From IMG/VR virus record IMGVR_UViG_3300029183_000013, positions 1 to 37,894 of that record: a stretch of 37,894 nucleotides of DNA; one strand, written 5' to 3'. Every line of letters starts with the position of its first letter. Within the stretch, counting starts at the first letter, position 1. Shown here one piece after another: positions 1 through 37,894 of this stretch. The notes under the pieces are model-generated. The model was not told the origin of the DNA, searched no databases, and was given only the letters and a program-made list of their open reading frames with translations. A program made the translations under genes and the position numbers. The stretch is from a virus. Taxonomy: Duplodnaviria; Caudoviricetes.

Positions 1-17
1 GTTTCCCAGTCACGATC
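1..17 (+). other. Untrimmed random-amplification (SISPA round A/B) primer tag, technical artefact
   Basis: Window starts exactly with GTTTCCCAGTCACGATC, the tag of the widely used primer GTTTCCCAGTCACGATC-N9; bases 18-26 would be the random nonamer. Confidence 0.9.
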
Positions 18-25
18 CCAGGGGG

Positions 26-163
26 GGCGATCTCATACTCATCCAAGACGAGACAATAGATATGATGGCCTGTGAAATAACAATCCACGAAGACGGAACA
101 TTTGATGTGCGACTGAAAGAAAAGACGTGTGGCGGATGGGGCGGATTCTGCACCTACGAATAG
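26..163 (+). CDS. 5'-truncated hypothetical protein (C-terminal fragment)
   Basis: Open frame GDLILIQDETIDMMACEITIHEDGTFDVRLKEKTCGGWGGFCTYE ending at TAG 161-163, abutting the RBS of the next gene. Confidence 0.5.
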   Translation, partial: GDLILIQDETIDMMACEITIHEDGTFDVRLKEKTCGGWGGFCTYE

Positions 164-172
164 GAGGAAAGT

Positions 173-418
173 ATGACAATGAAACTAATCGGAGACGTAA
201 TGAAAGAGCATTTTGCAGAGATTCGAGTGCGAAAAGAGCCAAACCCCAAAGGCAATCTGTACTACCCAGTATGTCAAGCGGCTCAAGACTTATGCAGTCT
301 TATCCCAAGAAGGAAAGCATTCGTCGAGTCTGATATTCCCAAGATCAAAGAGTTCGGGAAAGCAATTGGTATTGAAATTAAGGTCATCAATGTGGCCACA
401 GATGAGGAGGAAGTATGA
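173..418 (+). CDS. hypothetical protein
   Basis: AGGAGG RBS at 162-167; ATGA overlap with next gene. Confidence 0.8.
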   Translation: MTMKLIGDVMKEHFAEIRVRKEPNPKGNLYYPVCQAAQDLCSLIPRRKAFVESDIPKIKEFGKAIGIEIKVINVATDEEEV

Positions 419-915
419 TTGGATCTATCTTAGTAACGCTTGGCTTGCTTGGTCTTTTCTGGAAAGCGACCGCCAAAATTAATTCTCTCGGCTATGCTCG
501 GACGATTGTCCTTTTTCTTACTGCTCGATGTCGCAGCCTTAGCTTTCTTTGGACCAGATGGAACGAACATCTTTCTCATACGAGACCAGTAAGATTCTTT
601 AGGCTTTTTGTTTCCATATCCCATAAACCAATCCTAAAATCCTCTCGGATTATAGTCAACATCACTTTAGCCTTCTTGCTTCTCTCCACTCTTGGGTGTT
701 CGACGATGACTCCGAATCAGGCCAGAGGTTTGTATGCAGCAGCACAGTTGTATCAAAATATGGAATACCAAAATCGCTTGAATCAACAGCGAGTTGTACG
801 AGAACACAACCAGGGAATCGAGAGATCCACACGAAATATACAGGTCCAACGTCAGCTTTACTCACCAAAACAACAGAACCCAGTGAATCCCTATCAGGAT
901 ATGAGCCAATGGTAG
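415..915 (+). CDS. membrane protein with internal lipobox-like signal
   Basis: GAGGAGG RBS; hydrophobic N-terminus; second hydrophobic stretch ending LLLSTLG-C95; Q/N-rich C-terminus. Confidence 0.7.
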   Translation: MIGSILVTLGLLGLFWKATAKINSLGYARTIVLFLTARCRSLSFLWTRWNEHLSHTRPVRFFRLFVSISHKPILKSSRIIVNITLAFLLLSTLGCSTMTPNQARGLYAAAQLYQNMEYQNRLNQQRVVREHNQGIERSTRNIQVQRQLYSPKQQNPVNPYQDMSQW

Positions 916-1034
916 AGATCATGTTTACCAAATACTTCGACATTGAGGTCTGGAGATGGATCGCCATGGCACTCTGCATTTACGCCCAGGTTCTGATCCA
1001 ACAATTTTCAAAATATATGCTTAGGAGGCAAGAG

Positions 1035-1226
1035 ATGGAAAAACGTATTATTAAACTACAAGAGAAGAAGGTTTGCAACTGTTGTGGGAAAATTCACACC
1101 CACATTCCAGTCGACGCCAAGTCCAACGAGATGGGTCATTTCTGGAATTGTTCATGCGATTCGACCCTGTTCAAACGGTGCCCAAACTACCAGCCGCAGC
1201 GCGTCCTGCCAGGTAAGCCATCATGA
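1035..1226 (+). CDS. small Cys-rich putative Zn-binding protein (possible longer in-frame start at 909)
   Basis: AGGAGG at 1023-1028 before ATG 1035; CNCCGKIH...CSCDS motif; 3' part of the 696..1226 ORF. Confidence 0.7.
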   Translation: MEKRIIKLQEKKVCNCCGKIHTHIPVDAKSNEMGHFWNCSCDSTLFKRCPNYQPQRVLPGKPS

Positions 1227-1554
1227 TTCCCTATTTAATACCTTATAAAAATATTATTACTATTTCCCTACTATGATTTTCATACTTATAACTTTCAAAA
1301 TATTCTTATTAGTTTAAATATTTACTTGGTTACTTGGCAACAGAGCATCTAATGTACCGGGATTACTAATGAAACATCCTGCCAAGTAACTCGAAACTTA
1401 CTTGGCAATTGCCACCTAAAAACCCTATTTTACTTGGCACTAATACTTTGACGCATCATAGAAGCTAAAGCCATAATATGCCATCACGCGGCGACCGCTT
1501 ATCGTGGTGCGTCTTTTCTCCCAATCTGCCAAGTAACCAGAATCTTTCTTGGCA
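1204..1554. repeat. probable replication origin: AT-rich core flanked by TTACTTGGCA iterons
   Basis: TTACTTGGCA at 1330, 1398, 1430; reverse complement TGCCAAGTAA at 1380, 1527; one-mismatch copies at 1207 and 1545; partial copy at 1322; very AT-rich 1225-1325; lies at the 3' end of the primase-helicase gene. Confidence 0.75.
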
Positions 1555-3893
1555 GCCAGCCAGCCTTCTAATCTTCGGCTAAAATGGACCATATTTACCG
1601 GTCTTTCTCCGTTGTCTTGGCACCATTGAGCATAGGATTTTCTCATGTCTTGCGCCACAGCGCACAACGAACCAGAGCTATCTTTTTGGACCCAATCGGG
1701 ACCATCGATCATGTTCTGTTTGGACCCATCGGCTTCAGTATTGATGTGTTCCTCGGCCCACCTTGAGACATTGTCCATGTCTTTTTTATAGGCTTCAAGG
1801 GCACCGGATATGGCTTTGGACTTGGTGAAATTGTAGTTATTGGAGACTAGGCGTTTGTAGGCTTTAAGGGCTAGGTTTGCTACCCCTGGCATCTCAGATT
1901 CAAGGATCCTTTGGTCAATGTCGCGGTCGATGTTGCCAAGCTCCTCGCTGAATCGGGCCTTGAACTCACAGATGATAAGGCGTCTGAAGTACCCGTGGTT
2001 GGGATTGGCTCCCTTGGGTAGCTCATTACAGGTCATGATGAATTTGCAGCGATTCTGGAACTCGTAGGGGTCTTTAAACTTACGAGAGGCCGTGACTGAG
2101 CCACCGGCTGAGAGGTTCTTCATTTGCTCCCAAAAATCTTTATCGGCAAACGCAGGCACCTCCTCCATGATGTTGAACAGGCCCCCGTCAAGCTGCTGTA
2201 GGTGAAAAGTGTTCTGGATGTCTGCCACCCCAAGTGACCGTACTCCCTTTGATCCCATGCCTCGCCAGACGTTGAGAAAACGTGACTTTCCGTTTTGTCC
2301 CTCACCTGTGAGTACAAGAATTTTATCTGCTTTCGGGATGTCATTACTAATGCAGTACCCGAGATACTCCAGTAGGACAGTTTGCATTGGCACATCATTA
2401 CAGGTGACATCCTTGAGCATTTGTCGAAAGGTAGGGCATTCAGCGTTTGGATCGTAATTGAACGGGAGCGTGTCACGAAAACCGAATTTGGGGGAATGAC
2501 TAACAAGCTCCATTGTGTCGATGTTGAGGACACCGTTTTGGAAATTAATCCTACGGTCGGTAGATTCTTGGAACCATCGGGGCATTTTGAGATTAGTTCT
2601 TCTAACCTTTCCCCGAAACTCGATACATAGGGTGTTCTTAGCTTTAGGCACGAAATTTTCTTCTGCGAAGGAGTCGATATAGATGTCGTCGTATTCGTTC
2701 CACTGGGTTTTCTCGAATCTGAGGTGACTGCCTTTACAATTGAGGTAAGGAATTTTTTTATCATAATACTTTCTAAGATCGTCGTACTGTGGGATCAATT
2801 TACCTTTAGGGTCAATGGTGTGGAACCCACTGTGCTCTGTAGCGATAAAGTTTTCACCTTTAAGGGCGATGGGGCTGCGGCATTTCTTGTAATTTGGACA
2901 TTTATTACAACCTCCCCATATTCTGTCAATGGCCTCACAAGTTCGGGGGCCAGCCGCTTTAAGGCTCTGTTCAAGTTTGCGATCTGTTCTTGTAGGGTTG
3001 TATCCAGGGTGTCCTTTCGAGTATTCATGTGCCCTCTCCTTTCCATTAGGCAAGCGACCAATGATTGACAGCATGGCGTACCACTGCGGCTCCGAAAGCT
3101 CGGCGGGCCTCTCTTTGGCCCACTTGAGAAATTCGCATCCGCTCTCCACTGTGTCGTTGTCAATCTTGATGTAGGAGAGTTCTTTGTCAGACATATAGTC
3201 TTTTGTTGAAAGTGTAGGTAAACCCGTGGCCTTCTTGATATCCCAATCAACAGGCTGCGGGTCTACCTCTCTTAATAAATTTACAGGCGAGCGACCTCGC
3301 CCAATTTTTTCTGAAATTGAAAAAGGGGCTCGGAACATTCGGTTCACTGCGAAAACCTGCACGTCCAGAGCCCCACTCAAGCCTTTGTCCACAATCTTGT
3401 CATTTATTTGAGAACAGAGAACCTGATAATGAATACTATGTTCGGCAAACCAATCCTTTGAAGTGATTGGAGTTTTTAGTTGGAATACAATGTGGTATCC
3501 CCCACCTGTTTCAATTGGTACGAGATTCGCGGGGTCTACTTTAATCGTTGACGCAACGGCTTCAACGTATTCAGCCCACCTGTGTCGATCATCGTCCTTT
3601 ACATCGTCGATGTCCCACATTATTAGATCCTGAGACACCCATGAATCCACACGTTTATCCACATTCTCGCGGACATGGTTTGTGGTGACATAAATGTTTA
3701 CTCGTTCTTTTTCAGGTAGTTGTTCGACGGTTGTCTTTATATTGGCTAGAAAATCGGCAAGGTCTTTAAAGTAAATCGCAGGCTCAAAGCCCTTATCGTA
3801 GGCTTCAGGTTCATTTTGACCTGCGGGTGTATATGTCCTTATTTTGCGTAGCTCTAGCAAGCTGGCCCCCTGTTGTCGTACATTGTTGCTCAC
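1440..3893 (-). CDS. primase-helicase (AEP-like N-terminus, Cys-rich linker, D5/P4-alpha-type SF3 helicase)
   Basis: DIDD and ETGGGYH primase-like motifs; PRTCEAIDRIWGGCNKCP Cys cluster; INFQNGVLNI D5_N-like segment; Walker A GEGQNGKS; Walker B IMEE; motif C MTCNELP; RRL arginine-finger region. Confidence 0.9.
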   Translation of the reverse strand: MSNNVRQQGASLLELRKIRTYTPAGQNEPEAYDKGFEPAIYFKDLADFLANIKTTVEQLPEKERVNIYVTTNHVRENVDKRVDSWVSQDLIMWDIDDVKDDDRHRWAEYVEAVASTIKVDPANLVPIETGGGYHIVFQLKTPITSKDWFAEHSIHYQVLCSQINDKIVDKGLSGALDVQVFAVNRMFRAPFSISEKIGRGRSPVNLLREVDPQPVDWDIKKATGLPTLSTKDYMSDKELSYIKIDNDTVESGCEFLKWAKERPAELSEPQWYAMLSIIGRLPNGKERAHEYSKGHPGYNPTRTDRKLEQSLKAAGPRTCEAIDRIWGGCNKCPNYKKCRSPIALKGENFIATEHSGFHTIDPKGKLIPQYDDLRKYYDKKIPYLNCKGSHLRFEKTQWNEYDDIYIDSFAEENFVPKAKNTLCIEFRGKVRRTNLKMPRWFQESTDRRINFQNGVLNIDTMELVSHSPKFGFRDTLPFNYDPNAECPTFRQMLKDVTCNDVPMQTVLLEYLGYCISNDIPKADKILVLTGEGQNGKSRFLNVWRGMGSKGVRSLGVADIQNTFHLQQLDGGLFNIMEEVPAFADKDFWEQMKNLSAGGSVTASRKFKDPYEFQNRCKFIMTCNELPKGANPNHGYFRRLIICEFKARFSEELGNIDRDIDQRILESEMPGVANLALKAYKRLVSNNYNFTKSKAISGALEAYKKDMDNVSRWAEEHINTEADGSKQNMIDGPDWVQKDSSGSLCAVAQDMRKSYAQWCQDNGERPVNMVHFSRRLEGWLAAKKDSGYLADWEKRRTTISGRRVMAYYGFSFYDASKY

Positions 3894-4002
3894 TCATCTT
3901 GACAAGATTGTGTGTCGTGAACAAAATAATTACTAGCACTTGCCAACTTGTCAATCAAAAGTTATGTTGCTTGCAAAATGACAGTTGATAGCAAGGAGCA
4001 AC
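3894..4002. promoter_or_regulatory. divergent promoter/operator region
   Basis: Intergenic between divergent genes; TTGACA on + (3899-3904) inside palindrome ATCTTG-A-CAAGAT; TTGACA on - (3949-3954); repeated CTTG(A/C/T)CAA; -10 boxes only weak. Confidence 0.55.
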
Positions 4003-4269
4003 ATGATTTTCCTATTACTTTTTCGAGCATGGATCTTAAGCATTCCCGCAGCTTTCATCCTAGTAATATTTTTGTGTGTCGTTGACTTAGACATGAGCGG
4101 CAAAACATTTACTCAGGCTTTCAAAGAAAGGCGCAAGTATCTATTGTTAGCGGTGGGTCTGCCTGTCTTTGGACCAATCTATATCTTTAAGTATTTAAAA
4201 AACAATTTAAGAAACGACATAAGGAGTCTATTCAATGAAGAAAATAATTCTAATTCTACTAGCGACTAA
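4003..4269 (+). CDS. small membrane protein (about 2 TM)
   Basis: AAGGAG RBS before ATG 4003; two hydrophobic segments. Confidence 0.75.
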   Translation: MIFLLLFRAWILSIPAAFILVIFLCVVDLDMSGKTFTQAFKERRKYLLLAVGLPVFGPIYIFKYLKNNLRNDIRSLFNEENNSNSTSD

Positions 4270-5005
4270 TTTACTAACGGCCTGTGGCTTTGAGATTGTA
4301 GACACTGGACACAGAGGTATCAAGGTTCGCTTTGGTGAAGTGACTGGCGAGTCGCTAACTGAGGGCCTTTACTTCTATAATCCAATCACCTCCGACATTA
4401 AAGAATTGGACGTTCGTACTCAGAAGTTTGAGGACAAAACAGCCACCTACTCAAATGATGCGCAGATGGTTGATGTCTATTATACGATCAACTTCAACCT
4501 CGAACCAAGTCAAGCTCACATAGTCTATAAAGAAGTCGGGCGCGACTGGGCCGAGAAACTAATGAAACAGGTCATCGAGGGAACCCTCAAAGAAGTCACA
4601 GGAAAATATAAAGCGGTGGACATTATCGCTGATCGTGAGAAGGTGACAAACGAGATTCGTGAAGATTTGAAAGCGAGACTTAAGGATCGTCGGGTTCTAA
4701 TGACTGCCTTTGAGATCAACAACCTGGACTTTGATGATTCGTTCGAGCAAGCGGTAAAGGATAAAGTGATTGCGGTTGAGCGAGCCAAAGAAGCCAAGAA
4801 CAAAACTGTACAAGTTGAGGAACAGGCCAGACAGACTGTTATTAGCGCGAAGGCCAACGCCGAGGCAATGAAGATCAAGACCCAGGCTCTAGCAAAATCA
4901 AAAGCCCTAGTGGAATATGAGGCTGTGAAGAAGTGGGATGGAAAGATGCCTCAGTACATGATGGGTGGCTCTGTTCCCTTTATCAATTTAGGTGGTAAGA
5001 AATGA
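4235..5005 (+). CDS. SPFH/band 7/prohibitin-family protein with lipoprotein signal
   Basis: MKKIILILLATNLLTA-C lipobox; VDTGHRGIKVRFG and EGLYFYNPI SPFH motifs; C-terminal coiled coil ending KWDGKMP. Confidence 0.9.
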   Translation: MKKIILILLATNLLTACGFEIVDTGHRGIKVRFGEVTGESLTEGLYFYNPITSDIKELDVRTQKFEDKTATYSNDAQMVDVYYTINFNLEPSQAHIVYKEVGRDWAEKLMKQVIEGTLKEVTGKYKAVDIIADREKVTNEIREDLKARLKDRRVLMTAFEINNLDFDDSFEQAVKDKVIAVERAKEAKNKTVQVEEQARQTVISAKANAEAMKIKTQALAKSKALVEYEAVKKWDGKMPQYMMGGSVPFINLGGKK

Positions 5006-5346
5006 GAATAGTATTTGCTCTTGTAGTATTTGTACTGTTCTCTGGATGCGGATACCTTTACGGTCCCATGACAGAGAAGGAAATTGATGTGGTCATTAGT
5101 AAGTCAGAGCGAGTGTGCTCCGGCGGTGAAAAGACCAGTTGTAAGTATATGGTGTTCACGGATAAAGGGACTTTCAAGAACACCGACAGCCTCTACGGAG
5201 CCAAATGGAACAGCTCTGATTTACATGGAATGTTTAAAGAAGGAATGAAATGTAAATTTACGGTCATTGGTTGGAGGGCACCGCTCCTTTCAATGTACCA
5301 GAACGTCATAGGAGCTGAGTGTGATAAGAGCATCCTTAAAAAGTGA
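5002..5346 (+). CDS. predicted lipoprotein
   Basis: Hydrophobic leader ending LFSG-C; ATGA overlap; KYMVFTDKGTFKNTDS...GWR pattern typical of small phage proteins found next to SPFH genes (from recall, unverified). Confidence 0.75.
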   Translation: MRIVFALVVFVLFSGCGYLYGPMTEKEIDVVISKSERVCSGGEKTSCKYMVFTDKGTFKNTDSLYGAKWNSSDLHGMFKEGMKCKFTVIGWRAPLLSMYQNVIGAECDKSILKK

Positions 5347-5650
5347 GTGGGAGGATTGTAAAGAGAAGAACTCTCAAGACGATTACTCCAAAGCCTGTAT
5401 TGATTCCGCAATAGAAGTGATGACTGCCCTTGAGGATGGAGAAGAAGTCCATAAGGCGCACGACAAAATGTATGGTCATGGACTTTCAGGATTCATGGCG
5501 GGCTGTGTGGCACAGATGGTTTCAAGGTTCTCCCCACGAGGCGAGGAGTTTAAAGATTTTTGGAATAAGCAATTCGGCGTTGATGAGAAGGCCGATGGAG
5601 TTGTGAACCCAGCAGTATTGACCATAAAGGAACCAAGTGGACCACATTGA
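5321..5650 (+). CDS. hypothetical protein
   Basis: AGGAG RBS, GTG start, tight packing. Confidence 0.75.
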   Translation: MIRASLKSEWEDCKEKNSQDDYSKACIDSAIEVMTALEDGEEVHKAHDKMYGHGLSGFMAGCVAQMVSRFSPRGEEFKDFWNKQFGVDEKADGVVNPAVLTIKEPSGPH

Positions 5651-5831
5651 AGAACAAAAGAAAGAAGAAGTTTTCGAGGCCCAAGGATTCACTGTAATCG
5701 AATGGCTTTGTACGAACGACGACTGTCAAACACCTAACCGAGTCCACTGGGAACAGTGGCTTAAGGATCTAGGGAAAAGACAGTGCCGTAAGTGCGGTCG
5801 TAAACACAGGGTAAAGGAGCCGTGGCTTTGA
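5637..5831 (+). CDS. small Zn-ribbon protein
   Basis: CTNDDC...CRKCG; AAGGA RBS. Confidence 0.7.
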   Translation: MDHIEEQKKEEVFEAQGFTVIEWLCTNDDCQTPNRVHWEQWLKDLGKRQCRKCGRKHRVKEPWL

Positions 5832-6187
5832 ACTTTAAAGACCCGAGGGCAAAAGAATTATTCGGTCACTATCCCGATAGGATACTTACGGCTTTCAAAA
5901 CATATCATCTTGAAAATCCCCAAATCTATAAGAGATTTAGGGAACTTTCGTACAAAATGAGACGAACAAAAAGAAAGAGATATGGGGCGAGAACAATTAT
6001 TGAAGTGATTAGGTGGGAAACCGACTTGCGTGGGGCAGGGGATTTTAAAATCAACAACAATTACAATGCGCTTTATGCACGATTGTTGATTTTGAAGCAC
6101 CCGGAGTTCGAGGGTTTTTTTGAGATTAGAGATTACGATTTTGAAAACAAAAGGCCGCAGAGACCAATACAAATGGAGGCAATGTGA
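5822..6187 (+). CDS. hypothetical basic phage protein, possibly nucleic-acid binding
   Basis: AAGGAG RBS; R/K-rich; FKINNNY...YARL...FFE motif. Confidence 0.75.
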   Translation: MALNFKDPRAKELFGHYPDRILTAFKTYHLENPQIYKRFRELSYKMRRTKRKRYGARTIIEVIRWETDLRGAGDFKINNNYNALYARLLILKHPEFEGFFEIRDYDFENKRPQRPIQMEAM

Positions 6188-6348
6188 TTGAATTAGTACC
6201 AGACAGTGATCGAGAAGAAACTATCGAAGAAAAGAAAGCTCGACTCAAAGAGAAGTTTCTAATGGCTCTAATGATGGGTCCGGCCTGTGAGATCAAGGAG
6301 CGGATTGAAAAGGTGATTGATGAAATGTTCGAGGAGTTTGGGCAGTGA
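6184..6348 (+). CDS. hypothetical 54-aa protein (not in supplied ORF track)
   Basis: GGAGG RBS; GTGA overlaps at both ends; MIELVPDSDREETIEEKEARLKEKFLMALMMGPACEIKERIEKVIDEMFEEFGQ. Confidence 0.75.
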   Translation: MIELVPDSDREETIEEKKARLKEKFLMALMMGPACEIKERIEKVIDEMFEEFGQ

Positions 6349-6548
6349 GTGAAATAATAAATACAGGTTTTAAAGTAGAAAGGTTCCCCGGTACAATAGC
6401 GTTCGGAGTTACTTTTAATAGAGATGTATACAAGACCAATTACGAATACGAGGCACCTAATTGTGTGAGATATTGGTTTTGTATAAATATGCTCTGTTGG
6501 CAATTTAGCTATAGTGGAGTCTCTAAAGTTTATGGGATTAAACGATGA
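6345..6548 (+). CDS. hypothetical protein
   Basis: GAGGAG RBS; 4-nt overlaps on both sides. Confidence 0.7.
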   Translation: MSEIINTGFKVERFPGTIAFGVTFNRDVYKTNYEYEAPNCVRYWFCINMLCWQFSYSGVSKVYGIKR

Positions 6549-6922
6549 CCCTAGAAACCCGACTCACCGAAATTAAGAAACGCTGTGAGGCTGCGACTGA
6601 GGGTCCTTGGAAAGGTTTCGATGGTTTTACTCCGCCAGAGCTAGGACCAGATGATGATTTAAAGTGGGTGCGACTTGAAAGTTTGGGTGATGTTGATGGT
6701 GGTATTTTAGGTTACTTGTGGTGCGACCATAAAGAAGAAAACCATCCTTGTCATATTAATTTCATAACCCACGCCCGCACCGATGTGCCTATGCAAAATG
6801 AAATGTTGTTAAAAACAATAAAATTGATCGAGAAGCATGGGTGTTTTTGTGAAGGTGACTACACTTGTTTTGGATGTGAGTGGCAGCCTGAAATTGAAAA
6901 GATCGCGGAGAAATACAAGTGA
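6545..6922 (+). CDS. hypothetical phage protein (Ead/Ea22-like N-terminal motif) with Cys-rich C-terminus
   Basis: EIKKRCEAATEGPW and FITHARTDVP motifs; CFCEGDYTCFGC. Confidence 0.7.
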   Translation: MTLETRLTEIKKRCEAATEGPWKGFDGFTPPELGPDDDLKWVRLESLGDVDGGILGYLWCDHKEENHPCHINFITHARTDVPMQNEMLLKTIKLIEKHGCFCEGDYTCFGCEWQPEIEKIAEKYK

Positions 6923-7038
6923 GTTGTGCTTGGACCGTGTGTAATGACTGCGGACATTGGATGAACCACAGGATTGTGGATAAGTGTGAAAAATGCGGGA
7001 GCACAAACGTCGAACAAGACTGGGAGGAGGATCCATGA
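6919..7038 (+). CDS. 39-aa Zn-ribbon miniprotein (not in supplied ORF track)
   Basis: MSCAWTVCNDCGHWMNHRIVDKCEKCGSTNVEQDWEEDP; GTGA and ATGA overlaps; GGAG RBS. Confidence 0.75.
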   Translation: MSCAWTVCNDCGHWMNHRIVDKCEKCGSTNVEQDWEEDP

Positions 7039-7376
7039 ATAACTTTAATGATCTAAATGCAATCTATGGCAGAGACAAAGAGTGGCGAGAAGACATACCT
7101 CAAATCCCAGCGCTGTTCTTCAAAGAAGACTGGTCCGTTAGAATCCTGCCTCCTTTTGGCGGGGCCACTGTTCGATTCACAGTTTCAACGGAGGCTTTGA
7201 AGAAAAAGGACAAGTGGATAAGCGTTTACCTAGATATGCGTAATAGACTCGGACACATGGACCGTCCGTACTGGGAGGTCTACCCCTTTAAAGGGGATAC
7301 CGAAAGAATTTACATGGAGGATGTGGGTGAATTATTTCGAGCTATAGAACTCGGATTGGAGAAGTTGAATGGCTGA
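7035..7376 (+). CDS. hypothetical protein
   Basis: GGAGGAGG RBS before ATG 7035, the in-frame start within 6993..7376. Confidence 0.75.
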   Translation: MNNFNDLNAIYGRDKEWREDIPQIPALFFKEDWSVRILPPFGGATVRFTVSTEALKKKDKWISVYLDMRNRLGHMDRPYWEVYPFKGDTERIYMEDVGELFRAIELGLEKLNG

Positions 7377-7584
7377 TAAAAATGGTCTCGAAGGGACAGA
7401 AATAGAAACAATTGATTTTTTAAGATCAAGGCTTAAAGAGTACAGAGAACTTTTGACTGCTGCTTCAGGCATCTTGCTCTCCACTATTGATGCGGGAGAG
7501 CTGCCAGCAGAAGCTGTTGAGAGGTTCTTTGAGCGCATGGCAGAACACGGAATCATGGAGGTAAAAGTACCTAATGAAGATTGA
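7369..7584 (+). CDS. hypothetical protein
   Basis: GGAG RBS, overlapping neighbours. Confidence 0.7.
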   Translation: MADKNGLEGTEIETIDFLRSRLKEYRELLTAASGILLSTIDAGELPAEAVERFFERMAEHGIMEVKVPNED

Positions 7585-8263
7585 AGATGATTTTGTATTC
7601 CATCCATTTCACTGTGCTTATGTGGCAGACACCATTGATCGCCTGATTCTGGCCGATAAGAAGGTCGCTATTGAAAGGCGAGAAAACTTTTGGACCATTG
7701 GTATGTCTACCTACAAGGATGGATACAAGGATCTTGATGCCGCCCAGGTGAAGGATAATAACCTTATGATGTGGGCAGCCTTCGGGGACTTACTTCGATT
7801 CCAGTTGGAGTGGTTTGAGGATTTGCTCAAAGCTGAGGTGGATTACTTTCCGAACCTCCCGCTCCCCGGATTCCACGTCTTCAAATATTGTAAGGAATTT
7901 GAACAACCGCTTGCTCGACCTCATGTGGATGTCCCCTTTAATAAATACGATTGGGGAAAGCGTGTCGGCTATGATGGGATTTTCACATGGGTTGTCCCGG
8001 TCGAGGTTCCTGAAGGGGCAGGAATGTTTGTATGGGACTTAGACGCCATGGATATGCACAAAATGGGTGCTGAAGTAGTTGTGGCACAGGCCCGAGCCAC
8101 GGATCCGGCTCTTTTTGTTGAGCACAAAGTGGACAGGATGTGCCTTCATAGTGGCAAATGGGTCCACATGATTAAGCCATTTGAGAAGGAAACGGATTCG
8201 ATGAGGATAACTCTACAAGGACACGCTGTTTTTATTGATGGCGTGTGGAGGTTGTACTGGTAA
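7574..8263 (+). CDS. 2OG-Fe(II) dioxygenase-like protein
   Basis: HVD (HxD), distal His in KWVHMI, RITLQG (RxT) 2OG-binding motif, LPGFHVF strand; GGAGG RBS. Confidence 0.75.
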   Translation: MKIEDDFVFHPFHCAYVADTIDRLILADKKVAIERRENFWTIGMSTYKDGYKDLDAAQVKDNNLMMWAAFGDLLRFQLEWFEDLLKAEVDYFPNLPLPGFHVFKYCKEFEQPLARPHVDVPFNKYDWGKRVGYDGIFTWVVPVEVPEGAGMFVWDLDAMDMHKMGAEVVVAQARATDPALFVEHKVDRMCLHSGKWVHMIKPFEKETDSMRITLQGHAVFIDGVWRLYW

Positions 8264-8523
8264 TGGAAACAGAAGATAAAGCCGACGACTGGGACATCCT
8301 AGATCTCAGGGAAAAGAATTGCTATGAGGTCAGTGTACGCATAAACGCAGAGCTTGCAAAAGATGTCCAGAGATGTCTTGTAGCTTTAAAAGATGCGTGG
8401 AAAGAACTGCAAATAATCAAGGAGCGAGCCGAGCATGAGTCTAAATCTATTGAACACGCTGTCCAAATGCTTAGGAAATATTATCCATTCGGAGAAAAGC
8501 CACCATGGGAGGAAAAGCGATGA
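8263..8523 (+). CDS. hypothetical protein
   Basis: TAATG overlap; GGAGG RBS upstream. Confidence 0.7.
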   Translation: METEDKADDWDILDLREKNCYEVSVRINAELAKDVQRCLVALKDAWKELQIIKERAEHESKSIEHAVQMLRKYYPFGEKPPWEEKR

Positions 8524-8941
8524 GTATTCGGGGGAACACACAGATCAAGGGGACGACTACGACGGGCCATTCTCGCACGAGATCTGGCAAGGGGAGAGGT
8601 TCCTCGCCGACCTTAAGGGATATTTGGCCTCAGATGTCGTCAAAGGATACGAAGACTACAAGTCCAGATACTTCGACCTCGAAGACGAGTCAAAAAAAGA
8701 GCGTAAAGAATTAATCAAGGAAATTTCTAGGCTCAAGGTCAAACACACCAAAAAGGCTCTGCGCCTTGGTGTAATGATGAAGTTTATAGAATGGCAACAT
8801 GAGCTTGTCCTTGGAACAAATAGAACCAAAGGATACCCCACCCCCGAGGAGTGGGAGTTGATTGTAACGAGATTTAAAAAAATTAAAAAGGAACACGAAA
8901 ATGAGCGACGAGCCCAAGACGATCAAGGATCAGATAGTTGA
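8435..8941 (+). CDS. hypothetical coiled-coil protein (start uncertain)
   Basis: Protein-like composition from about 8520; AAGGAG 10 nt before ATG 8435; 89-nt overlap with upstream gene. Confidence 0.6.
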   Translation: MSLNLLNTLSKCLGNIIHSEKSHHGRKSDEYSGEHTDQGDDYDGPFSHEIWQGERFLADLKGYLASDVVKGYEDYKSRYFDLEDESKKERKELIKEISRLKVKHTKKALRLGVMMKFIEWQHELVLGTNRTKGYPTPEEWELIVTRFKKIKKEHENERRAQDDQGSDS

Positions 8942-9197
8942 CTATTGCGACTCGGAGGAGGGCGCAATCAAAACAATCCGCTTGCTATCAGGTGCATTCA
9001 ACCCTACAATCGCGGTAGACTTGCTTGCAATTATCAATATGATTGCAAGGTGCGAGGAGGGGGACTGCGACAAGGAAACTCTCCGCTCAATTGTAACAAA
9101 AAAGCAGGATGAAGTGGCAGAGCACAACGAGAAACAAAAAAGCCGACCGATTATTCATGGCGCGAAACCAAAGAAACTGTGGATCCCCAAGAAATGA
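8901..9197 (+). CDS. hypothetical protein
   Basis: AAGGA RBS; ATGA overlap with next gene. Confidence 0.7.
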   Translation: MSDEPKTIKDQIVDYCDSEEGAIKTIRLLSGAFNPTIAVDLLAIINMIARCEEGDCDKETLRSIVTKKQDEVAEHNEKQKSRPIIHGAKPKKLWIPKK

Positions 9198-9613
9198 ATT
9201 TGGGGATACTAGACAAGAAGTCGTTCGATGAGTTTAAGGAAAAGCAAGTTGCCTGTATAGTAGGTGAACTCATTGCAATTGGTTGGGACATAGAAAAAGC
9301 CGAGCTTCATGCTGAATGGTGTTCTAAGCAGGCACAGATACAGAGGATCCTCCACAATCAAGATGGAGTACAAATTGGTTGGATTGAGTGGTCAGGATAC
9401 GGACGTGTTCTCTGGTTCAATTATATTTTTATCGAAGAAAAATGGAGAGGCTTTGGTTACGCGGCGGATGCCATACAGACAGTAATTAAAAATTATAAGA
9501 CACAGGCAAGCGTTGTCCAAGCATCAAACTACACGATCAATGAATCTGGACGAAAGGTACTAGAACGCTTAGGCTTTAAGCCTATTGCAACGTCATATCA
9601 GCTTGGCAACTAA
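9194..9613 (+). CDS. GNAT-family acetyltransferase
   Basis: Motif A EEKWRGFGYA; motif B NESGRKVLERLGF. Confidence 0.8.
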   Translation: MNLGILDKKSFDEFKEKQVACIVGELIAIGWDIEKAELHAEWCSKQAQIQRILHNQDGVQIGWIEWSGYGRVLWFNYIFIEEKWRGFGYAADAIQTVIKNYKTQASVVQASNYTINESGRKVLERLGFKPIATSYQLGN

Positions 9614-9638
9614 CGACATCTTGGGGGACAATAATGGC

Positions 9639-9839
9639 ATGGATCAGTGCCCAACTTGCGGATCAAAAGAAATGTATTCTTACACACAAAGAGTGGGTAC
9701 AGGGTATTCCATTAAAGAAAACAGATATGTTTGCGGGGGAGAAACACGCACCGAGCTGCCCGAGCACAGAACAACGTGGATTAGCCAATGCCCAATCGGA
9801 CTGCAATACGAACGGAAAAGTTTCTTACCAAGGAATTAG
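9639..9839 (+). CDS. small Zn-ribbon protein
   Basis: MDQCPTCGS...VCGG...QCP; GGGGGA RBS. Confidence 0.65.
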   Translation: MDQCPTCGSKEMYSYTQRVGTGYSIKENRYVCGGETRTELPEHRTTWISQCPIGLQYERKSFLPRN

Positions 9840-10018
9840 ACGATCTCATAAAAAAAGTAATGGACTGCCCCACCCCCGAGGAGCACACACTCTCCTGTAT
9901 CTTAGCGATCATGGACGAAACTCTACAGCTATTCGAGAAGACCGAATACAAAGAAGTGATTTGGCAGACGTATTATGAGATCGAGGAGTATATCAAACAA
10001 AAAGATCAAGGTCAGTAA
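9788..10018 (+). CDS. hypothetical protein
   Basis: Protein-like helical composition; fills the gap before the helicase. Confidence 0.65.
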   Translation: MPNRTAIRTEKFLTKELDDLIKKVMDCPTPEEHTLSCILAIMDETLQLFEKTEYKEVIWQTYYEIEEYIKQKDQGQ

Positions 10019-10068
10019 AGGAGCCCCGTCCATGGGGCTAGAATCCCATCCTTGGAAACGGTGCTTTC

Positions 10069-11562
10069 ATGGATGAGTATATCCTGCCTGATAAGTTTTT
10101 CAAAGTTAAACCTTGGGATCACCAAAGGCTCGCTGCCAGTAGGGCCGCCCTTTCACCTGACGGCTATGGTTTCTTTTTTGAAGTTGGAGCCGGAAAAACC
10201 AAAACACTGATAGATACTCTCCGTTACAAGTATATGAAAAGCGGTGGGATTGTTAGAACATTAATATTTGGGCCGGTGATAGTGTTGGAGAATTGGAAAC
10301 GCGAGATTATATTCCACTCCAAAATAACTGAGGATAGTATTCGGATTTTGTCAGGGTCTCAGAAACAAAGGCTAAAGATTCTTGAAGAAGTTTATGATCG
10401 TGATGACGTTATTTTAATCACGAATTACGAGGTTCTTTCTCGTATGAAAGAGCTTTCAGAAAAACTTCTTTCTTGGTCGCCGGTAATTTGCGGTTGGGAC
10501 GAATCTCACAGGTGTAAAAACATCCAAGCGAAACAAACAAAGGTAGCAATAAAGTTCGCAGACACAGCCCAATACAATTATCTATTGTCTGGCACTCCCA
10601 TATTGAACTCGTTGATCGATGTTTTTTCTCAAATGCGCATTCTTGATAAGGGTCGAACATTCGGTGATTCCTTCTTCGCTTTTCGTGGACGGTATTTTTA
10701 CGACAAAAATTCAGGAATGTCTCGTGATAAATATTTTCCAGACTGGAGACCAAGACAGGGGGCAGATGAAGAAGTCAAAAGGTTGATTAAAGCTAAATTT
10801 ATGCACGTTGAAAAATCTCAGTGCTTAGATCTCCCCCCCTTAGTCAAGAAAACCATACCTATAAAATTATCCGGTGAGCAAGCAAAAGCGTATGAATCCA
10901 TGCTAAAAAATTTCATCGCATTCGTTGTAGAAAATGACCAGAATAAGGCCGCTGTCGCAGAACTCGCTCTGACAAAGGCTTTGAGGCTACAGCAGATAAC
11001 CACGGGCTTCGTAGGGATCGAAGATTTGGATTCTAAAAAATCGATTCACCGCTTCAAAAAGAATCCGAGGAAAGAAGCCTTACATGAGCTGCTATCAGAA
11101 TTGACACCCCACCATAAGGTTATTGTGTGGGCAGTATGGAAAGAAAACTATGAAGACATAAGGAGTGTATGTGAAAAGCTCAAAGTTGAATACGTTGAAG
11201 TCCATGGTTCTATCAAACAGGCCGATAAAGTTAGTGCGGTGGATACTTTCAATGGCGACCCTAGCTGTCGTGTTCTCATTGGTCATCCTGGTTCGGGTGG
11301 TATTGGAATTAATCTTGTTGCTTCTGATGTTAGCGTATTCTATTCGCGGACATTCTCCTTGGAGTATGACATACAGGCTGAAGCGCGTAATTATCGCGGC
11401 GGAAGTGAACGGCATGATAAAGTTACAAGGATAGACTTGGTGGCACCGGGCACAATTGATGAGCAAGTAGTTGAAGCACTTGCAAGCAAAAAGCAAATTG
11501 GCTATAAAGTTTTGAAAGATTTTGTTTTGCCATCTGCGGGCGGCGTCTGCGCAGACAAATAA
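10069..11562 (+). CDS. SNF2-family (SF2) helicase/ATPase
   Basis: Q motif WDHQ; Walker A EVGAGKT; DESH; LSGTPILN; GGIGINL; QAEARNYRGG. Confidence 0.92.
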   Translation: MDEYILPDKFFKVKPWDHQRLAASRAALSPDGYGFFFEVGAGKTKTLIDTLRYKYMKSGGIVRTLIFGPVIVLENWKREIIFHSKITEDSIRILSGSQKQRLKILEEVYDRDDVILITNYEVLSRMKELSEKLLSWSPVICGWDESHRCKNIQAKQTKVAIKFADTAQYNYLLSGTPILNSLIDVFSQMRILDKGRTFGDSFFAFRGRYFYDKNSGMSRDKYFPDWRPRQGADEEVKRLIKAKFMHVEKSQCLDLPPLVKKTIPIKLSGEQAKAYESMLKNFIAFVVENDQNKAAVAELALTKALRLQQITTGFVGIEDLDSKKSIHRFKKNPRKEALHELLSELTPHHKVIVWAVWKENYEDIRSVCEKLKVEYVEVHGSIKQADKVSAVDTFNGDPSCRVLIGHPGSGGIGINLVASDVSVFYSRTFSLEYDIQAEARNYRGGSERHDKVTRIDLVAPGTIDEQVVEALASKKQIGYKVLKDFVLPSAGGVCADK

Positions 11563-11632
11563 GGAGAGAGGTTGCAAACTCAATCCGAACAGTGGGGAAA
11601 TGGTGTACATGGTTCGAGTCCATGGTTCCTTG
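11561..11632 (+). ncRNA. tRNA-like element (perfect T-arm, acceptor-like stem, no valid anticodon arm)
   Basis: CATGG-TTCGAGT-CCATG T-arm at 11608-11624; AAGGAG pairs with TTCCTT; GGTT/AATC D-like stem; 72 nt. Confidence 0.45.
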
Positions 11633-11701
11633 GCCCGTAGGTGGCAGCTTTTTAATAACCAGCTAGGAGTCCGGCTTTGAGGGACGAGAAAAGGAGACAT
11701 T

Positions 11702-12112
11702 ATGAGTACGACAATCGAGGAACTAGATGAAATGTGTAGAAAGGTTAAAGAACTGGCTAACATTCGGGACCAAAAAAACGAGGAGAAAAAAGAAGCTGAA
11801 AAGACTTTCCAAATTGCACAACAGGAACTTATTACGTTACTTGAGAAACATGGAAAAACAGAATACCAAACTCCAGAGGGAAAATTCAAAATCAGCGCAA
11901 TCGAAAGGTGGAAAATAACCAATAAAGACGATGCTGTGACGTGGCTTAAGGACATTGGAAAATTTGATGACTTGGCTTCAGTCAATGCGAACACGTTCTC
12001 TGCTTTTGTTAAAGACTTAGTTCATAAGAAGCGCGAAGAAGGTGATTTTGTTTGGTGTCCACCGGGAGTTGAAGATGCAACAACAGACTACAAAAAGGTG
12101 AAAATATCATGA
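11702..12112 (+). CDS. hypothetical protein of the helicase-SSB-PolA module
   Basis: AAGGAG RBS; N-terminal coiled coil; C-terminal PPGV. Confidence 0.8.
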   Translation: MSTTIEELDEMCRKVKELANIRDQKNEEKKEAEKTFQIAQQELITLLEKHGKTEYQTPEGKFKISAIERWKITNKDDAVTWLKDIGKFDDLASVNANTFSAFVKDLVHKKREEGDFVWCPPGVEDATTDYKKVKIS

Positions 12113-12411
12113 GCAAGAAAGAAGAAAAGATCGAAATTACTCCACTACAAATTATCACAGGAGCCTACGAAAAGGCTGTGGCTGAGATCAACGATTTGTC
12201 TAAGCAGATCGAAGAAGACTATCAGAGCCGAGGTGGCGTTAGCCCCAAGGTAGCCAAGGAAATGGCAAAAGAAAGATGGATTCTGGGTGGAATTTTTATG
12301 TTGAGTAATAAGAACGCAGGAAAAGAAATAGCAGCCGAATTGACCGCAAAAATTCAAGAACAACGAGACAAAGAAAACAAGATAGACGAGGAGATAAAGA
12401 ATGCCGACTAA
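12109..12411 (+). CDS. hypothetical protein
   Basis: AAGGTG RBS; ATGA overlap. Confidence 0.75.
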   Translation: MSKKEEKIEITPLQIITGAYEKAVAEINDLSKQIEEDYQSRGGVSPKVAKEMAKERWILGGIFMLSNKNAGKEIAAELTAKIQEQRDKENKIDEEIKNAD

Positions 12412-13288
12412 TGAAATAGCAACTCAAGAAACAAAAGCCATGGCGAACCCTTTTGATATGCAAGAAGGGCAAGGATCAACCACTCTTGATTCATCTGACA
12501 TTCAGATACCCAGACTTCACCTGTTACAAGGATTGAGTGAGGGTGTCGCTGAGGGTGATTACAAACAGGGAGACATTCTCCACACCGGAGCCCAAGAAGT
12601 TCTTGGTGGACCAAAGAAACCTGTTGAAATTATCCCGTTCTTTGTCACCAAAGTTTCTCAAAAGTTCCGTACAGATGTGACACCCAAGGAATACATTCTC
12701 ACCGAACCGTTTGCAAATCAGCCGTGGGAGGAGGAGAATTATGAATGGGAGAAGAACGATGGAACAAAAATCAGTTGCAAAATCAACAACTTCAAAACCT
12801 ATATCGTGTACGCTATTATCTGCGAAGATGATTCCGGTATGGGTCTCCCCGTCTCTATCACCTTCAGAAGCTCTGCTGGTAAAGATGGACAGAAGATTGC
12901 GAGCCACTTCGCAACAGTCATGCAGTTTAACAAGCTCAAAAGTGGAACTCCGAATTTTCAACCTCAGCCACCCTGGAACTCAGTCTGGCAACTGACCAGT
13001 GAGTTAAAAAAGGGCAAGAACGAAGCCTATTTTAAATGGGTCGCCAAGAAGTCCAGAAAGCCTACGGAGATGGAGCTTTCCGAGTGTGCCCAATGGGAGG
13101 TCGCCATTGCAGCGCAGGCTCAGAAGTATGTAGAGGCTGCTGGAGACACGGAATTTCAACAATCGCCCGCCCCACAACAAACAACAGAAGCGAAGGTTGT
13201 AGAGCCTCAGAAGCCACTGAAAAATCATGCCCCTGGCGCAGAGAATCCACCGCAAGAAGAAGAAGAAATGGACGATATTCCATTCTAA
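12401..13288 (+). CDS. putative single-stranded DNA-binding protein
   Basis: Acidic tail EEEEMDDIPF like bacterial SSB C-termini; DIQIPRLHLLQ N-terminal motif; position between helicase and polymerase. Confidence 0.75.
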   Translation: MPTNEIATQETKAMANPFDMQEGQGSTTLDSSDIQIPRLHLLQGLSEGVAEGDYKQGDILHTGAQEVLGGPKKPVEIIPFFVTKVSQKFRTDVTPKEYILTEPFANQPWEEENYEWEKNDGTKISCKINNFKTYIVYAIICEDDSGMGLPVSITFRSSAGKDGQKIASHFATVMQFNKLKSGTPNFQPQPPWNSVWQLTSELKKGKNEAYFKWVAKKSRKPTEMELSECAQWEVAIAAQAQKYVEAAGDTEFQQSPAPQQTTEAKVVEPQKPLKNHAPGAENPPQEEEEMDDIPF

Positions 13289-13304
13289 TGAGAGGATAAG
13301 GGAC

Positions 13305-13362
13305 GCGGGTGCAAAAGGGGAGTTGATCGGCCCTGGTCGGTAGTACCGGCCCGCCCGCACCA
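13305..13362 (+). ncRNA. 58-nt D-armless tRNA-like element with encoded ACCA
   Basis: GCGGGTG/CGCCCGC 7-bp stem followed by ACCA; stacked GGTCG/CGGCC stem with 7-nt loop; AGGG/CCCT hairpin. Confidence 0.5.
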
Positions 13363-13373
13363 AGGAGACATTG

Positions 13374-13562
13374 ATGCCGTTTAAGTCGAAAGCCCAGAGG
13401 GATAGAATGTTGAGAATGGTCAGAGAAGGCCATGTGTCTATGGAGAAGTTTGAGGAGATGGATAAAGACACCCCCGAGAACTTGCCAGAGAGGCTAAACA
13501 TAAAACCCCGATTTGTGAAAGAAGTAAAAATACAAAAACCAATTAAACCTGCAAGCAATTGA
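13374..13562 (+). CDS. small basic phage protein (MPFKSKAQR N-terminus)
   Basis: AAGGAG RBS at 13362-13367. Confidence 0.75.
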   Translation: MPFKSKAQRDRMLRMVREGHVSMEKFEEMDKDTPENLPERLNIKPRFVKEVKIQKPIKPASN

Positions 13563-13602
13563 CATTGTTGCTTGCATCTGGTTAGGTATTTTGTCTTGTC
13601 AA
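13550..13602 (+). promoter_or_regulatory. probable promoter with palindromic operator
   Basis: TGCAAGCAA (13550-13558) and TTGCTTGCA (13568-13576) form an inverted repeat enclosing TTGACA (13559-13564); CTTGTCAA at 13595; upstream of a small basic protein and PolA. Confidence 0.55.
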
Positions 13603-13625
13603 CAACAGCAAAAACTGGAGTAAAA

Positions 13626-13904
13626 ATGACGGAAAAAGAGATTCTTTACGCTCGAATCAGTCCAAAGAACCGCATCTATGTTGAAACATTGAGTTTAAAG
13701 AATAATCAGCCAATGAGCACTTGCATCGATGAGCTGATTACTGCCCAGCGACTTGGGCGACCAATGAAACTTGAGAAAAAAGTCCCTTCTCGCCAAGAGT
13801 CTTTCGAGAGAAAGAAGAAAAACCAAAAGGAAAGGTTACAAAAACTTAAAGAGAAATATGGGACAAGAAAGAGAAAGACTGTTAGTCAGTCGGCAACTAT
13901 TTGA
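13626..13904 (+). CDS. putative DNA-binding regulator (ribbon-helix-helix-like)
   Basis: GGAG RBS; alternating N-terminal strand ILYARIS, two helices (SLKNNQPMSTCIDELI) and a basic tail; fold is an inference. Confidence 0.6.
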   Translation: MTEKEILYARISPKNRIYVETLSLKNNQPMSTCIDELITAQRLGRPMKLEKKVPSRQESFERKKKNQKERLQKLKEKYGTRKRKTVSQSATI

Positions 13905-15783
13905 AAAAGCATTAGATGACATTGCAAAAAAGAATGTCTTCGCAATAGACACTGAAACGACGGGTCTCTATCCTTTTCATGGGGACCGCGCGTTTAGTAT
14001 TGCCATCTCTATTCATGAGCGCGATTATTATTTCAACTTCAACCAATACCCCAACCTCCCCGACAGCCTAGTCTTACCCGAGACTGTTCGGGGAGACTTT
14101 CAAAGACTATTCAAAAACAACGTGTATGTGTTCATGCAGAACGCCAAGTTCGATATGCACATGATGGACCTTGATTACAGCGATGCGCGGATTCACTGTA
14201 CAGCAGTAGGACACAGGCTTCTTAACAACGAAGTAAAGTCCAAATCTCTTGCCGCTATTGGGGAATCGATAGGTATTCCAAAAGACGATACTGTTGAAAA
14301 GCTCATCAAGTCTGGAAAGCTCTATGAACCAAGGGAGCGAGAAGGAAAATCTTGGAAACAGCCACGGTATGATCTAGTCCCCTTCGATAAAATCTCCACC
14401 TACGCGATGAGAGATACCTATGTCACCTATAAGGCGGGTGTTCGACAGGTCAAATGGATAGAGAACCAAAGACAAACTATGATAGAGAAGCCGCTTGTAA
14501 ACGTCTTGAAAAACGAATCTCGTTTAACACAGACAGTTTACAAGATGGAAAAGGTGGGGGTGAAGTGTGACATTGAATTTTGTCGTGAGGGAGTGCGGAA
14601 CAGTCTTGATAAGATGGAGCGAGCTAAGTCCCGATTTAAGGAAACCACTGGCACCGATTTTGTGGACTCTCACATCGTTCTGTATAAAGCATTCAAAGAC
14701 ACTGATCTGGAAAGATTTAAAAAGACGGATAAAGGGAACTACAAGTTCGACGAAGACATCCTCAAAACCTTCACAAACCCTGGATCTGCTTGCGTCCTTG
14801 ATTACAGAGGAGCTAATACGACGTTCAATTTTCTATCCGGATTCCTATTTGGGATGGATAGCGAAGGATTTGTACACACGGACTTCGACCCTGCTGGAAC
14901 AAGAACGGGACGGTTCTCATGTCGCAATCCTAACCTTCAAAATCTCAAAAAAACCGAAACCGGGGACAATAACAGTTCCGAAATTCAGTACGATGTCATC
15001 CGAAAAGCATTAGTACCGAGAGACGGGTACATTTTTGTGATGATCGATTACGACCAAATGGAGTATCGATTATTGCTCAATTACTCAGGAGCTAGGGGCC
15101 TAATTCGCAAGGTTTTGGAGGGGCTTGACGTTCACACAGCGACAGCAGAGGTGGCAAGAGTTACCCGAAAGCAAGCAAAAACGGTGAACTTTGGAACTGT
15201 TTATGGACAAGGGACAGCCGCTCTTGCAGAAAGTCTTGGAGTTTCTAAGATGGAGGCCGTTGCAATTCAAAAAGCCATCTTTGATGCGGCTCCAGAGAAC
15301 CTAAAGTTTCTAAATGATGTCATTTCCACAGCGAAAAAGCGCAAATATCTTATAAATTGGCTCGGTAGGGTCTACCGATTCCCTAAATCTTGGATGTCAT
15401 ACAAGGCTCCAAACACCTTGATTCAAGGGGGTGCTGGAGACATCGTTAAAGTTGCAATGAATAAGTGCGACGAGTTTCTTCTAGGATACAAGTCTCGCCT
15501 GCTGCTAAACATCCACGATGAACTTGTATTTGAAATACACGAAACAGAGCTTGATATTGTGCCCGAGCTAAAGAAATTAATGGAGTTTTCTTACCCTCAC
15601 GAATACCTGCCACTGACTTGCGGAATCGACTTTTCCAGAAAGTCTTTGGCTGACAAGCGTCCATGGAAAGATTTACACTCTAACCATGTCAAAGAAACCG
15701 GAAACCACATTCAAAGAGACAGTAGTTCCACGGATAAAGGCGCTACCGAAAACCTATGTGGTGAAAACACAGGAGGTCGCTAA
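13858..15783 (+). CDS. polA: family A DNA polymerase with 3'-5' exonuclease
   Basis: ExoI DTETTG, ExoII NAKFD, ExoIII YAMRD; TGRFSCRNPNLQN; motif A DYDQMEYR; motif B RKQAKTVNFGTVYG; motif C IHDEL; start chosen at ATG 13858. Confidence 0.95.
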   Translation: MGQERERLLVSRQLFEKALDDIAKKNVFAIDTETTGLYPFHGDRAFSIAISIHERDYYFNFNQYPNLPDSLVLPETVRGDFQRLFKNNVYVFMQNAKFDMHMMDLDYSDARIHCTAVGHRLLNNEVKSKSLAAIGESIGIPKDDTVEKLIKSGKLYEPREREGKSWKQPRYDLVPFDKISTYAMRDTYVTYKAGVRQVKWIENQRQTMIEKPLVNVLKNESRLTQTVYKMEKVGVKCDIEFCREGVRNSLDKMERAKSRFKETTGTDFVDSHIVLYKAFKDTDLERFKKTDKGNYKFDEDILKTFTNPGSACVLDYRGANTTFNFLSGFLFGMDSEGFVHTDFDPAGTRTGRFSCRNPNLQNLKKTETGDNNSSEIQYDVIRKALVPRDGYIFVMIDYDQMEYRLLLNYSGARGLIRKVLEGLDVHTATAEVARVTRKQAKTVNFGTVYGQGTAALAESLGVSKMEAVAIQKAIFDAAPENLKFLNDVISTAKKRKYLINWLGRVYRFPKSWMSYKAPNTLIQGGAGDIVKVAMNKCDEFLLGYKSRLLLNIHDELVFEIHETELDIVPELKKLMEFSYPHEYLPLTCGIDFSRKSLADKRPWKDLHSNHVKETGNHIQRDSSSTDKGATENLCGENTGGR

Positions 15784-16012
15784 ACGTGGCGTCTTGGACC
15801 TGCTTATCTGCTGCAATTCTATCTTCGTTGCAATCGAACTTAAGATTGATGACGACACGGGAGATCATCTGCAAGACTGGAATGGACGTAAAATCGCTGC
15901 CGCCGGGGGAGTTGCAATGGTCGCCAATCCCCAAAACTGGGACACAGTTTATAGGATCCTACATGATATTGCCCATTACGGGTTGGACAAAACTAAGATC
16001 ACTTATAATTAA
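15686..16012 (+). CDS. VRR-NUC / PD-(D/E)xK nuclease (resolvase-like)
   Basis: E...GVLDL...FVAIELK...LQ pattern; follows PolA. Confidence 0.8.
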   Translation: MSKKPETTFKETVVPRIKALPKTYVVKTQEVAKRGVLDLLICCNSIFVAIELKIDDDTGDHLQDWNGRKIAAAGGVAMVANPQNWDTVYRILHDIAHYGLDKTKITYN

Positions 16013-16027
16013 AAAGGAGAAAGCACC

Positions 16028-16444
16028 ATGATCGAAGTATCTTATGACATATTCAAAAACGCACAAAACGCCTCAACCGTTCTAAGGAACCTAGAAAAAA
16101 CTAAGTTTCCTGATTTTAAATCCAGCTACAAAGTGAAGCGAATGGTTGATGCAATCAATAGCGAGTTCAAAGTTTTCATGAAGTTTCGTAAAGAGATTCA
16201 AGACGAAGCCATCTATGAAAAAGACGACGATGGGAACCACAAAACAGACCCTATGGGGCGTCCTTTAATCACCAATGAAGCCGATCTTGAGAAGAAAATC
16301 GACGATCTTTTGAAGCAAAAATTTGAGATGAAATGGGGTCCATTGATTAAAGAAGAACTGGAGATGGTAAAGCCTTCGGCGGCTGATCTTCACATCCTAG
16401 AACAGCTTACAGACCCTGCTGTTTTTGATGAAGTTTCTTCATAA
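16028..16444 (+). CDS. hypothetical protein
   Basis: AAGGAG RBS; last gene of the + arm. Confidence 0.8.
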   Translation: MIEVSYDIFKNAQNASTVLRNLEKTKFPDFKSSYKVKRMVDAINSEFKVFMKFRKEIQDEAIYEKDDDGNHKTDPMGRPLITNEADLEKKIDDLLKQKFEMKWGPLIKEELEMVKPSAADLHILEQLTDPAVFDEVSS

Positions 16445-16823
16445 TCTTGAATAGATCATTTATCTGCTTTTGATTCTTTTCAACAGAATCCTCAAGCACC
16501 ATAACACGGCCATGGTCCTCGGCTCTTTGTTCGAGGGCAGGCCGTATTTTCTCATCTATCTCCGACTGCATTTCCTTAAGGGACGAAACGAGCGATGAAA
16601 TTTTGGCTTCAAGCGTTTTGGGGTCGGTTCTGAGCTGGAGGGATTTGACAAGCTGGACTTCTCGGGTTGTTGCTTCGACTTTCTTTCCAAGAAGTCTAAT
16701 AGCTTGTTTCGATTCGTTGTGGTTTTCATCATTCTTGCTTACCAGTCGAGTAAGAAGAAAAGCGCAAATGCCAACAACAGCACCAATAAAAAGTTGCCCA
16801 ACAAAGTTAAGACTCTCCCCCAT
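16407..16823 (-). CDS. single-TM coiled-coil membrane protein
   Basis: N-terminal FVGQLFIGAVVGICAFLL followed by heptad-rich helix. Confidence 0.75.
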   Translation of the reverse strand: MGESLNFVGQLFIGAVVGICAFLLTRLVSKNDENHNESKQAIRLLGKKVEATTREVQLVKSLQLRTDPKTLEAKISSLVSSLKEMQSEIDEKIRPALEQRAEDHGRVMVLEDSVEKNQKQINDLFKIMKKLHQKQQGL

Positions 16824-17073
16824 ACTCCATGTCCTTTTCCTTGGCTCTTTCCTGCTGCCTATCCCTTAATCCTTGGATAGAAGTGATCGCCTTTTTTGTA
16901 GCTTTGTGGTCACGGTCCAAACACTTTTGAACATACTTCATTTTATCAGGGTCTGCCTTACATTTCTCGGCATCAATGATTGTACGGGCAGCGTCCTTAA
17001 TTTCATAGTCGCTGTATTTCCCGTTTTGTCCGTATTCATTATCCTTTTCTGGTTCTGCTGCGATAGTTTCCAT
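16807..17073 (-). CDS. hypothetical protein
   Basis: GGAGG RBS; TAATG overlap. Confidence 0.75.
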   Translation of the reverse strand: METIAAEPEKDNEYGQNGKYSDYEIKDAARTIIDAEKCKADPDKMKYVQKCLDRDHKATKKAITSIQGLRDRQQERAKEKDMEYGGES

Positions 17074-18884
17074 TATTGGTCCTCCCTCATTTTTTCATAA
17101 ATATTCACACCTGATTGGATTCTTGGGGTATATGGCAAAATGCCTGGTCCTGCATTCTGAATTGCATCGACCCCACGGGTACTCATTTTCTGAGCCCGCA
17201 TCATTGCTTTAAGAGCTTTTGGGGATCCGAGTAGGGCTCCGAACATTCCGAGACCCGTACCGAGTGCAGCTCCTTGGCCTCCACCCATCTCACCGCCGAC
17301 ATAACCTCCTCCCAAGACTCCAGCTCCTTGCAATGCAAGTGATCGTCCAGTAGGAGATGAACCCATGGAAAGGATTTTATTGTCAGGCTTGGCAAAAATA
17401 TCAGCCGCTGCCATCCCCTCTGCCATGTTCTCAACATCAACTCCGCTCTGTTCAAGGGTCTTGTTGATGAACTTAGCATCCTTGCCTCCAAGACTTTTCT
17501 TGAGGGTTCGTTGGGTGGTTTCCCCGTCTTTGAATAGCTTCTGCAATTTCTGCTGATTTTTGATCTGGTCACTGTACTGGCGATTAAGTTGCTTTAAAGC
17601 TCCGCCATCGTCAATACCGGCTGTAATCGTTTCATCGAGCTTAGAGGTCGCCTTTTTCGCAATTCTCTCCAGATCCTTTTCGACCTCCGACTTCTTGAAC
17701 TGTTGAGTATCAAATCCGCTCTTGTTTTGGCGCTTGATTCCCGTGAGATCATTGAGGTCTCTCTTGAGTATGACCGCATCCTCGCCTCCGAGCTTCTTAC
17801 CCTTTTTGGGCATATAGCGTTTGTAGGCTTTCTTCACGAAGTCCAAATCCTCCTTGGCAGCATCCGTACCGAAGGCTTTGGCTTTTTGCTCATACTTCTT
17901 GATGAGGACCGAGAACTCACCATGGACAGGGGTCAAATCCACCTGTTTTTGGTTCGCCTCTAAAATGGCTCCGATCTGAGAACCAGTGTCCTGCATTTTC
18001 TGAGAGCCAGACTCCAATATTTTGGATCTCACACCCTCCAAGGCGTCCACGGCATCGAAGTCTTTGGCGGGGTCCGCCATATTATCAAGATCTTGATAAG
18101 CTCGCTTAAGATACCTGGATTCGATCCCAGACATCTTTTCACCCATCCAAGGGGCTATTTTACCCTTGGCTTGACCCAAAAGGCCCTGCTGGGTTTTGGC
18201 GATCTTTTTGACCGCGGCCTCCAAAACTTCTTTGGGAGCATCTTTTCCAACCTGCTTTATGGCCTGTTTGAGAATAGCTTTTCCGCCAGCTCCCGTTCCA
18301 AGGAGGAGAGGGCTTATCGCTCCGAATCCTCCGGCCCACATTAGGTCGTCCTTACTCTGATCTTGGTTGATCCCGAGCCATTGCCCTATCTGGTTCCTCG
18401 CGGCTTCTAGGGCCACTCCTGTGCCCGCTCCAGCCGCAGCTCCACCGGCAAGTCCAATAGGGATTGCTCCCGGACCAGTTACCAGGCCACCGGTTCCAGC
18501 GGCAAGACCTCCAGCCACGGCTGCGGTCCCCTCAAGGGCTCCTGCTGGGACATCCCAAACAAGGTCCGTAATATCCTGCATATCGAAGCCCGTGGGGTCC
18601 AATCGACGCCACTCCTTCTCATCTGGCCTTTTCGCCAAAACTCCCCCACTTTCTTCTTTTCTGAAGGTGAGGCCAGGGTATTTCTTCTGAAGATATTGAA
18701 ATGACTTCTCTTTATCGGCTCCGAAGTTCTTGTAAACGAATCGAGACCCGAACCCAATATCCGGGTGCATCTCATCGACAATGGGAGCTTCCTTGTCTTG
18801 AAGCTCCTGATACAAGCGTTTCGCCTGTTCCTTGTCGATTTTACCCGATCTCAGGGCTTTGAGGATTTTCTCAGCTCCACTCAT
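17073..18884 (-). CDS. putative internal virion/DNA-ejection protein
   Basis: Large helical protein with two G/A-rich hydrophobic segments; distal position in podovirus-like late operon. Confidence 0.65.
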   Translation of the reverse strand: MSGAEKILKALRSGKIDKEQAKRLYQELQDKEAPIVDEMHPDIGFGSRFVYKNFGADKEKSFQYLQKKYPGLTFRKEESGGVLAKRPDEKEWRRLDPTGFDMQDITDLVWDVPAGALEGTAAVAGGLAAGTGGLVTGPGAIPIGLAGGAAAGAGTGVALEAARNQIGQWLGINQDQSKDDLMWAGGFGAISPLLLGTGAGGKAILKQAIKQVGKDAPKEVLEAAVKKIAKTQQGLLGQAKGKIAPWMGEKMSGIESRYLKRAYQDLDNMADPAKDFDAVDALEGVRSKILESGSQKMQDTGSQIGAILEANQKQVDLTPVHGEFSVLIKKYEQKAKAFGTDAAKEDLDFVKKAYKRYMPKKGKKLGGEDAVILKRDLNDLTGIKRQNKSGFDTQQFKKSEVEKDLERIAKKATSKLDETITAGIDDGGALKQLNRQYSDQIKNQQKLQKLFKDGETTQRTLKKSLGGKDAKFINKTLEQSGVDVENMAEGMAAADIFAKPDNKILSMGSSPTGRSLALQGAGVLGGGYVGGEMGGGQGAALGTGLGMFGALLGSPKALKAMMRAQKMSTRGVDAIQNAGPGILPYTPRIQSGVNIYEKMREDQ

Positions 18885-19942
18885 AGTCCAAGCTCCTTGC
18901 GAAGCTCGGCTTCAGCATCCATCTTGTTCCCACCGCCTTCGGGCTTAAATTGCTCCAAAGTGGTGTCCTTTGTTCCGCCAAAACCCTTCAGCGATCCGTG
19001 GGTGTTGAAGTAGTCCGCCGCTTTTTGTTTCGCTTGCGCCATCCTTTCAAGTTTTTTAATCGCCCCTTCAAGTTTTTTGATGTTGTCTTTGTCTTCGAGT
19101 CTTGGGTCGTAGGATTGTTGGACGAGTCTTTGTCCTTCTTTTTCCGTGAATTGCCCGCCAAGGATCTCTTTGAGGCTTTGGAAGACAACCGAGCCAATTT
19201 CTTGCTCAACCGCGACCGTTTCGGGGGCCGTTCTTGCTCTGACAAATTCTGGGAGGAGGACGGATCCCAATTGGTCGCCTTCGGAGAGTCTTGCCTTAAC
19301 TCTCTGTAGTTTTGCGAGATTGCTCTCCACGTTTGCAAATCCACCCGATACCCATTTTTGATAATCTTTTCCAAATTCCTTGTCAGACGCGACCTGACCC
19401 TTCGTAAGATTTGTGAGATCTGGACCTCCCTGTGGTGTGGGCGCGGCCTGCGCCTTTTGATTCTGCTTGAACTGAGCGAGCTGCTGTTGAAGATCATACT
19501 GCTTGTCCAAATACTCCAATTTATTCTGTTGGCGTAGAGCCTCAAGGTTCATGGCTTCTTGAGGTTTAGCCATCATTCTCTGCTGATTTAGGAGCCCGCT
19601 GGCTGTATTGGCAACTCCAGAACGGACATTCTGAAGCTGTTGCTCTAAGCGGAATTTTTCAGCCATAGGATCTTTTGGCTTCATGGCCTGAGCCATAGCC
19701 GTTAGGTTTTTGCCGGGAGCAATAGCATCCACCAACATCGCCCAAGGAGTAAAATCCCTCCCTTTCGGTTTGCCGGAGAAGTTTTCAATTTGCTCCTCTA
19801 AGGTGGCAGCCTGTTCCTGTTGAGCCCGGAGGTTCTTCATTTGCACCTGCTGAAGCTGCGCCATAAGCGCATCCGTAGGGGTCATTTGCGACGCAGGATT
19901 GGCAGCCTGTTGTAAATTTAGAGCGGCTTCTTCTGGTGTCAT
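18881..19942 (-). CDS. putative ejection protein
   Basis: Q/A-rich helical protein; AGGAGG RBS; gene order. Confidence 0.6.
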   Translation of the reverse strand: MTPEEAALNLQQAANPASQMTPTDALMAQLQQVQMKNLRAQQEQAATLEEQIENFSGKPKGRDFTPWAMLVDAIAPGKNLTAMAQAMKPKDPMAEKFRLEQQLQNVRSGVANTASGLLNQQRMMAKPQEAMNLEALRQQNKLEYLDKQYDLQQQLAQFKQNQKAQAAPTPQGGPDLTNLTKGQVASDKEFGKDYQKWVSGGFANVESNLAKLQRVKARLSEGDQLGSVLLPEFVRARTAPETVAVEQEIGSVVFQSLKEILGGQFTEKEGQRLVQQSYDPRLEDKDNIKKLEGAIKKLERMAQAKQKAADYFNTHGSLKGFGGTKDTTLEQFKPEGGGNKMDAEAELRKELGL

Positions 19943-19951
19943 TCGTCCTCC

Positions 19952-20359
19952 TTAAGCGTACATTTTACCCATTTGGGCGTATGGGTTTTGCATAGGATCC
20001 ATTCCCATTCCACCCATAGGATTCATCTGCTGCTGCATCATGCCCGGATCAACCATTGTCGTTGTCTGGGCAGCACCCATGTTCATACCAGCAGGAGCGG
20101 CGGCTTGACCGAGGCCAGCAGCATTACTGATTCCAGAACCGAGCATGAATCCCTGCATTCCGCCGGATAAAGCGCCACCAAAAGCATCTTGATTGCCCGC
20201 GCTCACCATCCCCGGATCCTGCATCCCAGTCCAAGGAGAATACCGGATCACATTCTTTCTATGAGCATCCAGTTTCTTTTGTCTTTTCTTGTTTGCGTTT
20301 GCATCCATTATTCCTTTGGTCGCACCTACAGCGGCGACACCTACAGCTACCCATGACAT
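19952..20359 (-). CDS. putative small ejection protein
   Basis: MSWVAVGVAAVG N-terminus; G/M/Q-rich; first of three ejection-type genes. Confidence 0.6.
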   Translation of the reverse strand: MSWVAVGVAAVGATKGIMDANANKKRQKKLDAHRKNVIRYSPWTGMQDPGMVSAGNQDAFGGALSGGMQGFMLGSGISNAAGLGQAAAPAGMNMGAAQTTTMVDPGMMQQQMNPMGGMGMDPMQNPYAQMGKMYA

Positions 20360-20835
20360 AGCTCTACTCCTTTTTGGTAAAATTGTTCTAAGCGTTCTTT
20401 TTCAACGACATCCAAGACCTCAACTTCGTCGTAGTCTTTTGCGATGACTTCATCTTCAATCTTTTCGAGGTCTTTCTCCTCGGTAGCGTGGATGGTTGTC
20501 CAGGTTACATCCGTAAGCGCGAAACCTACGCGCTTTGTACCGGGAGGGCTCACCACATGAAAAGGAGCTGACACCATCTTCTCCCCTTCTTCGGTCATAA
20601 TCAGAATTGTCCCCTGAGAGAGAATATTGAGACTTTCATATTTATGGATCTTTCCAATCAATAGGGTGCCCCGAGGGATAAACAATTCACGGGCATAAAC
20701 CCCGTTAGAGAAATGATGGACAGGAGGCATATCCACCTGTGGCATCTTCTTGAGCTTATTTTCAAGATCATTGATAGAAGCTCTGCGAACCTTGCGAATA
20801 TCGAAATTCTGTTGCTTTTCTTCAATCTGGCTCAT
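20347..20835 (-). CDS. cupin-fold protein
   Basis: HHFSNGVYARELFIPRGTLLIGKIHK...SPPGTKR...WTTIH; start at ATG 20835 with GGAG RBS. Confidence 0.7.
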   Translation of the reverse strand: MSQIEEKQQNFDIRKVRRASINDLENKLKKMPQVDMPPVHHFSNGVYARELFIPRGTLLIGKIHKYESLNILSQGTILIMTEEGEKMVSAPFHVVSPPGTKRVGFALTDVTWTTIHATEEKDLEKIEDEVIAKDYDEVEVLDVVEKERLEQFYQKGVELCHG

Positions 20836-21241
20836 TAAGCAACTCCAATAAAATATCCCCCTTGAAAGTCTTCGTACCAATGACTCTGAAACCTGCTTGT
20901 AGAGCCATCTTCAACATAGGGATGTTAGTGTTTTCGATATAGGTCATAATTCTTTTGTAATTTGCTAAAGAATAATCGCGGAATCCCGAATAGTTTTTCC
21001 ATACGGCGACACCTTTTGCGATATTCGGGAATGCTCCACCATACTGCCAGTATAAAGTTTCGGAGTCGAACTCCCGACAAGTAACAAAGCCAGACGGGTT
21101 TCCTTTGTCGAAACTCAATAGCGCAAAATCAATGCGGTCCATATCGGGACTTCGCACCTGTTCAAAACAGACGATATGAGCTTCAGTACAGAAATACTTA
21201 GCCCACTCCTCCTTTGAAATTCTGCGCACATCTGCTGTCAT
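20822..21241 (-). CDS. GNAT-fold protein in virion module
   Basis: IAKGVA motif A-like; IENTNIPMLKMALQAGF motif B. Confidence 0.7.
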   Translation of the reverse strand: MTADVRRISKEEWAKYFCTEAHIVCFEQVRSPDMDRIDFALLSFDKGNPSGFVTCREFDSETLYWQYGGAFPNIAKGVAVWKNYSGFRDYSLANYKRIMTYIENTNIPMLKMALQAGFRVIGTKTFKGDILLELLNEPD

Positions 21242-21966
21242 TACTTCTTACCGCCCCCGCCACTTGGTGTAGAGGCCGCCGTTCTTTCAGATGCCCACGC
21301 TCGCATTTGCTCATTGTAGGCATTCATGTCAGCGGCTCTTTCTTGGAACACATCATTTAGTGCGGCCTGAATATTAAAGCGATCTGTATTTTGTTGGAAT
21401 TGGGCGGCTCCCATTTCAGCTTGACCGAGACGACCCAAGGATCCCAGTCTGTTTTGTTCGTCAGCCATATCAAGCTGCAAACCACGACCGAGAATATCTT
21501 GTTGAGCTGCTAGGTTCTGACGGACAGAATTGTTTGCCATCCTTTCAGCAGCACCTGCGCGTAAACCGCCTCGCATTGCCATTTGATCTTGAGCAAGGGC
21601 ATTTTGTTGATTTATTCTTTGAGCTACATTCCCGGCTTCTCTTTCAAGTTGGGCCTGCTGGAGAGTTCTCCACGGACTTGCTTCACCGGGGCCACGAAGA
21701 CCTTCTTGTCTCATTCGGTCCAAGAAACCAGTATTCAAGGTATTTTGGAGTCTAAATTGATCCTTCAGGAGATCGTCGTCCCCGCGAACCGATAAAAACT
21801 CTGGCCTGTCTGGGCGAGATTTTAACTCCGCCAATTCATCTGCCATCTTTTTCATATAGTAATCGTGGACGTTGAACCCAGAACCCATTCCGCCTCCACC
21901 GGCGACCATCATTCCCGAGGAGTTCTTTGAGTTTCCGTATGCCTGTCCAGAATTATTTACTGCCAT
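21241..21966 (-). CDS. putative virion/ejection protein
   Basis: Q/A/M-rich helical protein; GGGAG RBS. Confidence 0.6.
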   Translation of the reverse strand: MAVNNSGQAYGNSKNSSGMMVAGGGGMGSGFNVHDYYMKKMADELAELKSRPDRPEFLSVRGDDDLLKDQFRLQNTLNTGFLDRMRQEGLRGPGEASPWRTLQQAQLEREAGNVAQRINQQNALAQDQMAMRGGLRAGAAERMANNSVRQNLAAQQDILGRGLQLDMADEQNRLGSLGRLGQAEMGAAQFQQNTDRFNIQAALNDVFQERAADMNAYNEQMRAWASERTAASTPSGGGGKK

Positions 21967-21975
21967 AAACTCCCC

Positions 21976-22683
21976 CTAGTTCATTTCCTCGTAATAAGAC
22001 AAATCCATCTCAATTTCATTATTGCTATCAGGCTGTGCATCTGCAAGCGTAGTCTGCAATAAACGTCTCTGTTGTTCAAGCATTTGAATAGAGGCGTTTA
22101 AGTTGGGATGCAATTCCTTCTCATAAACCCGCACTTTAACATATTGGAACAAGAAGTTTATTCCAACCGGGATGTCGATAATATCTGTGTCGAGCCCTGT
22201 CATGCGGTTTAAATTTCTCAAAAACCAAACTTCGATATTGTCGCCGGTCTCTCTGGATCTCGGGATCAATACCATTTTTGGATTCCCCACCGTAGGGTTG
22301 TAAATGTAATACTCATATAGATCCGAAGTATTGAATTGATCGGCAATCGCCTTCTTTTGGAACTTTCTTGGACCCGCAGGCTTCACCTCATAAACCGTGG
22401 ATTGGTTGTTGAATATGACGCTGCGTATTTTGTGAGCATATATCTCTGGAGGCAAATCGTACTCATCTTGGTCAGCCACCAAAGAGAGGGTGTGTTTGTC
22501 GAGAAAATAATCGATGGCCTCTCCGCTCATCGTATTGATCTCCGCCTCATACTCGTCGATAGCTTCATTGGCGTATTCGACGAGTTCTTCTTGTCGGACG
22601 AAAACTTCAGCTTCAATATCGAGGTCTCTCTTAACTTTGGATTTAAACTCTCCCCAAGTAAAATATTTCTTGGCTGTACTCAT
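21976..22683 (-). CDS. putative head-tail adaptor (P22 gp4 / T7 gp11-like role)
   Basis: ELVEYANEAI helix; LVADQDEYDLP motif; size and context. Confidence 0.7.
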   Translation of the reverse strand: MSTAKKYFTWGEFKSKVKRDLDIEAEVFVRQEELVEYANEAIDEYEAEINTMSGEAIDYFLDKHTLSLVADQDEYDLPPEIYAHKIRSVIFNNQSTVYEVKPAGPRKFQKKAIADQFNTSDLYEYYIYNPTVGNPKMVLIPRSRETGDNIEVWFLRNLNRMTGLDTDIIDIPVGINFLFQYVKVRVYEKELHPNLNASIQMLEQQRRLLQTTLADAQPDSNNEIEMDLSYYEEMN

Positions 22684-23108
22684 GATTCGACCTCTCTGCT
22701 GTTTGTATCAGAGTCAGAAAAGTGCCAATGAGTGACTGTGTTTTTCCAACTCTCCCCGTGATCTATGGAGTTTTTGATGTGGTTTTTCTCAATACAATAA
22801 AGACCATTACAAAATATCCAATCAACAAAATCTCCGAACGCGAGAATAAATTTACTAGCCTTGCCCTCGCCAGATTCGTGCATAATCCTAGCGAGCCCAA
22901 GAGCCTCTGAGATTGATATATCCGGGGCCTGACCCCAAATTGTAGCCAATCCTTGATCCCAAACACCTAATGCGAGATTGCGTGAATAGAGTTTCAGTTT
23001 TTTAGATCGAAAGACGAGACCCACCAAGTACCAAAAACCGGAATAAAAAAGTACCAAAAACAGTGTGGGCGCGAAGAGTAGTGTGTTTAAGACGTATAGA
23101 AAAATCAT
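22680..23108 (-). CDS. membrane protein
   Basis: Hydrophobic N-terminal 32 aa; DQ...DISIS...G motif. Confidence 0.65.
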   Translation of the reverse strand: MIFLYVLNTLLFAPTLFLVLFYSGFWYLVGLVFRSKKLKLYSRNLALGVWDQGLATIWGQAPDISISEALGLARIMHESGEGKASKFILAFGDFVDWIFCNGLYCIEKNHIKNSIDHGESWKNTVTHWHFSDSDTNSREVES

Positions 23109-23776
23109 TAGTAAGTAACCCCCGCAATGATGAATTGGTAAGCCTTTACACCGGGAGCTACATCTGCAAGAAGAAATGGATATAAAGTATGATTCATCGT
23201 ATTTGATACGAATGCTTCAATCCCGTCCTTTTTACCGGACAGGTGGAATTTTGTAATTTCAGGAGATAGGGCCGCCATAAATGCCGCGCCCGCCGCTATG
23301 TTTTGTTCTTCAACCTCGGGGTCTCCTTGAGCTGAAGAACTGAGAAGATCAAGCATATCGGATTCAAGTTTGTTCGTGATGTTCTCGCGTCGCCTGTGTG
23401 TCGCAGCACGAGACTCCTCGGGAGTATATGTGTACCAACCGCCATCTTTGATCTCCGTGTTTTCGGTCCCGTCCTCATTCCAGTGTTTTCTCTTGGTTCT
23501 TTTCTTCAAGAGTTTACCGGTAACAGAATCCGATTGATACTCACGAGTAACCTGTAACACAGGTATTGTTTTTTCGTCGTCCTCATAAAAAGTTGCTTCT
23601 GTCAAAAGACCCGGCTGTCCAAAGATAACCGTTTTCTGAAGCGTTTTTATGAGGTCTTTTTTATAGTTGATTTTATGGAAATGCTGGCCCTGATCGTCAA
23701 TCTGTAGAGCGACGATCCTTGGCTGATCTCCGGGGACTTCTTCTCCCCTATGATTAGTAACAAACCCCTCACTCAT
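23108..23776 (-). CDS. hypothetical protein
   Basis: GGAGG RBS; coupled overlaps. Confidence 0.75.
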   Translation of the reverse strand: MSEGFVTNHRGEEVPGDQPRIVALQIDDQGQHFHKINYKKDLIKTLQKTVIFGQPGLLTEATFYEDDEKTIPVLQVTREYQSDSVTGKLLKKRTKRKHWNEDGTENTEIKDGGWYTYTPEESRAATHRRRENITNKLESDMLDLLSSSAQGDPEVEEQNIAAGAAFMAALSPEITKFHLSGKKDGIEAFVSNTMNHTLYPFLLADVAPGVKAYQFIIAGVTY

Positions 23777-24507
23777 GGGTTATCCTCCAAATCATTCGGT
23801 AAAATGTATTCAATAATTACACTACAACGAATCTGCCTACCGGCTGTAAGAGTTCCCGCTGGAGCTTTCATCATTAAATGAAGATCCGCACCATCGTTTT
23901 GAACGACGTAATCCCCTAAAGGAATTTCAATAAGCTGCAAGTCATTGGCTTGTTTTGCACCGGCATCAAGGTCGAATGTTCTGATACCATCAATTTCTAC
24001 AGCACCAACCTCACCATTGGAATCAATAGGATCACTTGCGGTAAGGTCAACATCGTGCATTCTGACGTAGGTTTGAATTGAATCAACGTCATCGTTGTTT
24101 GCTCTCAATTTTATGAGCATTCTTTTTAAAATGGTTCCAGCCGAAAAAGGCCAGCCAAGACCATCCCAATCGATAGCAGGTATTCCACCTACTCCGTTGT
24201 CTGCAAGATCCAAGTCCCAATCTTGTAGAGATGGTCCGAAGTTCGGATCTGACCAACAAGCCCAATCCGCATCCGTGTCAATCTCAAATCGACCGGTCAA
24301 CCTATCTTGCGATAGATGAGAATGAGGTAGAACATTTATCGTTACATCGCCGGTCCCTTCGTCCGCTCCGGTTTCAGTAATATCAATAAACGTACCCTCT
24401 AAAGCCTTCGCTATTACAGCTTCACCAACTGTCGTTGTATTCAGGTCGGGGCGGCGTACACCGTCCCCGTCCCGTACCTGTGAAGAAGGGATTCTAGTTT
24501 GGCCCAT
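23773..24507 (-). CDS. putative virion structural protein
   Basis: Acidic, beta-rich; late operon. Confidence 0.65.
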   Translation of the reverse strand: MGQTRIPSSQVRDGDGVRRPDLNTTTVGEAVIAKALEGTFIDITETGADEGTGDVTINVLPHSHLSQDRLTGRFEIDTDADWACWSDPNFGPSLQDWDLDLADNGVGGIPAIDWDGLGWPFSAGTILKRMLIKLRANNDDVDSIQTYVRMHDVDLTASDPIDSNGEVGAVEIDGIRTFDLDAGAKQANDLQLIEIPLGDYVVQNDGADLHLMMKAPAGTLTAGRQIRCSVIIEYILPNDLEDNP

Positions 24508-24510
24508 TAA

Positions 24511-25311
24511 TTACACCCTGTGGTAGTCAACAACGACTACATCGCCAGTTTGAAGGTTGTTGGCAAAAGTAATGGTTGTACCTGCGATGGTATAATCGTT
24601 ACCCGCACCTTTACACTGACGTAAACCATTTAGGTAAACTAAGTCAGTACCCGCAACAGGAGTGTTCGCCAAAGTAACTGTCGCTATACCAGCGGTCACT
24701 GTAGGCTGTTCGTTGTAAACTGGGATTCCGTAACCCTCGATGATCGCCAAGCGGTCATTTAAAATTCGACCTTGGTTGGCAGATAGAGGATCAACAATTG
24801 AAGTTGAAGTTAAAGAATCGACAACATCGGCTTCACGGAGAATGTCCGGGCTTTCCGTGTTATCAACCTTGAACACATCGGCCAATACAATTGCACCGTT
24901 GGTGGCAACATCATTTTTAATGATGATCGCGTCACCCGTGTTCACAGCGATTGTTCCATCGGAAACTGTTAAGTTACCATCGGCTGTGATGATAAACTTG
25001 TCACCATTTGAGTAACCGTTACCAGCATCAATGTAGGTGTTTCCTGTGGATGTTCCCGTCATGTCAGCCGGAGCTGCTAAGTCACCTCTGAGAAGTAGAC
25101 CAGACGAGATTGATCCAGCTAATGCGTCTAACTGCTGTTTAGTTACCGCATCCGTTGGGTTCACACCATCGGCTAAACCAGTAAGTGTGGCATTCGCCGC
25201 ACCATTGGTCAAATCGAGGTCTGTACCTTCGAGAAAATCAAGAACCAGCTTACTACGAGTAAACGTCTGATCCTTAATTTGAGTATTCGCTCTTATTTGT
25301 GTAGAAGCCAT
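24511..25311 (-). CDS. putative virion fibre/decoration protein
   Basis: T/G/A-rich; DAVTKQQLD fibre motif; C-terminal VYLNGLRQCKGAGNDYT domain. Confidence 0.7.
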   Translation of the reverse strand: MASTQIRANTQIKDQTFTRSKLVLDFLEGTDLDLTNGAANATLTGLADGVNPTDAVTKQQLDALAGSISSGLLLRGDLAAPADMTGTSTGNTYIDAGNGYSNGDKFIITADGNLTVSDGTIAVNTGDAIIIKNDVATNGAIVLADVFKVDNTESPDILREADVVDSLTSTSIVDPLSANQGRILNDRLAIIEGYGIPVYNEQPTVTAGIATVTLANTPVAGTDLVYLNGLRQCKGAGNDYTIAGTTITFANNLQTGDVVVVDYHRV

Positions 25312-25325
25312 TTCTTACCCTCCTT

Positions 25326-26546
25326 CTAGGTTGTGTAGCTTACTTTCAAAAGGTCTCCATTCACTAAGTACGGATTATTAAAGATCACCTCATTTCCAGT
25401 AACGACGTAATCCCTAGTTAAACCTTTCAGAAGCTCTATCCCATTGACGATCACTCGTTCCGTCGCTGGCGGTGCTGACAGGGCAACTTTATTGTTTGTC
25501 ACTATAGTATTATCCACATCGAACATTTCCTCAAGGAAAGGTCCATGCGAATCGACAGATCCCAAGTCATTGCAATTTGTCGCCTTAATGACATCTCCTT
25601 GCATGAGGTATGGATCTGGGAAACTTACAGTTCCACCTTCTCTTGAGTACCCATCGGGCTCGCCTGGATCGATCTTTAATCCGTTGACCAGAACCGTTTC
25701 ACTGACTCTAAAGAAGGAGGAGGCAAACATGATTGTATCCGAGGATTCAATGCCTGCATCCACATCCAAGATGTCAGTTTCACAATTTAGGTCTCCTATC
25801 AAAGTGCAGTAAATGATGAAAAATTTGTCACCTGAAACAACATTTGTAGGATTTAGAATCGTGACAGTTTGACCCGACAACGTGTAATCGTATGAGGCAC
25901 CCTTTGACCATTCTAAACCGTTTAGACAAATTACTTCAGAGTTTGCTATAGGTGCGTACTCTAAATCAAAAGAACTACCCGTAATTTCATCCGCAGGTAT
26001 TTCTTGAGCAATCACTTGAAAAAGTTCTGACCCTGGTCCCGCCGGTCCTTGAGGACCAATTAAACTTTGACCGGGAGTGGGCCAAACTCCACCCGCCTTT
26101 GGACCATAAAAATCATAAGTGTCCGTATCGAGATAATAGTCCCCGTCATTCCCTAAAGAATTATTTGGAGCACCCGATCCATTAAGTATGGTGTTGCCAT
26201 CCGTTCCAGGATCCCCCTTAAGGTTCACCGGAGCCCCCCAGACTCCACCTGTTTTCGGCCCGTAGAAGTCTAAGGTCGAAGTATCCAGGTAGAAGTCTCC
26301 GTCCACTCCCGTGGCGGCTGAGGGGGCTCCTATTCCATTTAAAATGGTGTTTCCGTCTGCACCCGCAGGGCCTGCTGGTCCCGCGGGTCCGGGAGGTCCG
26401 GGCGAACCGGTTCCTCCACCACCTCCGCCGATACCGCCTTCTTGTACAAGACAATCAATATACCGCTTTATCTTGCGGAAATTCTCCTGCACAAACGGAT
26501 CTTCGATCTCCTTTAAGAGTAAATCTAGGCGGTTTAAGCTACTCAC
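25326..26546 (-). CDS. collagen-like fibre protein with internal repeats
   Basis: GXY runs; two 52-aa repeats; three C-terminal NG..G..(D/G)Y domains. Confidence 0.8.
   Translation of the reverse strand: MSSLNRLDLLLKEIEDPFVQENFRKIKRYIDCLVQEGGIGGGGGGTGSPGPPGPAGPAGPAGADGNTILNGIGAPSAATGVDGDFYLDTSTLDFYGPKTGGVWGAPVNLKGDPGTDGNTILNGSGAPNNSLGNDGDYYLDTDTYDFYGPKAGGVWPTPGQSLIGPQGPAGPGSELFQVIAQEIPADEITGSSFDLEYAPIANSEVICLNGLEWSKGASYDYTLSGQTVTILNPTNVVSGDKFFIIYCTLIGDLNCETDILDVDAGIESSDTIMFASSFFRVSETVLVNGLKIDPGEPDGYSREGGTVSFPDPYLMQGDVIKATNCNDLGSVDSHGPFLEEMFDVDNTIVTNNKVALSAPPATERVIVNGIELLKGLTRDYVVTGNEVIFNNPYLVNGDLLKVSYTT
26031..26408 (-). repeat. collagen triplets and two 52-codon tandem repeats
   Basis: DGNTILNGxGAP...DGDxYLDTxTxDFYGPKxGGVW at residues 64 and 116. 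Confidence 0.85.
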
Positions 26547-28834
26547 GAGGGCTTACCTCCTAAGCTAGCGGCTGAAAATGGAATATGAGATTTTGAAAGC
26601 GGAGAATAATGCAGAACATAGCCATTTAGAACAAGAATCTCTTGTTTAGGGATACCAACCATACAAAATTTGTATGAACCAGCAGGGGGCAATGAACTGT
26701 CATTATCCTCCAGAACGACCGTTGTCGGCGCTCTACTTGTGATTAAAAATTTCTCTGTGTAATTGTCGTGCTCCAACTGGATGAAATAGTTTTCAATATC
26801 CGCTGGAAATTGAGCTGACCCGCTAACTACAGCAGTTTTCAGGACAGGATCAACAGTTACCTCTCCCAAAAGGTCTGAAGTCAGAATTTGAACTTCGGCA
26901 TTAGTGAATTGGACCTGTTTGTACTGGCACCGGAGAGACTTCGCTGGGAATCTTCTCCACTCCTCAATAATACCCTGGAGGTTCCAGATCGCTTCACTGT
27001 CACCCCATAAAGGTAAGCTATCCCCCCAAGTAATGTTCTGCTTGTATCTGATTGGTTTTAGATCCCCAACAATACGGTTGTTATCATTGGATGATTTGAT
27101 CGCTAAAGACAGATTTGTTGTGTTATCAGCAGATACAAGAATACGAGGAACAATCTTTCGGTAAAATTTCTGACCAAAGTCAATAAAGCACGATTTGTAG
27201 TCATAAATGATCGCCTTACTAATCCATGTCGATGGATCATTGTTTGTTAAATCAACCTGTGGATCTGTGAAGATACCATCTTGATGATAGAAAACAAACC
27301 CGCGCGTGTCGGCACGATAAACCCTCAAATCTTGCGACTGAGGATCTTTGTGAAATTTTAAGGCTGTCGGCTTAAAGGAATCTCCGCCAGATATGGTGGT
27401 GAAAGACGATGTAGCTGTGATACCGAACCGGAGATCTAATACATAGCACTGATCGGGTTCGTTAGCCCCATCGTTTCTACAAACAGACCAAATAACTCTC
27501 TCGTTGTTCGGGTCATAAGTGCCATGAATCCTAGAAGCTCTCTCACGGTTTGAAACCAGCTCTTTATACGTCTCATTTATATTGTCCGATATTTTTAATA
27601 CTTTAAATCCATCCGACCAATAAAATCCCACTTCTCCGGCCCAAAAGATACCTTTGTGTGTTTGCACTATGGAATTTTGGCTAACGCACCCTGCACGATC
27701 ATCAATCCTACGAAGATCCAGAGAACCATTCCCAGCACTGTTGATAAAGTTATCAATGCGATAGATATAATTGCGACAGAAGACCATTGGACGATCATAA
27801 ATAGAGCTGACCCCAAAAATCTCTTGCTCCGTTTCCTCAAAGAAGGCCGGGGGTACACTATCTGGATCTCCGGGGATGCTTTGTAGGATCTTGTACTTGT
27901 TGACAGCTCCGCTAGTTTCTTGGATGTGGGCATAGTATCCTGTTCCGTTCACGACGTGAACATACTTGCACCGCGGGGGCGTTCCGTTGCTTATGGCTCC
28001 ATTAGAACCGTACAAAGCCCCTTGGCTGATTAGAGTTGCATCCTCTACCTCATCCGTGTAGGTCGCTGTTCCAAAAGGAACAGTCCCTGATAAAAAGTAA
28101 TCAGAATCCGCATCTTGGGTTCTGTAAATTTCAACTTCAATGTTTGCAAAATCCCAATTTTCTGGAGTTGCAAATGTCGTGGGGAGATTTACCACCGCCC
28201 CATTTCCTGTCGTAATTGTTCCGCCGGTTACAAGAGAGGAAACGAATGTGACAGGACCGCGGTCAAGATAAATCGTATCTCCCACCTGATATTGGTATCG
28301 AAGAACAATGGCGTAAGAATAACTAGCGCCGCTACCTGGAGGGGGAGTAACGGTGACTCCACTAGGTATTTCAGGCAATCCAGCATTTCTGAGTTGTATA
28401 GCATTATTTTCATCTATGTATATTTTCTGTACTGAAGAAAAATCAGTGTTCGAGGCAAAAAGTAAACTTTGGTATTCAGATAGAGTAACCAAAGAGTTGG
28501 CGCCTCCTTGATCGAAAACAGGACCGCCGCCTGGACCGGTAAGCTCTGCATAGGCTCCAGAATTGTCATAATATGCCCGCCTCTCCACAAATCCTAGAAA
28601 GGTATCGGTATCGAGCTTTGTGTCCTTTAAAAACTCCATGATCTGCACTCGGAAAAGACCGAGAGGTATTTGGGAATCGATAAAAAGATCGCTCCCCCAC
28701 CGAGTCTGGATTTTTCTGTGTGTCGTGAAAAAGAAATTATCCATCACTTGAGCCTGTGTCGGCTGACCATCTAAAAAGTAGTCAGTTACGCCACCGGTGA
28801 AGTCTGTAATTTCTAAGGGTTGAGTCTCTATCAC
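26543..28834 (-). CDS. putative tail nozzle / tail tubular protein B (P22 gp10 / T7 gp12-like role)
   Basis: 763 aa, beta-rich; N-terminal DFTGG; AGCVSQNSI...GFYWSDG propeller-like segment. Confidence 0.7.
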   Translation of the reverse strand: MIETQPLEITDFTGGVTDYFLDGQPTQAQVMDNFFFTTHRKIQTRWGSDLFIDSQIPLGLFRVQIMEFLKDTKLDTDTFLGFVERRAYYDNSGAYAELTGPGGGPVFDQGGANSLVTLSEYQSLLFASNTDFSSVQKIYIDENNAIQLRNAGLPEIPSGVTVTPPPGSGASYSYAIVLRYQYQVGDTIYLDRGPVTFVSSLVTGGTITTGNGAVVNLPTTFATPENWDFANIEVEIYRTQDADSDYFLSGTVPFGTATYTDEVEDATLISQGALYGSNGAISNGTPPRCKYVHVVNGTGYYAHIQETSGAVNKYKILQSIPGDPDSVPPAFFEETEQEIFGVSSIYDRPMVFCRNYIYRIDNFINSAGNGSLDLRRIDDRAGCVSQNSIVQTHKGIFWAGEVGFYWSDGFKVLKISDNINETYKELVSNRERASRIHGTYDPNNERVIWSVCRNDGANEPDQCYVLDLRFGITATSSFTTISGGDSFKPTALKFHKDPQSQDLRVYRADTRGFVFYHQDGIFTDPQVDLTNNDPSTWISKAIIYDYKSCFIDFGQKFYRKIVPRILVSADNTTNLSLAIKSSNDNNRIVGDLKPIRYKQNITWGDSLPLWGDSEAIWNLQGIIEEWRRFPAKSLRCQYKQVQFTNAEVQILTSDLLGEVTVDPVLKTAVVSGSAQFPADIENYFIQLEHDNYTEKFLITSRAPTTVVLEDNDSSLPPAGSYKFCMVGIPKQEILVLNGYVLHYSPLSKSHIPFSAASLGGKPS

Positions 28835-29202
28835 AGGTAAACAACCTCAGCGTTCACGGGTTGATTTGATTTTACCTTAAACTGAGTGATATTAAGTCTT
28901 TCAATTCTCAAGTACATTGTTTCTTTAGTCGTGGGGTCTCTAAAGAAAATCTGAGTTTTGTCCACTTCAAATCCGAGAGGAACCGTTTTTGTCGCCTCCC
29001 AGTCAGTACCGTTCACCGCAAAATCTCCTGTCACCACATTATCTGTGACTACATCGATTGAACTTGATGTCAGCTTCTCAGAATTTGAACCGTCGTGATT
29101 ATGTGAATTTAGACGAGTGATATTGTCTTCAAGAGCTGGAAACCAAACGTCTCCTAAATCGCCCGTCTCTGGCCTTTTATAGCCGTTACTAAGAATTTGC
29201 AT
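28831..29202 (-). CDS. hypothetical virion protein
   Basis: Start at ATG 29202; LSNGYKRPETGD...HNHDG fibre-like motifs. Confidence 0.65.
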   Translation of the reverse strand: MQILSNGYKRPETGDLGDVWFPALEDNITRLNSHNHDGSNSEKLTSSSIDVVTDNVVTGDFAVNGTDWEATKTVPLGFEVDKTQIFFRDPTTKETMYLRIERLNITQFKVKSNQPVNAEVVYL

Positions 29203-29620
29203 TGCGTACCCCCACGAGTTCAAAATGTGGTAAATCATGGAACGTCTGATCGCTAAAATCATTATCCGTGTCCCAGTCACCACCCCACCGAATATTTATT
29301 CCTTTGGAATGAGCGATTCCTTTAACAATTCCTGCAAGAAAGTAAAATCTATCCCAATCATTCCAATCGATAGGATAAGGAACAACATCAACAGCCAAAG
29401 ATGGTGTTTTGTTGTGTTTGGATTTAGGCCATCTAAGTTTTGAGTATCCTTTTTCATAGGCTTTGTTTTGCTCCTCTTTAGGGCGATGGCCCTCAATTAC
29501 TGAGCAATCAATAACCTTGATTACCTCGTTGAAAATTTCTTGCAACAAGGGGTGGGCTTCAGAAAGATTTTTCTTCGAGACTTTTCCGAATTTGTAAACC
29601 TTCTTTTTCTTTCTAGCCAT
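29189..29620 (-). CDS. endolysin, M15 family L-Ala-D-Glu peptidase
   Basis: EGHR..EEQ; SKHNKTPSLAVD (SxH-x6-D); WGGDW; DLPHFEL. Confidence 0.9.
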   Translation of the reverse strand: MARKKKKVYKFGKVSKKNLSEAHPLLQEIFNEVIKVIDCSVIEGHRPKEEQNKAYEKGYSKLRWPKSKHNKTPSLAVDVVPYPIDWNDWDRFYFLAGIVKGIAHSKGINIRWGGDWDTDNDFSDQTFHDLPHFELVGVRNANS

Positions 29621-29901
29621 TATCTCCCCTCAATAAGCTCGTGTCGGAGCCTTTGATATTCTCGCTTATCAATACACATGAATTTCTCCATGTCTTTGTT
29701 AAGCCTTATGGGAATAACCTGTTCTTTATTCCCCTTTATTTCTCGAAATAAGACGCTTTTGTGATGATCGATTTTCCAAACTTCAATCGGACTTATCTTC
29801 TTTTTCCCGCTCGCGCATCCCAACATAGACATACTTAGTGGGATTGCCAGAATCGCCAGAAAGTTCTTCTTCAATTGGTCTTTGAGAGTTTTGTTCATCA
29901 C
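29620..29901 (-). CDS. lipoprotein, putative o-spanin
   Basis: KKNFLAILAIPLSMSMLG-C lipobox; second Cys; overlaps upstream gene in lysis cassette; start may be downstream of 29901. Confidence 0.65.
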   Translation of the reverse strand: MMNKTLKDQLKKNFLAILAIPLSMSMLGCASGKKKISPIEVWKIDHHKSVLFREIKGNKEQVIPIRLNKDMEKFMCIDKREYQRLRHELIEGR

Positions 29902-30016
29902 TTTCCTTTATCGCCTTATCCACTTTCTTTTTGTCCTCCACCTTTCCTAGATGGAGGACAAATTCTTTAGCGAGTACGAGAATGTCACGAATCGCTAGCA
30001 GGGCTTTCAGTATCAT
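29783..30016 (-). CDS. putative i-spanin-like protein
   Basis: Weakly hydrophobic N-terminus plus charged helix; overlaps the lipoprotein gene. Confidence 0.45.
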   Translation of the reverse strand: MILKALLAIRDILVLAKEFVLHLGKVEDKKKVDKAIKESDEQNSQRPIEEELSGDSGNPTKYVYVGMREREKEDKSD

Positions 30017-30266
30017 CGGCTTTTTCCTCAGATTTACCCTTTAACGCTTCAAGAGCATCCATCAACTTCTTTGTGCTTGGGTTTAAACCAAACGTCGGAA
30101 ACCTGTGGAGGAACCACTTAATATATCCTCCAATTTTCCCGACGACTGCATCGTCTTTTTCTGTCTTGGTGAAGCGAACAACAACAGTTGCCACTAGAAC
30201 AAGACCGAGAAAAATGGCAGGGATCATTTTCACCCAAGCGGGTAAGTTTGTTAAAAATTCCTCCAT
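29985..30266 (-). CDS. putative holin
   Basis: AAGGAGG RBS; one TM followed by TKTEKDD and an amphipathic helix; first gene of lysis cassette. Confidence 0.65.
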   Translation of the reverse strand: MEEFLTNLPAWVKMIPAIFLGLVLVATVVVRFTKTEKDDAVVGKIGGYIKWFLHRFPTFGLNPSTKKLMDALEALKGKSEEKADDTESPASDS

Positions 30267-30275
30267 AGAGCCTCC

Positions 30276-30554
30276 TTATCTGTAGTCTTTTCTAGTCAAG
30301 ACTATTTCTAATCCTCTAACTTCTTTAATCAAGAAGTCTGCACCCTTGATGGAAACGCAAGGCTCCTCACCATCTTTACACTCTTGCAAAAGCTCACCGA
30401 GTATTTGCTCGTTGGACTTAGCAACTTCTTTTTTGGCAGCAGGTTTAGGCGCCGTCTTTTCCTCTTTTTCTGCCTTTTCCTTCACTTCGGCTGCCTTTTC
30501 GACAGCTTCAGCTTTTACTTCTTCTGCTTTCTTTTCTTCTTTTTTTGCCATCAT
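30276..30554 (-). CDS. hypothetical K/E/A-rich protein
   Basis: AGGAGG RBS; low-complexity N-terminus. Confidence 0.75.
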   Translation of the reverse strand: MMAKKEEKKAEEVKAEAVEKAAEVKEKAEKEEKTAPKPAAKKEVAKSNEQILGELLQECKDGEEPCVSIKGADFLIKEVRGLEIVLTRKDYR

Positions 30555-30570
30555 TGGCCTCCTTTGGTTA

Positions 30571-32016
30571 TTAGATTGTAGCGTGCTGCCTAAAGTTTGC
30601 CGCGGTTACACTTCTGCCCCCATAGACAACCATGTTGCAAGTGGAGTTCACGCTGAAGCTACCCGTAACAGTTAAACTCAGCAGCGGAGAGTTTATTCTA
30701 ACAGTGTTTGGAACAATCATAAGGCGATGGTTGAATTGGTGGTTTCCACCACTGGAGATGGAATATCCGCCTCTATGGAAATGTGAGTCGTCTCCCAATA
30801 CTAAAGCATCAACCCACGAGGAGTTACCACCTACCTGTAAGTTGGCATTTACACCCCTGGCGTCATGAGACGAATAAAAACCGCCGTTTGTGTTCGGCAA
30901 TGTTAAAGTTCCCGAGGCTGTTATCTGCCACTTGACGTTCATATCGTAGGCGCCTCCGGGCTCAATTGGCATATGCGAAGTGGTTGTCGGATTTGCGGTC
31001 CAGCTTGTGTTGTTGTCATTTGAAAGACTGTGAGTCCACTGACCACCGCCGTTTTCTGTCCCAAAAGTTATGGCTGGTCCATCATATTCCGCTAAAGGAG
31101 TTACTTTAACTTCATCGAATATGATATCGCCCGCAACATCGTCTCCGAAATTACTTGCTAAAGCGATGAATAGCTCCGCATCCGACCAATCATTGACATC
31201 CGCTGTTCCATAATAAAGATGTGTTATTGTACAGCTCTGCCTAGTAAATACAGTCAAACCACGAGATGTGTTATCCCCCGGTAAATAATGAGAAGCTGCG
31301 CGGTGAGCACCGTATTGTCTCATCTGACGGGCATTTGTATTGTCTCTGACAGAGGATAAAATTTGGCTAAATGTTACACCTGTCGGGTGCGATACTCGGA
31401 AACTTACAACAACAGGTTGACCAATATACCTTGCAGGTAAAGGATCAAGTGCGATTTTTACTCCACTAAATCCTGTACCAATACTGCCATCCGAAGTTAA
31501 ACGAAAACTTGAGCTACCAGTGATAGGATCGGATGTCTCTTGTGTCAAAACCGCCGAAGAACCTGGAGTATATGCCCCAAGAACTAAAGGGTCTGTTCCG
31601 GGGGATGTGAAAGTAGACCAGCCAGTGAGGCCCGTTTCCGCTCCACTGTTAGGACATAAATTAATGGTGTCGTCAGCTCCTCCGCCACCACCTATCTGAG
31701 TTTCTACACCGCTGGAATCAAGTCCATACCAGTTACCATCTGACTTTGGATAAAGTCGTAAGTTACCAGCCGCAGGATTAGATCCCGGCGTGGCAGATTG
31801 AACAGGGTAATCAGGTGTTAGTAGAATTTTGTTTTGTAAAACCTGAATTGTATCAGCATCCAAACCTTCGGACCAAGTTGTTGCGTTCTTTTGAATTTTA
31901 AAAACACCGAGGTCTGTTCTGAAAATTACTCTACCGACCGTTTGTGCTGTTGGTGTTGGATCTGCGGTCACGTTCTCAAACTGACCAGAGATAAGTTGTC
32001 CGTATAATTGACTCAT
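30571..32016 (-). CDS. putative tail fibre / receptor-binding protein
   Basis: Gly linker then INLCPNSGAETGLTGW...IIFDEVKV, resembling a carbohydrate-binding jelly roll; S/T/G-rich. Confidence 0.65.
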   Translation of the reverse strand: MSQLYGQLISGQFENVTADPTPTAQTVGRVIFRTDLGVFKIQKNATTWSEGLDADTIQVLQNKILLTPDYPVQSATPGSNPAAGNLRLYPKSDGNWYGLDSSGVETQIGGGGGADDTINLCPNSGAETGLTGWSTFTSPGTDPLVLGAYTPGSSAVLTQETSDPITGSSSFRLTSDGSIGTGFSGVKIALDPLPARYIGQPVVVSFRVSHPTGVTFSQILSSVRDNTNARQMRQYGAHRAASHYLPGDNTSRGLTVFTRQSCTITHLYYGTADVNDWSDAELFIALASNFGDDVAGDIIFDEVKVTPLAEYDGPAITFGTENGGGQWTHSLSNDNNTSWTANPTTTSHMPIEPGGAYDMNVKWQITASGTLTLPNTNGGFYSSHDARGVNANLQVGGNSSWVDALVLGDDSHFHRGGYSISSGGNHQFNHRLMIVPNTVRINSPLLSLTVTGSFSVNSTCNMVVYGGRSVTAANFRQHATI

Positions 32017-32026
32017 ATTTCTCCCC

Positions 32027-34720
32027 TTATTCTATTCCTATCAGCCTGTAAGAACCCGCAGGTAAAGGCGAATTGGTTTCAATTCTCACATTGCTTGCAG
32101 ATGTAACCTTAATAGTTCCCTGCATTATCTCAAATTGATTTGCATTGTCCATCAATTGCCATATTGCGTTTCGAGCATCTTCAATGCCCGTAATTGCAAT
32201 ATCCTTTGTGGTTTCTGTACCGTTGAAAGATACATCCTGTAGGAACTTAGAAACCCCGAGAGGCTTAACTTGAGTACCTGTATTCACATAGGCTTTTTGG
32301 TTATCTGTCGCAAAATATACTCGTCCCGGAGTTTGACCATCAAACGCCGGTAGAGAGGTAGACAATATATTTTCAAAGCGGAGACCAATGTGCTCACCCG
32401 CAGAGTAAATGTTGTTCCATCTTAGTGATGACCCTCCGAGGTCTGTGCCGGACCATGGACCTCCGAATACTGCGTCCGCTGTGGGGGTAAAATTGTCTTG
32501 GGTTTGCACAAGACCCTTTGTACCGTCGAAGGTTGATCCAAGTACGAGGTTTCCCGATGGGGCGGTATCACCATATATTGTTTGACCTCCACTTCGTCCT
32601 TCGAGCATGACGAATTGGGTGTGGCCTGCGTCTCCGTTTGTGAGCCCACTAACTGTGTTATGTGTAACTTCAGAATCAGGAACAGAAGCGAGCCAAAGAC
32701 CGAGAGTATCATCAAAAAATAGCGCGTCTCCCGTTTGAGCGGGTTGGGTTTGAGCAGCATCCCTAAACAAAGCAGAGCGAAAAGCAAGGAGAGTGGCAAT
32801 GCTAGTAGTATTTGTACCATCGGACAATCCTCCCGACATAAAAATATCATTTACCCGACTTACGCCGACACCAATATTTAAAGTGCCATCCGAACTCGGT
32901 AAAAAGTTATGGGAGAAAACAATCGATCCGGCCCCGTTAGCCTCTAGGAAAAGATTCCCGCCAGCTAAAGTTGACCTAACACTCTGACCATCAATTTGTA
33001 CATTATCAACATCAAGGCTACCATTAACAGTAACAAACCCAGTAAAGGTGGCGCTGAGTGCCTGTAAAGCCTTCTGTATATCAACAACGCCAACGCCATC
33101 GGGAACAAGATTAATATTTCCATCTGTATCAGTGGACGAGATGGTATTCCCATCAAGCCGCAGATTGTCCACGTCAAGAATATCAGTAACGATAGACCCA
33201 ACATCCAAGCCTCCAGTCGTAACTAGATCTTCGTCATCAAACGAAATTAGGCCCAAAGAGCTAGTTATTTGTGCTCGGTCTGGAGGGCCAGAAACAAAAG
33301 GTTGTAGAATAAGAGTTTGAGAACTGTCCGTGAAAGTGGCGACCCCGGCCCCTAGAGTCCCAGTCGTGAGCAAATTGGCAGCACCGAAGCTAATCTGACC
33401 CGACGTATCTGTGATACTACCAGGGACAAGGGTCATAGAATTTGTGGTATCATCGGCTACAAGTTGCGTCCCCGTAACAATGTTGCCATTGATGTTACCT
33501 GTTGTAACTAAATTTTCATTGTCGAAATTAATCAGACCGCTTTGGTCTGTGATGAGCATTTGCCCACCTGTAAGGGTTTCAATTTGAACCCTAAACACTG
33601 AATCAAAAGTCGGATTTATTGTCCAAGAAGCACCGTTGTCGCTTGACTGAGCGGCTGTTCCTCCAGCATATACATCCGAGTTCTGGTAACGAATAGAAAA
33701 AATACCACTCGTTAAGCCCGATCTATCAATCGTCAACCAATAAGTAGTCCCCGCATTCACTGTCGCAGGCGTGGAGAAAGTCCACTCTATAAGAGACAGA
33801 GTAAAGGTGTTTGAGTTTATTGGATCTGAAGTGGCTAGAACAGCTCCGGGAGAACCCGCAGCATCCGCTCTTAATTGGAGAGTAATATCCCCAACAGGAG
33901 AAGCCAAAAATCCAATCTCAAAGAAACCTTTCGTTAAAGGGCCACTATCTGTAGGATCAAAAGACTGTCCATAGGTATCATTGTTGGAATCAAATATTCC
34001 ACGAAGGTCATTATTTGTTAGGTTTTCTCCAACTGTCGTCGTGACTGGAGTTGTCCCAACAGTTGAAGTAATTTGTCCCGCCCCGATATAAATAATACCG
34101 CCAAAGTGGGCGTCCAACCATCTCTCAGAGGCTGTTGACAAATTGTAGGTGTCCGTAAGAGTTGGACGAAATTGAGAATCGATTTGTACGAATCCGGTTT
34201 GAGGACCGGTTCCATCTCCGCTATTCGCGTTAAGCGTAAGGTTTTGGTTCGCTTGATCGCCACCATAAACCAACTGACCTGCATAAAGACCCGTAACAGG
34301 ATCACCCGCAGGGTCTAAATCAGAAGTTCCAAGTTTTGAAACATATAGGGGGAGAGTAACATCAACAAGCTCGGCGAGGATTGAATCATTAGACCAATCC
34401 ATATCGAGAACTTTGTGCCAGCTTGGCGCAGCCTCTCCTTCACGTTGTTCCCATCGATAGGCGGCCTGTTTACCGTCTCCATCGTCTCGAACAACTCGAT
34501 AATCGTTTAAAGTATTACCCGTCGCAGGTAAGTCACCGGGGGTGTCCACCGCCGGTTCGACATTTGGATAAAGAACAGCGAGAATATAGTTGAAAGCATC
34601 CTCAGCGTTTCCGATTCCCGGCAATGCCTCATTTTGATACGAAAATTCCGACAAACTATGTCGGTAAGGGTGCTGCCATCTCGAAAAAATCTTAAACCGA
34701 TGCTTCTCAAATACACTCAT
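32027..34720 (-). CDS. large virion structural/fibre protein
   Basis: 897 aa, T/G/D-rich; repeated DN(L/V)xxDG segments and GxIxF repeats. Confidence 0.7.
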   Translation of the reverse strand: MSVFEKHRFKIFSRWQHPYRHSLSEFSYQNEALPGIGNAEDAFNYILAVLYPNVEPAVDTPGDLPATGNTLNDYRVVRDDGDGKQAAYRWEQREGEAAPSWHKVLDMDWSNDSILAELVDVTLPLYVSKLGTSDLDPAGDPVTGLYAGQLVYGGDQANQNLTLNANSGDGTGPQTGFVQIDSQFRPTLTDTYNLSTASERWLDAHFGGIIYIGAGQITSTVGTTPVTTTVGENLTNNDLRGIFDSNNDTYGQSFDPTDSGPLTKGFFEIGFLASPVGDITLQLRADAAGSPGAVLATSDPINSNTFTLSLIEWTFSTPATVNAGTTYWLTIDRSGLTSGIFSIRYQNSDVYAGGTAAQSSDNGASWTINPTFDSVFRVQIETLTGGQMLITDQSGLINFDNENLVTTGNINGNIVTGTQLVADDTTNSMTLVPGSITDTSGQISFGAANLLTTGTLGAGVATFTDSSQTLILQPFVSGPPDRAQITSSLGLISFDDEDLVTTGGLDVGSIVTDILDVDNLRLDGNTISSTDTDGNINLVPDGVGVVDIQKALQALSATFTGFVTVNGSLDVDNVQIDGQSVRSTLAGGNLFLEANGAGSIVFSHNFLPSSDGTLNIGVGVSRVNDIFMSGGLSDGTNTTSIATLLAFRSALFRDAAQTQPAQTGDALFFDDTLGLWLASVPDSEVTHNTVSGLTNGDAGHTQFVMLEGRSGGQTIYGDTAPSGNLVLGSTFDGTKGLVQTQDNFTPTADAVFGGPWSGTDLGGSSLRWNNIYSAGEHIGLRFENILSTSLPAFDGQTPGRVYFATDNQKAYVNTGTQVKPLGVSKFLQDVSFNGTETTKDIAITGIEDARNAIWQLMDNANQFEIMQGTIKVTSASNVRIETNSPLPAGSYRLIGIE

Positions 34721-35031
34721 TATTCAAACCCATTCCCGTCAGGATCGTAATTCGCATTAGGATCAAACGTAAACGCCGACTCCCATGCGGTTTTCCATGG
34801 ATAAACTCTCTCTTGTTGCCCTCGAATAGCCGTACTGTTTGGCTCCAAGAAAGTGTACTCGGTGCAAATACACGGGTCTCCGTCTTTTGCATCGATAGGG
34901 GCTACAAAAATGAATTTTTCTCTTTTGTCCGCATCATATACGATGTGGGTTTTTGTCTGCTGCTTTTCGTTCGTCAGCAGTAATTCGGTACGGGATTTTA
35001 CCCGTGAATCATCATTTATGGCACTCACCAC
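34720..35031 (-). CDS. hypothetical virion-module protein
   Basis: AGGAGG RBS; GTG start; TAATG overlap. Confidence 0.75.
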   Translation of the reverse strand: MVSAINDDSRVKSRTELLLTNEKQQTKTHIVYDADKREKFIFVAPIDAKDGDPCICTEYTFLEPNSTAIRGQQERVYPWKTAWESAFTFDPNANYDPDGNGFE

Positions 35032-35045
35032 AACCTCCTAAATTC

Positions 35046-35067
35046 AAAAGGGGAGGTTTCCCTCCCC
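35046..35067 (-). terminator. rho-independent terminator after major capsid gene
   Basis: Minus strand GGGGAGG-GAAA-CCTCCCC-TTTT, 10 nt after the capsid stop. Confidence 0.85.
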
Positions 35068-35077
35068 TCGGTCAAAC

Positions 35078-36343
35078 TTATACGAAGTTTGCAGGGTCGA
35101 TACTGTGAACAATACCGTTGTTCCCTGGTTTGGTGTGTTCCATTTCTCCGAAAAGACAAGAATCAACGATGTATTGATACCCGTCCTCAGTTCTGAGTTC
35201 GTAGAACTCGTGACCTTCTGGGTTCTCTCTTTTCTTAAAGAAACCATTAGATCGGAACGTACAAGACATTGGATCATGGTAAATGATAATGTCTGGATCC
35301 CATTCCTGGATCATTACGATGGTCAAGTCACCTTTAACTGTTGTCAAAGTGATCTCATCCCAACCGTAAAGAGAGGCTTTTCGGTCCTTAACAGAAACTT
35401 GGTAGTTTCCACGGTATCCGTTAGTTCCTCCACCGTTCTCAACTGCCTGCATGACAGCTCCACCAACGGTGTAATCCATAAGGATCTTGCTCGCGCGACC
35501 GCGGGCTTTCTTACGAACTTCGGTGTATCCATCGAAAAGTTTCCCGAGGATGTTCGCCTTAGTCCAAGAAGTTCCGTCGATGTTCACGGCTTGCAAGAAA
35601 GGATATGCTGTTTTTGTCTGACCGTGTAGAGTGGCAGATCCACCGTTTGCAGCAGACAAGTAAGCATCTCTCATAGACTGATAAGACACGAGGTCAGCAT
35701 CGTCTGTGAAGAACTTAGCGTTGTCGGCAACAGTGAAAGCACTCACGTCAGCCGCAGCACCACCACGAGTCGCAGAAAGCGTCAACTCATTAGTATTGAT
35801 GTCAATACCGATAACGTAGAAGTCAGCGACAGCAGCAGTATCACCCTTAAGGCTCAACTTTTGGTTTAACACGAAACGGTCAATACGATCCGCAACGATG
35901 ATACCGGCGGCTGTACCGTCAGTAGTCACAGATGCGAAGTGAGGGCCAGTCCCTAATTGGATGGAAACAACCATCTTCATGTAGTTCATGAACTCCTCAA
36001 TCGTATCAGGGAGAATCTTAAGGAAAGAATCCTCGTTGATACGACCGCTGTGGTCTACAAGGTCACGATGGTTGAAGATCATAGATCCCCATGCTTCCTT
36101 GTAGTTGTCGATAGATCCACGAACATAAAGATCTTCGGAAATATCGTTGGCGGCGGTTAGTTTACCCATTCTCACCGATGATCCGCCAGCGGCTTTGAAT
36201 GGTACGATTAATTTTCCACCTTTCCAACTATCATCTTTCTGACAGTTAGAAAGAATGTAATCGCGTTCGATTAGTTCTTCTTTCAGTAAATCGTTTGGCA
36301 AATACTCATTGAGCATCGCCTGAAACGTGCGTGTAGTTGACAT
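35078..36343 (-). CDS. putative major capsid protein
   Basis: 421 aa; follows portal and scaffold; followed by a terminator; AGGAG RBS. Confidence 0.75.
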   Translation of the reverse strand: MSTTRTFQAMLNEYLPNDLLKEELIERDYILSNCQKDDSWKGGKLIVPFKAAGGSSVRMGKLTAANDISEDLYVRGSIDNYKEAWGSMIFNHRDLVDHSGRINEDSFLKILPDTIEEFMNYMKMVVSIQLGTGPHFASVTTDGTAAGIIVADRIDRFVLNQKLSLKGDTAAVADFYVIGIDINTNELTLSATRGGAAADVSAFTVADNAKFFTDDADLVSYQSMRDAYLSAANGGSATLHGQTKTAYPFLQAVNIDGTSWTKANILGKLFDGYTEVRKKARGRASKILMDYTVGGAVMQAVENGGGTNGYRGNYQVSVKDRKASLYGWDEITLTTVKGDLTIVMIQEWDPDIIIYHDPMSCTFRSNGFFKKRENPEGHEFYELRTEDGYQYIVDSCLFGEMEHTKPGNNGIVHSIDPANFV

Positions 36344-36380
36344 TTTAAGCTCCTAAACTGTTCACATAGAGAACGGACGC

Positions 36381-37325
36381 CTATCGTCCTGCTGTTCTCT
36401 GGTTGTAAATATTCCGAAGATCATCAATGGATTTAGGAATCTTCTTTGTCGGTGAAGTTCCGCGTCCTTGAATGTTCGGAATGACAGGTGGCCTTTGTTG
36501 GCTTACCTGCTGTGCTGGCTGTGTTCCCACATGACCAGTTTGGAGATTGGGTTGGGTTCCCCCTGCGCCTATTCCTAATTTTTGCATCCTAGCGGCAACC
36601 TGCATTGCAGCCTGTGCTGGATTCATTTGGTTTCCGAGCCTCCATTGCGATTCTCCAAAAGCAATGACCTCGTTTTTGAAAGCGCCAGGTGTTCCCATTC
36701 TGGCATCGTAATCTTGAGCCACGGCTGCCACACCGGGATCAGATACGGCATTATCAAGTTCCTGCACCTTTTGCTGTACCTCTAAATTTTGGTACTGCTG
36801 AGTAAGGTGATCGTTCTGATACTGAAGCTGCTGCATTTGCATCTGCTGCTGCTTCTGAGCATCAATCTTCGCCTTCTCTTCGGGTGGCAGTTCTTGATAC
36901 TTTAATCTATTGATAGCATAATCCATAAACATTTTCTCTGGCAAGCCCAGAGTACGGATAAAATTCTCCGCATCGCCTCGCTGTACAAGCTCATTCAAAA
37001 CCTGCAAGCTCTCGTTCAAATTATCGAATTTACCGCGGTATTCATCCCTTTCGCTTTTTGCAAGCTCAAGTCCATGTCCTCGCGTGTAGAGATCTTGAAA
37101 GTGTTTATAGTCGTCCTCTGTTTTGATGTACTGACGAGTTCTTTCATCAAACTCGTGCTCCTCGTCCCGGACTTTGTATGTGAAAACAGGCTCCCACGGA
37201 GCGGGTTCTGGAGCGGGTTCTCCGCCGCCTGCCTCTAATTGTGGCTCCGGTGCTGGACTTGGTTCCGGCGCTGGAGCTGGTTCATTTTGCGTAGTATCCA
37301 CTACTTGATTATCGATGTCGGACAT
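36381..37325 (-). CDS. putative capsid scaffolding protein
   Basis: P/E-rich N-terminus; YKVRDEEHE motif; Q-rich coiled coil; lies between portal and capsid. Confidence 0.7.
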   Translation of the reverse strand: MSDIDNQVVDTTQNEPAPAPEPSPAPEPQLEAGGGEPAPEPAPWEPVFTYKVRDEEHEFDERTRQYIKTEDDYKHFQDLYTRGHGLELAKSERDEYRGKFDNLNESLQVLNELVQRGDAENFIRTLGLPEKMFMDYAINRLKYQELPPEEKAKIDAQKQQQMQMQQLQYQNDHLTQQYQNLEVQQKVQELDNAVSDPGVAAVAQDYDARMGTPGAFKNEVIAFGESQWRLGNQMNPAQAAMQVAARMQKLGIGAGGTQPNLQTGHVGTQPAQQVSQQRPPVIPNIQGRGTSPTKKIPKSIDDLRNIYNQRTAGR

Positions 37326-37340
37326 GGTGCTGCCTCCTTG

Positions 37341-37894
37341 TTAGTATAGCTGGTTTTGTCCATTCGCTAGCATCTGTTGTTGTGTCATCATTTCTGCCAT
37401 CTCAGCGAGCGCACCTTGGTTGATCTGCTGTAGGCGCTCTTGGTCCATACCTTGAGCCGCCATTTGGTTTCTCAACCATTCTAGGGCGCTTGTCGGCGCT
37501 CTGAATTTATCTGGATTCTCTCCATCCATTCCAGGGACTAATAAGCCCGTGGTAACGAGAGGACCATCCATAGGGATATATCCAGACTTAGCTCGCTGAA
37601 TTTGCTCAGTCTTTCTGACAATTTCTTGTTGATGCTGCTGTTTAAAAACTTGGTAAGCCTGCTGGACTTGCGGAGGCAAAAATTTGAAGTCCGGCTGTTT
37701 CATACGGTGGGACAACTTCTTCACATAATACTCGTTGTTGTCCATTTGACCCATCTGGACCTGTTCACCGCGCTCCAATGCCAACATATCATTGGTGACA
37801 TTTTCATAATCTATGGTCAGATCGTTAAACGACTCCTCGTTGTTCACGAAAGGCATATTTTTCAAGATTTTGCCCACGTCATCCTGACTCATAT
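37341..37894 (-). CDS. probable portal protein, C-terminal part (truncated by window edge)
   Basis: Q/M-rich helical C-terminus upstream of scaffold; ORF runs to the edge; assignment by gene order. Confidence 0.55.
   Translation of the reverse strand, partial: MSQDDVGKILKNMPFVNNEESFNDLTIDYENVTNDMLALERGEQVQMGQMDNNEYYVKKLSHRMKQPDFKFLPPQVQQAYQVFKQQHQQEIVRKTEQIQRAKSGYIPMDGPLVTTGLLVPGMDGENPDKFRAPTSALEWLRNQMAAQGMDQERLQQINQGALAEMAEMMTQQQMLANGQNQLY

Follow-up and report, generated by a model that had tools for sequence, protein, structure and literature searches.

Gene 32 of bacteriophage T4 encodes a single-stranded DNA-binding protein (SSB). Its mRNA is one of the non-tRNA substrates of RNase P, together with pre-4.5S RNA, phi80 M3 RNA, P4 CI RNA and P1/P7 C4 RNA (PMC11143913, PMC5499578, PMC10731613). 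RNase P cuts hairpins without a T loop, among them the 4.5S, M3, CI and C4 RNAs (PMC11143913, PMC5499578). The bacterial enzyme pairs the RCCA end of its substrate with the GGU of its L15 loop and prefers U at position -1 and G at +1 (PMC11143913, PMC10731613, PMC5499578). The same three sources describe model hairpin-RCCA substrates with a G-started stem, a 3' RCCA and no T loop. Two further systems bear on the present case. The t-elements of plant mitochondria are degenerate tRNA-like structures at mRNA junctions, proposed as cis-signals for RNase P or RNase Z, that keep a T loop and serve a protein-only RNase P (PMC1920247, PMC5499578). The mascRNA and menRNA are small tRNA-like units, eukaryotic and nearly cloverleaf with a T arm, that tRNA enzymes excise from a longer transcript and that are not aminoacylated (PMC9976931).

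The element that we describe here spans 58 nt (13305..13362) in a window of 37,894 bases that constitutes an entire virus record. A sequence-only reading of this DNA had pointed it out, with letters and coordinates that were all correct. The element shares its phage context with the non-tRNA substrates of RNase P, its SSB-like neighbor with the gene 32 message and its G-started stem, 3' RCCA and lack of a T loop with the model hairpins. It differs from known RNase P substrates in that it has no sequence or Rfam similarity to them and no antisense target that we could find, lies between protein-coding genes of a replication operon, and has an interior of 32 to 173 nt. Unlike t-elements, it lacks the T loop in six of its seven forms (G020 alone has one), encodes its CCA and belongs to a bacteriophage. 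It is similar in size to mascRNA and menRNA, but the mascRNA/menRNA model did not match it, and the score of the G020 form, 17.4 bits, fell short of the 42.5 cut-off. We found no description of this family in the literature searched, which took in few subscription papers.

The element in its genomic setting

The window has the gene content of a tailed phage, with D5 primase, SNF2 helicase, gp33-like and gp34-like genes and a family A polymerase; the structural gene block lies on the strand opposite to the replication genes. The element starts 16 nt after the stop codon of the gp34-like gene and ends 11 nt before the MPFKS gene (Table 1). The gp34-like protein matches Pfam PF23977 (Pam3_Gp34; E 2e-17), ends in an acidic tail (DDIPF) and has an RPA OB fold as its top, weak, fold match (E 0.007); tail and fold match make it a plausible SSB. 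Two helices are predicted for the MPFKS protein, which matched no Pfam, PHROG or NCBIfam family, returned nothing at Z >= 5 in a fold search and yielded no functional clue in an Atlas search. Since the annotated phage collection contained no relative by DNA or by SSB, capsid or MPFKS protein, the system comes with neither a cultured model nor a host. A TTGAC promoter-like hexamer with inverted repeats, recognized by eye at window 13559-13610 and at L023:5125-5160, precedes a small putative DNA-binding gene and the polymerase and is possibly an autoregulated operator. The polymerase ORFs of two relatives, G001 (L245:530-3442) and L115 (L115:4992-7790), run to 970 and 932 aa and contain a large in-frame insertion that may be an intein.

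Table 1. Features in and around the element, in window positions
Feature	Position	Strand	Basis
Upstream gp34-like gene, predicted single-strand DNA-binding protein	12401..13288	+	Pfam, acidic tail, weak OB-fold match
Leader, 16 nt, predicted unpaired	13289..13304	+	centroid fold
Predicted RNase P cut site	between C13304 and G13305	+	inferred
Acceptor stem, 5' strand	13305..13311	+	letters, RNAfold, covariation in relatives
CAAA linker	13312-15	+	sequence
AGGG/CCCT side hairpin, 4 bp, 11-nt loop	13316-34	+	fold
Helix stacked on acceptor, 5-7 bp	13335..13351	+	fold
Acceptor stem, 3' strand	13352-58	+	sequence
Discriminator A13359 and encoded CCA (ACCA)	13359-62	+	sequence
AAGGAG, Shine-Dalgarno-like, of the next gene	13362-67	+	sequence
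Downstream MPFKS gene, 62 aa	13374..13562	+	ATG at 13374

RNAfold reproduced the fold described in the sequence-only reading, apart from the stacked helix, which is present but predicted with 7 bp and a 3-nt loop rather than with 5 bp and a 7-nt loop. Acceptor pair probabilities were 0.94-1.0 for the element alone and 0.72-0.77 with 150 nt of context on each side. By itself, the folding of the window element is within chance and unremarkable (z -1.35, with 18 of 200 shuffles equally good). A loose descriptor (7 bp, NCCA and any stacked 5-bp helix) matched once in the real window and zero to four times in each of eight shuffled windows. A strict one with the 7+5 geometry and 7-nt loop, composed with the element already known, matched once in the real window and in none of 100 shuffled windows. 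Folding energy was mixed between strands, the plus strand being better in five of seven elements, and was not used as evidence. Antisense shadow ORFs over the window element had no match in relatives. The element's sequence lies within one DNA contig of a sequencing run that may be the source of the record; a search of sequencing runs turned up no RNA run carrying it. In one DNA run a loose end occurs at 13329; it is presumably amplification primer plus adapter and was set aside as an amplification artefact.

Distribution and conservation among relatives

Relatives were gathered by SSB, polymerase and capsid protein searches, the last contributing the best 80 of 165 records. Of these 80, 50 were searched for the MPFKS gene (present in 5) and 40 for the polymerase (present in 12); four were already among the relatives, and 26 short contigs were screened by the RNA model only. 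The comparison set comprises 27 PolA-bearing phages, including the window and excluding the duplicates L113 and L351. In the slot behind the SSB-like gene, seven of the 27 have a stem of 6-8 bp ending in purine-CCA (RCCA), six have a plain hairpin with no CCA at its end, and the remaining 14 have neither. The plain hairpins are GC-rich, several with U runs; that of L119 was tried as a member and, having no CCA end, is counted among them. Homologous loci thus keep the stem and CCA foreseen by the sequence-only reading in 7 of 27 cases and lack them in 20, and the element is dispensable.

The seven forms measure 58 nt in the window, 75 in L023, 54 in L116 and L331, 52 in L232 (G001), 173 in L349 (G020) and 32 in L353 (G032), and their place is downstream of the SSB gene itself or of the short Lys-rich gene that comes after it. 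Protein searches, with no RNA pattern, brought in L023, L116, L331, L349 and L353; L232 alone was found by a pattern that included CACCA, and its contig begins 24 nt upstream of the element, its SSB not being visible. In the polymerase tree the carriers occupy four places, six of them within the starred clade of 15 rows. The window's own 3-row clade includes L026, which is among its two nearest relatives and has no element. The MPFKS gene follows the element in five of the seven carriers and occurs without it in L001, L026, L111, L115, L119 and L332-L335.

Pattern searches contributed little else. A DNA pattern from the element's interior retrieved no viral contigs, and a scan of a genome collection gave a single, irrelevant match. 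An acceptor pattern gave 80 loci, mainly inside ORFs of GC-rich genomes, which were not counted as members; they also took in real tRNAs and L023's own contig. In most of the 119 loci of a CACCA+MPFKS pattern, the match was to the end of an upstream coding sequence. That pattern added L232, recovered L023 and gave a group (L123:2455-2505, also in L130 and L174) in which 51 nt with seven G-C pairs and ACCA precede an MPFKS-type gene. This group was excluded because its phage is unrelated and its element overlaps the end of an ORF, and it represents convergence or chance. G010:125-172, antisense within a structural gene, was rejected as a chance look-alike.

We aligned six elements (window, L023, L116, L232, L331 and L349). 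Pairs 1-6 are paired in 36 of 36 cells; G1-C72 and G3-C70 are invariant. The compensatory changes for which the sequence-only reading called appear on both sides of acceptor pairs 2 (C-G, U.G or G-C), 4 (G-C, A-U or G.U) and 5 (G-C, A-U or C-G). The discriminator is A in five of these six and G in L331. With L353 added, A73 occurs in six of seven, G+1 paired to C72 likewise (L353 starts U-A), and RCCA in all seven, L232 having been selected by its CACCA; base -1 is C in the window and U in all six relatives. In shuffled gaps, a G1-C72 stem of 6 bp with RCCA arose in 14 (window), 10 (L023), 13 (L116), 8 (L232), 3 (L331) and 43 (L349) of 5000 trials, by descriptors likewise composed after the elements were known. 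In four of six relative records scanned, the element is the sole stem with RCCA outside long ORFs, while G013 has two and G020 three further ones; the scan masked the window element owing to its antisense shadow ORFs. On this comparative evidence the window element is real and under selection, its conservation in relatives being the decisive support.

What lies between the ends is free to vary, with interiors of 32, 52-58, 75 or 173 nt and no common motif. The linker and side hairpin (13312..13334) are not conserved in sequence, and model R1, built from L116, L232 and L331, has no match there. These three form an alignable subtype with a nearly constant 5' hairpin loop, and covariation within their three rows did not exceed shuffles (122/500). 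R1 left the window, L023 and G020 elements undetected at E 0.5, retrieved from 58 records only its three training sequences and one 9.5-bit match, and found nothing in 47 further records (one repeated). Because R1 misses these elements the forms may be convergent, and common descent of all of them is unproven.

The sequence-only reading's mimic of acceptor stem and CCA is therefore borne out by the relatives, but its 7+5 geometry of acceptor and T arm is not: the helix length varies, L023 having a longer stacked arm, L353 a plain hairpin and L116, L232 and L331 a 3-bp helix preceded by a bulged A. Its fusion of element and ribosome-binding site, in which the last A of the CCA starts AAGGAG, holds in the window and is not conserved elsewhere. 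The distance from CCA to start codon is 11, 16, 4, 17, 16 and 16 nt in six elements, and the trailers of L116, L349 and L353 have no Shine-Dalgarno sequence.

Several relatives show peculiarities of their own at this junction. At L116:4585-4591 an ATG stands 4 nt behind the CCA with no Shine-Dalgarno sequence in the trailer; at L349:514-532 a two-codon start-stop frame begins 3 nt behind the CCA; and at L353:782-796 the gene behind the element likewise has no trailer Shine-Dalgarno sequence. Short Lys/Ala-rich ORFs (~20-60 aa) with strong ribosome-binding sites lie directly behind the SSB gene in L116, L119, L331, L353, L109, L112 and L113 and are absent from the window.

Kinship with tRNA

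The window element has the 7-bp acceptor stem, discriminator and CCA of a tRNA. It is missing a D arm with G18G19, an anticodon arm with a 7-nt loop and a UUCRA T loop, whose absence the sequence-only reading had correctly recorded. The ARAGORN and Rfam checks that it advised gave no tRNA or family call on the window element; ARAGORN missed all six elements scanned (loci or window, that of G001 included), Rfam matched no family to the elements scanned, and tRNA detection controls were positive in 14 of 14. A tmRNA is ruled out, pair 3 being G3-C70 rather than G3.U70 and neither program making such a call, and a resemblance to the SRP Alu domain or 5S rRNA was dropped for want of an Rfam match. 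The proposed likeness to tRNA-Leu ends proved sound: the first seven and last eleven bases of the element equal those of some phage tRNA-Leu genes (L060, L064 and L093) and also of a phage tRNA-Val gene (L028). The element differs from tRNA-Leu in having no D loop, anticodon arm, variable arm or T loop and in its unfixed discriminator.

The 173-nt form (L349:341-513, equivalent to G020:C1:20633-20805) is a tRNA shell with a 7-bp acceptor, U8 A9, a short D arm without G18G19, a canonical T arm and ACCA. Its anticodon stem is drawn out into a rod of ~110 nt that replaces the anticodon loop. It folds with z -2.89, escapes both ARAGORN and Rfam, and can be regarded as a natural tRNA-scaffold RNA. 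Because this shell occupies the same slot, the element family was likely derived from a tRNA gene.

Candidate functions

We hold, with a little better than even confidence, that the element is a cutting mark for host RNase P, likely tRNA-derived, that punctuates the mRNA of the replication operon. This was one option of the sequence-only reading, an mRNA processing signal, and the stem and RCCA that are kept make it the best one. The kept features match the rule for bacterial RNase P and not a synthetase identity, with the proviso that this host's RNase P may differ. That fit to RNase P rather than LeuRS, with no + strand terminator found in 11400-14000 around the slot, leads us to place the cut before G13305. 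The plain GC-rich hairpins that six other relatives hold in the slot suggest that it marks a transcript boundary. A transcript of the helicase, gp33 and SSB genes would read through the slot; RNase P would pair with the RCCA and cut, so that the SSB message would end in a tail of 16 unprotected nt, the MPFKS message behind it would begin with a base-paired 5' end, and the two messages would decay separately. In L023, L116 and L331 a U-rich trailer follows the CCA, where a second cut could free a small RNA with a CCA end; the equivalent cut in the window would land in the ribosome-binding site of the next gene.

Several observations stand against the RNase P reading. The window has C rather than the preferred U at -1, L353 begins with U-A, 20 of the 27 relatives have no element, and the fixed G3-C70 exceeds the known needs of RNase P. 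The G-2 U-1 of L023 and L331 can pair with RCC, and leader pairing of this kind brakes cleavage (PMC10731613).

If the cutting-mark reading is true, the element would be a natural example of a protein-coding phage operon that host RNase P punctuates in the manner of tRNAs. One slot would hold a series from a 173-nt tRNA shell to a 32-nt bare hairpin-RCCA, showing which parts of a tRNA selection retains after loss of decoding and offering minimal RNase P substrates of natural origin. Because ARAGORN and Rfam miss them, signals of this kind may be common yet absent from annotations.

The main rival, to which we assign a low but appreciable probability, is that RNase P and 3' trimming release an abundant small CCA-ended RNA, co-expressed with the SSB, as the working product, either a decoy for defense enzymes that attack CCA ends or a tRNA-like scaffold carrying a payload arm. 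CCA is encoded in all seven forms, the U-rich trailers resemble the RNase E sites that lie behind E. coli tRNAs (PMC2190699), and G020 retains its full, well-folding shell with the long arm. The near-constant 5' loop of L116, L232 and L331 and the G1-C72 and G3-C70 fixed in six elements would also fit a working RNA. Against it, the interior shares no motif across its range of lengths, and no target or partner was found; release would moreover cost the window's next gene, because the ribosome-binding site of that gene starts at the last A of the CCA. A tentative and rather unlikely elaboration is that a tRNA gene has turned into a modular scaffold, with stem and RCCA as RNase P handle and interior payloads, from a bare loop to the 110-nt rod, being swapped. 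Its CCA-ended RNA, proposed to reach SSB levels, would soak up defenses that attack tRNA 3' ends.

It is improbable that the stem is left uncut at its 5' side and gives the SSB message a tRNA-like 3' end to block exonucleases, a substitute for a terminator hairpin that does not stop transcription. The plain hairpins in the same slot in 6 of 27 relatives would suit this role, as would stems that start just 8-24 nt after a stop codon in the elements compared; a roadblock, however, requires no CCA, G1-C72 or -1 pyrimidine, yet all are kept. Decaying remnants of tRNA genes, or unrelated GC-rich hairpins without current function, could account for the patchy distribution, the weak folding of the window, L116, L232 and L331 elements (z -1.1 to -2.0) and the lack of detected homology between subtypes. 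This reading, quite improbable, is already weakened: between element-bearing phages with SSB proteins 24-58% identical, the ends persist through paired changes while neither interior nor flanks can be aligned, and decay would not leave just stem and CCA intact.

The chance is very slight that the element is an RNase P-matured antisense regulator like P1/P7 C4 or P4 CI, its loops pairing with phage mRNA. Those RNAs, too, lack a T loop and are cut by RNase P, and the loops here are variable, but Rfam gave no match to C4 or CI, the longest exact interior match in the phage's own record was at chance level in all seven records (by a search that misses short or G.U-containing targets), and no integrase or repressor cassette was recognized among the 28 proteins scanned. 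Equally slight is the chance of a minihelix charged by a Leu- or Val-type host synthetase as an aminoacyl donor or EF-Tu sink, the leucine version of which the sequence-only reading had raised: the ends shared with phage tRNA-Leu and tRNA-Val and A73 in six of seven favor it, but E. coli LeuRS needs A73 and the D/T-loop contacts G18:U55, G19-C56 and U54:A58 (PMC9976931), for which the window element has no bases in the absence of G18G19 and T loop, and is repelled by the G73 found in L331, while ValRS would find no anticodon and AlaRS no G3.U70.

Other tRNA-like stretches were seen outside the slot. L051:2501-2572, in an unrelated provirus and outside long ORFs, is a 72-nt acceptor with a 5-bp/7-nt-loop arm and ACCA that draws no ARAGORN call. 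Two weak tRNA-model matches are G040:C1:39893-39942, with a T arm and CCA end but no clear 5' half, and G020:C1:14469-14574, an atypical long tRNA-like RNA.
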